Shown here: positions 1 through 64,000 of the stretch, piece by piece
Position numbering within the stretch: the first letter of the stretch is position 1
Layout: every line of letters starts with the position of its first letter
Assembly (NCBI GenBank): GCA_963730135.1
Contig: CAVSQQ010000008.1
Coordinates: forward strand, 291,500-355,499
Direction of reading: 5' to 3'
From: an uncultured Acidobacteriaceae bacterium
Lineage (GTDB): Bacteria > Acidobacteriota > Terriglobia > Terriglobales > Acidobacteriaceae
Length of the DNA: 64,000 nucleotides
The notes under the pieces: generated by a model
Databases searched by the model: none
The model's input: the letters and a program-made list of their open reading frames with translations, nothing else
Told to the model about the DNA's origin: nothing
Position numbers and translations under genes: made by a program

Positions 1-1347
1 CGAGTCACCATTGCTCCGATACTGCCCTACAGCGAGAAGGCTATTTATGTGGAGGGACACGTCGTCCGGCCCGGCAGGTTTGCCTATCAAGACGACATGA
101 AGCTCAACGATGTGCTTCGCTCTTATCAGGACTTATTGCCGGAGCCGGCAGATCGAGGCGAGATTATTCGTCTGATGCCTCCCGATTTGCGACCTGTGAC
201 GATCGACTTCAATGTTCCAGACGTATTGGCCGGTAACGATCAGATCCGTCTTCAACCGTTCGATACCATTCGCATTCTTGGGCGATACGACGCGGATGGA
301 CCGAAGGTTCAGGTGCATGGAGAAGTGCTCCACCCAGGATCCTATCCGCTTTCACAGGGCATGACCGCGGCGCAGCTCGTGCGAATGGCCGGCGGGTTCA
401 ACCGCAGCGCCCTGCTCGATGAAGCCGACCTGGCTAGTTACGAGATTAAGGATGGCAGACAGGTGCTAAGCCGTAGGGACACGATCAACATTGGTGCTGC
501 GGTTAACAACCCAGGTTCAAATGCGGATGTCGTTTTAAAACCTGGGGACGCGCTGACCATACACCAACTGTCGGGGTGGAATGACATTGGATCCTCCGTG
601 ACGATCAATGGGGAAGTTACCTATCCGGGGCCCTATGCGATACAGGAAGGAGAGAGATTGAGTTCCGTTCTCAAGCGTGCCGGAGGGTTTCGAGCAACAG
701 CCTACCCTGCCGGAGCGGTTCTTGTCCGCGATCAGGTGAAGGAGCTTGAAGACAAGAGCAGAAATGAACTAATTCATCAGATTGAAACCACCTCAGCCGG
801 TGCAAGACTTGCTCCAAGCCTCTCCGCACAAGATGATGCTGCAACGTTACAGCTTCTTATTCAGCAACAAAAGGAAGTTGTAGAACGATTGCGCAATCAA
901 CCTGCGATCGGGCGTCTCGTCATCAAAATTAGTACCGACATAGCGAGCTGGGAAGGAACACCTGCCGACATTGAATTACGTCGTGGGGATGTCCTTACCA
1001 TTCCCAAAAAACCGGGCTTTGTTCTCGTAAGCGGTCAGGTATACAACGCATCGGCAATTACCTTTGTTCCCGGCAAAAATGCCGGCTGGTACCTCAAACG
1101 CGCTGGCGGAAGCACTGAGGGCGGAAATATGAAAGAGGTTCTTGTGATCCGCGCCAATGGCCTGGTCGTTGGCCGGCGATCTGGTGAATGGTACGATTCG
1201 GGCGTTCTGGAGACAAAGCTTGAGCCTGGTGATGTCGTTGTCGTACCTCAAAAAGTCTTTGGAGGGTCGGCACTGCTGAGAAACCTGTTCGCCTCCGCCC
1301 AGATACTCTCCTCGGTTGGATTCGCCGCTGCTCTGGCATTGCACTGA
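1..1347 (+). CDS. SLBB-domain polysaccharide export protein (Wza/KpsD-like), 5' truncated by window edge
   Basis: Repeated SLBB units (VHGEVLHPGSYPL, INGEVTYPGPYAI, VSGQVYNAS...LEPGDVVVVP); the frame is open from base 1. Confidence 0.85.
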   Translation, partial: RVTIAPILPYSEKAIYVEGHVVRPGRFAYQDDMKLNDVLRSYQDLLPEPADRGEIIRLMPPDLRPVTIDFNVPDVLAGNDQIRLQPFDTIRILGRYDADGPKVQVHGEVLHPGSYPLSQGMTAAQLVRMAGGFNRSALLDEADLASYEIKDGRQVLSRRDTINIGAAVNNPGSNADVVLKPGDALTIHQLSGWNDIGSSVTINGEVTYPGPYAIQEGERLSSVLKRAGGFRATAYPAGAVLVRDQVKELEDKSRNELIHQIETTSAGARLAPSLSAQDDAATLQLLIQQQKEVVERLRNQPAIGRLVIKISTDIASWEGTPADIELRRGDVLTIPKKPGFVLVSGQVYNASAITFVPGKNAGWYLKRAGGSTEGGNMKEVLVIRANGLVVGRRSGEWYDSGVLETKLEPGDVVVVPQKVFGGSALLRNLFASAQILSSVGFAAALALH

Positions 1348-1482
1348 TCCTATGTATCTTAATCTTCCGTCACTCTCCGATTCTGGTCTCTTTGGCAGTG
1401 CTGTGACGCAACTCTCTTGCGTCACACGCTGGAGAGATCCCGATGGTCAAAGTGATCAAATTCCTCCATCCTTTGCAGTGAG

Positions 1483-2784
1483 GTGTTGCTGATGCGAACA
1501 GACTCACTCGAGCCAACCCCTCAGTTGGATAAATATGATTACACCGCGGTGCCAGCGGGGAAAGTGACATGGGTTGAAAACGCGTCACTGTTGTGGGACT
1601 CACGGAAAATCATCATTCGTGTTAGTGCAATCGTATTTGTGCTTAGCATATTGTTTGCGCTGTCCTTACCGAAGGAGTACGTCTCCGGAGCGCGCATTAT
1701 GCCTCCGGAACAGGCAGGCTCTAACGCAGCGATGCTTGCTGCATTGGTCGGTAAAGGTGCAGCAGGAGGAGGAGCAGGAGGGTTAGCTGGCCTGGCAGGG
1801 AGCATACTGGGCGCAAAGAATAATGGCGCCTTATTTATTGATCTGCTGCGCAGCGGTACGGTGACCGGCCATCTCATAGACCGATTTAATCTGCAGAAGG
1901 TTTATCACACTCGCTATCGTCAGTCTGCCGCCAAACGATTGGCACATTTGACCAAGATAACCGAGGATGCCAAGAGCGGCGTCATTACGATTGCTGTCAC
2001 AGGCGAAACTCGCGAACAGGCACGTGACCTCGCGCAGGGGTACCTGGATGAGTTGAATAACCTCGTCGCCAAAGTGAACACGTCTTCCGCGCACCGTGAA
2101 CGTCAGTTCATCGAACAGCGTCTGAAGACCGTTCAGACGGAACTCCAGCGTGCGCAAGTGGACCTAAGCGACTTCTCCAGCAAAAACACCACCATTGACA
2201 TCAGAGAGCAGACCCGCGCCACGGTGGACGCAGGAGCGAAGCTTGAAGGTCAACTGATAGCGGGAGAGTCCGAACTCGACTCGCTACGTCAGATTTATGG
2301 CAATCAGAATGTGCGAGTCCGCGCAGCACAAGCGCGAAATGCCATTCTTCGGCGGGAGTTGCAACGAGCCAATGGACAGGGCGTATCCGGCGCGGATGAC
2401 GCGATGATTGATGCCAGCCATCCCTACCCAGCCTTACGCCAGCTCCCGCAGCTAGGCGTTCAATGGGCCAACCTGTACCGCAACGTCCGTATACACGAGA
2501 CTGTCTTCGACTTGCTTTCGGAGGAATATGAGACCTCTCGCATTGAAGAAGTAAAGTCTATTCCGACAGTGAGCGTGATCGATTCGCCCGAGCTTGCCGA
2601 AAGAAGGTCCGGGCCTCATCGAACATTAATCGTCCTCATCTCCACGTTCCTTTCCGCAGTGATAGCTTCGATATTTCTCCTGGCGAGGCGCTCGTGGCGG
2701 GCGTTGGATGTTGATGATCCACGGCGCATACTAGCCGCACACATACGAATGACGATCTTTGATCGAAGACCTCGTTCACTATGA
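1483..2784 (+). CDS. Polysaccharide chain-length determinant / co-polymerase (Wzz/GumC-like), no tyrosine kinase domain
   Basis: N-terminal TM, long coiled-coil periplasmic region, C-terminal VIDSPELAERRSGP plus TM; EPS context. Confidence 0.8.
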   Translation: MLLMRTDSLEPTPQLDKYDYTAVPAGKVTWVENASLLWDSRKIIIRVSAIVFVLSILFALSLPKEYVSGARIMPPEQAGSNAAMLAALVGKGAAGGGAGGLAGLAGSILGAKNNGALFIDLLRSGTVTGHLIDRFNLQKVYHTRYRQSAAKRLAHLTKITEDAKSGVITIAVTGETREQARDLAQGYLDELNNLVAKVNTSSAHRERQFIEQRLKTVQTELQRAQVDLSDFSSKNTTIDIREQTRATVDAGAKLEGQLIAGESELDSLRQIYGNQNVRVRAAQARNAILRRELQRANGQGVSGADDAMIDASHPYPALRQLPQLGVQWANLYRNVRIHETVFDLLSEEYETSRIEEVKSIPTVSVIDSPELAERRSGPHRTLIVLISTFLSAVIASIFLLARRSWRALDVDDPRRILAAHIRMTIFDRRPRSL

Positions 2785-4238
2785 GACCGACAAGGATAAA
2801 TTGGCGCATGAGGTTCCTCGACTCTCAGAGCCGGGTGATGAGCGGCGCCGGCGAGCGGGGGCATGCGAATGCTTTTTACGGCATAGCCGACTACGTGGCG
2901 TTGCCCTTAGGCATGCTTCTCACAGCGCCATTTCTTCTACGACATTTGGGGGCTGCTCAATACGGTGTCTGGATCCTGGCAAGCGCAGCAGTGAGCAGCG
3001 GCGGGCTTATCTCCGGAAGTTTTGGCGATGCCAACATCAAATACGTCGGGGAATGTCGCGGTCGACGAGACTGGCAAGGTGTCGTACGAATTGTGCGCAA
3101 CATGCTCTCGATCAACATTGTTTTGAGCGGTCTCCTGGCCATCCTGCTGTGGTGTTTGGCTTCATTCGCGACGCGTCACATCATCAAAACCGATTTTCAG
3201 TTGCAGATGATCTGTTTGCAATCGCTGCGCATTGGTAGCGGACTGCTCTTAGTCAAATCGATTGAAAGTGTTTTTAGCAGCACGCTGCGGGCCTTCGAGA
3301 CGTATGGATCGACCGTTCGCATTGCCATCTCTTCACGCTTTGCAATCCTCGCGGCTGCTGTCGTCCTGGCAGAATATGGGCGCACAGTCTCATGGATTAT
3401 GGTCGCCACGTTGCTAATTTCGACCGTAGGCGCACTGGCACAAGCGTTGGCTTTGCGAAACCAGATAGGAAACTTTTCGCCAATACCGTCATGGCACCGC
3501 GAGACGATATCGAATGTAGCCGCGTTTGGAACCTTCAGCTGGGTTCAGGCTATAGCCAGCGTCGTCTTTAGCCACGCGGACCGATTTATCGTTGGGTTTT
3601 TTATGGGTGCGTCAGCCGTCGCATACTACGGCCTTTGCGTACAGATTGCCCAGCCAATTCATGGTCTGATCTCTTCCGGAATGAATTTCTTATTCCCTCA
3701 TCTCAGCGCTCGCTATTCCATCGCACCAATCCTCGAGATACGACGGAAAATATCTTTGGCGCTCAAGATAAATGTGGGAGTTGTCGCCGCGCTTTCATTG
3801 CCCGTCCTTATCTTTGGCAAGCACTTTATCGCAATTTGGATAGGAGCGTTTTTTAGTCAGAAGCCGCCTCTCGTATTTCCACTGATCGTCTGCAGTTTTG
3901 CATTGCTTGGGTTGAACGTTACCGCGCACTATGCTCTTCTTGCCGCTGGGCAAGTGAGAGTTGTGACTTATCTGAACCTTGCGGCTGGAATTGTTATGTT
4001 GATCGTTGCGATGAAGCTAATTCCTGCTTATGGTTTGCAGGGAGCAGCGTTGGCAAGAATCGTCTACGGGCCGATTACCTGCCTGGCGTACTTTCAACTT
4101 TATAGGATTATCTGGCGGCCGGGACCGCACGCAATCCTGCCGCAGCCGACAATATTTCCAGCGTCAACAACAGCCGGCACAGAACAGTTATCCCTTGTGA
4201 CCGCCTCTGCGGACACGCAGGCCCGCAGAGTATCGTAG
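2781..4238 (+). CDS. Oligosaccharide flippase (Wzx/MATE-like)
   Basis: Many hydrophobic segments; LGAAQYGVW and ADRFIVGFFMGASAVAYY motifs. Confidence 0.85.
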   Translation: MRPTRINWRMRFLDSQSRVMSGAGERGHANAFYGIADYVALPLGMLLTAPFLLRHLGAAQYGVWILASAAVSSGGLISGSFGDANIKYVGECRGRRDWQGVVRIVRNMLSINIVLSGLLAILLWCLASFATRHIIKTDFQLQMICLQSLRIGSGLLLVKSIESVFSSTLRAFETYGSTVRIAISSRFAILAAAVVLAEYGRTVSWIMVATLLISTVGALAQALALRNQIGNFSPIPSWHRETISNVAAFGTFSWVQAIASVVFSHADRFIVGFFMGASAVAYYGLCVQIAQPIHGLISSGMNFLFPHLSARYSIAPILEIRRKISLALKINVGVVAALSLPVLIFGKHFIAIWIGAFFSQKPPLVFPLIVCSFALLGLNVTAHYALLAAGQVRVVTYLNLAAGIVMLIVAMKLIPAYGLQGAALARIVYGPITCLAYFQLYRIIWRPGPHAILPQPTIFPASTTAGTEQLSLVTASADTQARRVS

Positions 4239-4247
4239 TACCCCTTT

Positions 4248-5090
4248 ATGACATGCGATCCATTCATATCCGTGGTTACGCCGTCCTTCAATCAGGTGAG
4301 ATTCATTGAAGATGCCTTGCAAAGTGTCCGACTTCAGAATTACGCAAATCATGAACATCTGGTGATCGATGGCATGTCAACAGACGGCACGCCTGATCTT
4401 CTACGCGATCTCACCGAAAAGCAAAAACAATCCGATCTATTTTGGGTTTCAGAGCGGGACAGTGGTCAGAGTGAAGCTTTAAATAAAGGATTCCGGCAAG
4501 CGAAAGGAGAAATTATCGGCTGGCTGAATGCTGATGATCGCTACCGTGCCGGCTGCTTTGACCACATAATCCAGGCCTTTAAAGAGAATCCGGAGGTTGA
4601 TGTTGTCTACGGGGACTATCTGATGATAGATGAGTTAGGCCGGCCTTTGAAAATTAGGCGAGAGATCGAATTTAGCTCCTTTATTCTTCTATACCACCGC
4701 GTCCTTTACATTCCGACAACCGCAACTTTTTTCCGTCGCCGAATATTTCAAGAAGGTAACTGGCTCGACGAGCAACTTCAATATGCAATGGATTTGGAGT
4801 TTTTTATCCGCTTGTCGGCCCGTGGTTATCGTTTCAAGCACATCCCTCATCTTCTTGCCGATTTCAGACTGCAACCCGACAGTAAGACGTGCAGCTCTCC
4901 ACACAGGCAGAAAATGGAACATCGACAAGTTGTAATCGCCGCCGCACCCATTCTCCGCCGCCTCAAATCTCAGCGCGTGAAAGCGGCTGCACTCTCTCTC
5001 TTTCGGCTAATGGCTTGTGCAAAACGATATTCGGAAAAACTGCTGAGAGGTTATTACTGGGAGCAGTTACGTTCGAACAATCGGGCCTGA
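4248..5090 (+). CDS. Glycosyltransferase family 2
   Basis: ISVVTPSFNQ, IDGMSTDGT, GQSEALNKG, WLNADD motifs. Confidence 0.92.
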   Translation: MTCDPFISVVTPSFNQVRFIEDALQSVRLQNYANHEHLVIDGMSTDGTPDLLRDLTEKQKQSDLFWVSERDSGQSEALNKGFRQAKGEIIGWLNADDRYRAGCFDHIIQAFKENPEVDVVYGDYLMIDELGRPLKIRREIEFSSFILLYHRVLYIPTTATFFRRRIFQEGNWLDEQLQYAMDLEFFIRLSARGYRFKHIPHLLADFRLQPDSKTCSSPHRQKMEHRQVVIAAAPILRRLKSQRVKAAALSLFRLMACAKRYSEKLLRGYYWEQLRSNNRA

Positions 5091-5108
5091 CCGGCAGCAT
5101 ATACCTGT

Positions 5109-6245
5109 ATGAACGTACTCATTACGGCACTTTCCTCCTCAACGAGCCCCTCAGGGATATGTCGTCACGCTCATAATCTTGTACATTGTGCCGTCAGCCG
5201 TAGGGAGACTACGCAAGTCACCTTGGTTCTGGGCAAGTGGCAGGAGACCTATTTCCGCGATCTATTTAAATTGGAACATCCAAAGCTAAAAGTCATCCCG
5301 GTCAACATTGCGAACGACGCATTTGCCAGGAACCGATGGTATTTACAAGAACTACATAAAATTGCCGCCTATACAACTGCCGATATAGTCCATCTTTCTT
5401 TTCCTGTTCCAATTCTGCGTCGAGCTCTCAGATGCCCTGTAGTCGTTTCACTGCATGATCTCTATCCGTATGATGAGCCGGACAATTTTGGGTTTCCGAA
5501 GGTTTTCTTTAACCGAGTGTTTCTCAATAAGTGCCTGAAGGAGGTCGACTCGATAGCTTGTGTGTCCGAGGCCACCTTATCCGGACTAAAAATGAGGTTT
5601 CCGCGATTTGCTCATAGAAAAGCCGTCGTAGTACACAACTGCGTCACCGTTTCTTCCAGCGAAGTTACCGTGCCAACGTTCGAAAGCGCCCCGTTTATGT
5701 TGATGGTCGCAGAGCATCGTGCGAACAAAAATATTCTCATGGTGTTTAAGGTCTTCAGAGATCTTCTGCAGAAGGGACAAGTCGACAAACATACTGTCCT
5801 GGTCGTCGTAGGCCGCCAGGGCTCTGAAACAAATGCTATCCAATACTTCATACAACGAGAGGCGTTTGAAAAACGTATCAAGCTGATAGATGGAATCTGC
5901 GATGGGGAACTGAAGTGGCTTTACGCACATTGTGCGGTCCTGATAGCGCCGTCCTCAACGGAAGGATTCGGTCTTCCGGTAATTGAAGGACTGCTGTGCG
6001 GCAGCCGCGTCGTCTGTTCCGACATCCCAGCTTTCCGCGAAATATGTGGAAGTGCCTGTCACTATTTTGATCTGCATGCTGAATCGGGCTGGTCCGCGAT
6101 GTCTGCAGCGATCTGTAAGGCGCTCGCTGAGCCGACTAGCCCGCCGCCGCAACTTGAGCGATTCTCCGTAGCAAATATTGCGAAACAGTATGCCGATCTC
6201 TATATCAGGCTACGAGAAGATGCCCTAGAAATGCCTTCGAGATGA
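5109..6245 (+). CDS. Glycosyltransferase family 4
   Basis: SLHDLYP, EGFGLPVIEG, SDIPAFRE motifs. Confidence 0.9.
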   Translation: MNVLITALSSSTSPSGICRHAHNLVHCAVSRRETTQVTLVLGKWQETYFRDLFKLEHPKLKVIPVNIANDAFARNRWYLQELHKIAAYTTADIVHLSFPVPILRRALRCPVVVSLHDLYPYDEPDNFGFPKVFFNRVFLNKCLKEVDSIACVSEATLSGLKMRFPRFAHRKAVVVHNCVTVSSSEVTVPTFESAPFMLMVAEHRANKNILMVFKVFRDLLQKGQVDKHTVLVVVGRQGSETNAIQYFIQREAFEKRIKLIDGICDGELKWLYAHCAVLIAPSSTEGFGLPVIEGLLCGSRVVCSDIPAFREICGSACHYFDLHAESGWSAMSAAICKALAEPTSPPPQLERFSVANIAKQYADLYIRLREDALEMPSR

Positions 6246-7057
6246 CGACGACACAGTTAGCGACGCAGCCGCCCGAGCAGGTCAATGTGTTAGGAACAGG
6301 GGTCCATTCCGTCAATAGGCGGAGTACCGCCTCTATCCTTGAGGCACGAATCAGAGAAGGGACGAAAGCCTATATATGTTTGGCGGGCGTCCACGGGATT
6401 ATGGAAGCTCAACGAAGCACCAGACTCAAGTTGATATTCGCCAATGCTTTTCTCGTTTTGCCTGATGGAATGCCAACGGTGTGGATGGGACATCTACAAG
6501 GGTTCCGCACAATGGAAAGAGTCTTCGGTCCCGACTTGATGATCGACATCATGAGTCGAGCAGAATTTAGCAACTGTTCTCACTTTCTCTGTGGCGGAGA
6601 ACCTGGAGTTGCTGAGAGCTTGCGCAACGCTTTGTTACTTCGATTTCCAAATCTAAATATTGTAGGAACTTATTCTCCCCCATTTCGAGAGATGACAGAA
6701 ATGGAAGAGACGGAACTGGCAGCCAAGACGCACGCACTAAAGCCAACCATAATTTGGGTGGGGCTAAGTACGCCAAAGCAGGAGCGCTTTATGGCGCGCT
6801 ATCTGCCATTGCTGGATACAACGCTGATGATCGGTGTCGGCGCCGCTTTCCTTTTTCATACCGGCACGATTCGAGACAGCCCCGCCTGGGTCAAGCGGAT
6901 CGGCCTGCAATGGTTTCACCGGCTCTTGCAAGAGCCGCGGCGGCTGTGGAAGCGATACGTCTTCAACAATCCGGTGTTTGTCGTGACGGCTGTCTTACAG
7001 ATCCTGGGGCTAAGACGTTACACGCTGCAGGCCGCGCGGGAGCGGCCTCAATCCTAG
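6242..7057 (+). CDS. WecB/TagA/CpsF family glycosyltransferase (GT26)
   Basis: LPDGMP, RVFGPDLM, VGLSTPKQE, GLQWFHRLLQEPRRLWKRY motifs. Confidence 0.92.
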   Translation: MTTTQLATQPPEQVNVLGTGVHSVNRRSTASILEARIREGTKAYICLAGVHGIMEAQRSTRLKLIFANAFLVLPDGMPTVWMGHLQGFRTMERVFGPDLMIDIMSRAEFSNCSHFLCGGEPGVAESLRNALLLRFPNLNIVGTYSPPFREMTEMEETELAAKTHALKPTIIWVGLSTPKQERFMARYLPLLDTTLMIGVGAAFLFHTGTIRDSPAWVKRIGLQWFHRLLQEPRRLWKRYVFNNPVFVVTAVLQILGLRRYTLQAARERPQS

Positions 7058-7099
7058 TTTGTCCGTGTTTTTATCTCCGACGTTGTTGTTAGGAAATCA

Positions 7100-8017
7100 A
7101 TGAGCAATTCAGAGGTATCAGTTGCAACTTCGCCAGCCGAGGCCTTGGCCGCCTCAGAGACCTACGTGTATCCATCCTCCTGGGACGGCACGTCTAGCCG
7201 TGCATTCCAGACTAACTCGAAAGTTAAGAGTGACTCCTCCAACTGCGGAATAGCGGAAGTGGAAGGGACGACACAATCAAGCGATGTGAGCGCCGGAAGT
7301 GCACAGGCCCATGCGCCAAAGGTCCGATCATGGGAGCCCGCATCAACCGACTACGGCCTTTGGTTGCTCCACGGTTATTCCACGCGGCAACAATATTGGG
7401 CGCGTCTTCGATGCGTGCCACAGGCTGGTGTACATCGCGACATAAGATACTCACCTGAGTTAGTAAAACGAACCTGCGACGTGGCAGGATCGCTGCTACT
7501 CCTGGTCGCGCTTTTTCCCTTATTTGTCTTTATCGCAGCAGTAATCAAGATTGATTCTGAGGGGCCGGTATTCTTCCTCCATGACAGAGTGGGTAAAGGC
7601 GGCAGGCATTTTGTGCTGTGGAAGTTCCGAAGCATGCGGATGGATGTGTCGAAATATGAGACCTCTCCCCAAAGCACCGTCGATCCACGCCTCACCCGAG
7701 TCGGTCGATGGATTCGCCGAATGAGCATCGATGAAATACCACAACTCATCAATGTTCTAACCGGAGATATGAGTCTTGTTGGGCCGAGGCCGGAGATGCC
7801 CTTCCTCGTTGAACAGTACCATTCGATAGAAAGCGAAAGACTTGCCGCTAGGCCCGGAATAACCGGCTTGTGGCAAATTAGTCCTGCGCGTGCCTTCCCA
7901 ATTCACGAAAATCTGCAATACGATCTTCACTATGTTCGGAACCAGAATATCGTGTTGGATTGCGCCATTATTCTGCGAACGATAACCGCGGTTATTCACG
8001 GAGTGGGCGCCGTATAA
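7100..8017 (+). CDS. Undecaprenyl-phosphate sugar phosphotransferase (Bac_transf, priming GT)
   Basis: KRTCDVAG, KFRSM, DPRLTRVG, DEIPQLINVLTGDMSLVGPRP, RPGITGLWQ. Confidence 0.92.
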   Translation: MSNSEVSVATSPAEALAASETYVYPSSWDGTSSRAFQTNSKVKSDSSNCGIAEVEGTTQSSDVSAGSAQAHAPKVRSWEPASTDYGLWLLHGYSTRQQYWARLRCVPQAGVHRDIRYSPELVKRTCDVAGSLLLLVALFPLFVFIAAVIKIDSEGPVFFLHDRVGKGGRHFVLWKFRSMRMDVSKYETSPQSTVDPRLTRVGRWIRRMSIDEIPQLINVLTGDMSLVGPRPEMPFLVEQYHSIESERLAARPGITGLWQISPARAFPIHENLQYDLHYVRNQNIVLDCAIILRTITAVIHGVGAV

Positions 8018-8060
8018 AATTACGTTAAGCTTTCGGTGGCAATGCCACTCCGGCTCCGCC

Positions 8061-10193
8061 ATGCTCATGTCTCCAGGTAAAGTTGCGAGCCACGCAAGTG
8101 GGCATAGATCTGCCATCTCTGCTTTTCAGTGGAGAGTGACCGCAGAATGGATACTGATTGCATTACTGGCGACATATTTCGGAGTTCACACTTTCCCGGC
8201 CTCATGGAAGACGCTGAACACCGACTTTCCTAACTACTATCTGACAGCGCGCCTGAGCAGGGATGGAACCAACACTTCGCGAATCTACGAATGGCTCTGG
8301 CTACAGCGTCAAAAAGATCATCGCGGAATCGATCAGCGCTTCGTCGGGTTAGTCGCCGTTACTCCGTTTTCAGCGCTCGCCGTCTGGCCCCTGGCCGCGA
8401 CCCCGCCGCTGACGGCGAAGCATTACTGGCTGATTATCAATCTCGCTTTGTTGGTGGCGATCGCTATTTTACTTAGGCTGTTTACTCAGCAGCCATGGCG
8501 ACATATCCTTCTTGTGGCAGCTCTCAGTGTGCCGCTGAGCAAGAATTTTCTTTTTGGCCAGTACTACATCCTCCTTCTCTTCGTCTTAACGCTTGCTTGC
8601 TGGTGCTATGTTCGGCAAAAGCGTTTCCTGGCTGGCCTTCTAATTGGTCTGGCGTTCGGTTTGAAGCTTTTTCCATTGCTCTATCTGGGATATTTTGCAC
8701 GCAAACAAGATTTCAAATCACTCGCAGGTGGGATGATTGGCAGTCTCGCTGCCGTGATCGTCTCTATCGCCGTGTTTGGCAGTCGTGCGAATCAGGTCCT
8801 CTTCAGTCAGGTTTTGCCGTGGGCTCTGCGCGGCGAAGGGCTGAATCCATACGACGTATCCAGCGGCTCTCTTACTACATTGCTGCATCGGCTCTTCATC
8901 TATGAGCCACAGTGGAACCCTCATCCGTCTATTCACGCAGCGTGGGCCTTTGCAGTCCTCCTGCCATTGCTCCAGATGCTTTTGTTTGCCCCTGCGCTGT
9001 TGCTTGTCGAACCCGGCAACGCCAATCGCGAACGGCTGCAACTGGAGTGGGCCGGCGTTCTCCTGGCCAGCCTTGCTATCTCCAGCGCGCCTGCCAGCTA
9101 CCACTTTACCCTTCTGATTCTTCCCGTGTGTCTTATGTGGGAGACGGTCCGGAATCGTGCCGGCCGGATCGGTACCGTTGCATTTCTGCTTCTTTATGCG
9201 GCAATTGGATACCCCGGGTGGAAGGCTATCGGAATGAGGTCTTCATGGACACTATTCAGCGTTCCGCGATTGTATCTAGTCGTGCTGTTATCTTTCGTCG
9301 CCTATTGGTTACTGCTAAAGCAAAAGCGCTACGCAAAACAACATCGCGCTACGTGGATATGGGCCGGAGTGTTTGTACTCATCGCGTCTGTCAACATTGC
9401 ATCAGGGCTACACCATCAGAGCGGTCTGTACGCGGACTATCAATGGCGGCTTCCAGTCGCAGAGAACATGTTACAGGCCAACGGTCCCGCAACCCAGACT
9501 GACACGATACTCTTTGCTGCGATGACGCCCTCGGGCTTCCGCACCGCCGCTCAAGAAAGCAACGGCATCTACTTCGACACCGCCGATGTCGATCAACTCG
9601 CAGTGACCGCGACGCCGGCCGAACGATGGACAGAAAATGTCTCGCGGGACTCGACAATTGTTTCGAGCACACCAGGCAGAGATGTGATTCAGCACGCCGA
9701 ATCTCCCGTGGCATCCTTCGATGGCCGATGGCTTGCCTACCTTCGCGAAGAACGTGGACGCGCCACCCTCTGGATTCGCGCGCTCGATCAGCCCGGCAGC
9801 AGCGACAAGAATGTCACACCGAATGACGTAGACGTGTTGGAGATGTCGTTTCTGCCGAATGGGTCCCTCATCTTCTCCGCGGAAGTCAAGGGTCAATATC
9901 CCCGTCTTTTCCTCGTAGATCAGACAGGGACCGTCAGTTCATTGGGCCCGGACGAGGCCCGATATCCCGCCGTCTCTCCCGATGGTCATCGACTTGCCTT
10001 CAGCCAGTTGCAGAATGGCAACTGGCATCTGTCGCTTCGCGACCTTCAAAACGGCCAGACCAGCCGCCTCACTCAGGCCGACTGCAATGACGTAGAACCG
10101 GCATGGGCATCGGATTCAAAGACGCTGATCTACGCCAGCGACTGCGGACGAGCGCTTCGATTCACCGCGCTTTGCCGCCGTCGCCTCCCCTGA
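8061..10193 (+). CDS. GT87-like (GT-C fold) membrane glycosyltransferase fused to C-terminal TolB/PD40 beta-propeller repeats
   Basis: NTDFPNYY, FLFGQYY, GLKLFP in a multi-TM N-half; ASFDGRWLAY and VSPDGHRLAFS repeats in the C-half. Confidence 0.75.
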   Translation: MLMSPGKVASHASGHRSAISAFQWRVTAEWILIALLATYFGVHTFPASWKTLNTDFPNYYLTARLSRDGTNTSRIYEWLWLQRQKDHRGIDQRFVGLVAVTPFSALAVWPLAATPPLTAKHYWLIINLALLVAIAILLRLFTQQPWRHILLVAALSVPLSKNFLFGQYYILLLFVLTLACWCYVRQKRFLAGLLIGLAFGLKLFPLLYLGYFARKQDFKSLAGGMIGSLAAVIVSIAVFGSRANQVLFSQVLPWALRGEGLNPYDVSSGSLTTLLHRLFIYEPQWNPHPSIHAAWAFAVLLPLLQMLLFAPALLLVEPGNANRERLQLEWAGVLLASLAISSAPASYHFTLLILPVCLMWETVRNRAGRIGTVAFLLLYAAIGYPGWKAIGMRSSWTLFSVPRLYLVVLLSFVAYWLLLKQKRYAKQHRATWIWAGVFVLIASVNIASGLHHQSGLYADYQWRLPVAENMLQANGPATQTDTILFAAMTPSGFRTAAQESNGIYFDTADVDQLAVTATPAERWTENVSRDSTIVSSTPGRDVIQHAESPVASFDGRWLAYLREERGRATLWIRALDQPGSSDKNVTPNDVDVLEMSFLPNGSLIFSAEVKGQYPRLFLVDQTGTVSSLGPDEARYPAVSPDGHRLAFSQLQNGNWHLSLRDLQNGQTSRLTQADCNDVEPAWASDSKTLIYASDCGRALRFTALCRRRLP

Positions 10194-10407
10194 CTAAATA
10201 AAAATCCACACCAACCTGTTAAAGACGGGAGGGAGCCCCCTGCGCGTTAATTTGCAAATGTCTCTAAGATGTCAAAGCCTTGTCATTTGATGATATGAAT
10301 CAATTACTTGCGATAATTCCTTGGCAAAGCAGGCTGGGCACCTATATAGAATGGACTAAATAATGAGTCGCGGGCTCGATATCCACGATTCTTCCAAGAG
10401 GATAACC

Positions 10408-11091
10408 GTGAGCTTGATTCTGGTAATTGAGGACGATCCGAGGATACAGAAGGCACTCCATCGACAGTTCACGACGGAGGGCTACGACGTGCATGTGACC
10501 GGCGACGGTGCGCAGGGGTTGGCCAGTTGCAAGACCCTGAAACCCGCGGGTGTCGTCCTTGATCTCATGCTTCCAAACATGTCAGGCCTGGAAGTCTGTA
10601 AAGGAATCAAGAGCTGGTCTGCGAGCACCCCGGTAATCGTTCTCAGCGCTGTGTCGGAGGTCGCCGACAAGGTGCTCTTGCTGGAGTTGGGCGCAGACGA
10701 CTACGTGACCAAGCCATTCAGCCCACGGGAGCTGATGGCGCGAGTGCAGGCGGCAATTCGAAGGACGCAAAAGCCAGCCACAAACACTCACGTCAGCTTC
10801 GGAAACGTAACGGCGGACTTCTCCGGTATGGAGGTCTTTAAAGACGGGGTACCCGTGCTGCTCACTGCGCACGAAATCAAACTCCTGCAGTACTTCGTCG
10901 AACACGCAGAACGGGTTATTACACGGGAGGAGCTTCTCAACGATGTCTGGAACTACACCTCCTACCCCACGACTCGAACGGTCGACAACCACATCATGAA
11001 ATTAAGACAAAAGTTAGAAGCCGATCCCGCGAAGCCGGTCTACTTCCGGACCATTCATGGTATCGGTTATAAGTTCGTTCGCGGAAACTGA
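10408..11091 (+). CDS. OmpR-family response regulator
   Basis: IEDD...LDLMLP...ADDYVTKPFS receiver; winged-helix TRTVDNHI...TIHGIGYKF; GTG at 10408 follows AAGAGG (ORF track starts at 10363). Confidence 0.92.
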   Translation: MSLILVIEDDPRIQKALHRQFTTEGYDVHVTGDGAQGLASCKTLKPAGVVLDLMLPNMSGLEVCKGIKSWSASTPVIVLSAVSEVADKVLLLELGADDYVTKPFSPRELMARVQAAIRRTQKPATNTHVSFGNVTADFSGMEVFKDGVPVLLTAHEIKLLQYFVEHAERVITREELLNDVWNYTSYPTTRTVDNHIMKLRQKLEADPAKPVYFRTIHGIGYKFVRGN

Positions 11092-12940
11092 TCATGCCGC
11101 CGCGCTCGGGAGGACGAGACTGATGGACAGGCTGAGGATGCGAACGACTCTGCTGATCCCTCTGCTCATCCTGTCGTTCGGTTGTACCGTGCTCAGTCTT
11201 CTGGTCATCCGCACCATCGTCCAGCAACAGACACAAATCAATCTGGCGTCTGATCTCCAGCATTCCGTAAAAACCTATCGCAACTTCCAGCATCAGCAGC
11301 GGGAGCTGCTCGCGCGCGAATCCGCTCTGCTGGCCGATCTGCCGACTCTGAAATCTTTGATGACCACCTACGATCAACGAACGATCGAAGATGGGGGAGT
11401 CGAGTTCTGGCAGGTAAGCGGTTGCGATTTCTTCGCTCTGCTCGACCAGAATGGTAAGTTGGTCGCCGCCTACAATCGAGGCCCCGCCCTCAATCGAGAC
11501 GGCGTCGCCAAGGGGCTCGAGATAGGCTTGCACAGGCCGGAAGAGCCCGCTCTACTCGCTCTTGAGGATCGAATCTACGAGACGTCGACTCAGCCCCTGT
11601 ACTTTGGACCAAAGGAACACGGTACGCTGCTCGGCTATGTTGCTATTGGCTATGCCATCGACGAGCAGGTTGCGCGGGCCGTCAGCGAGGCTGCAGCGGC
11701 GGAAGTTACTTTTACCGTCGATGGACGGGTGGTCGTTAGCACGCTTAGTCCTGACCTCCTGCGGCAGCTTATCGCCCGCGGCGGCGAACTGTTGCAACTC
11801 CCCACCCAGAACAGAAAGATTGAACTTGGAAATGTAGATTATCTCGCGGCGTCGGAGCGGCTCGCTACATCGGACGGTCAGGAAGACGCAACGCAAGTGC
11901 CTCAACTCGTCGTCCTCAAGTCTTTTGTAGGAGCAACGGAACTCGTCGACCGCGTGAACCGATGGGAGTTGACGCTGGCGCTTCTCGCTCTGGTTGCCGG
12001 TACGGGAATGTTGGTTTCCATCTCTCGCACACTTACGCGTCCCATTGAAACTCTGGTAGGTGGAACTCGCGCACTCGCTCAGGGAAACTTCGATTATCAA
12101 CTGAGTGAGGATGGCGCAGAAGAGATAAGAGAATTAAGCAGAGCCTTTGAACGCATGCGCATCCAACTGCGACGGACTCAACGGGAGCTGCTCGATTCGG
12201 AGAGACTTGCGACCATTGGCAGAATGGCAAGTTCCATTTCGCACGATCTGAGGCACTATCTCTCAGCGATGTATGCCAACGCTGAGTTTATGAGTGACGG
12301 AAACATCTCACAGCCGGAACGCGAAGAGTTGATGCTTGAGGTAAAGACAGCGGTGCAGGGAATGACGGATCTTCTCGAGTCCCTTCTTCTCTTTACCCAG
12401 ACCGGCAGGGCCCTCCATCCCGAATTCGAATCCATTGCGCTCATGATCCAGCGAGCGGTCAGCATGGCGCGTTCTCATCCTGGCAGCCGCGACGTCAAAA
12501 TCACGCTCAACGGTCTTTCCTCACTGGAAGCGTGGGTCGATTCAAAGAAACTGGGCCGCGCTGTTTACAATCTCCTGCTCAACGCCTGCCAGGCCGCAAA
12601 GCGTGGGAAAGGTCCTCCTATGGTCATCTTGAGCCTTTACGAAGACGATCATTCAATCGGTATTAGAATTACCGACAATGGTCCAGGCGTCCCAGCACCT
12701 CTGCGGCAGAAGATATTTCTGCCGTTTGTGAGCGAGGGACGAGAGAGCGGAATAGGACTTGGATTGACCCTTGCTCAACAGATTGCGCAAGAGCATGGCG
12801 GAGTTATCACTCTTAGTGAGACAAGTGAAGGCGAGACCGCCTTCACCATCGACTTGCCCAAAGCATCGTTGGAGGCGCTCGGCGCCGTAGTCGAACGAAA
12901 AATGTCACCGGCGTACGCTCCGGCAAACGGAGAAGGCTGA
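11057..12940 (+). CDS. Membrane sensor histidine kinase (periplasmic sensor, HAMP, HisKA, HATPase)
   Basis: Two TMs, HAMP (TRPIETL...LSRAFERM), H-box HDLRHYL, N-box NLLLNA, DNGPG, GIGLGL; likely start ATG 11123. Confidence 0.9.
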   Translation: MVSVISSFAETDHAAALGRTRLMDRLRMRTTLLIPLLILSFGCTVLSLLVIRTIVQQQTQINLASDLQHSVKTYRNFQHQQRELLARESALLADLPTLKSLMTTYDQRTIEDGGVEFWQVSGCDFFALLDQNGKLVAAYNRGPALNRDGVAKGLEIGLHRPEEPALLALEDRIYETSTQPLYFGPKEHGTLLGYVAIGYAIDEQVARAVSEAAAAEVTFTVDGRVVVSTLSPDLLRQLIARGGELLQLPTQNRKIELGNVDYLAASERLATSDGQEDATQVPQLVVLKSFVGATELVDRVNRWELTLALLALVAGTGMLVSISRTLTRPIETLVGGTRALAQGNFDYQLSEDGAEEIRELSRAFERMRIQLRRTQRELLDSERLATIGRMASSISHDLRHYLSAMYANAEFMSDGNISQPEREELMLEVKTAVQGMTDLLESLLLFTQTGRALHPEFESIALMIQRAVSMARSHPGSRDVKITLNGLSSLEAWVDSKKLGRAVYNLLLNACQAAKRGKGPPMVILSLYEDDHSIGIRITDNGPGVPAPLRQKIFLPFVSEGRESGIGLGLTLAQQIAQEHGGVITLSETSEGETAFTIDLPKASLEALGAVVERKMSPAYAPANGEG

Positions 12941-12943
12941 AGT

Positions 12944-14500
12944 ATGAGAAACATACGCTGCGAAGTCCTCATCTGTTTGACCTTGACCGCGGTGCAAGCT
13001 CCTCTGCACGCTCAGTCGCCGGGATCAAGCTCCACCTCTCCTTCTCCGTCTTCGGTGAGTGACGAACGCTCAGCCGAGCTGATGCAAAAGATGGAGGCGA
13101 TCTCTTCCGCTCTTGCCGTAACCCATCAACAACTCGAGCAGTCGCAGCGAGAGATGGAGCAACTACGGGAAGAGCTCGCGGACCTGAAGAAACAGCTTGC
13201 TGCGGCTCAGCCTGGCACAACCGGGACGCCCAACCCTGACAGCACAGCGGATACTGCGAAGGCGACCGCCGCAACCATCGAAGGTCTCCAGGAGCAGCAA
13301 CAGACCATTGAGGCTCAGGTAAAAGTCCACGACCAGACAAAGCTGGAAAGTGCCTCAAAGTACCCGCTCCATGTAACAGGCCTCGTACTGTTCAATGCTT
13401 TTGTTAATAGGGGGAACGTCGATAACGTCGACCTACCGGAAGCCGCCCTGGCCAATCAAAATAACACTACCGGCAACGGTAGCGCCGGCGCCACCTTCCG
13501 TCAGACCATTCTCGGGCTGCAAGGATATGGTCCTAGAATCGGGGGTGCGCGAACCTCCGCAAACGTTGACCTGGATTTCTTCGGAGGCCTGGCCTATAGC
13601 AGCTATGCAACTGCGGCCGGAACGGTTCGCATGCGCACCGCGAGCATCAACTTCGATTGGACCTACAATTCGATTCAGGCGGGATTTGTGATTCCACTCA
13701 TTTCTCCTATATCCCCCACATCCTATGCAATGATTGCCGAACCCGCCCTGGCCGGAGCAGGGAATCTCTGGACATGGGCGCCTCAGCTTCGCTACTCCCA
13801 TCAGATTCCGCTTCAGTCCGGACGGCGCATGCAGATTGAATTGGGACTTTGGGATCCGCCGACGGCAGGTTACAGCACCAACACACTTTTTCGCATTCCA
13901 AGTCCGGGCGAATCGTCAAAGCAGCCGGGATATGAATCGCGCATATCCTATGGCAACTTCGCGGAGGAGCATCCGTTCCAGGTCGGGATCAGCGGATACT
14001 ACAGCCGGCAGAGTTATCCGAACAACCAAAGTGTGGACTCCTGGGCCGCTGCGACCGACTGGAGAGTCCCGTTTGGCAATCGCTTTGAGGTTAGTGGCGA
14101 AGGATATCGTGGCCGGGCACTCGGTGGTTTGGGCGGCGGCGTCTATAAGGACGCTTTATTTGGCGTCTATTCCTCCACCGGTCAGAACGCCTATCGCGGC
14201 CTCAACGCCATCGGCGGATGGACCCAGGTCAAAGCTCGCTTCAGCCGGGCGGTAGAAGCAAACGCCAGCATCGGACTGGATAATGGTTTTGCCGGCGACT
14301 TTCATGAGTTCACATTTCCCCCTACCGTGACCGCGACGCAGCTTCGTGCGCGCAACGAGATGGCCTTTGCTAACGTGGTGTTCCGGCCCAAGACGTACAT
14401 CATCCTTTCTCCGGAATACCGCAGAATCTGGACCTGGCCGATCTATGGCACAGTCAGTACGGCAGACATCTTCACCCTTTCCGCAGGATACCAATTCTAG
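12944..14500 (+). CDS. Outer-membrane beta-barrel/porin with N-terminal coiled coil (DcaP-like)
   Basis: Signal peptide, coiled coil, amphipathic beta-strands, terminal SAGYQF. Confidence 0.7.
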   Translation: MRNIRCEVLICLTLTAVQAPLHAQSPGSSSTSPSPSSVSDERSAELMQKMEAISSALAVTHQQLEQSQREMEQLREELADLKKQLAAAQPGTTGTPNPDSTADTAKATAATIEGLQEQQQTIEAQVKVHDQTKLESASKYPLHVTGLVLFNAFVNRGNVDNVDLPEAALANQNNTTGNGSAGATFRQTILGLQGYGPRIGGARTSANVDLDFFGGLAYSSYATAAGTVRMRTASINFDWTYNSIQAGFVIPLISPISPTSYAMIAEPALAGAGNLWTWAPQLRYSHQIPLQSGRRMQIELGLWDPPTAGYSTNTLFRIPSPGESSKQPGYESRISYGNFAEEHPFQVGISGYYSRQSYPNNQSVDSWAAATDWRVPFGNRFEVSGEGYRGRALGGLGGGVYKDALFGVYSSTGQNAYRGLNAIGGWTQVKARFSRAVEANASIGLDNGFAGDFHEFTFPPTVTATQLRARNEMAFANVVFRPKTYIILSPEYRRIWTWPIYGTVSTADIFTLSAGYQF

Positions 14501-14511
14501 GAGGCAGGACA

Positions 14512-15252
14512 GTGCGCAGCTTCGAACGCTGGATGATCTTCGGATGCTGGACCCTTCTCGTTGGCCTCGTCGTCCAGCCACTCGAGGGGCAGGGAGTTGA
14601 GGTCTCCGGAAAAATCTTGACACTGGCACAATCGCAGTCTGTTGGTAAGAAAGCCAAGCGGCCTCCCAGCGTGGCAAATGTTGTCGTGTGGCTATCGCCG
14701 CTCAAACAAAGCGCCGCAACGCCTTTGGTCCCGGCTCATCAGCCAATTTACAGGCTCGTCCAGAAAAACAAGATGTTTACTCCACATCTGTTGGTCGTAC
14801 CAACTGGCAGTCAAGTTGAGTTCCCCAACCAGGACCCCTTCTTTCACAATGTATTCTCGCTCTTCAATGGAAAGCGGTTCGACCTCGGCCTGTATGAATC
14901 GGGTACCAGCCGATCGGTTCGGTTTGATCGCGAAGGTGTTTCTTATATCTTCTGCAATATTCACCCGGAGATGGGGGCGGTCGTTCTCGCTCTCAATACC
15001 CCCTATTACGGAATCTCATCGGAGAACGGACTTATCGTTCTCCGCAATGTTCCGCCGGGAAGTTACCGGCTGAATGTGTGGAGCGAGAATGGTCAACTGG
15101 TGGACCAGGGGGAATCCCACAGAATCGTTCAGGTCTCAATGGAGCCCGTACATCTGGGCGACATTACACTTCAACCCACCACCGATTCGCTGACAAATCA
15201 CAAAAACTTGTTTGGCGAGGACTATCGACCGGCTCGCGATCCGAAATATTAG
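14512..15252 (+). CDS. Secreted cupredoxin (amicyanin-like type-1 copper site) with flanking beta-sandwich domain
   Basis: Signal peptide; FHNVFS and CNIHPEM (His...C-x2-H-x2-M). Confidence 0.8.
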   Translation: MRSFERWMIFGCWTLLVGLVVQPLEGQGVEVSGKILTLAQSQSVGKKAKRPPSVANVVVWLSPLKQSAATPLVPAHQPIYRLVQKNKMFTPHLLVVPTGSQVEFPNQDPFFHNVFSLFNGKRFDLGLYESGTSRSVRFDREGVSYIFCNIHPEMGAVVLALNTPYYGISSENGLIVLRNVPPGSYRLNVWSENGQLVDQGESHRIVQVSMEPVHLGDITLQPTTDSLTNHKNLFGEDYRPARDPKY

Positions 15253-15556
15253 ATACGAACTCATCCCGGATTAGCAATTGTTGGCCGAAAACTTATTCTT
15301 CCTGAGTTTCTGCCCCGTCAAAACCTATGCCTTTCCCTAGTTGCTAACCGGCGACTGCTCGTGTTTATGCTGATTCGTGCGACAAGGATCGCGCGGATTA
15401 TTGAGCGGACTAGCGAAAAAAATCCGAGATCAGACTAGTAAATCTCGTAGTATGCCTCGCTCATATCCAATGCTACGTTGAAAACATGGCACGGCATCAG
15501 GGGCTCGGGACCATCGTTAGAGATGTCTATTCGAAAGACAGGACACTTCATCCATC

Positions 15557-16585
15557 ATGTCTTCGCATCGATCAAATCCGCGCGGCAATCTGCGAAGAGC
15601 CCGCTGCGTTAGCTGTCAAGTTCTGTATCTCCTCCTATTGCCTCTGGTATTCATTGCTGGTGCCCGCATCGCCCGCGGCGACGTTGCCCTTCTGGTGGAA
15701 GAGCCCTACGGATTTTTTGGCAGCATAAATCCCACAGGCCACTCCGCGATCTATCTCAATCGAGTTTGCGCAGAATCGCCCACAGTCTTGCGACGTTGTC
15801 TGCCCGGGGAAACCGGCGTTGTCATCAGCCGGTACTCTCACATTCACAAACTGGATTGGATTGCAATTCCCTTGATGCCGTACCTTTACGCTGTCGAGCG
15901 TTCAGAGGATGTACCGCAGTGGGCTGAGCCCGGCGCCGTGGCGCAGATGCAACAGGAATATGCCGATGCTCACCTCGCGTCTCTCGTCTCTGCGACCAAG
16001 GGGAACGACATGAAGAATGTATGGCCTCAATTACTCGGGGTGGCCTACATCCGAAAAATATATAGTTTCGAAATCGCCACAAGCGATGAGCAGGACGATC
16101 TTTTGATCGCGGAATACAACGGCAAAGCTAACCGAAGCCACTTCAATCTATTCACAAGCAACTGCGCCGACTTCTCCAGGCGTGTACTCGACTTTTATTA
16201 TCCCCATTCCGTGCGTCGAAGCTTCACCGCGGATATCGCGATCACAACCCCAAAGCAAATTGCTAAATCTCTCGTAAGCTACGCTCATCGGCATGATCAA
16301 CTCCAATTGAGCGAAGTTGTAATCCCGCAGATACCCGGTACTATTCCTCGCAGCCACATGCCGCGCGGCGTCGTGGAATCCCTTCTCAAGACCAAGAAAT
16401 ATGCAGTTCCCATCGCGGTTCTCCACCCCTATTTTCTAGCTGGTATTGCCATCACTTATTTGACAAATGGCCGCTTCGAGCTCGCCAATATTGGGCCTGC
16501 CATTCCGGTGTCCGAGCAGGAGCAGACACTTGTAAGCGGCAAGCCGGATGTCGCTGTTACAGCCACAGAATCTTCGTCACCATAG
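15557..16585 (+). CDS. Exported hypothetical protein, possible permuted papain-like (DUF4105/Lnb-like) fold
   Basis: N-terminal TM/signal; TGHSAIYL and FNLFTSNCADF motifs. Confidence 0.5.
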   Translation: MSSHRSNPRGNLRRARCVSCQVLYLLLLPLVFIAGARIARGDVALLVEEPYGFFGSINPTGHSAIYLNRVCAESPTVLRRCLPGETGVVISRYSHIHKLDWIAIPLMPYLYAVERSEDVPQWAEPGAVAQMQQEYADAHLASLVSATKGNDMKNVWPQLLGVAYIRKIYSFEIATSDEQDDLLIAEYNGKANRSHFNLFTSNCADFSRRVLDFYYPHSVRRSFTADIAITTPKQIAKSLVSYAHRHDQLQLSEVVIPQIPGTIPRSHMPRGVVESLLKTKKYAVPIAVLHPYFLAGIAITYLTNGRFELANIGPAIPVSEQEQTLVSGKPDVAVTATESSSP

Positions 16586-16626
16586 ACAAAACGCTGCTGC
16601 TTTTTCTTCGTCGGAGGCCCCGCAGG

Positions 16627-17325
16627 TTGCAGTCGACCAGTATGCCGACCGATCGTTTAGCTGCTGAAAATGTGCCTGGGAGTTGTCCTATGGAGCGCCC
16701 GCGAATTCTGATTGCAGATGATGCTTTGGTTGCCGCCGCCTTCACAAGCCTGGTTGAACCCGAATATGAAGTTGTTCGAGTTGTCACCGATGTAAAGAAC
16801 CTGATCTCCGCCGCGGAGGAGGTTAAGCCTGACGTTATCCTGCTGGATCTGAATATGTCGTTGCTGATCGAACCGGACGCCGGACAGCAGCTCAAAAAGC
16901 GTTTACCGGGAACCATGATCATTCTGCTCGCAATCGATGACGATCGCGATGTTGCGTCGAAAGCGCTCCGCCAATGGTCCTCCGGCTATCTATTAAAACA
17001 GTCCGCCGGCGCCGAACTACAACGAGCCATCAGAGAAGTTTTGAACGGGCACTCGTACGTACCGTCCAACATCGTGCAAAAAGTGATCGACGAGTTCATC
17101 CGCACTCCCCAGCGAAGCCGAACGAAGGAACTTACCAAGCGTCAACGTCAGGTGTTACAGCTTTTGGCCGAGGGCCACTCGATGAAAGAGGCGGCCGAGG
17201 TCCTCAGTATTGCAGTGCGCACAATCGCCTTTCACAAATATCGCATCATGCAGGATTTTGGTCTGAAAACAAATTCAGACCTCGTGCGCTTTGCCATGCG
17301 GGAACATCTGATTCCAGATACCTGA
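16627..17325 (+). CDS. NarL/LuxR-family response regulator
   Basis: IADD...LLDLNM receiver; LTKRQRQVLQLLAEGHSMKEAA HTH; likely start ATG 16690. Confidence 0.9.
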   Translation: MQSTSMPTDRLAAENVPGSCPMERPRILIADDALVAAAFTSLVEPEYEVVRVVTDVKNLISAAEEVKPDVILLDLNMSLLIEPDAGQQLKKRLPGTMIILLAIDDDRDVASKALRQWSSGYLLKQSAGAELQRAIREVLNGHSYVPSNIVQKVIDEFIRTPQRSRTKELTKRQRQVLQLLAEGHSMKEAAEVLSIAVRTIAFHKYRIMQDFGLKTNSDLVRFAMREHLIPDT

Positions 17326-17352
17326 TCGCCAGTGCCGCATTCGCCAACGATC

Positions 17353-18189
17353 TCAGAACGAAGTCTCAAGTCCGACAATTGCGCCCTTCTGAACCAGGCG
17401 CACGCCCAGTCGATCGTGGGTATTGTTGACCACCAGGTGCGATCCCAACTGGTAGCCGGCATTTAAGGCGAAGTGTTTTGACAAATTGACCCCGAGTCTC
17501 CCAAACGTCGAGATGAAATTTCCATACCCAAAGAGGTACATCCCCATTACGTTTCCTTCAACGAACAGTCTCGGGGAGTCAGTGAGATAAAGACGAAAAT
17601 CCGGCCCGGCCACAGGAATCGGCGCAAGCAGCGAGCTACTAGCCGACACCGCATTGTGGTGGGTACCGTCGCCCGTTATTTGCGCCGCAGCGCTGATCTT
17701 CGCCGTTGTGTCAAACAATGCCATCTGCAATCCAAGGCCGAGATGGCCTCGCTTCCGCCGGATAAAGTCGTACTGGTACCCGGGAGCGACAACCAGAGTA
17801 TTGAGCGAACTGCTGGTCGCCAGTCCGGCCGTAAACGTCTGTCCTTCAAAGGTAAATGTTCGGCTCAAAACCGTCTGCCGCGAAGTATCCATCGGAATGA
17901 TTGTGATGTAGAGGTGGTTTTTCCTTGTAAATTTCCAGTCCACCTTTCCGGAGATAGTGGAGTAGCTGGCGAAGCCGAGATCCTTTTGTAAGTCGACGGA
18001 CCCGCTGTCTGATTCACCATGAATACTTCCCGTAGGGTCCGAGTAGAACCAGGCCGCATCGATACGCAACTTGTACGTATCAAAATCTTCATGCTCCACC
18101 ACTTGTGCAAATGACACTGCGGTGAAACCAAAAAGCGCCATTCCCATCAACGCCATATTCCACAGTGTGTTCCGCCCTTGGCAGTTCAT
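17353..18189 (-). CDS. Outer-membrane beta-barrel protein
   Basis: Signal peptide ending SFA-Q, alternating beta-strands, C-terminal GLETSF. Confidence 0.7.
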   Translation of the reverse strand: MNCQGRNTLWNMALMGMALFGFTAVSFAQVVEHEDFDTYKLRIDAAWFYSDPTGSIHGESDSGSVDLQKDLGFASYSTISGKVDWKFTRKNHLYITIIPMDTSRQTVLSRTFTFEGQTFTAGLATSSSLNTLVVAPGYQYDFIRRKRGHLGLGLQMALFDTTAKISAAAQITGDGTHHNAVSASSSLLAPIPVAGPDFRLYLTDSPRLFVEGNVMGMYLFGYGNFISTFGRLGVNLSKHFALNAGYQLGSHLVVNNTHDRLGVRLVQKGAIVGLETSF

Positions 18190-18535
18190 TGGTTTCTCCG
18201 TTGTTAGGTAAATTAATAGAGCTTGTGTCTACCGAAAAGCCTAGGTACCATCGCCTGCTGTCGCAACTGTCTCCTGCGACAGGTGTTTCACTCGATGCAT
18301 GATATTGGCGTGATGTGCTTTAGCCCTGCTATTCGACAGAGAAAGGATTAGAAGTTTTGCTAGTTGTCTGGCCTCTATTGGGGGGCGACAATTTTCTAAC
18401 AAGTGGCTTCAAAAATACTTCACCAGCACCACTGGACACCTTCGCGACCGGGGTGTTCGTCATATCGGTGTCTTATGCAGCACAACCTGGTCCCACATCG
18501 AAATTCCGGCGAATACCAGCTGTGAAACAAAGATC

Positions 18536-19252
18536 TTGGCCCCGCGTGCCATCTCACGCGATGACCTAAAAATGCCCGGCGTTCCCCAGCGCCCGCATGA
18601 TGTGGAGGCAAGTATGGAACGAATACGCATTTTATTGGCTGACGATCACTGGATGATGTGCGGCGGCCTCACCAAGATGCTAGAGCCCCTTTACGATGTC
18701 GTAGGCTGCGTCGGAGACGGTCTGGAATTGCTGAGAGTTGCCAGGGAACTTCGACCCGACGTTATCCTTCTCGATCTGGCGATGCCTTTGTTGAATGGGT
18801 TGGACGCATCCCGCCAACTGAGGAAATGCCTCCCCAATACAAAGCTCATTGTTCTCACCATGAACTCCGACTCCGACATTGCAGCGGAAGCATTGCGCGC
18901 CGGCGCCTCTGCCTACCTGTTGAAAACTTCGCAGACCACCGAGCTGTTACAGGCGGTTCGCAACGTTCTAAACGGGCTCACCTATGTAACCCCGCAGATC
19001 AAACAGGCCATCGAGAGGGACTTCATCCGCGATCCCAACACCCGTTACCAGAAGCAACTCACAGGCCGTCAGCGTGAAGTTCTGCAAATGCTCGCCGAGG
19101 GGCGATCCATGAAGGAAATTGCCTATTTGCTGCATATAACCCACCGCACGGTCCGGTTTCACAAGGCCGGAATCATGGAGGAATTGAGCATCTCCACAAA
19201 CTCGGGGCTCGTCCAGTATGCGATGAAGCACGGGATCATCTCAGCGATGTGA
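18536..19252 (+). CDS. NarL/LuxR-family response regulator
   Basis: LADDH...LDLAMP...LTM...YLLK; LTGRQREVLQMLAEGRSMKEIA; likely start ATG 18614. Confidence 0.92.
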   Translation: MAPRAISRDDLKMPGVPQRPHDVEASMERIRILLADDHWMMCGGLTKMLEPLYDVVGCVGDGLELLRVARELRPDVILLDLAMPLLNGLDASRQLRKCLPNTKLIVLTMNSDSDIAAEALRAGASAYLLKTSQTTELLQAVRNVLNGLTYVTPQIKQAIERDFIRDPNTRYQKQLTGRQREVLQMLAEGRSMKEIAYLLHITHRTVRFHKAGIMEELSISTNSGLVQYAMKHGIISAM

Positions 19253-19320
19253 GTTATCGATTTGAGCCCCGCAATTCACGGAAGTCCTCTCAGACGCGCC
19301 TTTGAGGAATCCTGTCGCAA

Positions 19321-19803
19321 GTGTCAGTAGCCACTGCACCGGGGAAAGCGAACAATCTCAATCTAATGTCCGGGTCTGGCGGTTTACACAGGAACAGGTG
19401 CGCCGTGGCTAAGATTCGAGTGGTGCTCGCCGATGATCATCCAGAGATGGTTGCCAACGTGCGCCGGACACTCGAAGATGAGTTTGACGTTATCGACCTG
19501 GTAGAAGACGGCAATCAGGCTGTCGACGCGGTGCTGATGCTCAACGCGGATGTGCTCGTCATCGATATTTCCATGCCCGTTCTCGACGGGCTACAGGCCG
19601 CGATCCGAATCCGTAACGCAAACTGCGGAGCCAAAATCATATTTCTAACCATGCACGAAGACAGCGACTACATAACCTCTGCGCTTTCGACAGGAGCCAA
19701 CGGTTACGTCACCAAAGCTCGCCTCAACATCGATCTTGTGCATGCAATCCACGAAGCAATGCTCGGAAACATCTTCGTCTCCCCGCCAAGACTGACGCCC
19801 TGA
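19321..19803 (+). CDS. Single-domain response regulator (receiver only)
   Basis: LADDH, IDISMP, LTMH, YVTK; no output domain; likely start GTG 19405. Confidence 0.85.
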   Translation: MSVATAPGKANNLNLMSGSGGLHRNRCAVAKIRVVLADDHPEMVANVRRTLEDEFDVIDLVEDGNQAVDAVLMLNADVLVIDISMPVLDGLQAAIRIRNANCGAKIIFLTMHEDSDYITSALSTGANGYVTKARLNIDLVHAIHEAMLGNIFVSPPRLTP

Positions 19804-20076
19804 ACCTGCCGAAGCAGGAAGACGGGGATTCGTCTTCATCGCCTTTGGCGCTGTCTGGTGTCGGTTTCTAAAGATAGATACCGAATCCAGGGTTGCGACT
19901 CAAATTACCCGCGAAAAATAGAGCCGCAAACGACGGCAAACGGTGGTATTCCACGGCAAACGGGCAATCCCTCGTATCGCTGTTTGACCATACCCGCGTG
20001 CATGTCCGATGGTGTCAGCACGTCACATTGGGGCCATCTTTTGTACCGAAGCTGAAAACGAAAAGCGCCAGCCTCA

Positions 20077-21084
20077 ATGCAGGGGGACACAGTGCAGATT
20101 CGCAGAACCGCCACAATTTTAGTTCTTATCGCCATTTTACTATTGGCCTTCACCCAGACTAGCCGGGCTACTTCGTTTTCCGCTTTGATCGTTTACGGAG
20201 ATAGCCTGACGGACAACGGGAATCTTTCCACCGCCCTTTTTGGGATGGATCCGGGCAATCCGTTCCCTCCGCCGCCAAACTTTGATGGTCGGTTCTCCAA
20301 TGGGCCCGTTTCGTCGGAACAACTGGCCGGACTACTGGGCGTGCCGCTGTTTGACTTTGCCTTTGGTGGGGCCCTGACGGGTCGCGGAGATCGGTTTGAC
20401 GGTGGCTCCGAGACCTCGGTGGGTACCGCCTTGTTGCCCGGGATGACGGAAGAGTTGGGGTTTCCGCTTCCTTCTGAATTGATACCCAGTTCGCTCTTTC
20501 TAGTGTGGGGTGGTGCAGTTGATTTCGGAAATGCGCCGGTGAGCGTAGCGGTTGCGAACATCGATCAGATTGTCGCTACTTTGCAGGCTGAGGGTGCTCA
20601 ACATATTCTGGTGCCTGGACTCCCCGATTTGGGGATGACACCTCAGTTCATGGACGATCCAGCGGCAACGCTGTACAGCGAGGAGTTCAATGCGGGTTTG
20701 CAGACCACTCTTCCTTCAGATGTCACTTACTTTGACACCGCCGGCCTCTACGATGCAATTATTGCGGATCCGAATGCTTACGGACTTACCGATGCAACGA
20801 CCCCATGTCTGACTTCAGCCATCTGCACCAATCCGGACCAGCATCTTTTCTGGGATGACTTCGACCCGACAACGGCCGCCGATACGATTCTGGCTGAGCA
20901 CTTTGATGCGGCTGTAACCGGATCGACCGGGTCGACCGCACCGGCAGTGCCGGAGCCGTCCTCGATCGTGCTGCTTGGCAGCGGAACTGTGGCGGGAGTT
21001 GTGGGGTTGCTGCGGAAGCGGAGAGGTCGTTCCAAAACTAACAAGAACAACCTGAGTTCTATTGGAAGCCGTTGGACCAGCTAA
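20077..21084 (+). CDS. SGNH/GDSL-family protein with PEP-CTERM sorting signal (catalytic His and Asn substituted)
   Basis: YGDSLTDNG, RFSNGP, GGAVD, WDDFDPT; VPEPSS-TM-RKRR tail; likely start GTG 20092. Confidence 0.85.
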   Translation: MQGDTVQIRRTATILVLIAILLLAFTQTSRATSFSALIVYGDSLTDNGNLSTALFGMDPGNPFPPPPNFDGRFSNGPVSSEQLAGLLGVPLFDFAFGGALTGRGDRFDGGSETSVGTALLPGMTEELGFPLPSELIPSSLFLVWGGAVDFGNAPVSVAVANIDQIVATLQAEGAQHILVPGLPDLGMTPQFMDDPAATLYSEEFNAGLQTTLPSDVTYFDTAGLYDAIIADPNAYGLTDATTPCLTSAICTNPDQHLFWDDFDPTTAADTILAEHFDAAVTGSTGSTAPAVPEPSSIVLLGSGTVAGVVGLLRKRRGRSKTNKNNLSSIGSRWTS

Positions 21085-21172
21085 TGGCGGAGAGACAGGG
21101 ATTCGAACCCTGGATACCTTGCGGTATACACGCTTTCCAAGCGTGCGCCTTCAGCCACTCGGCCATCTCTCC
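21085..21172 (-). tRNA. tRNA-Ser (anticodon GGA)
   Basis: Minus strand GGAGAGATGGCCGAGTGG...GCACGC-TTGGAAA-GCGTGT, long variable arm, GGTTCGAATCC T-loop, encoded CCA. Confidence 0.97.
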
Positions 21173-21245
21173 GCGATATACCGCGCTTTTTTGAATCTAA
21201 CACAGTTGAGCAGCCTGTCCGAAGACTCGCCGGCGCAGAAGCAGC

Positions 21246-23045
21246 TCAGGGCGCCTGTGCCGTAACGTCTTGTTTTACGATCGCGGACGACTTCAACTCG
21301 ATGGGAACACCCTGCATCAAATAGCGCCGAAGCGTCGACGGATCGCCCCAGTTCACCCCCCACCCATGGTCGATGGCAACCAGAATGTATTGCCCGGGAA
21401 GGACATTGGCCAGAGAAAAACTTCCGTCGGTATTCGTCTGGTCCTGCCGTAGTACGGTGATCGAGTCGCGATCTTCAATCGTGATCGGAACCAGCAGAAT
21501 CATCGCGCCCACCGACGGTTTTCCATCCATCGTCGCGATGCCGCTAAGACTCGCGCGGCCACTCGCCACGTGCACTGTCAGGCTGGACTCGCCCGCCGCC
21601 ACGGTCACATACCGCCCCGAAGTCTCCGCTCCTTTCGCTGTCAGTCCAGCCAGAAAAAGATTCGCTCGACTCTGTAGCACCACCTCATAACGCCCCGGTG
21701 GAACCTCGATCGTGGGATCGCCGTCCGGCTCTCGCGTCTCACGACGCGCTAAAGCGACACCGCCTCCCTCAAAACTATTCGTGGAAAAACTTCCGCGGTG
21801 CGTATCCATATCCACCAGACTCACCCGGAGTCCACCGTTGCGGCCTCCTCTCGAACTCGAGTCGGACTCCACAGCGCCGTCGAAGTGCACTGTGATCTTC
21901 GCCACGTCATGCGGCGGAGCGCTCAGGTCCACCGTCCGCGTCGAGTTCGCACTCACTTCCACCAGCGTGGAGTCGCCCTCCCGGTTTGGCCCCGCCAGAC
22001 TCACCCGGTACAGTCCCGGCGTCAGCCCCCCAACATCGATCTGGCCCTGTTGATCGTACCGTGTCGTGATCTGGACAAACCCCTGTCCCGCACCCGGAGT
22101 CATCTGCTGAATCACAGGAAACGCCGACGACCCCAGCGACGAGTTCTGCCCATTCGTTGTCCGCGGTGGAACCAGAATTCGCATGTGAAGCGAAGGCACC
22201 GGCACCAGGTGAAAGTCCGCCTGCCGCGTGTCGCCTGCATGAAGTTCGATCGTCTCCGCAAGCGCAGCGTCGGCAACTCCCGGGAACCACGTAACCGGAT
22301 AAGCAAAGTCCAGCGACGGATCGAGCGAAGCGGAATCCGTCTCGTTCCCACGCCCGTTTTGCGAATTCACGGCATACCACGGCTGCGCATGAAGACTCAG
22401 TCGATACGCTCCCGGAGAAAGATTTGCCAGCTCATACATGCCTCGGTCGTCGGTTCGCGCAACACCTCGCGTATTGCCGATCGGCTCCGGCCCTCCCGGC
22501 GTCGGTGGCGGAACAATCTGCAGCGTCACCTGAGCATTGCGCACCGGCTCGCCCGCTTCATCCAGAACAAGACCCGCGATGCTCGCCTCCGGGCTCAGCC
22601 GGAATTCAATATCTATCGTCGGCGCTTCCGCTGTCAGCACGATCGCGCTGGAGTACGCCTGATGCTCGTCGTAAGCCTGGCTGACAAATCCCCGCGCGCT
22701 CGCCGTCAGCCGCCACGCACCCGCCGACGGAACCGTGACCGCAAACCGCCCATGCGCATCGCAATCCACGCTGTTCGTCGCGCCCGACGCAGGGGAGCCC
22801 AGGGCAGGGAATTGCCGGCCGCCAACGCCCCCACGTCCAGCAGTCAGGGTCGGCGTCAGCCGGCAATGCGCCACCGGGTCACCGCCCACGCTGTTAACCA
22901 CGACGCCGGTAATCTCATAGTGCGGCACAGCTCCGTTCTGCTTCACCTGCGCCGAAGCCGCCCCAAGCCCCGAAACAAGCCCCGCTATCCCCGCCCACCC
23001 GATCACCACCGCCGAAAAGATTCGTACCGCCCCCTCTCGTCTCAA
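21246..23045 (-). CDS. Exported carboxypeptidase-regulatory-like (CarboxypepD_reg/Cna-B) repeat protein
   Basis: Signal region; repeated ITGVVVNS, IAGLVLDEAGEPV...TDDRGMYEL..L.PG.Y beta-sandwich units. Confidence 0.75.
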   Translation of the reverse strand: MRREGAVRIFSAVVIGWAGIAGLVSGLGAASAQVKQNGAVPHYEITGVVVNSVGGDPVAHCRLTPTLTAGRGGVGGRQFPALGSPASGATNSVDCDAHGRFAVTVPSAGAWRLTASARGFVSQAYDEHQAYSSAIVLTAEAPTIDIEFRLSPEASIAGLVLDEAGEPVRNAQVTLQIVPPPTPGGPEPIGNTRGVARTDDRGMYELANLSPGAYRLSLHAQPWYAVNSQNGRGNETDSASLDPSLDFAYPVTWFPGVADAALAETIELHAGDTRQADFHLVPVPSLHMRILVPPRTTNGQNSSLGSSAFPVIQQMTPGAGQGFVQITTRYDQQGQIDVGGLTPGLYRVSLAGPNREGDSTLVEVSANSTRTVDLSAPPHDVAKITVHFDGAVESDSSSRGGRNGGLRVSLVDMDTHRGSFSTNSFEGGGVALARRETREPDGDPTIEVPPGRYEVVLQSRANLFLAGLTAKGAETSGRYVTVAAGESSLTVHVASGRASLSGIATMDGKPSVGAMILLVPITIEDRDSITVLRQDQTNTDGSFSLANVLPGQYILVAIDHGWGVNWGDPSTLRRYLMQGVPIELKSSAIVKQDVTAQAP

Positions 23046-24736
23046 GGCGTCACCTCCGCCACCGGAACCGCATCCAGGTTCAGCGTCGGTTTATCCCCCA
23101 CGTTCACCGTAACCGAATGCACGTGGCTGCTGAACGTCGCAAGTGCCGTCGCATCCCGGTAGTCGGCCGAGTGCCGCTGTTCAAACGCAATCGCCCGGTA
23201 ACTCCCCGGCGGCAGATGAGTCACCGTGAAGGCGCCCGTTGTGCTGCTCCGCAGCGTGATCACCGCCTGTGCGCTCGGTCCGTTCGGTATCAGATAAATC
23301 CAGCACGACGCCGGACTCCCATTAAGATTCACCGCACCTTGCAGGCTGCCCGTCTGGTCGCTCACCGTCACCCGGATCGGACTGCCCGCCGCCCCCGGCA
23401 CCACCACAAGATCCCCTTGCAGCAAATCCGAGTCGCCATAGCTCACCGACTTGATGTACCACGACCCCGTATTCCGTCCCTCCAGCCGGTACCGCCCCGG
23501 CGGCGCAGTAAAGACGAAGCTCTGGTCCCGCCGCATCGTCGGCCGGATCGTCCCGTCGCCCCGGTCAGGATCAGGTTCCGCGCTCTGCAACTGCAATCCC
23601 AGCTGCTGCAGAGCAGGTGGCTGCTCACTGTTATCGGACGTCGAAGACGTATCAATCACCAACTCCACCGCAATCGACGGAACCGGAGAAAACTGCAGCA
23701 CCACCCCCGAAATATCGTGGTCGGGAACCGTCACCGTCGTCTCCGCCTGCTCCGGCCGCTCCTGATCGTTTCTTCGCGCCGTCAGCGTATACGTCCCCTG
23801 GGGAAGCTGTATCTTCGTCTCCCCGCTCGTCCCGCTGATCTGTGGATTCACCTGTAGCGTGCTTCCATCGCTCGATCGCGCTGTGATCCTCACAAAATCC
23901 CGGCCCGGGGAAGCCTCCACCGCCGTCGTCACGGTATGGACCGGCCCCACCCCCGGCCGTAGTTCAAAGTGCACCTCTTCGCCGCTATGAACCGTGATCG
24001 CCTGCGCACCACTATTAGATGAACTATCGCTCGGAACCGTCACAGGCAAAACAGCTTCTCCGATCGTGCGATCCTGCGGAGTATAGCGTGTTTCCAGCCT
24101 GTACTCGCCCGCCGACTCTGGCAGCCGGAAGTTCCCATGCGAATCCGTCTGCGTCTGGCCCACCGTCTGCCAGCGGTGCCCGGAATCATCGTAGAACCCC
24201 CGCAGCGCCGTCACTTGAATCCGCGGCAGCGGCGTGCCGTCCGGAGCGATCACCGTCCCCGTCAGCACAGCCTCAGGATAGAGCCGTAGCTCCAGCGGCA
24301 CTCCCATCTGCGCTCCGCGAAGAAACACATTACCCGCCTCCTGCATCTCCGTCGTGGCCGTATACCCCGGCTTGCTCACCAGCACATTGGCGCTGCTCTG
24401 CGTATTCTGCTCGAACCGGAACTTGCCATCATGATCGGTCAGAACCGCCCGGCTATTCAGCCGCACCAGCGCCCGCGCAATCGGCGCTCCCGTGCTTGCA
24501 TTGATCACCTGGCCCATCACCGTGCTCGGCGCCGTCGTGTCGGCTGATCCTCCCGCCGGCGAACTTCCCACCGAACCGGCGCTCAACTGCGCACGCACCG
24601 TCGTGCAGGGAATCGCAAGAAATGCCCCACACACCAAGAGGGAAAACAGCAGGCCGGGGCCTCCACAGGACACCATCCGGACTGGCGACAAAAACCACAC
24701 CGCGCGAAACCACCTGTGAACCATAAGACGACCCAC
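23042..24736 (-). CDS. Exported carboxypeptidase-regulatory-like repeat protein (paralog, coupled by 4-bp overlap)
   Basis: VMGQVINASTGAPI, LTGTVIAPDGTPL...TDSHGNFRL, TTGAFTVTHLPPGSY. Confidence 0.75.
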   Translation of the reverse strand: MGRLMVHRWFRAVWFLSPVRMVSCGGPGLLFSLLVCGAFLAIPCTTVRAQLSAGSVGSSPAGGSADTTAPSTVMGQVINASTGAPIARALVRLNSRAVLTDHDGKFRFEQNTQSSANVLVSKPGYTATTEMQEAGNVFLRGAQMGVPLELRLYPEAVLTGTVIAPDGTPLPRIQVTALRGFYDDSGHRWQTVGQTQTDSHGNFRLPESAGEYRLETRYTPQDRTIGEAVLPVTVPSDSSSNSGAQAITVHSGEEVHFELRPGVGPVHTVTTAVEASPGRDFVRITARSSDGSTLQVNPQISGTSGETKIQLPQGTYTLTARRNDQERPEQAETTVTVPDHDISGVVLQFSPVPSIAVELVIDTSSTSDNSEQPPALQQLGLQLQSAEPDPDRGDGTIRPTMRRDQSFVFTAPPGRYRLEGRNTGSWYIKSVSYGDSDLLQGDLVVVPGAAGSPIRVTVSDQTGSLQGAVNLNGSPASCWIYLIPNGPSAQAVITLRSSTTGAFTVTHLPPGSYRAIAFEQRHSADYRDATALATFSSHVHSVTVNVGDKPTLNLDAVPVAEVTP

Positions 24737-24800
24737 ACTGATATTAGTGAGAGTTAGCCATCATTGGAGCCGTACGAAGCAGTATTCCTATTCGCACTGT

Positions 24801-24828
24801 ACGTCCGATAACACATATTATGTATAGT
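24801..24828 (+). other. Candidate XerC/XerD dif site
   Basis: ACGTCCGATAA-CACATA-TTATGTATAGT, 11-6-11 layout with ATAA-N6-TTAT core; 21/28 identical to B. subtilis dif by hand. Confidence 0.7.
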
Positions 24829-24958
24829 CACGTCATGCGCAGCGATTTGGCCCCTCAAGCCAGTTCTTCCTGCCGGCATGTCTCACTCGCCCAATCCTCT
24901 GCTCACACTACCGCACAGCCATAACTTTGAATTGCCTTCGGATATGCCTCACCCACCA

Positions 24959-25219
24959 TCAATTAGAACGAATCAATTCCGCCCCAACCACCATCCCAAC
25001 CTCACACCCGCCACCGACAAAGTGAACCACCTCCAGCCGGTCGCCCGCGCTCACCCTCGTCTCACCCCACACTCCCCGCGGAACGATCGCCCCGTTATGC
25101 TCTACCGCCACCCGGTCCGCCTTCAATCCAAGTTCGCCAATCAGCTGTTCCAGACTCGCCGCCTGCGCCAGACCATCGAACGCACGCGACTCCCCATTGA
25201 GAATGACCGTCAGCGACAT
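24959..25219 (-). CDS. thiS: Sulfur carrier protein ThiS with 15-aa extension after the GG motif
   Basis: ILNGE, RVAVEHNGAIVPR, GDRLEVVHFVGGG. Confidence 0.9.
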   Translation of the reverse strand: MSLTVILNGESRAFDGLAQAASLEQLIGELGLKADRVAVEHNGAIVPRGVWGETRVSAGDRLEVVHFVGGGCEVGMVVGAELIRSN

Positions 25220-25285
25220 GGCTTCAGCCTAGCAGAGGTGCACCAGATTCCAATACCGGCGGATTATCAGACATTCGCCACCCAA

Positions 25286-25642
25286 CTACTCCAACAGCCG
25301 CACCGCCCTGCTCATCAGCCACTCTTCAAACTTCTTACTCAGCGTCCTCCGCTCCGCGAACTCCTCGAACACCTCCCGGCTCAGCCTCATCAAAATGTGA
25401 ATCGCCTCCGCAGCCGACCCATGGTCAACCGCCTGCCCCGAATATCTCCGCGAGTGCGCCAGATACTCCGCTGCATGACCCAGCGTCAGTAGCGTGCGGC
25501 CATGATGCGTCTTCGTGATGCGATGGATCGTCAGGTCCCCGACACTTGACGCCTCCCTGCCCTGCGACAGGCTGGGAAAACTTCGAACCTTCTGAGGAAC
25601 CAATGCTGGGCGGCTCGCGCCGGGAATCGCTGCTGTAGCCAT
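25286..25642 (-). CDS. Hypothetical protein
   Basis: 118-aa ORF, GGAG before ATG, plausible helical composition, fills intergenic space. Confidence 0.6.
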   Translation of the reverse strand: MATAAIPGASRPALVPQKVRSFPSLSQGREASSVGDLTIHRITKTHHGRTLLTLGHAAEYLAHSRRYSGQAVDHGSAAEAIHILMRLSREVFEEFAERRTLSKKFEEWLMSRAVRLLE

Positions 25643-25747
25643 GGACGTTAAATCCTCCGTCCACCTTCCTATCGGCTCCAGCTACTCAGGCTTTATCGCA
25701 ACCATAGCGCCGCAGCGATCGGTTCGCTTCGCCTCCCCACCAAAAGT

Positions 25748-25810
25748 CGTCATCTCGACCGAAGCTGTTCACAGCCTTATCGTGAACAGCGTAGTGGAGA
25801 GACTCCCGCA
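25748..25810. repeat. CGTC-headed REP-like palindromic element
   Basis: CGTCATCTCGACCGAAG-GCTGTTCAC/GTGAACAGC inverted repeat-GTAGTGGAGAGAC; same layout as the 27486 array. Confidence 0.6.
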
Positions 25811-25970
25811 TTTGCCTTTGCAGCTGTCTGTTCACCCAAGCATGAGTGCCCTATCTGGGCCCCGTGCTCCAATCGCAGAGGTTCTAAGTTCAGCCATTCG
25901 TAGCCGCCCCGCGCTTCTTCTTCCCGATTCTGCACGCCTCTCGAACCGGCGGCCTCTCAAAATCCTGCGT

Positions 25971-26783
25971 CTACTCATCCCGCAGCGGCCACAGATGGTT
26001 CACCGGCCCCAGCCCCTTGCCGATCGGCCCAGCCGTTCGAATCGCCTCCGCCACATACCGTTTCGCCATCACCGCCGCCTCCCTGGCATCGTCCCCCAGT
26101 ACCAGCCGACTCAGCAATGCACTCGAAAATGCGCATCCCGTTCCATGCGTCGACCGGCTCACAATCTGCTCCCCCGGCAGCCACAGCATCTCTCCTTCGG
26201 CCGGCAACAACAGATCGTCCGGCGGATTCAGATGCCCTCCTGTCACCACCACATTCAGCTCCCACCCCATACCCTGCAGCGCCGCCGCAGCCTCTTCCAC
26301 ATCTTCTCTCCGCTTCACCGGCCGGCCCGTCAGCACACCCAGCTCATCCAGATTTGGCGTCACCCAGTCCACCATCGGCAGCAGGCTCTCGCGTAGCACC
26401 GTCACCCCCGCCGCATCCAGCAGTTCCCTTCCCGAGCTCGAGCGCAATACCGGATCGAGTACAACCGGCACCCGTTCATCCTCGCCCCGCAGCTCCTCCA
26501 GAAACTTCGCGACAACCGCCACATTTGCCGCCGTCCCCAGCATCCCGATCTTGATCCCCGCCGGCGGAAGATCGCTCTCGAGACAACTCAGCGTAGCCCG
26601 CACAATCTCCGGCGGCACTGCGCTTGTCGCACGCACTCCGGCCGTCGACTGCACCGTCAGGCTCGTCACACACGAGGTCCCGAACAGACCATGCGCCGCA
26701 AACACCATCAGGTCGGCCGTCGCGCCCGCACCCGACGATGGATCGAACCCGGCAATCGTCAGGACCGTCTGCATTGCCATCAC
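25971..26783 (-). CDS. thiD: Hydroxymethylpyrimidine/phosphomethylpyrimidine kinase
   Basis: VLTIAGFDPSSGAG, IKIGML, VLDPV, VTPNLDE, THGTGC. Confidence 0.93.
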   Translation of the reverse strand: MMAMQTVLTIAGFDPSSGAGATADLMVFAAHGLFGTSCVTSLTVQSTAGVRATSAVPPEIVRATLSCLESDLPPAGIKIGMLGTAANVAVVAKFLEELRGEDERVPVVLDPVLRSSSGRELLDAAGVTVLRESLLPMVDWVTPNLDELGVLTGRPVKRREDVEEAAAALQGMGWELNVVVTGGHLNPPDDLLLPAEGEMLWLPGEQIVSRSTHGTGCAFSSALLSRLVLGDDAREAAVMAKRYVAEAIRTAGPIGKGLGPVNHLWPLRDE

Positions 26784-27427
26784 TCCGGATGCGTCTTCAG
26801 AAACTTCGTGTAGTCCGTGTCCAGCGTCTGCATCAGCCCGTCGATCAGCGTCAACTGCACCTGCAGAATCTGAATATTGGTTTTGATCGCCATCGCCTCG
26901 GCCGCGCCTGGATTGCGATCGCCCTTGTCCAAATTAAAGATCGGCGCCACGCTCACCACCGTGTCGCGGACAGCCTGTGTCTCCGCATCGTCAATCTCAT
27001 GCTGCTGATCGTAGATGTCGGAGTACTCCTGTGCCTGCGCGTACGGCATATACGAGAACGCCCCCGTGGACTGCGCCGTCTTCCAGCTCACATCGTCGAA
27101 TCCGCGAATCTTGAACTTCACCTGCAGATACTCGTAGTTCGGCACCTTCGGATTGGCGATGATCCTCTCGAGAATCGCGAGATCCTGCGTCAACACCTTC
27201 TCTTCGTTGCGCACGCCCTCCAGGTTCTCCGCCATGCTCTTGGAATTGTTGCGTATCTCCATGCGAAGGCTCGCATCGGCATCGCGCACCAGATGCCGAT
27301 GGTGCTGCCACTCCACACACCCTTCCATACTCAGCGCGATCAGCAGTCCTATCGTGATCGTGGTCAGGTGCACAAAAAAATCGCGCCAGCCTCGCACTGG
27401 CTCGTTCGGAGGATGAACATCAAGCAC
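26780..27427 (-). CDS. Hypothetical membrane-anchored coiled-coil protein
   Basis: N-terminal TM (FFVHLTTITIGLLIALSM), helical body; overlaps thiD start. Confidence 0.7.
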   Translation of the reverse strand: MLDVHPPNEPVRGWRDFFVHLTTITIGLLIALSMEGCVEWQHHRHLVRDADASLRMEIRNNSKSMAENLEGVRNEEKVLTQDLAILERIIANPKVPNYEYLQVKFKIRGFDDVSWKTAQSTGAFSYMPYAQAQEYSDIYDQQHEIDDAETQAVRDTVVSVAPIFNLDKGDRNPGAAEAMAIKTNIQILQVQLTLIDGLMQTLDTDYTKFLKTHPE

Positions 27428-27485
27428 TGTCGGTCGTCTCCTGTTTTCCCGGTATCGCCAAGCCTACCAAACCCTCCTCATCCTG

Positions 27486-27708
27486 CGCTTAAACGCTCGT
27501 CATCTTGAGCGAAGTTTGGAGCTTCCTCCAAACGCAGTCGAAGGATCTGCGGTTGCATTTGCTTCGCTTAAACGCTCGTCAACCTAAGCGAGTTTGGAGC
27601 TTGCCCCGAACCCTGTCGAAGGACCTGCGGTTGCATTTTCCTTCGCTTAAACGTTCGTCATCCTGAGCGAAGTTTGGAGCTTGCTCCAAACGCAGTCGAA
27701 GGACCTGC
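27486..27708. repeat. Three tandem 79-bp REP-like units
   Basis: Units start at 27486, 27565 and 27644; each has CGTCATCCTGAGCGAAG-like head, TTTGGAGC/GCTCCAAA hairpin (degenerate in unit 2) and GTCGAAGGACCTGC tail. Confidence 0.9.
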
Positions 27709-27822
27709 CAAGAATTCAACTCACAGCAACGTTCGAATCTTTCCGCCCGCATGTCTGCATTTGCCTTCGCTTCCGGATAGCGTTAGCCGCTGGGCAATCC
27801 TTCCTTCGTCGCGCCCACAAAG

Positions 27823-27863
27823 AGCAGCTAAACTAAATCCGTGCAGCCCACCGAAACCCCTCG
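27823..27863 (+). repeat. 41-bp direct repeat, copy 1 (duplicate of pyrF -10 region and first codons)
   Basis: AGCAGCTAAACTAAATCCGTGCAGCCCACCGAAACCCCTCG, identical to 28601-28641. Confidence 0.95.
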
Positions 27864-27887
27864 GCGGGTGGCCCAGATCTAAAATTT

Positions 27888-27930
27888 GGGTGCCCCATCT
27901 TCGCGACAGTTTCATCGTCGCTAAGGTGGG
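27888..27930. repeat. REP-like imperfect palindrome
   Basis: CCCATCTT-C-GCGAC ... GTCGC-T-AAGGTGGG hairpin. Confidence 0.6.
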
Positions 27931-28036
27931 CTCTCTTCCATGACGATGATTTTCCGCGACAGGAAGTTTGTAAAATAACGGACAACAAACGTTCTCCTGC
28001 GTCTATGACAGTTTGTTTAAATGATTTTTTGAAAGA

Positions 28037-28321
28037 ATGGCGTTGATCCCTATGAATCGAACCTCGCTGCTTTTGGGATGGTTGCTGTCAGCCTCCAAAA
28101 CAAAGGTGTTGTACGTGTTAATTGGAGCAACCACCTTCAGTCTCCTTCTCATCGCCAATGGAATTTACATAGTCATCTTTGGCCGTATCGGACCAAACTT
28201 ACGCCGGTTTCCGGAATCAGGAAAAGTTCTATCGCGTGCTCAACGCTTGATCGCTGCAAGCATGTACATCATTTTCGGAACTGCAATCCTGGTGGCATTA
28301 TTTACCACCGGCCAATACTGA
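28037..28321 (+). CDS. Small low-GC membrane protein
   Basis: 94 aa, 2-3 hydrophobic segments, AT-rich codon usage. Confidence 0.55.
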   Translation: MALIPMNRTSLLLGWLLSASKTKVLYVLIGATTFSLLLIANGIYIVIFGRIGPNLRRFPESGKVLSRAQRLIAASMYIIFGTAILVALFTTGQY

Positions 28322-28354
28322 TAGACTGCCTACTCAAACTAAAGGAATATCCGC

Positions 28355-28576
28355 ATGAGATTTTTGGTGATTGCTCTTGTCTCTATGTCAATTTGTGGCT
28401 TATCGGCACTTTGCATAGTACGTCCCGATATTGCTATTGGTTGGGCAAAGAGAGCGCATCCAGAATACGCAGGCGATGGAGCGGAGACTGCGTGGGTGGT
28501 CAGGTTAATCGGCGCAGGGGGAATCTTCATTGGGTTATATATCATCGCCCTACTTATCAGGGCAGTTGTTAGCTGA
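28355..28576 (+). CDS. Small low-GC membrane protein
   Basis: 73 aa, two TM segments, AAGGA RBS. Confidence 0.6.
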   Translation: MRFLVIALVSMSICGLSALCIVRPDIAIGWAKRAHPEYAGDGAETAWVVRLIGAGGIFIGLYIIALLIRAVVS

Positions 28577-28600
28577 TCCGCGAAGAATGCAACGCACCAA

Positions 28601-28641
28601 AGCAGCTAAACTAAATCCGTGCAGCCCACCGAAACCCCTCG
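28601..28641 (+). repeat. 41-bp direct repeat, copy 2 (start of pyrF)
   Basis: Identical to 27823-27863. Confidence 0.95.
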
Positions 28642-29354
28642 CGCCCCCAAAGACCGCCTCGCCATCGCACTCGACTTCCCCGGCGAACGCGACGCCTTGA
28701 ATCTCGTCGATCGCCTCGGCGAAACCTGCCAGTGGTACAAGGTCGGCATGGAGCTCTACTACGCCGCCGGCAACCGCATCGTGCAGCAACTTCGCGACCG
28801 TGGCTTCAACGTCTTCCTCGATCTCAAGCTTCACGACATCCCCAACACCGTAGCCGGCGCCGTCCACTCCGCCGCCCGTGCCGGAGCGTCCCTGCTCACC
28901 ATTCACGCTGCCGGCGGCTCCGCCATGATGTCTGCCGCAGCCCAGGCCGCCTCCGCCCCGGGCTCCCCTCGACTCCTCGCCGTCACCGTCCTCACCAGCA
29001 TGGACACCAGCCAGCTCGCCGGCATCGGCATCGCCGCCTCCCCTGCCGATCAGGTCCTGCGCCTTGCCAGACTCGCCCAGGCCTCAGGCATCGACGGCAT
29101 GGTCTGCTCCGCCGAAGAGGTCGCCATGGTGCGCCAGCAGACCGGCCCATCCACGCTGCTCGTCGTCCCTGGAATCCGTCTCGCCGATGCCCCGGCCGAT
29201 ATCCCGACGAGACCAGAAACGTGTCGCCACCCCCGCCCGGGCCATCGCCCTCGGAGCCTCGATGCTCGTCGTCGGCCGTCCCATCACCCGCGCTGCCGAC
29301 CCCGCCCAGGCCGCTCGCTCTATCCTCGACGAGATCGCCCAAGCCGCCAACTGA
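28619..29354 (+). pseudogene. pyrF: Orotidine-5'-phosphate decarboxylase, frameshifted near 29198-29210 (or assembly error)
   Basis: IALD, KVGMEL, FLDLKLHDIPNTV, VPGIR in one frame; DQKRVATP...LVVGRPIT in another frame (net +1 nt). Confidence 0.9.
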
Positions 29355-29522
29355 AAATAAAGTTTGAAAAAGTGGAAAATCTTCCGGCCCGGAAAAGTGT
29401 CCGTCAACATTCCACGTTTCACCAGCGAACCACCACAACTTCACCAGCAAAATACCACGTTTAAAACGCACTTTTTCGCAAAAACCCCTGCAAAAACGCC
29501 CTTCCACCACAGCAGGAAAAAA
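29354..29522 (+). repeat. ~170-bp dispersed non-coding repeat, copy 1
   Basis: Roughly 85-90% identical by hand to the reverse complement of 32269-32437. Confidence 0.9.
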
Positions 29523-29524
29523 CC

Positions 29525-30421
29525 CTAAATTTCGCCCCCGTGCGTCACATTCATGTCGCTCAAGCGAAGCGCCAGCGCCTTGGCCGACCCGCCCCCGCGC
29601 TGGAACTCGCCAAGCTCCGTCTGGACCACCTCAAAGCCACGCTCTGTCAATCGTTTAGCCAGGTCCGATTCCACCGTCCCCATCAGGATCTCCCGCCCGA
29701 TATTGATGACATTGCAGCCAAATTGTGTCGCCTCCAACTCGCTGACAACAATGCGCTTGTCCGCCTCATACGCCGCCTCAATCTTCGCCCTCGAAGCCGC
29801 ATCAAAAGCCTCCGGAAAATAAAGCAGATACTCGCCACTCAACGGCGCAAAACAAAGATCGAGATGAAAAAATCGCGGATCCACCAGGTGCAGCGAAGTC
29901 ACCGGCGTATGCCACGCATTCGACACATGCCGATGGCTATGGTGGCATGTTCGAGTCCCATGCGCAGCCCATAAATGCCCGCCATTCGCGTCGAACAACG
30001 CGTCGCCTTCGCCTTCAAACGAGGTCTCACGCGGCGTCGCCCATATCAGAAAACCCGCGTCCTCAAGCCACTGCCGCACAGCCTGTTCCTCGCTCTGCCG
30101 CTGCGGATGAGTGAAACTCGAAATCGCTGCGACTCCATGCTGAACCACCGCTGCATGAGCCACAAAAACCATGTCCGGCGAGCCCTCTCGCGCAGGAAGC
30201 AGCCGAACATCGGCGATCCGCTGCAGCTCCTGATACAGATTCTTCCACTGCATAAACGCAGTGTCGCGCGATGGTTGATGAAGATTCCCCGCCATCCACG
30301 GGTTAATCACGTAGTCGACGTCATACCATTCCGGCGGACACATCAGATAGGTGGGGCGATCGAAATGCGGAAGCGACGCAAAGCCCGAGGCGGAGGATGA
30401 TGCAGCCGGCGTGGTAATCAT
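29525..30421 (-). CDS. Amidinotransferase superfamily protein (dimethylargininase/arginine deiminase-like)
   Basis: YVINPWM, PDMVF, FEGEGD, FHLDLC, GGGSAKAL (the usual C-terminal catalytic Cys of GGSAKC appears as Ala). Confidence 0.85.
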   Translation of the reverse strand: MITTPAASSSASGFASLPHFDRPTYLMCPPEWYDVDYVINPWMAGNLHQPSRDTAFMQWKNLYQELQRIADVRLLPAREGSPDMVFVAHAAVVQHGVAAISSFTHPQRQSEEQAVRQWLEDAGFLIWATPRETSFEGEGDALFDANGGHLWAAHGTRTCHHSHRHVSNAWHTPVTSLHLVDPRFFHLDLCFAPLSGEYLLYFPEAFDAASRAKIEAAYEADKRIVVSELEATQFGCNVINIGREILMGTVESDLAKRLTERGFEVVQTELGEFQRGGGSAKALALRLSDMNVTHGGEI

Positions 30422-30550
30422 AAAACAGGGTTCCTACTTTCCATCGAAGAGTCTGCCCGTCGTGACCGATGATCGTCAAGTGCCTGCCAGGAAATTATTT
30501 GTACAACTTTGGTCCCTCTGTATGCACCGCGATTCCGGCACTTAGCCGGC

Positions 30551-30582
30551 AAAACAAAAGAGCCCATAAAAGGGCTCCTTTG
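30551..30582 (-). terminator. Rho-independent terminator of the small zinc-ribbon gene
   Basis: Minus strand GAGCCC-TTTTAT-GGGCTC followed by TTTTGTTTT. Confidence 0.7.
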
Positions 30583-30606
30583 TCCTACCTTCAAAACAGG
30601 CAGTTC

Positions 30607-30786
30607 TTAGAGTTTTTCGAAAAAATCGCACGCCGAGCAGGAGATATACACTCCGCCGGGAGTACCGCGCTCCCGGTCCTTGACGCGCTTGACGATGCGG
30701 GTGGGTTTGGAGCACTTCGGACAGTCCGTGCTCTTGTTGGTATCCATGACTTTCTTACGGTCGCCGGTCTTGGCAATCTTCGCCAT
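30607..30786 (-). CDS. 59-aa basic zinc-ribbon protein (not in ORF track)
   Basis: MAKIAKTGDRKKVMDTNKSTDCPKCSKPTRIVKRVKDRERGTPGGVYISCSACDFFEKL; AGGGAG RBS; downstream terminator. Confidence 0.85.
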   Translation of the reverse strand: MAKIAKTGDRKKVMDTNKSTDCPKCSKPTRIVKRVKDRERGTPGGVYISCSACDFFEKL

Positions 30787-30988
30787 AATGCTTGTCTCCC
30801 TGTTGCAAATATCGATACAAATATTGCGGCTCGCGCGCTGGATAGATAGATTGGCTCCCCGCCCTCGCGGACGAGCAGAATCGAATCATCCGTAACTTCT
30901 CTTGGAGATTGTCCGGGGTCGTCCACGGGGAAATCAGATGGAGAAGAACTGCGATTGAGGCTCTTCTACAAGTCTACACGAGGACTGC

Positions 30989-32182
30989 CTACTCCATGGG
31001 AGGCCTCTTCGGGATTGATCCTGGACCAGCCCCGGGGTTCGTTCCAGGGCCAGGCCCGAGCCCCGGTCCCTGAGGCGTGGAGGAGGGATCGCTGGACGAG
31101 GGCGGTGGTGGAATCGGCGCCACCGGAGTATTCGTATCCGTCGGGAACTGTACTTTGCCCTGCCCCCCGTCAGGTACTGGCTCTCCGGGCAGGCGCAATG
31201 TCGGAGCAGCAGGCTTCTTGTCCTCGCCCGATGCCGGCTGCGGATCGCCCATCGCCACCTCACGTGTCTGCGGCGGCGCGTTGAAACCGTCCATCTCATC
31301 CTTATCGTGGATCTCGATCGGCTTACCGAGCGCTGCAATCTCGACCACGGTGACGCGATCGCCGACGAAGCGAACGAAACGAATCGTCTGAGGCACGTGC
31401 CCGTAGATCCACTCCTCGTAGCGTCCGCCGTTGGGGTCACCGCTTTGCTGTTCGCGCATCTTGTTCTCCGGTGCGCCCAGCGCGGCGAGAACCATCCGGT
31501 GATTCATTCCGACCAGCACCTCGTGAGCTGCGATTGCCTCTTTCAGCACTGGTGGAAGCGTGTCAGCGTAAGCCTGTTCCGAGGATTTAACTCCAAAATC
31601 GATCAGCGGCTCCAGCAGCGCTTTGACTTCGGGACCGGATATCTCCGGTATCCCGCCCTCGAAGACGAGGGTGATGCGAGAGCCGGTTGCGACCTCGCCG
31701 GTGTTCTGCGTCACTGGAGCGTCATTGAGCTCAACGTGGCTCAGGAAGCGATGTTTCGCATAGGGGCCGCCGTTGAAATCCAGAACGATGCGATCGCCCT
31801 TGAACTCGAGCGCTGTGATCACAACACGGTCGCCGGGAGCTGCGGCCTGGCCTTTTTCGTAGATCAATTTTCTGTAGGCTGCCGGGGCAGGAGTGAGTTG
31901 TCCATTCGCTTGCAGCACGATGCCGGAGCTGATGGGCAGGGCGCGATGAGCGAAGCCCTGCTCTGCCACGAGGTTGCGGACGAGTCCACGGCGTCCGCGC
32001 TCGGAGAGCTTTTCCTGGGGTAGAGGCACGCGCGTGGGAGTGAAATCGGTGGCGATGTCGGCGGTCGCGGATTTTTCGCCGACGGTGAAGACCTGAGCGT
32101 GGGCAGCGCTGAAAGATAAGGCCAGAAGGCCTGCGATGAGGGCCGAACTACGGATGAGGACCGATCTGTGGAGGAGTGCCAT
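30989..32182 (-). CDS. Exported hypothetical protein with Pro/Gly-rich tail
   Basis: Signal peptide (AHA-Q), GAGGTG RBS, VGMNHRMVLAALGAP...EEWIYG motif. Confidence 0.75.
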   Translation of the reverse strand: MALLHRSVLIRSSALIAGLLALSFSAAHAQVFTVGEKSATADIATDFTPTRVPLPQEKLSERGRRGLVRNLVAEQGFAHRALPISSGIVLQANGQLTPAPAAYRKLIYEKGQAAAPGDRVVITALEFKGDRIVLDFNGGPYAKHRFLSHVELNDAPVTQNTGEVATGSRITLVFEGGIPEISGPEVKALLEPLIDFGVKSSEQAYADTLPPVLKEAIAAHEVLVGMNHRMVLAALGAPENKMREQQSGDPNGGRYEEWIYGHVPQTIRFVRFVGDRVTVVEIAALGKPIEIHDKDEMDGFNAPPQTREVAMGDPQPASGEDKKPAAPTLRLPGEPVPDGGQGKVQFPTDTNTPVAPIPPPPSSSDPSSTPQGPGLGPGPGTNPGAGPGSIPKRPPME

Positions 32183-32268
32183 GGACGCACCTCAGATATA
32201 GAACAGCTTGCGCTTTCTCTTTGCTTTTGACAAGTGCCGGAGGTGGGTTTGGGGGTAAAAGTACTGTC

Positions 32269-32437
32269 TTTTTTCCCGGTATGGTGAAAGGGCGTTTTTA
32301 CAGGGGGTTTTGCGAAAAAGTGCGGTTTTAACGTGGTGAATTTGTGGTGAAGTTGTGGTAGTTCGCTGGTGAAACGTGGGATGTTGACGGACACTTTTGC
32401 GGCCCTGAAAATTTTCCACTTTTTCAAACTTTATTTT
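32269..32437 (-). repeat. ~170-bp dispersed non-coding repeat, copy 2 (inverted)
   Basis: Reverse complement of 29354-29522; supplies the TAA stop of the CPBP gene. Confidence 0.9.
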
Positions 32438-33516
32438 TGAAAGGGGTCGGGTTCAGGGCTTTGGCTCGTCGTTGGGGCGCGGTTGGTTTGCGAGGTTGCG
32501 GGCAGAATCTGGACGAGTGAGCCGGGAGGCGGCGGCGGCTCTGCCTGTTGGGCCAGCAGAGCCATCCGTTCCATGGCAACGTGGGCTGCCGGAGCCTCAG
32601 GCTCCATCGGATAGCCGGCCGCGACGATGGGAACGTAGGTGTAGTGCCAGGCGTAGTCTCGCGTGAGGCGCACGAGGATGGCGATGCCGATGAGGAGAAC
32701 GAGGATGGTGAAGGCTGCGCCCTCAGGTCCGTAGTCGCCGCCGGTGAGCCAGGGGCGTCCGAAGGCGCGGGTCTGGACGACGCTGGCAAAGTCGTCGATT
32801 CCGCTGATGGGCAGCCCGAACAGGATACCGATGGACGCGTTCCAGCCAAAGTGAAGTCCCCAGCCGAGCCACAGCCCGTGAGTGCGGAGCCAGGCGACCG
32901 AGAGCAGAAGACCGGCGAGCATGGTGACGAGGGTGCTGGCCCAGGTTGCGCCGGGGTTAAGCATGTGGCCGAGTCCGAAGAGGATGGACATGAAGATGGT
33001 TGCAGCCACCGGCCCGACGGCCTGGATCAAACGGCGATAGGGGTAGCCACGGAAGGCGGCCTCTTCTGCGAGCGCGGCGACAGCCAGTGTGATCAGGTTG
33101 AGAACGAGCAGGCTGAAGGCGCGCGGCTGCAACCACAGCCGCACGTTCAGGGTTCCCGCGACCGCCATCGGCAGAACCGCAAGCACGATGAGACCCCAGC
33201 CGAGCGCTGCGCCGAGCTTCCACTCGCGGCCGGCGGTGGGGCGTCGAGGCAGGCCGAGCACCTCGCGAACGGAGGAGGAGCCGCGGGTGGAGATCGCCTG
33301 CAGAATGGAGAATCCCACGGCCAGGAGGAAGAGCAGAAAGAGGGACGTGAGCAGAGGGCGTGCGGCTCCAAGGTTGAAGCGCTCGGCAAAGCCTGTGGCG
33401 GCGCGGCCGGCCACGGTGTCGGCGGCGAGAAACCAGGCGCCGGAGGTGAGGAAGAGTGCAAACTGCAGCGTGCGTTCGGAGCGGCGGGTGGTTGTCGTCG
33501 TATCGAGCGCGTGCAA
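32431..33516 (-). CDS. CPBP/Abi (CAAX-like) intramembrane glutamic endopeptidase
   Basis: LAEEAAFRGY, FGLGH, LHFGWN motifs; start uncertain (TTG 33516 proposed; the ORF-track extension overlaps accA). Confidence 0.85.
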   Translation of the reverse strand: MHALDTTTTTRRSERTLQFALFLTSGAWFLAADTVAGRAATGFAERFNLGAARPLLTSLFLLFLLAVGFSILQAISTRGSSSVREVLGLPRRPTAGREWKLGAALGWGLIVLAVLPMAVAGTLNVRLWLQPRAFSLLVLNLITLAVAALAEEAAFRGYPYRRLIQAVGPVAATIFMSILFGLGHMLNPGATWASTLVTMLAGLLLSVAWLRTHGLWLGWGLHFGWNASIGILFGLPISGIDDFASVVQTRAFGRPWLTGGDYGPEGAAFTILVLLIGIAILVRLTRDYAWHYTYVPIVAAGYPMEPEAPAAHVAMERMALLAQQAEPPPPPGSLVQILPATSQTNRAPTTSQSPEPDPFQK

Positions 33517-33544
33517 CGGAGCTGCTCCAGTCTGGTGAGAACCG

Positions 33545-34402
33545 CTAGGCGGTGGTGTAGAACTGTGCCATATTGCGGAACTTCGTGTAACGCTGCTCCA
33601 GCAGGATGTCGAGGGGAAGAGCGCGGAGCTCGGCGAGATGGTGCTTAAGTTTTTCTCCGACCATGGCAAAGGCTGCGGCGGGATCGTTCTGCGTGCCTCC
33701 GCGAGGTTCGCGCAACACGTCGTCGACGCAGCCGAGCAGCTTGACGTCGCCTGCGGTGTATTTGAGCGCGGTGGCCGCATGCTGTTTTTTGGTGGGGTCC
33801 TTCCACATGATGGAGGCGCAGCCCTCGGGCGAGATGACGGAGTAGATGGCATTCTCAAGCATGAGGACGCGATCGGCGAGTGCGAGCGCGAGGGCTCCGC
33901 CCGATCCGCCCTCGCCGGTGATGGTGGCGATGGTGGGGGTGCGGAGGCGGGACATTTCGATAAGGTTGCGGGCGATGGCTTCGCCCTGTCCGCGTTCTTC
34001 GGCTCCGATGCCGGGATTGGCGCCGGCAAGATCGATGAAGGTGAAGACGGGGCGGCCGAATTTTTCGGCGATCTTCATCGCGCGCAGAGCTTTGCGATAT
34101 CCTTCCGGGTCGGGCATGCCGAACCTGCGGGCGGTCCGCTCTTTGGTGGTGCGGCCCTTGAGGTTGCCGATGACCATGACGGGTTCGCCGTGGAAGAGAG
34201 CCATGCCGCAGATCATCGCGGCATCGTCGCCAAAGGCGCGGTCGCCGTGGATCTCGCTGAAATCGGTGAAGATTGCCTGAATGAAGTCCATGGGATAGGG
34301 ACGCTTAGGATGCCTGGCCAACTCCGTCCTGATCCAGGCTTCGGGAGTTGGCGCGGGTACCGGATGAGGATGCGCTGATCTACCTGTTTCGTGTTCGGCC
34401 AT
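33545..34402 (-). CDS. accA: Acetyl-CoA carboxylase carboxyltransferase subunit alpha
   Basis: ARHPKRPY, HGDRAFGDD, FGMPDPEGYRKA, GEGGSGGALA, SVISPEGCASI. Confidence 0.97.
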   Translation of the reverse strand: MAEHETGRSAHPHPVPAPTPEAWIRTELARHPKRPYPMDFIQAIFTDFSEIHGDRAFGDDAAMICGMALFHGEPVMVIGNLKGRTTKERTARRFGMPDPEGYRKALRAMKIAEKFGRPVFTFIDLAGANPGIGAEERGQGEAIARNLIEMSRLRTPTIATITGEGGSGGALALALADRVLMLENAIYSVISPEGCASIMWKDPTKKQHAATALKYTAGDVKLLGCVDDVLREPRGGTQNDPAAAFAMVGEKLKHHLAELRALPLDILLEQRYTKFRNMAQFYTTA

Positions 34403-34592
34403 CGTGTCGTTGGTGCTTCCCTTTTGATTGTATGCGATGGATCATCATCGCTCTAAGTTCGGGGTAGTGTGCACGCTGGATTTTCCGCTAAATTCCTGAA
34501 GTCATGCTTTCAGAGGGCATTTCGATGAACCGCATTCAAGGAGGCTGTTACCGGGCAACAAAATTATCATTTGCAAAATAAAAAACCTACTT

Positions 34593-34621
34593 TTGACAAA
34601 ACTAATGTCGCACTATAAGTT
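34593..34621 (+). promoter_or_regulatory. Sigma70-like promoter
   Basis: TTGACA-17 bp-TAAGTT, ending 28 bp upstream of ATG 34650. Confidence 0.5.
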
Positions 34622-34649
34622 ACCGGTACTCATCAACATCGGTGACTAA

Positions 34650-35372
34650 ATGGCAATCAGTTTTGACAAACTTGTGGCGCTATTATGGCTATCCTCAACG
34701 ATCTTTCAAGGACAACAAGCGACTGATCCTCGGGTCTCCACTCCAGAGATCCGAGCAGTTGAATCTCAAAACTATGTCGGATTTTCCTATCTCACCCCGC
34801 TGCCGACGCTCCTGTCTCTCCCAGAAAATGCTTCAAAGGATTCTATTGTTGTAGCCCATTCAATTCGCCCTCATCACAATATTGGTGGTGCATCGAAAGA
34901 CCCGAATGCATGGTTACAGGAGCTTGTAGTAAATTCCGATGCGGTTGTTATTGGGAGGCCCTACAATCGCATCTCGTCGCTAACCGCGGGCAAGACTTTC
35001 GTCTTCTCAGATTACGAATTAGCAGTTGAGTCTGTACTCAAGGACAAGACGGGACGCATTTCCAACAGCTCACAGATCGTTGTATCTCGACCTGGCGGCG
35101 TCGTAACTTACGAAGAAAAGTCATTTAGGGCAATCGATCCTGAATTTCATCTTTTCAAAATCGGCGAGCTTTACCTTTTGTTCTTGTTCAGACTTCCTGA
35201 AACCGGAACATACATGGTCTCGGCCGAAAGGGCGTACCACTTGCAAAATGGGAATGTTTCATCTGCAAAGACAAATCCCGATCATGCCCTGCAAAGTGCC
35301 CGCCAGGATGACTTTATTTCATCAATAAAAATCTACCTAGCGAAGGAAGGCCCAAAAAGAGGAGAATACTGA
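34650..35372 (+). CDS. Low-GC exported hypothetical protein (possible TIMP/NTR-like OB fold)
   Basis: Signal-like N-terminus; SDAVVIG...VESVLK...PGG...GELYLLFL pattern. Confidence 0.6.
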   Translation: MAISFDKLVALLWLSSTIFQGQQATDPRVSTPEIRAVESQNYVGFSYLTPLPTLLSLPENASKDSIVVAHSIRPHHNIGGASKDPNAWLQELVVNSDAVVIGRPYNRISSLTAGKTFVFSDYELAVESVLKDKTGRISNSSQIVVSRPGGVVTYEEKSFRAIDPEFHLFKIGELYLLFLFRLPETGTYMVSAERAYHLQNGNVSSAKTNPDHALQSARQDDFISSIKIYLAKEGPKRGEY

Positions 35373-35376
35373 GCTT

Positions 35377-35949
35377 GTGCCAGATTGCTCGAACGGTTAC
35401 GAGGAGTACGCGAATACCTTCATCCGATCACGTAGTCCGCAGATTGGGCGGGATGTGGTGCGCGACTGGGCGCACCAGTTCACACGGGGCGCCGAAGTAC
35501 TGGAATTAGGATGTGGTCACGGCGTGATCTCGGAGGTTCTGGATGAGGCAGGGCTGACCCTGTTCGCCGTGGATGCTTCTCCGACTCTGCTTCGTGCGTT
35601 TCACGAACGATTCCCTCATGTCGGGACGGACTGCTCTGCGGCAGAGGAGTCAACATTCTTCGAGCGTATGTTCGATGGAGTGGTGGCGTGGGGATTGCTT
35701 TTCCTGCTTGAAGAGGACGCGCAACGATCTGTTCTCACCAAGGTGGGGAAGGTTCTCCGACCCGGCGGTCGATTCTTATTCACTGCTCCGCGCGACGCGA
35801 TGGAGTGGATCGATGTGATGACGGAGCGCCCGTCGCGTTCGCTCGGCGCAGTCGAATATGAGCGGCTGTTGCTTGGCCTTGGTTTGGAAGTTTCGTCTGG
35901 CATGACGGATGAGAGTGAGAACTATTACTACGACGCGATTAAGCGGTGA
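35377..35949 (+). CDS. Class I SAM-dependent methyltransferase
   Basis: VLELGCGHG motif I, AVDAS, LRPGGRFLF. Confidence 0.88.
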   Translation: MPDCSNGYEEYANTFIRSRSPQIGRDVVRDWAHQFTRGAEVLELGCGHGVISEVLDEAGLTLFAVDASPTLLRAFHERFPHVGTDCSAAEESTFFERMFDGVVAWGLLFLLEEDAQRSVLTKVGKVLRPGGRFLFTAPRDAMEWIDVMTERPSRSLGAVEYERLLLGLGLEVSSGMTDESENYYYDAIKR

Positions 35950-36205
35950 AGCACATCGATAGTCCATACAGGAGTATCAGAACCTGAGTTGGGAGCGGTG
36001 AACGACAAGATTGTCGCATGTCATGGGTGACGGTAAGATTGCGTTTAATCCGGGGCAATTCGTCGACTACAAGGAAAATCTATGACAGCATTTCGCCGCT
36101 TGTTGGCTTGCGCCTTGTTCGTTTCCGTTTCCGCAATGTGGGCTATGAGCCTCCCGAACTTCCTTAGAACATGTCGCGTACACTCCCGTAACGCTGGAGG
36201 TCCGA

Positions 36206-36904
36206 ATGACGTCGCGCAAGATTAGGGCCCGTATCGCTGGCCTGTGGTATCTGGGCTTTACCCTGGGACCGTTTTACCTGCTATATGTTCCTTCGCGGAC
36301 GGTCGTAAACAACGACGCTGCCGCAACCGCAGCCCGAGTCCTCAGTCATGAGACGCTCTACCGTTGGGGCATGCTTACCGAGACGCTCGGCGCGGTCATC
36401 TTCGTCGGCCTCAGCTTGGCGCTCTATCGTCTCTTTGAAGACGTGGACCGCTACCGCGCGCGACAACTGGTGGCTCTCGTGCTGGTTTCATCTGCCCTCG
36501 GTTTGGTGACCGTGGTCTTCAGCGCGGCCGCCCTGCTTGTCTTTCGCGGCGGCGCTGCCTTCATCGCCGTCGACAATCACACGCGCGAAGTAATCGGCAT
36601 GATCCTGATAAGGATGCATGGGCAGGCGAACAGCATCAACCAGACGTTCTGGGGATTGTGGCTGTTGCCCTTCGGATGGTTGGTCGTGCGCTCGCGCTTT
36701 TTACCGCGCTGGCTGGGGTACTGGCTCCTGCTTGACGGCATCGGCTGGATTGTCCTCGGCATGACCTGGTTCCTCGCTCCGGATTACACGGGCGCTCTCT
36801 TTCGTTACTTCCAGCCGCTGTTTCTGGCCGAGCTTGCCGTCATTCTCTGGCTGTTGATCATGGGAGCGAAGGAGCAGAAGCTCGTTGCGGCTGCGACTAA
36901 GTAG
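36206..36904 (+). CDS. DUF4386-like multi-pass membrane protein
   Basis: ARIAGLWYL, FWGLWLLPFGWLV...LPRWLG, GGAGG RBS. Confidence 0.75.
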   Translation: MTSRKIRARIAGLWYLGFTLGPFYLLYVPSRTVVNNDAAATAARVLSHETLYRWGMLTETLGAVIFVGLSLALYRLFEDVDRYRARQLVALVLVSSALGLVTVVFSAAALLVFRGGAAFIAVDNHTREVIGMILIRMHGQANSINQTFWGLWLLPFGWLVVRSRFLPRWLGYWLLLDGIGWIVLGMTWFLAPDYTGALFRYFQPLFLAELAVILWLLIMGAKEQKLVAAATK

Positions 36905-36987
36905 TTCCCCCCGAGCCGTGCTGTTGCGAGGATCTGTATCAGTGGTCGAGCCGGGAAGGCGCCGATAGCGGACGCTAGAACCGTTTG

Positions 36988-39900
36988 CTAGTCCAAGACT
37001 CGAACGCCGCCGCGGCCGACGAGCTCTTCGATGTGATCGATGAAGAGACGGTCGGCGGCGACAGTGATGTTGTGGGGTTCGAGGACGGCGCAGAACTCTC
37101 CGGGCTCTTCGAGGTCGAGCAGCACTTTGCCTTTGCCGGGCGCGCCGAGAAAGACGGCGTGGAGTTTTTCGAGCAGCGCTGCGTCGGGGTTGTGAAGCGG
37201 GACTTTGATGCGCAGAGAGTCGGGGAGTTTGATCTTGACGTCTTCGAGCGCTTGAATGTTCGAGAGAGAGAGTTTGGGGGCGGAATCTTCTTCGCCGCGC
37301 AGAACGCCACGCACGACGACGGGGACGTCGATCTTCAGTTTGTCTTTGAGCTTCTCGTAGTTGGCGGAGAAGGCGATGAGCTCGATCTTGCCGACGGTGT
37401 CTTCGAGCGAGGCCTGAGCGTAGAGTTCGCCGGAGCGTTTTGACTTTGCGACTTTGAGACCGGTGATGACACCTGCGATGGAGATTTCGTTTGCGGGCTC
37501 TTCGCCGCGGCGGCGGAAGGTTTGCGGCTCAGGCTTCATCTCGCAGGCGGTGATAGTGTCGACCACCTTCATGTTGCGGAGCTTTTCGCGGTATTTGTCC
37601 AGGGGATGACCGGAGACGAAGAAGCCGAGAACCTCTTTTTCGTTTTGCAGCCGAGTGTGCTCGTCCCACTCGGCTACGCTGGGCAGCGCGTCTTCTTTGT
37701 GGCCGTTCGAAGACGATTGGATATCGGAGTCGAAGATGCCGAAGAGCCCGTGCTGGCCTGCGGCTTCGTCGCGCTGCGATTTTTGCGCTCGCTCCATGGC
37801 TTTGTCGAGCGCGGAAGTGAGCTGGGCGCGGCCGCCGAAGGCATCCATAGCGCCGGCTTTGATGAGGGACTCGAGGACGCGCTTGTTGAGCAGGCGAAGG
37901 TCGACTTTTTCGCAGAACTCGTAGAGCGAAGAGAAGCCCTGCTTCCCTGCTGCCCTGAGTGCGGTGCGTGCGGCGATGATGGAGTCGATGGCGTTGTGGC
38001 CGACGTTCTTGATTGCGGCGAGACCGAAGCCGATGGCTTTGCCGGTTGCGGTGGTGATCGGAGTGAAGTTTGCGTCGGAGACTTGTACGTTGGGCGGCAC
38101 GACGGGGATGTTGATCTCGCGGCACTCGGAGATGTACTTGACGACGTTCTCGGGCTTGGAGGTTTCCGAGGTGAGGAGCGCGGCCATGAACTCGACCGGG
38201 TAGTGAGTCTTGAGCCATGCAGTGTGATAGGCGAGCAGCGAGTAGGCGGCGGAGTGGGACTTGTTGAAACCGTATCCGGCGAACTTCTCCATCTGGTCGA
38301 AGATTTCGCCGGCCCTGGCCTTGGGGAAGCCGCGTTTGGCTGCGCCGGCCATAAAAATTTCGCGCTGCTTGGCCATCTCTGGGGCGTCTTTTTTACCCAT
38401 GGCGCGACGCAGAAGGTCAGCGCCGCCAAGTGAGTAGCCGCCGATGACGTTCGATATCTGCATGACCTGCTCCTGATAGACCATGACGCCGAGGGTCTCG
38501 CGGAGCAGGGGTTCAAGTTCGGGAAGCAGATATTGCACTTCGCGGCGGCCCCACTTGCGCTCGATGAAGTCGTCGATCATGCTCATGGGACCGGGGCGAT
38601 AGAGGGCGTTGAGCGCAGTGAGGTGCTCGATGGAGTTGGGTTTGTAGCGGCGGAGGACATCGCGCATGCCGCCGGATTCAAACTGAAAGACGCCGGAGGT
38701 GAGGGCGCGATGAAAGACCTTCTCGTAGGTCTCGACGTCGTCGAGCGGCACCATCGCCATGTCGAGCGTCGTGCCGGTGGTGGACTTGATGAGTTTGAGC
38801 GCGTCGTCGATGACGGTGAGGGTGGTCAGGCCGAGGAAGTCCATCTTGAGCAGGCCCATCTTCTCGATGGCCTTCATGTCGTAGGCGGTGACGATGTCTT
38901 CGTTTTTGGCGCGGGTGACGGGGACGAGCTCGGTGAGCGGCTTGGGGGCGATGACGACGCCGGCAGCGTGAACGCCTGCTCCGCGGACAAGACCTTCAAG
39001 ACGGAGTGCAGCATCGATGAGCTCCTTGATCTTGGGATCGCTCTCGTAGGCGGCGCTGAGCATCGGGGAATCTTTGAGGGCCTGATCGATGGTGATGCCG
39101 ATGGTCAGCGGAATCATCTTGGCGATGCGGTCGACTTCGCCGTAGGGCATGTCTAACGCTCGGCCTACGTCTTTGATCGCGGCTTTGGCGGCCATGGTGT
39201 TGAAGGTGATGATCTGGGCGACCTGATCGCGGCCGTATTTGCGGGTGACGTAGTCGATGACTTCGCCGCGGCGGTTCATGCAGAAGTCGATGTCGATATC
39301 GGGCATGGAGATGCGCTCGGGGTTGAGAAAACGCTCGAAGAGAAGGTCGTTCTGGAGCGGGTCGATGTCGGTGATCTGCATCACGTAGGCGACGAGCGAG
39401 CCGGCGGCAGAGCCTCGGCCGGGACCGACCGGGATATCGTGCTCGCGGGCATATTTGATAAAGTCCCACACAATCATGAAATAGCCGGGAAACTTCATCT
39501 GTTTGATGATGGCCAGCTCGCGGTCGAGACGCGCATGGTACTCGGGGATGGTCTTCCTGAGGATGCCGCGCTCGCGCAGATGTGCGATCGCAGTATCGAG
39601 CCGCATCTTCAGGCCCTCGCGGCAGACGCGCTCGAAGTAGCTGTCGAGGGTCTCGCCTTCAGGGACGATGAAGTCGGGAAACGGATTGTCGACCTTGGCC
39701 ATCTTCAGGTTGCAGCGGTCGATGAACTGCATGGTCCTCGCGCAGACTTCGGGAGTTTGCGAGAAGGTGCGGAGCATCTCCTCCGCGCTCTTGATGTAGA
39801 ACTCCTGGGTGTCGAACTTGAAACGCTTGGGATCGTTCATGCTGCCGGCGGTCTGAACGCAGAGCAGGATCTCGTGGGCGCGGGAGTCGTCGGCGGCGAC

Positions 39901-40527
39901 GTAGTGGCTGTCGTTGGTGGCGATGAGAGGGATGTTGAGGTCGCGTTCCATCCGGAAGAGCGCTTCGCAGACGGCTTTGTCGGGGGTGAGGCCGTGATCC
40001 TGAATCTCGAGAAAATAGTTGCCGCGGCCGAAGAGATCCTCGTAGAAACCGGCAGTGCGTTTGGCCTCGTCGTACTTGCCTTCCATCAGGTGCTGGTTGA
40101 CTTCGCCGGCAAGGCAGCCGGAGAAGCCGATCAGGCCCTCGGCGTGTTTCGCCAAAAAGGATTTCGAGACGCGCGGTTTGCGATAGAAGCCGTGCAGCGC
40201 GGCTTCGCTGGTGAGGCGGACGAGATTGCGGTAGCCGGCTTCGTTTTCGGCGAGCACGAGGAGGTGGTTGTACTTGTCGTCGTTGAACGGGGCGCGGTGG
40301 TCGTCGTTCCTGCAGATATAGAGCTCGCAGCCGAGGATGGGCTTGATTCCCTTCTTCTGCATGGCGTCGAAGAAGTGGACAGCGCCGAAGATATTGCCGT
40401 GATCGGTCATGGCGGCCGCAGTCTGACCGATTTCGCCGAGGTGGGCGGCGAGCTTGTCCACATCGCAGGCGCCATCGAGGAGAGAGTAGTCGGTGTGAAG
40501 ATGAAGATGGGTAAACTCTGCTGCCAT
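36988..40527 (-). CDS. dnaE: DNA polymerase III subunit alpha
   Basis: PHP HLHLHTDYSLLDG, GPGRGSAAGS, SMPDIDIDF, YGFNKSHS, OB fold; no intein. Confidence 0.98.
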   Translation of the reverse strand: MAAEFTHLHLHTDYSLLDGACDVDKLAAHLGEIGQTAAAMTDHGNIFGAVHFFDAMQKKGIKPILGCELYICRNDDHRAPFNDDKYNHLLVLAENEAGYRNLVRLTSEAALHGFYRKPRVSKSFLAKHAEGLIGFSGCLAGEVNQHLMEGKYDEAKRTAGFYEDLFGRGNYFLEIQDHGLTPDKAVCEALFRMERDLNIPLIATNDSHYVAADDSRAHEILLCVQTAGSMNDPKRFKFDTQEFYIKSAEEMLRTFSQTPEVCARTMQFIDRCNLKMAKVDNPFPDFIVPEGETLDSYFERVCREGLKMRLDTAIAHLRERGILRKTIPEYHARLDRELAIIKQMKFPGYFMIVWDFIKYAREHDIPVGPGRGSAAGSLVAYVMQITDIDPLQNDLLFERFLNPERISMPDIDIDFCMNRRGEVIDYVTRKYGRDQVAQIITFNTMAAKAAIKDVGRALDMPYGEVDRIAKMIPLTIGITIDQALKDSPMLSAAYESDPKIKELIDAALRLEGLVRGAGVHAAGVVIAPKPLTELVPVTRAKNEDIVTAYDMKAIEKMGLLKMDFLGLTTLTVIDDALKLIKSTTGTTLDMAMVPLDDVETYEKVFHRALTSGVFQFESGGMRDVLRRYKPNSIEHLTALNALYRPGPMSMIDDFIERKWGRREVQYLLPELEPLLRETLGVMVYQEQVMQISNVIGGYSLGGADLLRRAMGKKDAPEMAKQREIFMAGAAKRGFPKARAGEIFDQMEKFAGYGFNKSHSAAYSLLAYHTAWLKTHYPVEFMAALLTSETSKPENVVKYISECREINIPVVPPNVQVSDANFTPITTATGKAIGFGLAAIKNVGHNAIDSIIAARTALRAAGKQGFSSLYEFCEKVDLRLLNKRVLESLIKAGAMDAFGGRAQLTSALDKAMERAQKSQRDEAAGQHGLFGIFDSDIQSSSNGHKEDALPSVAEWDEHTRLQNEKEVLGFFVSGHPLDKYREKLRNMKVVDTITACEMKPEPQTFRRRGEEPANEISIAGVITGLKVAKSKRSGELYAQASLEDTVGKIELIAFSANYEKLKDKLKIDVPVVVRGVLRGEEDSAPKLSLSNIQALEDVKIKLPDSLRIKVPLHNPDAALLEKLHAVFLGAPGKGKVLLDLEEPGEFCAVLEPHNITVAADRLFIDHIEELVGRGGVRVLD

Positions 40528-40686
40528 GCCCCTATTCTAAGGCGTTCGTATCGGTCTCTCCGCTGAGGATAAAGCGGGACAGAATTCATCTGGGTTCTGC
40601 TCAACTGCAAATATTTCTGCGAAGTGCGGTGACATTGCGCATGGCTGCGGTGTCTATGGGAGAAGCGTCACAGGAGGCAGCACGAT

Positions 40687-42243
40687 ATGCGTTCTGTTTG
40701 GGCCGGTGTGTGTCTGTTGGTATGGGTAGTTGCTTTGGGGAATGCACAGGGGCCGGCGACCAGCGGTTCCACGAAGGGTCAAACGGGCTTAACGATCTAC
40801 AACCAGGATTTTGCCGTGATACGGACGCCGGTCGAGTTGGACCTGCATGCCGGAACGACGGAGGTGTCGGAGACGAATGTAACGGCACAGGTAGAGCCCG
40901 ATTCGGTTGTGCTGCGCGACGTCTCGGGCAAACGGCCGATTCACATACTCGAGCAGAACTATGACGGAGCGCTGCGGGTGCAGGCGCAGATGCTGGCGAA
41001 GTTTGAGGGAAAGACAATCGACTTTTCGATCCCGACGAGCGACGGCACCGTGAAGCTTGTGCAGGGCAAGATCATCCGGGCAGGAAATGTGCCTCAGTAC
41101 GACCTTCTGGAGCGGTACGGCCAGCAGTACTTTTATCAGATGAACCAGCAAGGGCAGCAGCAGGAGCCGCTAATCGAGGTGGAGGGAAAGCTGCGCTACG
41201 GCCTTCCCGGCACACCGCAGTTTCCGGCCGACGCGCCCGGGCTGACGCTGCGCCCGACCCTGCACTGGCTGATTGCATCGGACAAAGCAGCAAAGGTCGG
41301 GGCGGAACTGGATTACATTACGCGCGGACTGAGGTGGGATGCGACGTACAACGTGATCGCTCCGGCAGAGGACGCGCCAGAGGGCCAACGGCTCGACATG
41401 TCGGGATGGGTGGATGTGACGAACGAGAGCGGAACTGACTTTCATGATGCCTCGTTGCAGTTGATGGCCGGTGACATTAGCAAGCTGGTGAACGCGAATG
41501 GCGGTATATACGCCCAGATGGGCAGGTCTGTTGGCGGGATGGTGACGATGAACGACGCGGGCATGCAGCAGCAGATCACGCAGAAGAGCTTCGACGACTA
41601 TCACCTGTACGACCTGCATCGAACCGCGACTCTGCTCGATCATCAGAGCAAGCAGATTGAGTTCCTCAACGTGACGGGAATCTCTGCCAAGCGTGTGTAT
41701 GAGTACGACGGATTCAAGGTCGATGCGCAGAATGGCCAGACCATCTACTACCAGTGGAATCAGGAGAACTTCGGCAACGGGACAAACCGGAAGGTTTGGA
41801 TCATGCAGGAGTTCAAGAACAGCGATGCGAATCATCTGGGCATGCCACTGCCGAAGGGGAGGATGCGGTTTTATCGTCGCGACGCGGATGGGAGCCTGCA
41901 GTTTGTCGGAGAAAACACGATCGACCATACCCCAAAGGACGAGACCGTAAAGGTGTACCTGGGGAATGCATTCGACATAACCGGCGAGCGGACGCGCACG
42001 GATTTCAGGTCCGAGATGCAGGCCCGGATTATCATCGAAAGCTACAAGATCGTGGTGAAGAACGCTAAGGATTCTGCGGCGCCGGTGCGGATGGTGGAGC
42101 ATCTTTACCGCACGGCCAGTTGGGATATCACGAAGAACACCGATCCGTTTACGAAGACGGACTCACAGACGATCGAGTTCAATGTCGAGGTTCCGGCCCA
42201 TGGGCAGAAGGAAGTAACCTACACGGTGACGTATACCTGGTGA
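40687..42243 (+). CDS. DUF4139/DUF4140 exported protein
   Basis: LTIYNQDFAVIR, LDYITRGLRWDATY, HLGMPLPKGRMRFY, VTYTVTYTW; AGGAGG RBS. Confidence 0.8.
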   Translation: MRSVWAGVCLLVWVVALGNAQGPATSGSTKGQTGLTIYNQDFAVIRTPVELDLHAGTTEVSETNVTAQVEPDSVVLRDVSGKRPIHILEQNYDGALRVQAQMLAKFEGKTIDFSIPTSDGTVKLVQGKIIRAGNVPQYDLLERYGQQYFYQMNQQGQQQEPLIEVEGKLRYGLPGTPQFPADAPGLTLRPTLHWLIASDKAAKVGAELDYITRGLRWDATYNVIAPAEDAPEGQRLDMSGWVDVTNESGTDFHDASLQLMAGDISKLVNANGGIYAQMGRSVGGMVTMNDAGMQQQITQKSFDDYHLYDLHRTATLLDHQSKQIEFLNVTGISAKRVYEYDGFKVDAQNGQTIYYQWNQENFGNGTNRKVWIMQEFKNSDANHLGMPLPKGRMRFYRRDADGSLQFVGENTIDHTPKDETVKVYLGNAFDITGERTRTDFRSEMQARIIIESYKIVVKNAKDSAAPVRMVEHLYRTASWDITKNTDPFTKTDSQTIEFNVEVPAHGQKEVTYTVTYTW

Positions 42244-42291
42244 GCGCAATCGCAAGGCAACAGATCGCCAGGTGTTAGCATCGTTAGCCAA

Positions 42292-42666
42292 ATGGCTGGA
42301 GTGTTTTTCATTGACGGGGTTCGCCGGACGCTTCGCCGCCGGAAGCGGGAGAAGAAACTTAGTCTCGCGAGAAACTGGCCGGTGGCGCAGGCGGAGATCA
42401 ACCACTGGCAGGTGCTGAACGCGGAGGACGATGTGGCCACGACGGGTACTCCCTATCAGATTGAGGCTGGATTTCACTTCAAGGTGAACGGGGAATATTA
42501 CGGCGGCTATCTGCGCAGCGTGGCGATGACGCATCATGAGGCGGAGATGAAGGCAAAGGGGGAGCAGAAGGTGTACGTGCGCTACAACCCGGCGAATCCG
42601 GATGAGACGGCGGTAATGGCCGACGATAACGGCGCAGGCCTGCCGTTCCCTGTTGTGTCGGGCTGA
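42292..42666 (+). CDS. DUF3592-like protein
   Basis: WPVAQAEI...FKVNGEYY...VYVRYNPANPDE. Confidence 0.65.
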   Translation: MAGVFFIDGVRRTLRRRKREKKLSLARNWPVAQAEINHWQVLNAEDDVATTGTPYQIEAGFHFKVNGEYYGGYLRSVAMTHHEAEMKAKGEQKVYVRYNPANPDETAVMADDNGAGLPFPVVSG

Positions 42667-42681
42667 CTCGGTCGCGGGGTC

Positions 42682-43299
42682 TTAGGCCGGTTGGGGCAGG
42701 AAGCGCGACTTTGGGAAGCCGAAGAGACGGAGTCTAAGACACTGCTCGGCTTCGCGGGTGTAGCGGGCGGCGCGCGGCCAGAAGGAATACTCCGGCGGCC
42801 ACGGGGCTGCGTGGGTGCGCCACAGCAGTGGGAAGTGCTCGAGGATGAGCGCGGCGCGCGGGAGATGACTGGGCGAGCTTACGACCTCGGTGCTGGTCCA
42901 GTGGTGCGCTGCCATGATCTGCTCGCAGTAAAAAATATTCTGAATGGTGTTCTGGGCCTCGCCTTCTTCGAGGATGGCGCCGGGCGGAACTCCGTTGGCG
43001 ATGGCGAGCGTCGCCATGACGTGGGCTTCGGCAAACTGGTTGTGCGCTGCGCCGCCGGTAAGGATCAGATGCGGAGCGACTCCGGCTTTGAACTCGCGAA
43101 CGCCTTCGAGGGTGCGTTCGCGCTGCTCGGGAGATGGGGTTCCATCAAGATTGGCGGGTGTGCCGAGAACGATGATGGTGTCGAAGTGCGTCAGCGTGGT
43201 GTTTGCCGTGGGGATGGTGCGATAGACGTAGATCGTATCGACAACGAAGAGGATGGCGAGGGCGGCGACGATGAGAAAGATTTTGCGCAGAAGAAACAT
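42682..43299 (-). CDS. YdcF/DUF218 family protein
   Basis: IIVLG, LILTGG, EAHVM, NTIQN, VSSPSHLPRA. Confidence 0.88.
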   Translation of the reverse strand: MFLLRKIFLIVAALAILFVVDTIYVYRTIPTANTTLTHFDTIIVLGTPANLDGTPSPEQRERTLEGVREFKAGVAPHLILTGGAAHNQFAEAHVMATLAIANGVPPGAILEEGEAQNTIQNIFYCEQIMAAHHWTSTEVVSSPSHLPRAALILEHFPLLWRTHAAPWPPEYSFWPRAARYTREAEQCLRLRLFGFPKSRFLPQPA

Positions 43300-43306
43300 G
43301 CTGGTT

Positions 43307-44347
43307 TTATAGGCTCCCTGCCAGGCTGGTGGCGAGTTTTGTGTAGAGAGTCACGGCGTCGAGCAGCTCTTTCTTCGCGATCTTCTCATGGGGAGTATGG
43401 GCGACGTGAATGGAGCCGGGACCTAAAAGAAATGGCTCGCCCCATGCCGTCAACGCGGGGATGTCGGTCGCGAAGCTGGCGATCATGGTGGGAAGATTTT
43501 CTACTTTGCGCATGCGGACAAAGGGAAGATCGAGGGAGAAGGTGACGTCGGCGCGATCGCCGATGACTGCGGCAATGGATTTTTTCAGCTCGTCGGAGGG
43601 TCCGACGGTGCGGATGAGCAGATGCGCTTCGGCCTTATCGGAGATAACGTTGGGCGCGTAGCCGCCGGAGATGAGGCCGACGTTGAGCGTCGAGGGGCCA
43701 ACCTCCGGTTCGAATGGCAGCGGCATGGCGAGGACGTCGTGAAGGGCTTCGACGAGTTTGTGGATGGCGGAGTCCCCAAGCTCAGGGTAGGCGGAGTGGG
43801 CCATGCGGCCTTTGGCGCGCAGTTCGACGCGCAGCGCGCCCTTGGAGGCGATGGCGATGCGATTGTCCGTGGGCTCGCCGTTGATCAGGAACTTCGATCC
43901 CCGGGGAGATTTGTTGGCGACGATGGCTCCCGCCGAGTCGCGCTCTTCGCCGACCACGAAGAGCAGGCCCACCTTGACCCCTGCCTCGCGCAGTTGATCC
44001 GCGGCGGCAATCTGCGCGGCGATGATGCCTTTGGCATCGCAGGAGCCGCGGCCGTAGAGGAACTCGTCATCCTCGCTGGCGCCGAAGAAGGGCGGCACGG
44101 TGTCCATGTGTGTGGAAAGGACGACGTCGGGCGTCACTCCAGGGAGCGCGGCGTAGACGTTGAAGCGCTTTCCGCTGCCGGCGCCGGGAGTCAACGCCAG
44201 ATCGGGCTGCTCCACCGGCATGCACTGGACAGCGTAGCGCTGGGCGAGGAGGAATTCGTGGAGGAAAGCGCCGGCGAGACCCTCGCTGTACGTGGTGGAT
44301 TCGATATTCACCAGCTGGGTGGTGAGTTGAATGGGGTCGATCGCCAT
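43307..44347 (-). CDS. M20/M25/M40 metallo-hydrolase (ArgE/DapE-like)
   Basis: STHMDTVP, GRGSCDAKG, GEERDS, NGEPT, AHSAYP, AHTPHE; start ATG 44347 (MAIDPIQ) preferred. Confidence 0.9.
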   Translation of the reverse strand: MAIDPIQLTTQLVNIESTTYSEGLAGAFLHEFLLAQRYAVQCMPVEQPDLALTPGAGSGKRFNVYAALPGVTPDVVLSTHMDTVPPFFGASEDDEFLYGRGSCDAKGIIAAQIAAADQLREAGVKVGLLFVVGEERDSAGAIVANKSPRGSKFLINGEPTDNRIAIASKGALRVELRAKGRMAHSAYPELGDSAIHKLVEALHDVLAMPLPFEPEVGPSTLNVGLISGGYAPNVISDKAEAHLLIRTVGPSDELKKSIAAVIGDRADVTFSLDLPFVRMRKVENLPTMIASFATDIPALTAWGEPFLLGPGSIHVAHTPHEKIAKKELLDAVTLYTKLATSLAGSL

Positions 44348-44383
44348 GTGTTCCAGCATACGTCAGGTAGACTGAAGCGGATG
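44345..44383. promoter_or_regulatory. Back-to-back leaderless -10 elements
   Basis: CAT-7 bp-AGCATA-7 bp-TAGACT-7 bp-ATG. Confidence 0.6.
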
Positions 44384-45067
44384 AGGCAAACCAGCTCTTC
44401 GCGGATTCAAACCATCGACGATCTTCGCGGTCCGGCAGGTCGGCTGGAGGCTTTGCTGAACACGGGTCGCGATGACGCTGCGTACGCCGTGCTGGTCTGC
44501 CATCCTTATCCGCCGCGCGGCGGCACGATGCACCACAAGGTGGTGTATCACGCGATGAAGGCATTCTCAGGGTTCGGGCTGCCTGTGCTTCGCTTCAACT
44601 TTCGCAGCGTCGGGTTGAGCGAAGGCTCTCACGATGGTGGTATCGGCGAGCAGGAGGATGTTCGTGCGGCGCTGGCCTGGATGGAGGAGCACTACCATCG
44701 CCCGATTCTCTTCGCCGGTTTCTCCTTTGGTTCCAGTGTCGGCCTGCGCGCCTGTTGCGGGGACGCTCGCGTCAAGGGGCTGGTTGGGCTGGGCCTGCCG
44801 GTCGCAGCGGAAGGCCGCAGCTACAGCTACGGATTTCTGCTGAAATGCACCGTGCCAAAGCTCTTCATCAGCGGCGATCACGATCAGTACGCGCCGCGCG
44901 ATGTACTGGAGAGCATCTTCGCACACGCTCCCGAGCCGAAGCGGCTGGTCTGGATTGCAGGCGCCGACCATTTTTTTCAGGGTACGACGAACTCCCCCGG
45001 CGCAAAGCTTGACCTCATGAAGCGGGGGATTCGCTCGTGGCTGCAAAGTGATTTCGGCTTGAGCTAA
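44381..45067 (+). CDS. Alpha/beta hydrolase (CocE/NonD-like)
   Basis: CHPYPPRGGTM, RFNFRSVG, GFSFG nucleophile elbow, GDHD, GADHFF. Confidence 0.9.
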   Translation: MRQTSSSRIQTIDDLRGPAGRLEALLNTGRDDAAYAVLVCHPYPPRGGTMHHKVVYHAMKAFSGFGLPVLRFNFRSVGLSEGSHDGGIGEQEDVRAALAWMEEHYHRPILFAGFSFGSSVGLRACCGDARVKGLVGLGLPVAAEGRSYSYGFLLKCTVPKLFISGDHDQYAPRDVLESIFAHAPEPKRLVWIAGADHFFQGTTNSPGAKLDLMKRGIRSWLQSDFGLS

Positions 45068-45097
45068 TGCCCGATCCACCTACCTAAGCTCGAAGCT

Positions 45098-45991
45098 CTA
45101 AGATCGAAGTTCGGGAGGCGAGGAGTTGAGGAGCCAGTCGCGCATCGCGCGGTTGCAAGCCTCGGGCATCTCTGCGAAGGCGATGTGCCCGGCGCCCGGC
45201 AGGATGAGCAGGTTCGACTGCGGAAGGGCTTGCTGCATCTCGCGCGCCGAGTCCAGACTGACAGCAAGGTCGCGATCTCCCCAGATCAACAAGACCGATT
45301 TCCCCGCGAGACCCGGCAGAGCCGAACGGAGCCGCTCCATATCTTCGAACCAGTGTTCGATGATGCGCAGAATGTGGCTCATGGTTCCGCGAACGCGCAG
45401 ATCGTCGATGTATTCGCCGAGCGTGCCCGGTGCGATTCTCGATGGATCGCCATACATTTGATCCAGCGCGGCTGCCTTGAACCTTCGCGGCAGGAACGGA
45501 ATCAGGCGCGCGAGGCATCGTCCGGGAAGCGACTGGTAGAAGCGGATAAGCCGGTGTCCCTTCGTGCAAAACGGATTTGCCGGGGCAAACAGGATGAGCC
45601 GGCGCACTCTGGCGGGATGTCGCGCGGCCAACATCATCGCGACCGCGCCACCGTAGGAGTGTCCGGCAACGTCGGCCTCAGCCACGCCGATCGCGTCCAT
45701 CAACGCGGCTAAACGGTCGGCGGTGGCCTCAAGACCTGCGTCCAGCTCGGGAACCCGCTCCGACTCTCCCATATTGAGCAGATCGACGGCGTAGACACAC
45801 GAGTCGCGGGAGAGCGAGCCGATATTCTGCCGCCAGTTCTTCGCCGACCCCACGAGGCCATGAATCAGCAGCAGAGGCCGCCCCGACCCCGTACGCTGGT
45901 AGTGCATCTTTGCGCAGTCCAGCACACCGTTGACCATGGCAAAGTTGGCCACGGCAAAATCGTCTCCAATTTCGGTGTGCGCCTGGGTCAC
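45098..45991 (-). CDS. Alpha/beta fold hydrolase
   Basis: LIHGLVGS, GHSYGG, WGDRD, GAGH. Confidence 0.9.
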   Translation of the reverse strand: MTQAHTEIGDDFAVANFAMVNGVLDCAKMHYQRTGSGRPLLLIHGLVGSAKNWRQNIGSLSRDSCVYAVDLLNMGESERVPELDAGLEATADRLAALMDAIGVAEADVAGHSYGGAVAMMLAARHPARVRRLILFAPANPFCTKGHRLIRFYQSLPGRCLARLIPFLPRRFKAAALDQMYGDPSRIAPGTLGEYIDDLRVRGTMSHILRIIEHWFEDMERLRSALPGLAGKSVLLIWGDRDLAVSLDSAREMQQALPQSNLLILPGAGHIAFAEMPEACNRAMRDWLLNSSPPELRS

Positions 45992-46308
45992 GTAGCCGCC
46001 GTCCTGCTGGGTGTCCGGAAAGTCCGGAAAGATTGACTCGCCCCGAGTACCTTCCGGGCGGCCAGTCGTCCATCAGCCTATGGTACAGACGGCCAGGGAC
46101 CCTTCGCAGGAGGGTAAGGCAATTTGTATCTTTGCGCCAACGGGCGTAAAAACAATGTCGGATTGAAGTTATTTGGGCGGAACCGGGAGGTGTCGCCATA
46201 CGTGGGCACCGCCAAATTTAATAATGTGAATTACGGAATCGGTTATGGTTTTTTGTATAATCAAGGATAGCGTGACCTTTAAACAGTGCATTCAGGCTGG
46301 TTATCTGT

Positions 46309-49305
46309 TTGGTCACTCATGTGCTTAGACATACTCCGGATTTTATGAAGAACGCCGCGCAAACCCGCGTCCTGGCCATCGTGCTCGCTTTGGCGACAGT
46401 GGCAGCCTGCGTCCTTGCAGCGATGAACTACGAGCACGAGAGCAGCCTGGCCGTTCCGACAGACGGAGTCTGGTGGGCTGAGGCCAACGGCGGTCTGCGA
46501 GCAGAACGGGTGCCGGTGGAATCGCCCGGGCATCGTGCCGGCCTGCGAACCGGCGACATTCTTCTTAGCGTCAATAACCAGCCGACGCCGCGGGTTGCGT
46601 CCCTGGGACGCGAGATGTACCACAGCGGCATCTGGGGTCATGCCAGTTACTCCATTCTCAGACCAGTGCCGCAATCGGTCGATCTGCATGGCGCGACCCG
46701 GCTGGATAACGTTCAGGTGATTCTGGAGCCGAAGGACCGGTCCATTAATCAGGGTCTGCGGCTTATCGCGCTGGTCTATCTGTGTATCGGGATCTACGTG
46801 CTGTTCCGGCGCTGGACGGCACCGAAATCTATCCACTTCTATGTCTTCTGCCTGGCGTCGTTTGTGCTGTATAGCTTCCGGTCCACAGGAGAGCTGGGTA
46901 TCTTCGACTGGGGCAATATGGCGGCGCAGGCGCTGCAGCCGGCGTTGTTCCTGCACTTTGCCGTCAGCTTCTCGGGCAACTATGCCTTGGAGCATCGCAA
47001 CCGTTTCAGGCGGCGGCTGATCTGCGGGTTGCTGTATGTTCCCGGACTTCTGCTTCTCGGCTTGCAATACACGGCGATTCACTTCTGGTCTGCCACAGAG
47101 ATTCTGCTGCATCGTCTGGATCAGATTTCGCTCGGCTATCTCGCGCTGTACTACGTCATTGCTGCCATCGTCTTCCGGTTGCGCTACCGGCGAGCCGAGT
47201 CGGCGCTGGAGCGCCAGCAGCTGAAGTGGCTGACGCGCGGCACCCTGGTCGCCGTCATTCCGTTTACCCTGTTCTACGTCATTCCCTATCTGGCAGACTG
47301 GACGGTTCCGGGTACCGTCACCAAGCTCGCGGGATTCTCTCTCGTGATTCTGCCCCTGACGTTCAGCTGGGCAATCGTCCGCTACCGGTTGATGGACGTC
47401 GATCTGATCTTCAAACGCGGCGTCACCTATACGCTGGCGACGGCCCTGCTGGTCGGTGTTTACTTCGCCGTCGTCGCTGTGACTGGCGAGATTGTGCACA
47501 GCCGTCTGTCCCCGCAGTTCGGTTTCTGGGGCCTGATGGCGGCCATCATCGTCGCCGGCATCGTGTTCGAACCGCTGAAACGCACGATTCAGGCATGGGT
47601 CGATCGCGCCTTCGACCAGAAGCGCTTCGATTACCGCGAGACGCTCGTCGAGTTTGGCCGAGGCATCAACGCGCAGACCGATCTGCGCGCCCTGCTGGAT
47701 TCGATCGTGGTGCGCCTGCCTCAGACGCTGCTCGTGACCAGGGTTGCCGTGTTTCTGGCGTCGGAGGGCGACGGGCGATCGGCCTCGCGGCACTTCGATC
47801 TCGCTGCCTCGCATGGGCTCACCAATCTGCAGGCCGCAGATATGCGCACGCTCGATGTGCGCTTCCTGGATTTCGACCGGCCCGGCGCGAACAACCACAT
47901 CTTCCTGGAAAATCCGCAGCATGTTCTTCGCCTTCCCGAAACGCAGCGCCGCAGCGCCGGAAGGCTCGACCTGAACTACTACCTTCCCTGCCGCGTCGCC
48001 AATCGCGAGGGATCCGGCACCCGGACGGTTGCCGTGATTGGTCTTGGCCGCACCGACGACGGCGACTTCCTGTCGAGCGAAGACATGGAGCTGCTGGAGT
48101 CCCTTGCCGGTTACATCGGCATTGCAATCCAGAACGCGCAGCTCTATCAGCGCCTGGAACAGAAGATCTCGGAGTTTGAGAGCCTGAAGGAGTTCCACGA
48201 GAACATCGTCGAATCGATCAACATCGGAGTCTTCGCCGTCGACCTCGACGATCGCATCGAGAGTTGGAACACGCAGATGGAAGGCATGTACGAAAGGCCG
48301 CGCACCGAAGTGTTGCATCAGCACATCTCCGCAGTGCTGCCGCCGGAGTTTGTCGCCAGATTTAACAGCGTGCGCGAGGAGCACGGCACTCACACGCTCT
48401 ACAAGTTCCGTCTCGTGTTGCCCAACGGGACCGAGCGCATCGCCAATATCGCCATCGCGCCTCTGGTCACGCGGAACTTCGTCGCCGTGGGCCGCATCAT
48501 TCTTGTCGACGATATTACCGATCGCATTCAACTCGAAGCCCAGCTGACCCAGTCGGAGAAGCTTTCTTCTATCGGCTTGCTGGCGGCCGGTGTCGCGCAT
48601 GAGGTGAATACGCCGTTGGCCGTCATCTCCAGCTACACCCAGATGCTGACCAAGCATATGCGCGACGACGAGCGGCTGGCGCCGGTGCTCGAAAAGATCA
48701 CGCAGCAGACCTTCCGCGCCTCCGAGATCGTCAATGGACTGCTGAACTTCTCCCGCACCAGCGGAACAGAGTTCACCAGCCTGAATCTGAACGATCTGCT
48801 GGCCGATACTGTCACGCTGCTCGAACATCAGTTCAAGACATCGCAGATTCGGGTGGAGACGAACTTCGATCCCCACCTCGCGCGCATTCACGGCAATCAA
48901 GGCAAACTGCAACAGGTCATTCTTAACCTGATGTTGAATGCGAAGGATGCGATGTTCGGAACGCCGAACGCAACGCTGAAGATCGCGACGTTCAATGGCC
49001 CCGGGCGCGTGCTGGTGCGCATTCAGGACTCGGGCGGCGGCATCGAAAAAGAACATCTCCATCGCATCTACGATCCGTTTTTCACGACGAAGAGCAAGCC
49101 GCAGGAGGGCGCGCACAAAGGAACCGGACTCGGCCTCGCCGTCACCTACGGCATTATGCAGGAGCACGCCGGGAAGATTCACGTTGAGAGTGAGCTGGGC
49201 GTGGGCACCGCCTTCCAGTTGGAGTTCCCTTCCTCCGGTACCCGTCCTGCCATCGCGCCCGCAGGCAGCGCGCAGGATGTAGAGAGAAAGACAATTCATG
49301 TCTGA
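46309..49305 (+). CDS. Sensor histidine kinase: PDZ + multi-TM + GAF + PAS + HisKA/HATPase
   Basis: PDZ (SPGHRAGLRTGDILLSVN), several TMs, GAF (IGIAIQNAQLY), PAS, AHEVNTPL, NAKDAM, DPFFTTK, GTGLGL; possible start ATG 46345. Confidence 0.9.
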   Translation: MVTHVLRHTPDFMKNAAQTRVLAIVLALATVAACVLAAMNYEHESSLAVPTDGVWWAEANGGLRAERVPVESPGHRAGLRTGDILLSVNNQPTPRVASLGREMYHSGIWGHASYSILRPVPQSVDLHGATRLDNVQVILEPKDRSINQGLRLIALVYLCIGIYVLFRRWTAPKSIHFYVFCLASFVLYSFRSTGELGIFDWGNMAAQALQPALFLHFAVSFSGNYALEHRNRFRRRLICGLLYVPGLLLLGLQYTAIHFWSATEILLHRLDQISLGYLALYYVIAAIVFRLRYRRAESALERQQLKWLTRGTLVAVIPFTLFYVIPYLADWTVPGTVTKLAGFSLVILPLTFSWAIVRYRLMDVDLIFKRGVTYTLATALLVGVYFAVVAVTGEIVHSRLSPQFGFWGLMAAIIVAGIVFEPLKRTIQAWVDRAFDQKRFDYRETLVEFGRGINAQTDLRALLDSIVVRLPQTLLVTRVAVFLASEGDGRSASRHFDLAASHGLTNLQAADMRTLDVRFLDFDRPGANNHIFLENPQHVLRLPETQRRSAGRLDLNYYLPCRVANREGSGTRTVAVIGLGRTDDGDFLSSEDMELLESLAGYIGIAIQNAQLYQRLEQKISEFESLKEFHENIVESINIGVFAVDLDDRIESWNTQMEGMYERPRTEVLHQHISAVLPPEFVARFNSVREEHGTHTLYKFRLVLPNGTERIANIAIAPLVTRNFVAVGRIILVDDITDRIQLEAQLTQSEKLSSIGLLAAGVAHEVNTPLAVISSYTQMLTKHMRDDERLAPVLEKITQQTFRASEIVNGLLNFSRTSGTEFTSLNLNDLLADTVTLLEHQFKTSQIRVETNFDPHLARIHGNQGKLQQVILNLMLNAKDAMFGTPNATLKIATFNGPGRVLVRIQDSGGGIEKEHLHRIYDPFFTTKSKPQEGAHKGTGLGLAVTYGIMQEHAGKIHVESELGVGTAFQLEFPSSGTRPAIAPAGSAQDVERKTIHV

Positions 49306-50743
49306 AATTACTGAACTCGCCGCCGAGACCCTTCATCTGCAGCGCACGGCGCGTGTGGCGGGCGATCCGCGCATCCTGATCATCGACGACGAAGATGCGA
49401 TTCGCGAATCGCTCGACACGTTGCTGACGCTGGAGGGATTTTCAGTAAACGTAGCCGCCGACGGAGCCGCCGGCATGGAGCTGTTGTCGCGCAACGAATA
49501 CGATCTTCTGCTGCTCGACCTTGCGCTTCCCGGCCAGAGCGGTATCGACCTGCTGCCCCGCATCGTGGAGATGCAGCCTAACCTTCCGGTCATCATGATT
49601 ACTGCCTACGGCACGGTGGGAAACGTCGTCGACGCGATTCGCGCGGGCGCGGAGAACTTCGTTCAGAAGCCGTGGGACAACGAAAAGCTGCTCGCCGACA
49701 TTCGCGCTGCGGTAGGAAGACATCGCGCCGAAGAAGAGGTCGTTCAGCTTAAGCGCACGCTGAAGCAGCGCTACAACTTCGAAAATATCGTTGGCAAAAG
49801 CGAGCCGATGCTTCGCCTCTTCGACCTGATTGCGCAGGTTGCGCCGAGCCGCTCCACGGTTCTGGTTCAGGGTGAGAGCGGGACGGGCAAGGAGCTGATC
49901 GCGAAGGCGATTCATGCCAACTCGCCGCGCCGCGATCGCCCGTTTGTCCCCGTCAACACCGGTGCGGTGCCGTCAGAGCTGCTCGAATCGACGCTCTTCG
50001 GCCACGTCAAGGGCGCCTTCACCTCAGCGGTGACGGCAAAGAAGGGCCTCTTCGAAGTGGCCAATGGCGGCACGCTTTTTCTTGACGAGATCGGCACCAT
50101 GGGCATGGATATGCAGGCGAAGATTCTGCGCGTCCTGCAGGACCGGCGCTTTATGCATCTCGGCGGTGTTCAGGAGATTCAGGTCGATGTCCGCATCATC
50201 GCGGCCACGAACGTCAACTTGCAGGAGGCTGTGCGCGAAGGCCGCTTCCGCGAGGACCTCTTCTACCGGCTGAACGTCATCTGCCTCGATCTGCCGCCGC
50301 TGCGCTCGCGCCGCGAGGACATCCCTCTGTTGACGTCCCACTTCCTTAAATTTTATGCAGAAGAGAACGGCACCGAGGCCCGCTCGCTCTCTCCGGAGGC
50401 CATGCGCATCATCATGGACTATGAGTGGCCGGGCAATGTTCGCGAACTGGAAAACGCCATGGAGCGCGGCGTCGTGCTCTCGACTTCGCGAACCATCACT
50501 CCCGATCTTCTTCCCACTCAATTGACGGGAAGCACGTACTCGGCCAGCCTGCTCGACCACGAGCCCAACGCTTCCCTGTTCGATCTGATGGAAGAGATTG
50601 AACGGCGCATCATCTCCGATCGCCTGGAACGTTGCCACTGGAACCAGACGGAGGCCGCGGAGTACTTCAGAATTCCGCTCTCCACGCTGAACCAGAAGAT
50701 CAAACGGCTCAATGTCGAAGTCAAAAAACGCGGGCGCGACTAG
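49298..50743 (+). CDS. Sigma54-dependent NtrC-family response regulator
   Basis: Receiver, GESGTGKE, ESTLFGHVKGAFT (GAFTGA variant GAFTSA), LFLDEIG, WPGNVREL, Fis HTH. Confidence 0.95.
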   Translation: MSEITELAAETLHLQRTARVAGDPRILIIDDEDAIRESLDTLLTLEGFSVNVAADGAAGMELLSRNEYDLLLLDLALPGQSGIDLLPRIVEMQPNLPVIMITAYGTVGNVVDAIRAGAENFVQKPWDNEKLLADIRAAVGRHRAEEEVVQLKRTLKQRYNFENIVGKSEPMLRLFDLIAQVAPSRSTVLVQGESGTGKELIAKAIHANSPRRDRPFVPVNTGAVPSELLESTLFGHVKGAFTSAVTAKKGLFEVANGGTLFLDEIGTMGMDMQAKILRVLQDRRFMHLGGVQEIQVDVRIIAATNVNLQEAVREGRFREDLFYRLNVICLDLPPLRSRREDIPLLTSHFLKFYAEENGTEARSLSPEAMRIIMDYEWPGNVRELENAMERGVVLSTSRTITPDLLPTQLTGSTYSASLLDHEPNASLFDLMEEIERRIISDRLERCHWNQTEAAEYFRIPLSTLNQKIKRLNVEVKKRGRD

Positions 50744-50761
50744 TCTCTTTAAAACATGCTA

Positions 50762-50830
50762 CCGCGGATTTCGCGGATAACCCGGATAGAACAACTGCTC
50801 TTGAGCCGCACTTATCCGTGAGATCCGCGG
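50762..50830. repeat. Inverted repeat between convergent genes
   Basis: CCGCGGAT-TTC-GCGGATAA ... TTATCCGT-GAG-ATCCGCGG. Confidence 0.65.
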
Positions 50831-51936
50831 CCGTTTTCTGTCTGGAGGCTGGGCTGAATGACGATCTTCATCGAGTCCGGCTGTGGATGCGACGCCAGTT
50901 CAATCGCCGCGACTGCGTCTTCCAACGAAAAACGGTGCGAGATAAGGCTGGTCAGATCGAACCCGTCCCGAAAGCCGTCGAAGACCATGCGGGTCACGTC
51001 ATCCTGAAGTGCAACCGAGGAACTATAGGAGCCCATCAGGGTCTTCTCATCCATGCATACGCTCGCCGGTTCGAACGGAGCCTCTCCATGCTGCGTCTGC
51101 GCGAACAGAACGACGCGTCCGCCGGGGCGAATAGCGTCCATCGCCACCTTGATCAACGCATTGCCGCCCACGGCAAGCAGAGCGACATCGGCGCCGCGGC
51201 CCTCTGTGGCGGCTTTCGCAGCGGCGGAGATGTCTTCCCGCGCATCGAGCGGGTGATCGAGCCCGAACTTTGCCGCAACTGCGTGGCGCTGCGGATACAG
51301 GTCGCTGGTCAACACGCTCGCGCCGGTCTTTCGCGCAAGCGCGGCGAGCAGAATGCCGATCGGCCCCTGACCGATCACCAGGACGGTTTCGTCCGGTTGC
51401 AGGTTGAGCCGCTGAATCGCCTTGTAGCATGTGTTCACAGGCTCAAGAAATGCAGCCTGCTCAAAGGGAATCTCCGGGTCAATCTTCACCAGGCCGCGCC
51501 GCACAATCCAGTCCATCACGCGGATGTACTCGGCAAAACCACCGCCGGAGGGAGCAAACCCGGCAGTGCATCCCACTCGCTTGTAGTCTTCGCACTGGGC
51601 GAAGGTCTGTTTCCTGCAGTAGTAGCAGTCGCCGCAGGGACTGTGGTGATAGGCCATCACACGATCGCCAACCGAAAAACCGTGGACGCCGGCTCCCACC
51701 TTGACGATAGTTCCCGACATCTCGTGCCCGAAGACTCGCGGTGCGGCGTGCGACCCGCTGTGAATCTTCTTCAAGTCGGTTCCGCAGATCCCGCAGGTGT
51801 GGATCTTGACGAGCACTTCGCCTGCGCCGATCTCGGGTACTGGAATGGTTTCTACACGAACGTCATTGACTCCGCGATAGACTGCGGCACGCATGGTCGC
51901 CGGCACTTCATCCATTTCTTTTTTTTCTGTGGTCAT
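50812..51936 (-). CDS. Zinc-dependent (sorbitol/iditol-type) alcohol dehydrogenase in hopanoid cluster
   Basis: CGICGTD, GHE, CGDCYYC...C structural zinc, FLEP, GQGPIG. Confidence 0.92.
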   Translation of the reverse strand: MTTEKKEMDEVPATMRAAVYRGVNDVRVETIPVPEIGAGEVLVKIHTCGICGTDLKKIHSGSHAAPRVFGHEMSGTIVKVGAGVHGFSVGDRVMAYHHSPCGDCYYCRKQTFAQCEDYKRVGCTAGFAPSGGGFAEYIRVMDWIVRRGLVKIDPEIPFEQAAFLEPVNTCYKAIQRLNLQPDETVLVIGQGPIGILLAALARKTGASVLTSDLYPQRHAVAAKFGLDHPLDAREDISAAAKAATEGRGADVALLAVGGNALIKVAMDAIRPGGRVVLFAQTQHGEAPFEPASVCMDEKTLMGSYSSSVALQDDVTRMVFDGFRDGFDLTSLISHRFSLEDAVAAIELASHPQPDSMKIVIQPSLQTENGRGSHG

Positions 51937-51942
51937 AGCCCG

Positions 51943-52623
51943 TCAAGCTCTCCGTCTATACCAGTCTAACTGGCTCTCGAGCGCTGTCGTAAGGGATTGG
52001 ATTGCCACTTTGCTATTTCCTGCCAAATGAAGAAGCTTTGACCATAGGTTTGGGTGCGAGATGGAGTATGCCGCAAAGGCCGCCTCGCGAAACTGTCCAT
52101 CCTTTGTAACAAAGCGGGCAAGCTCCTGCAGCTCGAAGCCGGCATCATCCGAGATAGCCTTTGTCGCCTGAAATTCGAGATTGTGTGCGCGCGCAATCCG
52201 TGCAACGGTTGCCGCCTCCATATCCACCGCGCTTGCTCGATACGATTCATAGAGCCGCTGCTTTTCCCTTACGCTGACAATCGCGGGCGCGCTGACCACG
52301 ATCTGCTGGAACCGGGAGTCGGTGTACCGTTCGCCGGACTGCGTATCCACAACCACTCCCGCGCGAACGATGTCACCGACTCGAAGTGACGGGTCACAAG
52401 CCCCTGCCAGGCCGGCCGAGAGCAACGCCGTTACCGGCTTCATCGCCATCGCTGCCTGCACCGCCAGCGTGGCGCGCTGCACGCCGATGCCGGCGCACAC
52501 AACGACGGCAAAATCGTTGGTGTACGCAATCGTTTTATTTGGCAGCCGGTGTTCCTGCCAGCCTCTGACCAGGTGCTTCACCTCTCGCGGCAGTGCCGCG
52601 ATGATGGCTGGGCATTGTTTCAT
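51943..52623 (-). CDS. hpnG: Purine nucleoside phosphorylase/nucleosidase family, HpnG-like
   Basis: AIIAALPRE, SAGLAGA, AVDMEAA, KAISD; hopanoid context; ATG overlaps hpnA stop. Confidence 0.75.
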   Translation of the reverse strand: MKQCPAIIAALPREVKHLVRGWQEHRLPNKTIAYTNDFAVVVCAGIGVQRATLAVQAAMAMKPVTALLSAGLAGACDPSLRVGDIVRAGVVVDTQSGERYTDSRFQQIVVSAPAIVSVREKQRLYESYRASAVDMEAATVARIARAHNLEFQATKAISDDAGFELQELARFVTKDGQFREAAFAAYSISHPNLWSKLLHLAGNSKVAIQSLTTALESQLDWYRRRA

Positions 52624-53633
52624 AGAGCCCGCTGCCGGTCGAAGGCTGGCGCATATCCGTTCGCGACGAACCAATCGATCGCCGCTCGCAGTGCCGGATA
52701 GACGGGCAACACGCGGAAGCCAAGGTCGTGCTCGGCCTTCGCCGAGGACGCGAACATTATCTTCTTTCCCATGCGAACGGCTTCCACGGTGGCGCGCGGC
52801 TCCTTGCCTCTCAGCTTACCGGTAAAGCTCTCATCGAAGAAGGCAAACGCCATCGCGACGGCGTGCGGCACCTTCAGTTTCGGCGAAGGCAGACCGGTAA
52901 TTGCCGACATCCGATCGAGAATCTGTTTCAGCGTAAGGTTTTCGCCGCCAAGAATATATCGTTCGCCGGGAGTTCCGCGTTCGAGCGCAACCACATGCAT
53001 ACGCGCGACTTCATCCACGTCGACGAGGTTCAGGCCGGTATCGACATACGCGGGAAATTTCCTGTTAAGAAAATCGACGATGATCCTGCCGGTTGGCGTA
53101 GGTTTTGCGTCGTCGGCGCCGATTGGCGTCGTAGGGTTCAGGACCATGACGTGCTGGCCGGCCTTCGCAGCTTGTATCGCTTCAAGTTCCGCCAGGAACT
53201 TCGATCGTTTGTAGTGCCCGATCATATCCGCCAGCGCAACCAGCGTCTCCTCGTTCACGATGCTGCCATCGGTTTTGAACCCCATGGTCGCGACGCTCGA
53301 GGTGTAAACGACGCGGGGTATGCCAACCTCGCGCGCCAGCTTCAACAACTCCCTCGTTCCATCGACGTTGGAGGAGTACATCTGTTCCGGATCGCGAACC
53401 CACAAACGGTAGTCTGCTGCGACGTGAATCAGCGCATCGCACCCGGTAAGCGCAGAGCGCAGCTTTTCCGGCTCGCGCAGATCGCCAGTGACCATCTCTG
53501 CATTGATATTTTTCAGCGAATCGAGCCGGCTGTTCTTCCGGGTCAGCAGGCGAAGGCTGGCGCCCTGCGCTGCATACTGCCGAGCCACATGGCTGCCGAC
53601 GAAGCCCGTCGCTCCCGTAATGAATACGCGCAC
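52620..53633 (-). CDS. hpnA: Hopanoid-associated NAD-dependent sugar epimerase/dehydratase
   Basis: TGATGFVG, HVAADYRLW, YKRSK, TPTGRIIVDF. Confidence 0.9.
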   Translation of the reverse strand: MRVFITGATGFVGSHVARQYAAQGASLRLLTRKNSRLDSLKNINAEMVTGDLREPEKLRSALTGCDALIHVAADYRLWVRDPEQMYSSNVDGTRELLKLAREVGIPRVVYTSSVATMGFKTDGSIVNEETLVALADMIGHYKRSKFLAELEAIQAAKAGQHVMVLNPTTPIGADDAKPTPTGRIIVDFLNRKFPAYVDTGLNLVDVDEVARMHVVALERGTPGERYILGGENLTLKQILDRMSAITGLPSPKLKVPHAVAMAFAFFDESFTGKLRGKEPRATVEAVRMGKKIMFASSAKAEHDLGFRVLPVYPALRAAIDWFVANGYAPAFDRQRAL

Positions 53634-53690
53634 TCGCTCGCTCTCTCCCCCGCCGCCAATCGCCCCAGCCCGCTTGTTGGTGGCCGGTTC

Positions 53691-54137
53691 CTACTCGAGC
53701 TTCTCAGGCTCTATCTGGATATTCTGTTCGCCGGCTGCCTTCTTCTCCCAGTACTTCTTCACCCAGGCCTCAAAGGTCTTGCCCGCAGCCGTATCCCTGC
53801 CGGTAAACGCGAGCGCTGCAATATCGGAGTAGGCAACGTTCACTTTCGTGGGGGCGTTCGACGGGATGATGCGAACAAAGGAGTCGGCAAGAGAGGAACC
53901 GGAGCGCCGATCGAAGAGATAGCCCATGATCTGCGTGCCGTCTTTCTTTGTGATGGTTACGTCGCCGCGATAGTCGAACGCTTTTTCCAGCGCCTCGCGA
54001 ATCTCCGCGTCGCTCGCCAGCGTTGGAATCCACCCCTCGAGTTGCTCTCGCTCGCGGCCCGCGGCGACTTCAATCTCGTCCGGCCTTTCGTGGGCCAACT
54101 GCGCCAGTTTTGCGGATTCCTGTGTCTCGGTCGCCAT
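53691..54137 (-). CDS. Hypothetical protein inside hopanoid operon
   Basis: 148 aa, AGGAG RBS 2 bp after hpnH stop; DYRGDVTITKKDGTQIMGYLFD. Confidence 0.8.
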   Translation of the reverse strand: MATETQESAKLAQLAHERPDEIEVAAGREREQLEGWIPTLASDAEIREALEKAFDYRGDVTITKKDGTQIMGYLFDRRSGSSLADSFVRIIPSNAPTKVNVAYSDIAALAFTGRDTAAGKTFEAWVKKYWEKKAAGEQNIQIEPEKLE

Positions 54138-54139
54138 GA

Positions 54140-55279
54140 TTAGTCTCCTGAGACTCCCTGAAGTTCGGCGCTCTTCGCGGTTGTGCCGGGGGCGGCGATC
54201 TGAACCAGTGGACCGGCATGCGCTGGCTTCCACTCATTCAGCAGCTTCATTGCGCCCTCGTCCTCATACTTGCTGAAGAAGATTGCCTTGGCTGTCTGCA
54301 TCAGGCCTTTGAGCGATCCGAACGTGTAGTTCACGCCGCTGGCTTCGTAACCGGAGTGCACCATGCAGTTGGCGCACTGCGGATTGCCGCTCTCGGTGCC
54401 GTAGTTCGACCACTGAACTGTCTCCATCAATTCCTTGAAGCTGTCGGCGTAACCATCCTGCAGGAGATAGCAGGGTTTCTGCCAGCCGAAGATGCTGAAG
54501 GTCGGCATGCCCCACGGCGTGCACTTCAGATCCTTCTTGCCCATCAGGAACTCCATAAAAATGGGTGAGGCGTTGAAGCGCCACGTCTTTTTCCGGTTCG
54601 AAAGAATGGCACGAAACATCTTCCTGGACCGGGCGCGGCCAAGAAAGTGCTGCTGATCCGGAGCCTTGTCATAGGTGTATCCGGGCGAGACCATCATGCT
54701 CTCGACGCCGGCAACCATCAATTCATCAAAGTGAGCGCGGACGCTGTTGGGATCGGCGCCATCGAAGAGTGTGGTGTTCGTTGTGACGCGGAAGCCGGCG
54801 GCCACAGCGGCATGCACGCCCTCCATCGCGATGTCGTAGCCGCCCTCGCGGCACACCGAGAAATCATGATGCTCACGCTGTCCGTCGACATGGACGGAAA
54901 ACGAGAGATACTTGCTTGGCTTGAAGAGGTGCAGCTTTTCCTTCAACAGCAGCGCGTTGGTGCACATGTAGACATACTTCTTCCGCGCTACCAGTCCAGC
55001 AACAATCTCCGGCATCCGGGGGTGCAGCAGCGGCTCGCCACCGGGAATCGCAACCATCGGGGTGCCGCACTCTTCGACCGCCTTGAAGCAGTCCTCGGGT
55101 GTAAGCTCCGCCTTCAGGATGTGTGCGGGGTACTGGATTTTTCCGCAGCCGGCGCACGCCAGATTGCAGCGAAACAGCGGCTCCAACATCAGCACCAGCG
55201 GATACTTCTTCCGGCCGCTGAGCTTCTGCTTCAAAACATAAGTTGCAACCGTCCAGGCTTGCGAGACTGGCACTGCCAT
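54140..55279 (-). CDS. hpnH: Adenosylhopane synthase, radical SAM
   Basis: LMLEPLFRCNLACAGCGKI (CxxxCxxC), GGEPLLH, CANCMVHSGYE. Confidence 0.95.
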   Translation of the reverse strand: MAVPVSQAWTVATYVLKQKLSGRKKYPLVLMLEPLFRCNLACAGCGKIQYPAHILKAELTPEDCFKAVEECGTPMVAIPGGEPLLHPRMPEIVAGLVARKKYVYMCTNALLLKEKLHLFKPSKYLSFSVHVDGQREHHDFSVCREGGYDIAMEGVHAAVAAGFRVTTNTTLFDGADPNSVRAHFDELMVAGVESMMVSPGYTYDKAPDQQHFLGRARSRKMFRAILSNRKKTWRFNASPIFMEFLMGKKDLKCTPWGMPTFSIFGWQKPCYLLQDGYADSFKELMETVQWSNYGTESGNPQCANCMVHSGYEASGVNYTFGSLKGLMQTAKAIFFSKYEDEGAMKLLNEWKPAHAGPLVQIAAPGTTAKSAELQGVSGD

Positions 55280-55338
55280 CCGGTGTCTCCTCTATCAAAA
55301 AAATCTGCTGCAACTCACTCGTTGTTGCACGATCATGC

Positions 55339-57366
55339 TTACGCTGCCGCTGCTTCTTTCTCCATGGCGCGCTTGTAGGTCGTCAGCGCCAGAAGCGGGA
55401 AATAATCCCGGTACAGGTGGTAGGCAAGATAAAACACCCGCGGAAACCCTGTGCCGGTGTAGACTGCTTCGCTGTTGCGGTCCGCTGCCGACTCGTCCCA
55501 GCTTCCATTCTCCAACTGTTTGGTCACCAGCCAGCGAATGCCCTTGGCCACGGAGTCGCTTCTGGTGTCGCCGGCCGCAAGCAGTCCCAGGAGAGCCCAC
55601 GCCGTCTGCGATGGCGTGCTCGGCCCAATGCCGCGAAGGTTCGGATTGTCGTAGCTGGTGCAGGTCTCGCCCCAGCCGCCGTCGGCATTTTGCACCATGC
55701 GAATCCACTCCGCAGCCTGCTGGATCGCCGGCTCATGGTTCCATACTCCCATCGCCTCCAGGCCGCGCAGCACCAGGAAGGTGCCGTACAGGTAATTGAC
55801 GCCCCAACGGCCAAACCAGCTTCCGTCCGACTCCTGCTCTTTGAGAACGAACTGGATCGCCTTCTCCACGCGTTTGTCGCGCCGGGTGTAGCCGTAGTTC
55901 GCCAGCATCTCAAGAATGCGGCCTGTGATGTCGACCGTCGGCGGATCGAGCATCGCGTTGTGATCGGCAAACGGGATGTACTCGAAGATCATCTTCGTGT
56001 TGTCTTTATCGAAGCTGGCCCAGCCGCCATTTTTGCACTGCATGGCGAAGATCCAATCCAGCGCTCGCTGCGAGACATCGATCTGATTGCGTTCCCGGGG
56101 GTGACTGACGCAATTAAGAGCAAGAAGAACCTGGGCGGAATCATCTACATCCGGGTAAAACTCATTGTTGAACTCGAAGTACCACCCACCCGGCTGCACA
56201 TTGGGGAGACTCATCGACCAATCGCCCTTAGTGCGGACCTCTTTCGACATGAGCCAATCCGCGGCTTTAATCATGCGGGGATCCGTCTTCTCAATTCCGG
56301 CCTCGCCCAGCGCATAAACCGCCTGTGCCGTATCCCACACCGGAGACGAACACGGTTGCATGCGGAAGGTCGGGGTGGGATAGTCGGGCTCGCCGTCGGG
56401 ATTGTCGATGCCGAGTTTTTCGAACTCGTCCATCGCGCGAATGAACTGCGGATCGTCCGGGGTATAGCCCAGGCAAGCCAGCGCGATCAGAGCATTTAGC
56501 ATGGCGGGATAGATTGCGCCCAGGCCATCTGATTTCTCAAACCGCTCCAGCATCCACTTCTCCGCCTTCTTCAAAGCGATCGTGCGCAGCGGGCGAATGT
56601 GAACTCGCTCGGCCCAGTGAGCGATACGGTCGGCGGCAAGAAAGATATTTCTCCATCCGAAGATCTTCTTCTTGTCCCACTTCAAATGCAGATTCGCATT
56701 TTCGCGGCCGCCGACGAAGAGCTCATCGATTCCCTGCTCTTTCGTGATTTTTTTGAATGGCTTCTTCGCGTAAGCGATCGACAGCGGCACGACGATCGCC
56801 CTCGACCAGGCGGAGATCTCGTAGATATTGAAGTAGAACCACTTCGGAAACAGAACCAGTTCGGGCGGCACCGCCGGTACGGCATCGTACTCATACTGCC
56901 CCATGAAGCACAGGTAAATCTTGGTGAAGGTGTTCACCTCGGTCACGCCGCCATTGGCGAGGATCCACTTGCGCGCCTTCACCAGCACGGGGTCGTCGAC
57001 CGGACGGCCCATCAGTTTCAGCGCAAAATACGCCTTCACCCCAAGCGAGATATTCGATGGGCCATTGGGATAGATACTCCATCCGCCGTCTTCGTTCTGT
57101 TGTCGAAGAATCTCATTGACGGCGCGCTCCATCCTTCCGCGATCGCCCGTACCCAGCAGGGTGTGGACGAAGATGTAGTCTGACTCCAGCATGCTGTCGG
57201 CTTCGAGTTCACCGCACCAGTAGCCGTCAGGATGTTGCAGGCCGAGCAGCCAGTCTTTGGAGCGCTCAATGCCTTCGGCAACATGCTCGAGGCCGAGATC
57301 CATCCGTCCAAAGCGCGGTTGCGCCGGCTGGTTTACCGCCTTCGGATTGCTTGAAAAAGTCCCCAT
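55339..57366 (-). CDS. shc: Squalene-hopene cyclase
   Basis: YPDVDDSA (DxDD), QW repeats (QxxDGxW), WFGRWGVNYLYGT, TGTGFP. Confidence 0.97.
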   Translation of the reverse strand: MGTFSSNPKAVNQPAQPRFGRMDLGLEHVAEGIERSKDWLLGLQHPDGYWCGELEADSMLESDYIFVHTLLGTGDRGRMERAVNEILRQQNEDGGWSIYPNGPSNISLGVKAYFALKLMGRPVDDPVLVKARKWILANGGVTEVNTFTKIYLCFMGQYEYDAVPAVPPELVLFPKWFYFNIYEISAWSRAIVVPLSIAYAKKPFKKITKEQGIDELFVGGRENANLHLKWDKKKIFGWRNIFLAADRIAHWAERVHIRPLRTIALKKAEKWMLERFEKSDGLGAIYPAMLNALIALACLGYTPDDPQFIRAMDEFEKLGIDNPDGEPDYPTPTFRMQPCSSPVWDTAQAVYALGEAGIEKTDPRMIKAADWLMSKEVRTKGDWSMSLPNVQPGGWYFEFNNEFYPDVDDSAQVLLALNCVSHPRERNQIDVSQRALDWIFAMQCKNGGWASFDKDNTKMIFEYIPFADHNAMLDPPTVDITGRILEMLANYGYTRRDKRVEKAIQFVLKEQESDGSWFGRWGVNYLYGTFLVLRGLEAMGVWNHEPAIQQAAEWIRMVQNADGGWGETCTSYDNPNLRGIGPSTPSQTAWALLGLLAAGDTRSDSVAKGIRWLVTKQLENGSWDESAADRNSEAVYTGTGFPRVFYLAYHLYRDYFPLLALTTYKRAMEKEAAAA

Positions 57367-57396
57367 GAATACAAACTCTCTGTCTGCGGTTCTCGT

Positions 57397-58410
57397 TTAC
57401 CGGCCAACTGGCGGAGCCGATGCAATGGCCTGAACGATCTCCGGCGGCAGGCCGAAGCGCACATTCTCCGGCATTACCTCCACCTCGTCGACCGAACCAT
57501 AGCCCATGGTCTGCAGATATTCGACAACATCCTTCACTAGTACCTCGGGAGCGGACGCACCTGCTGTCACTGCGACAGTATCAACGCCCTTAAGCCACTC
57601 GGGCTGAATGGCATCGGCTGTATCGATCAGGTAAGAGTTGGTGTCGAGATTCTTCGAGACCTCGACCAGCCGGTTTGAGTTCGAGCTGTTCCGCGAACCG
57701 ACGACCAGAACCAGGTCCGCGCCGTGCGCTACATTTTTGACGGCTGTTTGACGATTCTCCGTTGCATAACAGATGTCCTGAGCATGCGGGCCGACAATGT
57801 TGGGAAACTTCTTCTTCAACGCCTCGATCATGTAGCGGGCCTCGTCCAGCGAGAGCGTCGTCTGCGTAAGATATGCCACCTTATCGGGATCCGGGACCAC
57901 CAGGGCATCGACCTCGGCTACGGTAGAAACCACCTGGGTGACGTCGGGCGCCTCGCCCTGGGTGCCCTCGACCTCTTCGTGATCGCGGTGCCCCACCAGC
58001 ACCAGCGAATAGCCCTGCTTGGCAAATTTGATCGCCTCAACGTGAACTTTGGTCACCAGTGGGCAGGTTGCATCGATCACCTTCAAACCCCGCTCCTTCG
58101 CCCGCTCCCGGACCGCCGGCGAAACCCCATGCGCAGAGTAGATTACCCGCGCGCCTTCGGGCACCTCGTCCAGCTCATTGACGAAGATCGCGCCCTTCTT
58201 GGCCAGATCCGTGACCACGTAGCTGTTATGCACAATCTCTTTGCGGACATAGATCGGCGCGCCGAAGGTATCCAGCGCAATCTGGACGATATCGATGGCC
58301 CGCACCACACCGGCGCAGAAGCCGCGTGGCTTGAGAAGAAGTACCCGTTTGGTTTTGGTTGAATCGCCGTTCCGGCCTGCGGCAACGTGCTCAAGGGTGG
58401 TTGTAGTCAC
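57397..58410 (-). CDS. ispH: 4-hydroxy-3-methylbut-2-enyl diphosphate reductase
   Basis: PRGFCAGV, EIVHN, SAHGV, DATCPLVTKVH, ICYATENRQ, TAGASAPE. Confidence 0.97.
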   Translation of the reverse strand: MTTTTLEHVAAGRNGDSTKTKRVLLLKPRGFCAGVVRAIDIVQIALDTFGAPIYVRKEIVHNSYVVTDLAKKGAIFVNELDEVPEGARVIYSAHGVSPAVRERAKERGLKVIDATCPLVTKVHVEAIKFAKQGYSLVLVGHRDHEEVEGTQGEAPDVTQVVSTVAEVDALVVPDPDKVAYLTQTTLSLDEARYMIEALKKKFPNIVGPHAQDICYATENRQTAVKNVAHGADLVLVVGSRNSSNSNRLVEVSKNLDTNSYLIDTADAIQPEWLKGVDTVAVTAGASAPEVLVKDVVEYLQTMGYGSVDEVEVMPENVRFGLPPEIVQAIASAPPVGR

Positions 58411-58505
58411 GTCTACAAGTATACCGCGTTCAACCCGCCGCAGGAATTAGTTTGAACCAATTTAGGTGCAACCCCGAACCCCCCAAAAGCGCAGAAAAGC
58501 CGCAA

Positions 58506-58538
58506 AAGCCGCGAACAAAATGCAGCGTTCAGCGGCTT
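58506..58538 (-). terminator. Hairpin downstream of metallothionein gene (possible terminator/REP-like)
   Basis: Minus strand AAGCCGCTGAAC...GTTCGCGGCTT followed by T-runs. Confidence 0.45.
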
Positions 58539-58579
58539 ACGCGCATCGTCAGCGCATCGTGGCGAAACAGGCCTTCTCT

Positions 58580-58735
58580 CTAAAGCTTTTGCGAGGCGCA
58601 GGCAGGATGACCGCAGTCGCACTGCAGTTTGGTCTCAGACTTTGCCGCCTGGCAATACGCGGAACAATACTTCTCACCCGGCGGAACCGTACAAAGACAG
58701 CCCTGCATCGCACACTTCTTCGAATCTGCAGACAT
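58580..58735 (-). CDS. Bacterial metallothionein, SmtA/BmtA-like, 51 aa (not in ORF track)
   Basis: MSADSKKCAMQGCLCTVPPGEKYCSAYCQAAKSETKLQCDCGHPACASQKL; 8 Cys + 1 His; AGGAGG 7 nt before ATG. Confidence 0.88.
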   Translation of the reverse strand: MSADSKKCAMQGCLCTVPPGEKYCSAYCQAAKSETKLQCDCGHPACASQKL

Positions 58736-58853
58736 AGCGCATCCTCCTGAAATTCTTCTGAAATGTTTCTCCCCCTGAGATGCAGGTTCGCTGCGACAAG
58801 ATGCCGGGGCGGCTCCTCTTATCCAATGCTTTCCACTTATCGGTTGCTTTCCA

Positions 58854-60548
58854 CTATCGGCTGCTCTCCAAAAGATGAGCGGCGTGTTTCAGGCTGGTCT
58901 CCGTGAGCTTGGCCCCACTCAACATGCGGGCGATCTCCTGGGTTCGCTCGGACTCCTCCATGCGGCGAACCTGAGTCTGCGTGCGGCCGCGCTTCTCCGT
59001 CTTCTCAATCAGGAAATGCTGGTCCCCAAACGCCGCGATCTGAGGAAGATGGGTAATGCACAACACTTGCTGACCCTTTGCCAGCCTCTTCAACTTCCGC
59101 CCCACCGCCTCGGCTGCCCGTCCACCGATGCCGATATCGATCTCATCGAAGACCAGCGTGCGCGGCAGAGGAGCCTTCTTCTTCCGCGCCGAGCCTCCCA
59201 GCGAGGCCTCTTCGACCGTCACCTTCAACGCGAGCATCACGCGGGACATCTCGCCGCCGGAGGCAATCTCATGCAGCGGCTTCATCGGCTCCCCCGCATT
59301 GGTCGCAATCAGGCACTCCACCTGGTCCCAGCCATGAGTGGTCCAACTCGCCGGCGACTTCTCCGCCGTCACCTGCACATGAAACTTCGCGCTCATCGCA
59401 AGATCGTTGATCTGCGCCTCCGCCAGCTTCTCAAGCCGTTTCGCCGCGTCGGCACGCCCGGCGGTAAGCTGCGCTGCAACCTTGCGATAAGCCGCCGCGT
59501 CCAGCTCTTCCTTAGCCTTCAACTCCACCAGCAATGCGTCCCTGTTCTCCACCTCGCCCAACTGCCGCGCCGACTCTGCACCGAAGGCGATCACGTCCTT
59601 CAGTGTCTGGCCATACTTCCGCTTGAGCCGGTCGAGTGCCGCCAGCCGGTCCTCGATCTCCTCCAGACGCCCCGGAGCGGCATGAACACGGTCGGCAAAG
59701 TCGCGCACCTCGGCGTCGACGTCCTCCACAATCGCCTTCGCCGCGGCCAACTGCTGTGCCGGTTCCTGAAATCGCGGGTCATACCGTGCCAGCTCCTCCA
59801 CCTGCTTCAGCGCCGCACCCAGGGCGCCCTCGGCAGAGCCCTCCGACTCATACAGCAGCTCATGCGCGCTCATCGCGGCCGTGTAAAGCTTCTCCGCATT
59901 GGCCAGAACTCGTTTCTCCGCCTCCAGCTGTATGTCCTCGTCCTCGGCAACCAACCCCGCCTGATCGATCTCCTTGCTTTGAAACCGCCAGAGGTCCGCC
60001 ATTCGCAGACGATCCTGCTCCGCAGACTGCAACTCATTCAATTTGTCGGTCGTCGCGCGCCATGAAGCAAATGCCTCCGCAACCCCGTCGCTATTCAATC
60101 CGCCAAAACGATCCAGCAGGCTGCGCTGCTGCGCCTGGTCGAACGAACCCAGGGTTTCGCCCTGCGAGTGCACCAGCGCGAGTTCCGGCGCAAGCTGCCG
60201 CAGCACACCCACCGTCGCCGGCTGATTATTGACGAACACGCGGCCTTTGCCGTTGGATACGATCTCCCGTCGCAACAAAACATGATCCGACTCCGAGTCG
60301 ATTCCGTTCTCCTCGAGGATCGCGGCTGCTCCCGGCGTCAGCTCAAAAACGCAACTCACAACTGCCTTCTCTTCCCCATGACGAATCACGTCGGCCGACG
60401 CCTTGCCGCCCAGCAGCAGCGCAAGCGCATCGATCAAAATGGACTTGCCCGCGCCCGTCTCACCCGTCAGAAGGTTCAGGCCACCCCCGAACGCAGCGAC
60501 GGCACGGTCGATCACAGCATAGTTTTCCGCACGCAACTCCAGCAGCAT
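58854..60548 (-). CDS. recN: DNA repair protein RecN
   Basis: MLLELRAENY, TGETGAGKS, ASGGEMSR, VFDEIDIGIGG, CITHLPQIAA. Confidence 0.97.
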   Translation of the reverse strand: MLLELRAENYAVIDRAVAAFGGGLNLLTGETGAGKSILIDALALLLGGKASADVIRHGEEKAVVSCVFELTPGAAAILEENGIDSESDHVLLRREIVSNGKGRVFVNNQPATVGVLRQLAPELALVHSQGETLGSFDQAQQRSLLDRFGGLNSDGVAEAFASWRATTDKLNELQSAEQDRLRMADLWRFQSKEIDQAGLVAEDEDIQLEAEKRVLANAEKLYTAAMSAHELLYESEGSAEGALGAALKQVEELARYDPRFQEPAQQLAAAKAIVEDVDAEVRDFADRVHAAPGRLEEIEDRLAALDRLKRKYGQTLKDVIAFGAESARQLGEVENRDALLVELKAKEELDAAAYRKVAAQLTAGRADAAKRLEKLAEAQINDLAMSAKFHVQVTAEKSPASWTTHGWDQVECLIATNAGEPMKPLHEIASGGEMSRVMLALKVTVEEASLGGSARKKKAPLPRTLVFDEIDIGIGGRAAEAVGRKLKRLAKGQQVLCITHLPQIAAFGDQHFLIEKTEKRGRTQTQVRRMEESERTQEIARMLSGAKLTETSLKHAAHLLESSR

Positions 60549-60704
60549 AGAGGCCCTCAGGCAACGACGTAACGCGAGGATAGCAAACCTCCAAGGTCTC
60601 TCGTCAGGAACCTTCCTGTGCACCCGAAAGAGCTGGCCACGGCAGATGCGCAGCCGAATTTTTGCTCCATCACGATTTACACTAAGGACTGGTGGACACT
60701 AACT

Positions 60705-61481
60705 ATGGTCTGGACCCTCGCCTTTGCTCTCTTTCTTTTCCAGGACGACACCTCTGGCGCTCCTTCGGCAGCCGGCGGCAGCGCCCTTCTGGAGATGATC
60801 CACAACAGCGGCGCCGTCGCCCGCACGGTTCTCGTCATTCTTCTCATCGCGAGCATCTGTTCGTGGGCCATCATGATCTCCAAGTGGTCCCTCTTCCGCA
60901 AGGCCCGGACGCAGAGCGCGCGCTTTATTCGTGCCTTCCGTAAGTCGACACGGCTCAGCGAAATCGCCGCGGTCGCCGAGCAGTTCAGGCCCAGCCCTCT
61001 CATCGCAGTCTTTAACGAGATTCACGACGAGTATCAGCGGCAGAACGGAGGACGCGGCATGCCGCGCAACCCCGTCGCGCTCGAACGCGCCGCACAGACT
61101 GCCTCGAGCGAAGCCCTTACCGCAATGGAGAGTCGCATGACCTGGCTCGCCACAATCGGAAATATATCGGTCTTCCTCGGACTCTTCGGCACCGTCATGG
61201 GCATCATCGACGCCTTCCACGGCCTCGGCACCGCGGGTGCCGCGACTCTGCGCGCCGTCGCCCCCGGCATCTCGGAGGCGCTCGTTACCACTGCTGCCGG
61301 CCTTGTCGTCGCCATCCCCGCCGTTGTCGGCTACAACCAGCTCACGGCGCGGCTTCGCGAGTTCGCCGCTCGCATGGACGACTTTGGCCGGGAACTTCTT
61401 AACGCAATTGAAAACGCCGCGATGATGACGCCGCCACCCGCGCCACCACAGCCTGAAGAGGCGAGACGGAGGGCCTTCTAG
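60705..61481 (+). CDS. tolQ: MotA/TolQ/ExbB proton channel (TolQ)
   Basis: LATIGN...GLFGTVMGI, VAPGISEALVTTAAGL.VAIPA; adjacent to tolR/A/B. Confidence 0.9.
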   Translation: MVWTLAFALFLFQDDTSGAPSAAGGSALLEMIHNSGAVARTVLVILLIASICSWAIMISKWSLFRKARTQSARFIRAFRKSTRLSEIAAVAEQFRPSPLIAVFNEIHDEYQRQNGGRGMPRNPVALERAAQTASSEALTAMESRMTWLATIGNISVFLGLFGTVMGIIDAFHGLGTAGAATLRAVAPGISEALVTTAAGLVVAIPAVVGYNQLTARLREFAARMDDFGRELLNAIENAAMMTPPPAPPQPEEARRRAF

Positions 61482-61483
61482 CC

Positions 61484-61897
61484 ATGGCCTTTTCTTCTAA
61501 AGGACACACCCAGACCGCTCTAGCCGAGATTAACGTAACTCCCTTGGTCGATGTCGTTCTTGTGCTCCTGCTCATCTTCATGCTCACGGCTCCGGTGCTT
61601 CAATCCGGCGTCGAAGTTGCGATACCCAAGACGCGCACCGTCAATCAACTCACGGAAGAGCGCATGGTCGTCACCATCGACCGCGAGCAGAACGTCTTCC
61701 TGCAGGACAAGCCGGTCAACGTCAATCAGCTCCCCGCCCTGCTGAAGGCCGGCGCCAGCGCCAACCCCGCCAAACGCATCATCTATCTGCGAGCCGACGA
61801 GCGCGTTCCCTTCGGCGCCTTCGCCTCGGTTATGGATGCCGTCAAACAAGCCGGCATCACCAACATCAGCATCGTCACCCAGCCGCTGAAACCCTAA
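61484..61897 (+). CDS. tolR: ExbD/TolR family protein
   Basis: EINVTPLVDVVLVLLLIFM, LRADERVPFG. Confidence 0.9.
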   Translation: MAFSSKGHTQTALAEINVTPLVDVVLVLLLIFMLTAPVLQSGVEVAIPKTRTVNQLTEERMVVTIDREQNVFLQDKPVNVNQLPALLKAGASANPAKRIIYLRADERVPFGAFASVMDAVKQAGITNISIVTQPLKP

Positions 61898-61904
61898 GGG
61901 AGCG

Positions 61905-62708
61905 ATCATCCCCGCAAATCTCCAACTCGGCCGCGACGAATTCATCGATAGCGACAGGCTCGGCGTCAACTTCGCCGGCTCGCTTCTGCTTCACGGCCTC
62001 GTCGCTGCCGTCATCGTGGGCTGGGCGTTTTTCTTCCACACTCGAGATCAGCACTGGGGCGAAAACGCATCCAACGTCGGAGCCATCCAGGCCACCATGG
62101 TGTCGGCGATTCCTCTGCCGCCAACGCAACGCACGCTCGATAGCGGGGTCCTGACCTCGGAGGCGCCGAGCCCTGCGCCGGTGGTCACGAAAGAGAGAAC
62201 CGAACCGCCTCCAACTCCAGACGCCGTCGCCATCCCCGAGAAGATCACCAAGCCGATCAAGACGGCCGAGAAGCCTGCCCCCGCACCGCCCAAACACATC
62301 CAGCCCGTCACCCCGCCGCCCACCAAGGCCGTTACCGGAGAGACCTCCGGCATCCGCATCGCCCAGTCCACCATTGAACTGAAAAACGGCACCGCCAGCG
62401 TCTCCATCGAAGACCGCACCTTCGGAGCACGCTTCGCCTACTACGTGAACATCATCAACCAAAAAGTTGCCCAGAACTGGTACACCGGCGAAGCCGATCC
62501 CCGCACCTCCACCGGCAAAAGCACAACCGTCGTCTTCGACATCAATCGCGAAGGCGTTCCCTCCAACGCTCGCATCGAGATCAGCAGCGGCTCTCCTTCG
62601 CTGGACATGTCTGCCATGCGCGCCGTACAGCGTGTCGACGGCTTCGGCCCTCTCCCGCAGGGCGACCACGTCACCGTGGAGTACACCTTCCACCTCCAGC
62701 CGCAGTAA
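61905..62708 (+). CDS. tolA: TolA/TonB-family energy transducer; appears to start at non-canonical ATC (61905 or 61908)
   Basis: TM with SLLLH motif encoded upstream of the first canonical start (GTG 62016); Pro-rich linker; SGSPSLDMSAMRAV...FGPLP C-terminal domain. Confidence 0.8.
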   Translation: MIPANLQLGRDEFIDSDRLGVNFAGSLLLHGLVAAVIVGWAFFFHTRDQHWGENASNVGAIQATMVSAIPLPPTQRTLDSGVLTSEAPSPAPVVTKERTEPPPTPDAVAIPEKITKPIKTAEKPAPAPPKHIQPVTPPPTKAVTGETSGIRIAQSTIELKNGTASVSIEDRTFGARFAYYVNIINQKVAQNWYTGEADPRTSTGKSTTVVFDINREGVPSNARIEISSGSPSLDMSAMRAVQRVDGFGPLPQGDHVTVEYTFHLQPQ

Positions 62709-62810
62709 GTTCCGGCGCAGTGAAGAATTCCGGCGTATTCCTTTGATTACCACCGCGTGCAGGCTAAAGGTATCCTCCCACGCCGGTTTTGCGTCTAACA
62801 TAAGAACAGC

Positions 62811-64000
62811 ATGCTTAGTGCAAAACGATCGTCCCCCTTTCGGCACGCTCAGTTTTATTGCCTCGGAGCTCTCCTTCTTCTTCTGCTGACCTGTCCTCTC
62901 GCTCTGCGCGCGCAGGTCATTCAGACCGAAACCTCCAAGGGAGCAACCGTCCGCATCGCCGTTGCGGACTTCAAACCGCTCGGCGCCGATCCCCAAACCG
63001 AAACTCTGAAACGCACCTTCGACTCGACGCTGTACGCCGATCTGGCCAACGCCGGCATCTTCGACATCGTCTCCAAGAGCCTGCTGCCCCAAGCCACTCC
63101 GGGCTCTCCGTCCGAGATGAGCGTGCAGCAATGGTCGATGGCGCCCACCTCCGCCGCGATGGTAGCCTTCGGCAACTTCAGCGTTCAGGGCGGCAAGATC
63201 ATCTGCAACGGCTTTCTCTTCGACGCCAAAAATCTGCAATACCCGCAGGTGCTCGCCAAGCAGTACAACGAGGACGCCAGCGACGACTCCGCACGCCAGA
63301 TCGCTCATCGCTTCGCCGACGAGATCATCTTTCGCCTCAGTGGCGGCAGCCAGGGCATTGCAGAATCGAAGATCTACTACGTCAAAATCAGCGGCCCCGA
63401 CAAAGAGATATGGGAGATGGACTACGACGGAGCCAATCAGCATGCCATCACCCACCTCGGCACGGTTTCGCTCTCTCCGCGCATCTCCCCCGATAACTCG
63501 CGTGTGGCCTTTTCTTCGCTTGGCCACGACGGCTTTCAGATCCGCATGTTCTCCCTTGACCTCGGCCGCATGGTGAACTTTCCCAGCGTCGGCGGAACCA
63601 ACATAACGCCGGCCTGGTCCCCCAACGGAAAGGACATCGCCTACTCGTCCTCACGTACCGGGGATCCGGAGATTTGGATCTCCGACGCGAACGGCGCTCT
63701 TGCCCGCCGCATCACCAGCTTCCGCGGCCCCGACGTCTCGCCCGTCTTCAATCCGCGAACCGGCTCGCAGATCGCCTGGATCAGCGGGCGCACCGGCCTG
63801 CCGCAGCTCTACATCATGGATACCGACGGCTCCGCCGTACAGCGCATGACCGACGGCGGCTACGCGACCTCCGTCTCCTGGTCCCCCAACGGCCAGTTTC
63901 TCGCCTTTGCCTGGGACCGAAAATACGGACCCGGCGCTCCCGGCGGACAGGACATCTACGTCATGGAGATCGCCACCAGGAAGTGGATTCAACTCACCCA
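62811..64000 (+). CDS. tolB: Tol-Pal beta-propeller protein TolB, 3' truncated
   Basis: MLSAKRSS...LRAQ signal, RIAVADF, AHRFADEI, repeated PAWSPNG/ISPD units. Confidence 0.92.
   Translation, partial: MLSAKRSSPFRHAQFYCLGALLLLLLTCPLALRAQVIQTETSKGATVRIAVADFKPLGADPQTETLKRTFDSTLYADLANAGIFDIVSKSLLPQATPGSPSEMSVQQWSMAPTSAAMVAFGNFSVQGGKIICNGFLFDAKNLQYPQVLAKQYNEDASDDSARQIAHRFADEIIFRLSGGSQGIAESKIYYVKISGPDKEIWEMDYDGANQHAITHLGTVSLSPRISPDNSRVAFSSLGHDGFQIRMFSLDLGRMVNFPSVGGTNITPAWSPNGKDIAYSSSRTGDPEIWISDANGALARRITSFRGPDVSPVFNPRTGSQIAWISGRTGLPQLYIMDTDGSAVQRMTDGGYATSVSWSPNGQFLAFAWDRKYGPGAPGGQDIYVMEIATRKWIQLT

Follow-up and report, generated by a model that had tools for sequence, protein, structure and literature searches.

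The window, a stretch of 64,000 nucleotides on contig C8 of the genome of an uncultured Acidobacteriaceae bacterium (Terriglobales, Acidobacteriota), contains a small insert at the 5' end of pyrF, with a 41-bp direct repeat (AGCAGCTAAACTAAATCCGTGCAGCCCACCGAAACCCCTCG) on either side (Table 1). The two copies of the repeat are 100% identical and start 778 bp apart; the 737 bp between them comprise, in this order, a REP element, an AT-rich stretch, two genes for small membrane proteins (p1 and p2) and a short spacer. The G+C content of the insert is 47%, compared to 58.5% (about 59%) in the genome and 61% in the flanks.

Table 1. The insert at pyrF and its surroundings (positions are those of the window)
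Feature	Position	Strand	Remarks
Direct repeat, copy 1	27823..27863	+	extended -10 AGCTAAACT, GTG start at 27841, 23 nt of pyrF coding sequence
TAAACT of copy 1	27829-27834	+	within the extended -10 AGCTAAACT
13-codon mini-ORF	27841..27882	+	VQPTETPRRVAQI, then stop; by-product, duplicated pyrF start running into the REP
REP element, two hairpins	27863..27937	+	75 nt; 5' module GGCGGGTGGCCCA...GGGTGCCCCAT
AT-rich stretch	27938..28036	+	99 nt, upstream of p1
p1, 2-TM small membrane protein	28037..28321	+	ORF of 94 aa
p2, 2-TM small membrane protein	28355..28576	+	73 aa, AAGGA ribosome-binding site
Spacer	28577..28600	+	24 nt, after p2
Direct repeat, copy 2	28601..28641	+	working -10 and start of pyrF; TAAACT 28607-28612, GTG 28619
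pyrF, orotidine-5'-phosphate decarboxylase	28619..29354	+	target gene; PF00215, E 6.7e-48

The 41-mer occurs exactly twice in the 4.95-Mb genome, and no further copy or relative of it was detected in this genome or in 40 relatives. By chance, no such repeat is expected (0 matches in 100 shuffles, with up to 3 mismatches tolerated). The repeat is sharp-edged, given that the 40-nt flanks of the two copies are unrelated (identity of merely 17-23%); a 5-nt sequence, CAAAG, is found immediately 5' of both copies, with a 2-nt offset. Each copy extends from 6 nt 5' of TAAACT to the second base of pyrF codon 8 (7.7 codons), and the DNA to the left of copy 1 is the native upstream DNA of pyrF. The reading frame opened by the duplicated start in copy 1 (GTG CAG CCC ACC GAA ACC CCT CGG CGG GTG GCC CAG ATC TAA) ends at the TAA codon at 27880-27882. 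The genome contains further sharp-edged inserts flanked by 26-31-bp repeats that duplicate gene ends; other repeat-flanked inserts are those at C13:988522/991784, C10:552026/552778 and C13:1047996/1051185. A link between the 41-mer and a candidate dif site 3 kb away was considered and rejected, the 41-mer containing no dif-like sequence. Contig C8 shows a very strong G+C skew with a change of sign across 240-350 kb, which places the window near the replication terminus.

Comparison of the region upstream of pyrF among related genomes delineates what has been duplicated. The pyrF genes of 14 relatives follow G[CT]TA[AG]ACT (GYTARACT), with 6-7 nt between this motif and the ATG or GTG; one further relative (L020) has TACACT 21 nt 5' of the pyrF ATG. 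Across the 14 relatives compared, neither a conserved sequence beyond GYTARACT nor a Shine-Dalgarno sequence was found upstream of the gene. Judging from this conservation pattern, the layout is that of a leaderless mRNA, with a predicted promoter that is essentially an extended -10, which amounts to comparative evidence for a leaderless pyrF across a Terriglobales genus. Because the segment from GYTARACT to the start codon is the only part conserved upstream of pyrF, the 41-mer duplicates the whole conserved expression module; in copy 2, exactly 6 nt separate the extended -10 from the start codon of pyrF. These observations bear out several claims of the initial annotation, which was made from the DNA letters of the window: that perfect 41-bp direct repeats 778 bp apart (100% identical, and present twice in the genome) duplicate the promoter and start of pyrF (GYTARACT-N6/7-ATG/GTG is conserved in the 14 relatives); that copy 1 runs into a stop after 13 codons and copy 2 restores pyrF (as seen from the open reading frames and the PF00215 match); and that copy 1 places the pyrF TAAACT -10 in front of the cargo, where the -10 is now backed by conservation.

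The two closest species (G018 and G021, pyrF 79-82% identical at the nucleotide level) have a single promoter/start copy that is continuous with pyrF, and all 14 relatives likewise have one promoter and one start. The polarity of the event, that is, insertion, would follow from this comparison with other species, at about 80% identity. Within the same species, a PyrF metagenome scan and exact-protein look-ups did not detect an empty-site allele; the nearest other matches of the PyrF scan are at 78-81% amino acid identity. Of the empty site that the initial annotation had proposed to look for among relatives, the single copy in other species (G018, G021) has thus materialized, and the conspecific empty allele has not.

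Another line of evidence comes from a second strain. The neighbouring gene (215 aa), used as the query for exact protein matches, led to a conspecific contig of 1.54 Mb (contig_14017, ENA metagenome assembly ERZ25039534) that is 99.63% identical to the window across positions 23000-31425. With 33 differing positions, this contig represents a different, independently assembled strain; it contains both copies of the repeat and an identical insert, with zero differences across 27739-29169. The presence of the same structure in a second, independently assembled strain implies that the structure did not arise during assembly. A Logan contig of a different run ends 30 nt into copy 1, where a graph with k=31 would be expected to break on meeting a 41-bp repeat, and the conspecific contig together with two short Logan contigs, retrieved by exact-protein look-ups, are all compatible with a filled site. 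Artefact or contamination, under which the repeat or the insert would be missing from the real chromosome, draws what support it has from the repeat length, an odd number that could equal a k-mer size; set against the identical structure in the independent 1.54-Mb contig of the other strain (33 differences in 8.4 kb) and the occurrence of relatives of both the REP and the cargo within the same genus, it can practically be dismissed. Apart from the insert, pyrF itself is frameshifted in this genome by a 2-nt deletion, accompanied by three substitutions, at 29205-29209, inside a cluster of 11 differences, and is intact (245 aa) in the conspecific strain; this frameshift, which has no connection with the insert, is either a lesion specific to the strain or an error.

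The insert begins with the REP, the first base of which is the last base of repeat copy 1. This element belongs to a dispersed family with about 28 copies in the genome and many across the genus; it folds into two hairpins (z -2.4) and has no T-tract terminator. The genome carries five Y1_Tnp (RAYT-like Y1 transposase) genes, two of which have the 5' module of the REP alongside: the same module flanks the RAYT genes at C11:174712-175175 and C12:17182-17680. Acidobacterial Y1 transposases with associated repeats have been described previously (PMC3733652). At the insert, the single REP occupies the left end only, with neither a second REP nor a right-end hairpin detected, and the arrangements in which two REPs form an inverted doublet (REPIN) or bound both ends were not encountered in the window. 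The AT-rich stretch that follows may contain a promoter of the cassette's own; no match to the consensus was detected in it. No open reading frame for a recombinase, integrase or transposase and no Pfam mobility domain was identified in the insert, no inverted repeat joins its ends, no Rfam match was obtained across 27300-29500, and the insert produced no matches in plasmid and phage collections. The initial annotation, which described a REP-like palindrome and two small membrane-protein genes with no recombinase, was correct on this point, and the palindrome can now be assigned to a dispersed REP family. Two familiar classes of small mobile units were considered. An integron gene cassette was rejected given that the REPs are dispersed, and the few same-strand clusters of them enclose ordinary genes of normal G+C content and not arrays of small ORFs; a transposon, MITE or mobile insertion cassette does not fit either, with no terminal inverted repeats and a duplication of 41 bp.

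The cargo is present in a single copy in the genome. The p1 and p2 proteins contain two hydrophobic segments apiece and conserved loops, GRIGPNLxRxPESGKVLS in p1 and RPDxxxxWAKRAHPExAGD in p2; the homologues of p1 align from the ATG at 28052, which corresponds to a protein of 89 aa. With dN/dS of 0.18-0.40 relative to the nearest relatives, p1 and p2 are under purifying selection and are real genes. They belong together: pairs of p1 and p2 in the same order were found at L026, L108, L115/L116, L117 and L118/L119, and both P0013 and genome G308 have a single fusion protein of the two. The p1 family is small, with only 17 representatives among 1.8 billion clustered proteins. Searches of NCBIfam, PADLOC, PHROGs and PDB yielded no family match for either protein, and in Pfam there was only a sub-threshold match to Cad.

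The neighbourhood of the homologues suggests a function. In L026, L115/L116, L117, L118/L119 and G308, the p1-p2 pair or fusion is located directly 3' of a gene with a common C-terminus, ...AGLSxSATxxACxH[FIY] followed by the stop, and the gap between this C-terminus and the pair, measured in L026 and L115, is 50-60 nt. The upstream protein in L115 contains RHS repeats (PF05593, E 3.3e-15) and the core-end motif LDPFGL (DPxGL), beyond which lies a glycine-rich domain of 214 aa that includes hydrophobic stretches; in G308, IDPSGL precedes a homologous C-terminal toxin domain, the fused p1p2 and an orphan fragment of the toxin domain. The slot directly after the C-terminal toxin domain of an Rhs protein is the place of the cognate immunity gene. 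No match to the toxin domain was found in Pfam or PDB. The domain is absent from the genome studied here: tblastn finds only Rhs core ends, the order-wide search for the domain produced no match in this genome (G000), and a search upstream of p1 for a remnant of the 3' end of a toxin gene yielded nothing significant. Because the homologues follow an Rhs toxin domain and this genome lacks that domain, we consider p1-p2, on the evidence of gene neighbourhood only, to be probably an orphan immunity pair. As small inner-membrane proteins, p1 and p2 would neutralise the glycine-rich, probably membrane-acting C-terminal toxin of an Rhs protein that neighbouring acidobacteria would deliver. The initial annotation had suggested comparing the cargo proteins with immunity, defence and cassette families; the cargo indeed appears immunity-like by virtue of the Rhs-toxin neighbourhood, with no match to a known family. 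Taken together, these loci define an uncharacterised Rhs C-terminal toxin domain along with a putative two-part, sometimes fused, membrane immunity protein.

The distribution of the cassette is sporadic. The cargo DNA is absent from 24 genomes of the same genus; the p2 profile produced matches in 4 other genomes among the 301 of the order, none of these in the same genus, and a lone p2-like gene was found in one Terriglobales MAG among 185,579 species representatives. The closest relatives of the cassette come from two metagenome contigs, L107 and L108, where it is 84-86% identical at the nucleotide level and the flanking genes are 80-87% identical to those of this genome. In L108, the arrangement p1-p2-spacer-REP adjoins a PEP-mutase gene, and the contig is cut off within p1; in L107, p2-spacer-REP lies between glycosyltransferase and histidine-kinase genes. 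With the copy at pyrF, the cassette therefore occupies three different loci in three related genomes. At the site equivalent to that of L107, the genome studied here has a different, 1.6-kb insert of low G+C content. No flanking repeat was detected at the L107 cassette or at the L108 cassette (as far as the latter extends, being cut off within p1). A 22-nt imperfect repeat around the L107 cassette was treated as chance because it is in coding sequence that this genome also keeps, and a 9-mer (ACGCACCAA) shared by one L107 junction and the right end of the insert in the window was treated as a coincidence.

The order of elements in these contigs differs from that at pyrF. In both L107 and L108, a REP with the same 5' module comes after p2 (in L107, following a 28-nt spacer), whereas in the window the REP sits at the opposite end. 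If the right end of the insert is joined to its left end, with the 41-mer left out, the L107 order is obtained almost base for base. Other genomes have the two ends of the insert side by side, which suggests that the intermediate was circular or REP-to-REP and was opened exactly at the 5' edge of the REP. At the left junction, CTCG, the end of the repeat, also precedes the REP in one of the 7 other long copies (C13:734620), and the right junction shares AG, so that the possible microhomology amounts to 2-4 nt per junction (CTCG on the left, AG on the right).

The combination of features at pyrF matches a previously reported class of events, insertion with long target duplication (Nobusato, Uchiyama, Ohashi & Kobayashi 2000, Gene 259:99; Furuta, Abe & Kobayashi 2010, NAR 38:2428, PMC2853133). 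This class is characterised by a flanking repeat of more than 30 bp and of variable length, a short insert without mobile-element genes, and a related genome in which the uninterrupted site has the repeat only once; the duplications frequently extend over a start or stop codon, so that the target gene remains whole (PMC2853133). At pyrF, the repeat is 41 bp and is found twice in the genome between unrelated flanks (17-23% identity), which is not the pattern of a multi-copy family, and the 737-bp insert, far below the 20-kb bound of the class, contains p1, p2 and the REP only, with no integrase, transposase or phage genes and no inverted repeats; the single copy in G018, G021 and all 14 relatives represents the uninterrupted site, in other species. 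Given the repeat, the content of the insert, the genomic associations of the cargo and the absence of mobility genes, all of them direct observations, we favour, with modest confidence, an explanation in which a putative orphan Rhs-immunity cassette, together with a REP, inserted once at pyrF and left a long target duplication of 41 bp.

The following reconstruction of the joining event and of the resulting transcription is conditional. In an ancestor of this Terriglobales species, foreign DNA would have been joined into the leaderless promoter/start region of pyrF after the target was broken, leaving 41 nt of the target on both sides, with no element-encoded recombinase and no terminal inverted repeats involved. 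Presumably, a piece of unit length was joined via microhomologies of 2-4 nt, and the 41 nt were filled in or re-copied. The microhomology argument is thin, with CTCG preceding only 1 of 7 other long REP copies and AG comprising just 2 nt. The exact coincidence of the left junction with the 5' edge of the REP is not predicted by random breakage, and the shared CAAAG could indicate that the element carried its own pyrF-like arm. We know of no enzyme that makes 41-nt staggered breaks. After the insertion, copy 1 would give rise to a leaderless transcript with its 5' end at 27841, extending across the REP into p1-p2; this transcript would have the accidental 13-codon ORF translated from its 5' end, and p1 and p2 would be translated from their own ribosome-binding sites. 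Copy 2 would still yield leaderless pyrF mRNA: its -10 is kept 6 nt before the pyrF start, which makes a leaderless mRNA possible and would explain why the insertion was tolerated. As pyrF appears to need a start codon at the 5' end of its mRNA, it would depend on copy 2, so that without the duplication the insertion would probably have cost pyrF expression. The literature on long target duplication gives no mechanism; a double-strand break has been suggested (PMC2853133).

The main competing view is that of the initial annotation, which read the repeats as attL and attR of a non-autonomous integration. In this case, the repeats would be the crossover region of a non-autonomous (CIME-like) integrative element or of a Campbell-type integration, in which a circular cassette with its own copy of the 41-bp (or slightly longer) pyrF promoter/start recombined with the chromosome, by means of a trans-acting integrase or of RecA using short homology. 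The perfect, sharp-edged repeats and the circular permutation of the insert relative to L107 suit a circular intermediate; the genome has 16 tyrosine-recombinase matches as well as tRNA-type islands with 28-42-bp repeats; the offset CAAAG could reflect imperfect similarity beyond a core, as between attP and attB; and precedent exists for a promoter-supplying integration at a gene start, SXT integrating into the 5' end of prfC and providing it with a new promoter. However, the genome and 40 relatives contain no second 41-mer or relative of it, so the parent element is not visible, and no related integrase-encoding element carries the repeats as att sites; none of the 16 tyrosine-recombinase matches is on contig C8. 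The cassettes of the same genus in L107 and L108 are at loci other than pyrF, without such a repeat and with no 41-mer between spacer and REP. Furthermore, the insert encodes no recombinase, the excised form was found in neither of the two strains, and a homology of 41 bp is close to the minimum for recombination by RecA. Since neither another att-like copy nor a parent element was detected and the cassette lies at different sites in different genomes, a single break-and-join or copy-choice event is favoured over site-specific integration, which we regard as possible, if unlikely. The recombinase-less mini-insert described in the initial annotation is thus real, but its attribution to site-specific integration is not supported as stated, with no second 41-mer and with cassettes at other loci that lack the repeat. 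Deletion of the insert by recombination between the two 41-bp repeats, also suggested there, is possible in principle; both known strains keep the insert.

The copy-choice version invokes replicative template switching (fork stalling or microhomology-mediated break-induced replication), whereby the nascent strand left the pyrF leader after ...CCCCTCG, copied one cassette unit starting from the REP edge and re-annealed 41 nt upstream of its exit, with the REP hairpins as the point of stalling or switching. This scenario accounts for the 2-4-nt microhomologies at both junctions and for a junction that falls exactly on a hairpin-forming REP; another partial duplication of a gene end abuts a REP (C10:552026/552778), and long, variable duplications of this class have no assigned enzyme (PMC2853133). 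The genome contains no copy of the cargo that could have served as a template, entry and exit at the same point of the template, exactly one unit length apart, would not be expected, and the outcome would be difficult to distinguish from that of break repair in the favoured explanation; we deem template switching quite improbable. Still less credence is given to mobilisation by the REP/RAYT system, in which Y1 (HUH) transposases would cut at the 5' edges of two direct REPs and the resulting single-stranded REP-to-REP unit with p1-p2 would integrate at a pseudo-site in the pyrF leader. Here, the insert begins exactly at the REP 5' module (GGCGGGTGG edge), the same as on the left of two RAYT genes, a REP with this module comes after p2 in L107 and L108, the genome has its five Y1_Tnp genes, and repeat-associated Y1 transposases are on record for acidobacteria (PMC3733652). 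The counterevidence is that the window contains only one REP and no right-end hairpin, that no conserved target tetranucleotide precedes the REP copies, and that REPs are so common in intergenic regions that adjacency is weak evidence. Transposition of the IS200/IS605 type, moreover, produces no target duplication, and we consider this route very improbable. A hybrid of REP/RAYT mobilisation and long target duplication, suggested by the junction exactly on the REP edge and put forward as a speculation with a low chance of being right, is that REP-associated Y1 transposases or the REP hairpins make passenger-carrying units and host repair inserts these with a long target duplication. If so, the pyrF locus would be the first mechanistic handle on this type of insertion, REP/RAYT systems would be found to mobilise immunity genes, and several other inserts flanked by 26-31-bp repeats, including one that abuts a REP, would have arisen in the same way.

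If insertion with long target duplication is the correct reading of the pyrF locus, recombinase-free events of this type extend to Acidobacteriota and to cargo other than restriction-modification systems. Such an insertion could place a newly arrived gene pair behind the leaderless promoter of a housekeeping gene and leave the target gene expressible, and the junction located exactly at the REP edge is a small but concrete lead on a mechanism that has been obscure since 2000.

Among the known systems, the closest is insertion with long target duplication itself: a repeat of more than 30 bp flanks a short insert devoid of integrase, transposase and inverted repeats, the repeat is a single-copy target in related genomes and spans a translation start, the pyrF target is kept intact, and the cargo is a conflict-type gene set. 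The differences are that the cargo is a putative toxin-immunity pair plus a REP, not a restriction-modification system, that the host is an acidobacterium, that the repeat duplicates a leaderless promoter and so gives the cargo a housekeeping promoter, and that the ends of the insert are circularly contiguous and on a REP edge, with no empty site found in the same species. Like CIMEs and other att-flanked non-autonomous islands, the insert lies between identical direct repeats and itself lacks recombination genes; unlike CIMEs, it shares its repeat with no related integrase-bearing element, it is not site-specific across genomes and, at 737 bp, it is far smaller than those described. With REPIN/RAYT systems the insert shares a left-end hairpin REP that has the same 5' module as the REPs beside two RAYT genes, but it contains a single REP, not an inverted doublet, and REPINs with passenger genes, or 41-bp duplications made by REPINs, are not known. 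Orphan immunity genes occur in Rhs/CDI displacement arrays and in the acquired interbacterial defence clusters of Bacteroidales. The likeness of p1-p2 to orphan immunity genes of polymorphic toxins consists in small genes with homologues directly 3' of a toxin C-terminal domain, present without the toxin, sporadically distributed and of foreign base composition; unlike those in arrays, p1-p2 form a lone cassette at a housekeeping promoter, outside any Rhs displacement or recombinase-associated array, and, in contrast to known orphan immunity genes, the putative immunity is split between two 2-TM proteins of an uncharacterised family that are fused in some genomes.

Relatives of p2, one of the two small membrane-protein genes of the insert, occur in other genomic settings. 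In a contig of the same genus, p2 together with a REP lies between genes for a glycosyltransferase and a histidine kinase. At this position the source genome instead has a 1.6-kb, low-G+C insert of two genes, one of which encodes a HELGHxxG metalloprotease-like motif; the site is a variable hot spot. A different genus of the same family carries a lone p2-like gene of 80 aa, a further orphan context of p2, and about 460 bp from it lies a 335-aa ORF for a putative ISXO2/IS1595-like transposase. A putative Rhs C-terminal toxin domain accompanied by a predicted membrane immunity protein was observed at two loci (L131 and L115); the domain is glycine-rich, contains hydrophobic stretches, produced no match in Pfam or PDB and is uncharacterised. 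In the genome that harbors L131, the toxin is followed by a gene in which the immunity pair is fused, and then by an orphan fragment of the toxin domain.

Elsewhere in the source genome, four other direct-repeat pairs enclose 0.75-15.9 kb of DNA; two of the four duplicate a gene 3' end, and a REP adjoins one repeat copy among them. These pairs may represent additional cases of insertion with long target duplication; alternatively, they may mark islands.

Comparison of the pyrF starts (window 28601-28621 and pyrF loci L010-L018 and L027-L030) shows that GYTARACT, followed after 6-7 nt by ATG or GTG, is kept upstream of pyrF in 14 relatives; no Shine-Dalgarno sequence is present, and pyrF appears to be leaderless throughout the genus. 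In the source genome, the pyrF frame is shifted by a 2-nt deletion with three substitutions, within a 100-bp cluster of 11 differences from the 99.6%-identical strain, where pyrF is intact (245 aa). Because pyrF is present in a single copy, either the organism is a uracil auxotroph or the frameshift stems from an error in the assembly.

The G+C skew of contig C8 (per 10 kb) reaches +/-0.3 and switches sign across C8:240-350 kb; the window (C8:291500-355499) is therefore situated in the terminus region. A candidate dif site agrees with this placement.

Locations of the features (G000, source genome; G081 and G308, other genomes of the order; L, compared loci)
Feature	Location	Repeat length
Second REP-type family	window 27479-27718	
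Candidate dif site	window 24801-24828	
pyrF frameshift	window 29205-29209	
Difference cluster	window 29170-29267	
RAYT-like Y1 transposase gene, direct REPs on flanks	G000:C11:174590-175250	
RAYT-like Y1 transposase gene, direct REPs on flanks	G000:C12:17050-17729	
Direct-repeat pair, unique, sharp edges	G000:C13:988522/991784	26 bp
Direct-repeat pair, unique, sharp edges	G000:C10:552026/552778	31 bp
Direct-repeat pair, unique, sharp edges	G000:C13:1047996/1051185	30 bp
Direct-repeat pair, unique, sharp edges	G000:C9:339039/354903	~106 bp
1.6-kb two-gene insert	G000:C10:439546-441170	
p2 and REP, same gap	L107:1157-1600	
Lone p2-like gene	L132 (G081:C16:173677-173880)	
Putative Rhs toxin domain	L131 (G308:C2:4191400-4193750)	
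Putative Rhs toxin domain	L115:1-2444	

Just 5' of the insertion, three tandem units of 79 bp represent a second REP-type family, copies of which are found in many genomes of the genus. The source genome contains five Y1_Tnp genes in total, and the GGCGGGTGGCCCA module of the insert's edge is also present in the left REP of both genes resembling RAYTs, the REP-associated Y1 transposases (C11 and C12).

Follow-up and report, generated by a model that had tools for sequence, protein, structure and literature searches.

Bacterial metallothioneins have been described as few and poorly known, with cyanobacteria, Pseudomonas and Mycobacterium as their main sources (PMC13578184; PMC3323870), and recent lists still hold only the cyanobacterial, Pseudomonas and Mycobacterium proteins with a few from other bacteria (PMC13578184). 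In the BmtA proteins, to which SmtA belongs, the zinc-finger site of SmtA (site A) is fully conserved and structurally essential, and it needs a four-coordinate ion, which has been argued to exclude Cu(I); Y31 of SmtA is a determinant of the fold, packing on A37 so that a CH-pi contact joins the hairpin to the helix (PMC3323870). An adjacent SmtB gene is often missing for BmtA genes and is not required for membership of the group (PMC3323870). The Pseudomonas metallothionein PflQ2MT, also of the BmtA type, does without the labile site C of SmtA and binds three zinc ions (PMC10612145). Our literature search found no paper connecting metallothioneins with Acidobacteriota or with hopanoids, and nothing relevant on the Pfam family PF02069 (Metallothio_Pro).

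The gene described here lies in a 64-kb window (the whole stretch of DNA that was analysed, 64,000 nucleotides), where a sequence-only reading had proposed a hidden metallothionein gene directly upstream of a set of hopanoid genes. The gene and its immediate neighbours are as follows.

58580 to 58735, minus strand: 51-aa Cys/His-rich open reading frame, a candidate SmtA-like metallothionein (open reading frame list, conservation, hhalign)
58743 to 58748, minus strand: Shine-Dalgarno sequence AGGAGG, 7 nt 5' of the ATG (read from the sequence)
58854 to 60623, minus strand: recN, the upstream neighbour (longest open reading frame 589 aa; Pfam SMC_N/AAA_23)
57397 to 58410, minus strand: ispH/lytB, the downstream neighbour (Pfam LYTB, E 1.6e-96)
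55339 to 57366, minus strand: shc, squalene-hopene cyclase (Pfam SQHop_cyclase_N and _C)
54140 to 55279, minus strand: hpnH (Pfam Radical_SAM and DUF3463)

The open reading frame is present exactly where it had been placed, and its 51-aa translation is MSADSKKCAMQGCLCTVPPGEKYCSAYCQAAKSETKLQCDCGHPACASQKL. It is the only copy of the gene in the window, and GGAG-type motifs occur at the position matching its Shine-Dalgarno sequence in most orthologous loci. Conservation, on which the sequence-only reading had staked its claim, is extensive, with 21 proteins of 70–84% identity to the window protein found by a single-sequence search and 319 homologues by a profile search. In a set of 31 syntenic orthologues of equal length, synonymous change has reached saturation (pS 0.47–0.92), pN against the window gene lies at 0.10–0.20 for close relatives and reaches 0.34 for distant ones, and the median pairwise dN/dS is 0.13. 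At the codon level this is almost certainly a genuine protein-coding gene. The description of the gene as hidden was right as far as function is concerned, the named cluster members of the family being annotated as 'hypothetical protein' and two distant relatives as 'metallothionein' (JGI), but the protein itself had been called before: an identical one is already among the public gene calls (NCBI/ENA), on a 1.54 Mb metagenome-assembled contig with identical locus and neighbours. The 589-aa recN frame begins with GTG and exceeds both the 564-aa public call (L088) and the orthologues by 25 codons, and the true recN start is probably the downstream one.

The profile check that had been suggested for membership of PF02069 fails, the window protein scoring 11.6 bits (E 0.33, profile positions 2–50 of 51) against a gathering score of 33 bits. 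None of the single sequences among 150 family members reached this gathering score (best E 2.5e-4), a search of NCBIfam with the window protein gave no match, and the precomputed Pfam annotation was blank in all 120 of the relatives listed. PF02069 was the sole recurrent weak Pfam match, occurring in 21 of 22 close and in 101 of 150 diverse members, and with scores below the cut-off the family is to be treated as a sister of PF02069 rather than as a member of it. SmtA itself (PDB 1jjd) was matched with an E value of 6 by the single sequence, 4.2 by the close-family profile and 0.25 by the wider family profile, for which it was the best PDB sequence match.

Alignment of alignments was more sensitive. 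When the family was compared by hhalign with the SmtA clade, represented by SmtA and ten PF02069-positive cyanobacterial proteins, the match had a probability of 94.9% (E 4.7e-8), and with the 150-sequence family alignment one of 93.6% (E 2.1e-7), the matches extending over 46–50 columns. As a Cys-rich composition could inflate such scores, reversed and shuffled controls were run: the real score was 37.7 and that with the reversed SmtA alignment 10.9, while 200 column shuffles of the SmtA alignment averaged 11.1 (sd 2.7, maximum 23.4), which places the real score about 10 sd above them. On the strength of these comparisons the family is very probably a distant homologue of the SmtA/BmtA metallothioneins.

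The correspondence extends to the individual motifs. The pairs that had been matched by eye were recovered by the alignment programs, KCAMQGCLCTV with KCACEPCLCNV and CGHPAC with CGHTGC by HMMER (against PDB 1jjd) and YCSAYC with YCSEAC by hhalign. Like SmtA of Synechococcus PCC 7942 (PDB 1JJD), the proteins of the window family are about 50–56 aa long and carry collinear KCAxxxCxC, [Y/F]CSxxC and CGHxxC motifs. The four Cys of site A are retained, C8, C13, C24 and C28 aligning by hhalign with SmtA C9, C14, C32 and C36, and so is the equivalent of Y31, an aromatic residue that precedes the third of them. Further pairs are C15 with SmtA C16, and C41, H43 and C46 with SmtA C47, H49 and C52, the CGHxxC motif that we take to supply cluster ligands in SmtA.

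The differences are equally well defined, and here the earlier bookkeeping of ligands (Met at the second ligand position, one His and the last Cys lost, a Cys gained in CDC) proved correct by hhalign. Met10 aligns with SmtA C11, a position held by His or Met in the family, Lys32 aligns with H40, and no Cys matches C54, whereas C39 is an extra Cys, part of a CxC before the GH and situated inside a two-residue insertion. The complete Zn4Cys9His2 ligand set of SmtA is thus absent from the window protein, with C11, H40 and C54 changed or lost, and the family has 8 Cys with 1–2 His where SmtA has 9 Cys and 2 His. Unlike in SmtA, the position of A37 is held by Gln or Glu (Gln29 in the window protein, mostly Glu in the family), and the loop of the beta-hairpin is 7 residues shorter in the window protein.

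An AlphaFold2 model of the window protein, metal-free and built from the 150-sequence alignment, has a pLDDT of 79 and shows short strands at residues 6–7 and 16–17 and helices at 26–31 and 44–50; a modelled SmtA relative (pLDDT 80) has two such strands and the helix that starts at residue 26 in matching order. Searched against the PDB with Foldseek, this metal-free model had no match, 1jjd included. The model of the SmtA relative, used as a control, recovered 1jjd (E 3.4e-6, TM 0.78) and the PflQ2 metallothionein entries 6grv, 6gv6 and 6gv7, so that the missing match for the window protein carries information and is not blindness of the tool; if anything, it tilts the comparison of folds away from simple membership of BmtA/SmtA. 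The shortened hairpin, a helix predicted at the C-terminus and the lack of metal in the model may be among its causes. Searching the PDB with the family profiles did not retrieve PflQ2 MT (P. fluorescens Q2-87; 6GRV, 6GV6, 6GV7). It is the closest precedent for a reduced set of ligands and for the stoichiometry to be expected, and differs in possessing a disordered His-rich tail which the window protein lacks.

The family is large. Searched exhaustively by profile, 1.84 billion cluster representatives yielded 1,441 clusters (50% identity) at E<=1e-3 and 153 at E<=1e-10, and a scan of one genome per species gave 401 loci, the best 80 of which belong nearly all to Acidobacteriota and include Edaphobacter, Tunturiibacter, Granulicella, Acidobacteriaceae KBS 89 and other Terriglobia. 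Metal-resistance genes are common on plasmids; a tblastn search of 72,556 plasmids with the window protein and a His-type relative gave no match. Two tandem paralogues of the small gene (L047:4968-5150 and L047:5389-5544) were seen between recN and ispH at one locus, labelled Gammaproteobacteria but with acidobacterial-like flanking genes and so probably mis-binned.

From 297 relatives, a sample in which close relatives of the window protein are over-represented, the family signature is C-A-[H/M]-x2-C-x-C-x7-[Y/F]-C-S-x2-C-x10(-13)-C-x-C-G-H-x2-C, giving a ligand inventory of 8 Cys, His43 and a His or Met at residue 10. In 69 diverse members C8, C13, C15, C24, C28, C39, C41, H43 and C46 are invariant. 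An aromatic residue precedes C24 in 294 of the 297 relatives (Tyr in 255, Phe in 39), and in the motif C41-G-H43-x-x-C46 the His is present in 296/297 and the Gly in 255/297. The two losses relative to SmtA are general, there being no His between C28 and C39 in 272/297 and no Cys or His beyond the last Cys in 276/297. Residue 10 is the variable one: His in 186/297, Met in 77/297, Asn in 15/297 and others rarely. Met10, kept in 20 of 22 close homologues, is a mark of the subclade to which the window protein belongs.

Our preferred reading, to which we assign a probability of about 0.6, is that the small protein is a BmtA-type thiolate cluster protein binding several Zn or Cd ions. C8, C13, C24 and C28, whose invariance is observed, would form a structural Zn(Cys)4 finger equivalent to site A of SmtA, while C15, C39, C41, H43 and C46, perhaps together with His or Met at residue 10, would bind further Zn(II) or Cd(II) through bridging thiolates, in one cluster. 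With 9–10 ligands to the 11 of SmtA, and no equivalents of H40 and C54, about three metal ions rather than four would be expected. The protein would then serve in Zn/Cd buffering or sequestration, and possibly in thiol-based scavenging of oxidants. With three of the eleven SmtA ligands altered or lost, a multi-metal cluster is not a certainty.

The alternative that survives best, although we consider it unlikely, is that of a zinc-finger or zinc-ribbon mini-protein, structural or regulatory in role and no store of metal, whose fold, with one or two structural Zn sites, would serve to bind a protein or nucleic acid. Blindauer et al. reportedly described such 'SmtA-like zinc fingers' in 2002, E. 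coli GatA among them, and the window family resembles these in having a treble-clef Cys4 site within a small protein. Unambiguous counterparts in SmtA exist for the site A ligands only, the Foldseek search with the window model did not recover the metallothionein fold, and outside Acidobacteriaceae the neighbours of the gene are regulators and general-stress genes with no metal transporters, all of which would suit this alternative. GatA-type fingers, however, keep essentially the finger ligands only, whereas the window family keeps five more Cys/His, which are invariant in more than 290 sequences and include the CxCGHxxC motif. So dense a set, nine invariant ligands within about 40 residues and spaced as CxC, would be typical of a shared cluster and not of a pair of independent fingers.

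Next comes the suggestion, made in the sequence-only reading, that the changes in the ligand set may alter the cluster stoichiometry or the metal preference, possibly towards Cu(I). In its present form it would apply to the Met10 subclade, which would prefer Cu(I) or be otherwise retuned, a thioether taking the place of a His or Cys ligand. Met is a known Cu(I) ligand, and its retention in 20/22 close homologues and 77/297 relatives is compatible with such a role. Some close orthologues, however, have Gly or Ala at residue 10, and other members of the family His, Asn, Arg, Lys or Tyr; with this variability Met10 is not an obligatory ligand. Tetrahedral coordination is moreover needed at the zinc-finger site of BmtA proteins, and when copper was added during expression of SmtA the protein held only about 1.5 Cu (PMC3323870). 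A Cu(I) preference, for which Met10 is the one argument, is not favoured by us, and we regard the retuned subclade as improbable.

The genomic setting bears on both the regulation of the gene and its supposed link to hopanoids. The small gene, recN, ispH, shc and hpnH are all on the minus strand, and their co-directionality had been correctly noted. Beyond hpnH follow an hpnA-like epimerase gene and an hpnG-like gene of the phosphorylase superfamily, also on the minus strand, while exbB, exbD and tonB lie past recN on the opposite strand. It had also been said that no ArsR/SmtB repressor gene is adjacent, and this holds for the neighbours in the window and for four other contexts inspected in detail; no metal-sensing regulator or metal transporter stood beside the small gene in any context inspected. 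In this the gene is like the BmtA genes, which are small, easily overlooked and often without an adjacent SmtB (PMC3323870).

The order recN, small gene, ispH, shc, hpnH was found in about 50 of 81 loci, all of them Acidobacteriaceae-like, and it holds even where the small protein is only 49–59% identical and has His10. In other Terriglobia the small gene was seen at about 30 loci with no recN, ispH or shc in the vicinity. Outside Acidobacteriaceae its neighbours include genes for DUF892 (7/33), DUF6496 (5/33), an ECF sigma factor (4/33) and response regulators (12/33), and three further contexts contained RecQ, phosphoglucomutase or nothing notable. A DUF892 gene (YciE/YciF-like, ferritin-fold) was observed within 3 kb of the homologue at L037, L040, L048, L050, L069, L071 and L079. 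The occurrence of DUF892, ECF sigma factor and response regulator genes near the homologue suggests a general-stress gene island, and the neighbourhoods point to a role in general stress rather than to dedicated metal resistance.

Three elements were recognised in the intergenic regions on either side of the small gene.

58779 to 58804, minus strand: bipartite motif GCATC-N16-GCATC (consensus RCATC-N16-GCATCC), conserved in syntenic loci
58486 to 58543, minus strand: terminator-like hairpin AAGCCGCTGAAC...GTTCGCGGCTT with T-runs, 37–94 nt past the stop codon
58418 to 58471, minus strand: ispH upstream element, TTGCACC-N6-GGTTCAA followed by ACGCGGTATACT, 7 nt and the GTG start, in 46/50 syntenic loci

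The bipartite motif is the sole exact match in the 64-kb window; about 40 syntenic loci carry RCATC-N16-GCATCC at the equivalent site, and it is seldom met elsewhere. The distance from its second half to the ATG is 48 nt in the window and 31–53 nt in most loci, and the register is fixed at 21 nt with a spacer whose sequence is unconserved. It appears to be a promoter-like element, of unassigned sigma type: a scan for the sigma-70 consensus found no promoter, and a sigma-54 promoter (GG-N10-GC) was considered by eye and rejected, the spacing being one off and unconserved. A search of Rfam with positions 57000–60000 gave no match, so that the intergenic regions there contain no known RNA element. 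A direct repeat upstream of the small gene was considered as a regulator site. It covers 58814–58870 (minus strand) at the 3' end of recN, where the last ~17 nt, GGAGAGCAGCCGATAG, are followed by the degenerate tandem copies GGAAAGCAACCGATAAG and GGAAAGCATTGGATAAG (TRF period 17–18, 2.3–2.5 copies); the extra copies are absent from orthologous loci, and the repeat is therefore taken to stem from duplication, on the spot, of the 3' end of recN and not to be a regulatory site.

Downstream of the small gene, the hairpin has a dG of -22.6 kcal/mol and a T-rich tail, part of which structure is flagged by a consensus scan; a comparable hairpin with T-tail occurs in 22/50 orthologous loci, and the whole 116-nt fold has a z-score of only -1.5. 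The pentamer GATGC was also observed in this region, at 58545–58566 of the window (minus strand), where CGATGCGC occurs twice, 11 nt apart; it is conserved about 25–40 nt past the stop in most Met-clade loci and is the reverse complement of the upstream GCATC half-sites.

The arrangement TGCACC-N6-GGTTCAA and then ACGCGGTATACT, 6–7 nt before the GTG of ispH, is shared by 46/50 syntenic loci. L051 has the palindrome in perfect form (TTGCAC-N8-GTGCAA), L045 and L059 come close to it, and the copy in the window is imperfect. The element looks like an operator joined to a promoter -10 box that would serve ispH itself, and transcription of ispH, shc and the hpn genes may be started and regulated there. 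Given the spacing of 6–7 nt between ACGCGGTATACT and the GTG, the ispH mRNA is possibly leaderless and GTG-initiated. A LexA box, GTTC-N7-GTTC, has been reported for Acidobacterium capsulatum; a near match to it, noted by eye in the ispH upstream element, was found in the window only and is unconserved, and this candidate was rejected. The motif and hairpin belonging to the small gene and the separate element of ispH argue for separate transcription units, and the small gene probably has its own, which would start at RCATC-N16-GCATCC and stop at the downstream hairpin.

A link between metal and membrane stress responses, hinted at from the position of the gene between recN and ispH-shc, was not upheld, the order being limited to Acidobacteriaceae and the small gene and ispH having separate promoter-like elements. 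In its most specific version the small protein would be an accessory, a donor of metal or Fe-S or a redox partner of the [4Fe-4S] proteins IspH and HpnH, and co-expressed with them. That the order of five co-directional genes is kept in about 50 Acidobacteriaceae loci despite identities of 49–59% would fit this, and since hairpins are detectable in only 22/50 loci read-through is possible. Against this, relatives of the gene in other Terriglobia and beyond lie away from ispH, shc and recN, ispH has its own TATACT-N6/7-GTG element and operator-like palindrome, a different conserved motif precedes the small gene, and recN and ispH are functionally unrelated, so that the order may reflect vertical inheritance. 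We find an accessory role of this kind very improbable and any functional link of the small gene to hopanoids highly doubtful; most likely, the adjacency to ispH-shc is a lineage-specific gene order inherited within Acidobacteriaceae.

That the open reading frame is spurious or the region non-coding has a negligible chance of being correct, for although the frame has only 51 aa and is overlapped by a 94-aa frame on the opposite strand, codon-level conservation (median dN/dS 0.13), the invariant Cys/His pattern, the Shine-Dalgarno sequence and hundreds of orthologues of fixed length effectively refute it.

Taken as a BmtA-type cluster protein, the small protein belongs to an unnamed sister subfamily of BmtA/SmtA that has been missed by the thresholds of Pfam and NCBIfam, and does not represent a new principle. 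The chances seem to us evenly balanced that proteins of the pattern KCA[H/M]xxCxC...[Y/F]CSxxC...CxCGHxxC make up a widespread, functionally unrecognised second branch of bacterial metallothioneins, abundant in a dominant soil phylum, the Acidobacteriota, with a rebuilt cluster of 8 Cys and 1–2 His and a stress-type promoter in place of a metal sensor, in which the Met10 clade would have retuned the labile site. For annotation, the signature and the family alignment could seed a new family model. If metal clusters are indeed bound, current Pfam and NCBIfam models would be missing most of the superfamily, the residues found at one position (Cys, His, Met, Asn) would offer a natural ligand series for the tuning of cluster lability, and the Acidobacteriota, among the most abundant phyla of soils, would own a dedicated Zn/Cd buffer, which would matter for how metals are cycled and tolerated in acidic soils.
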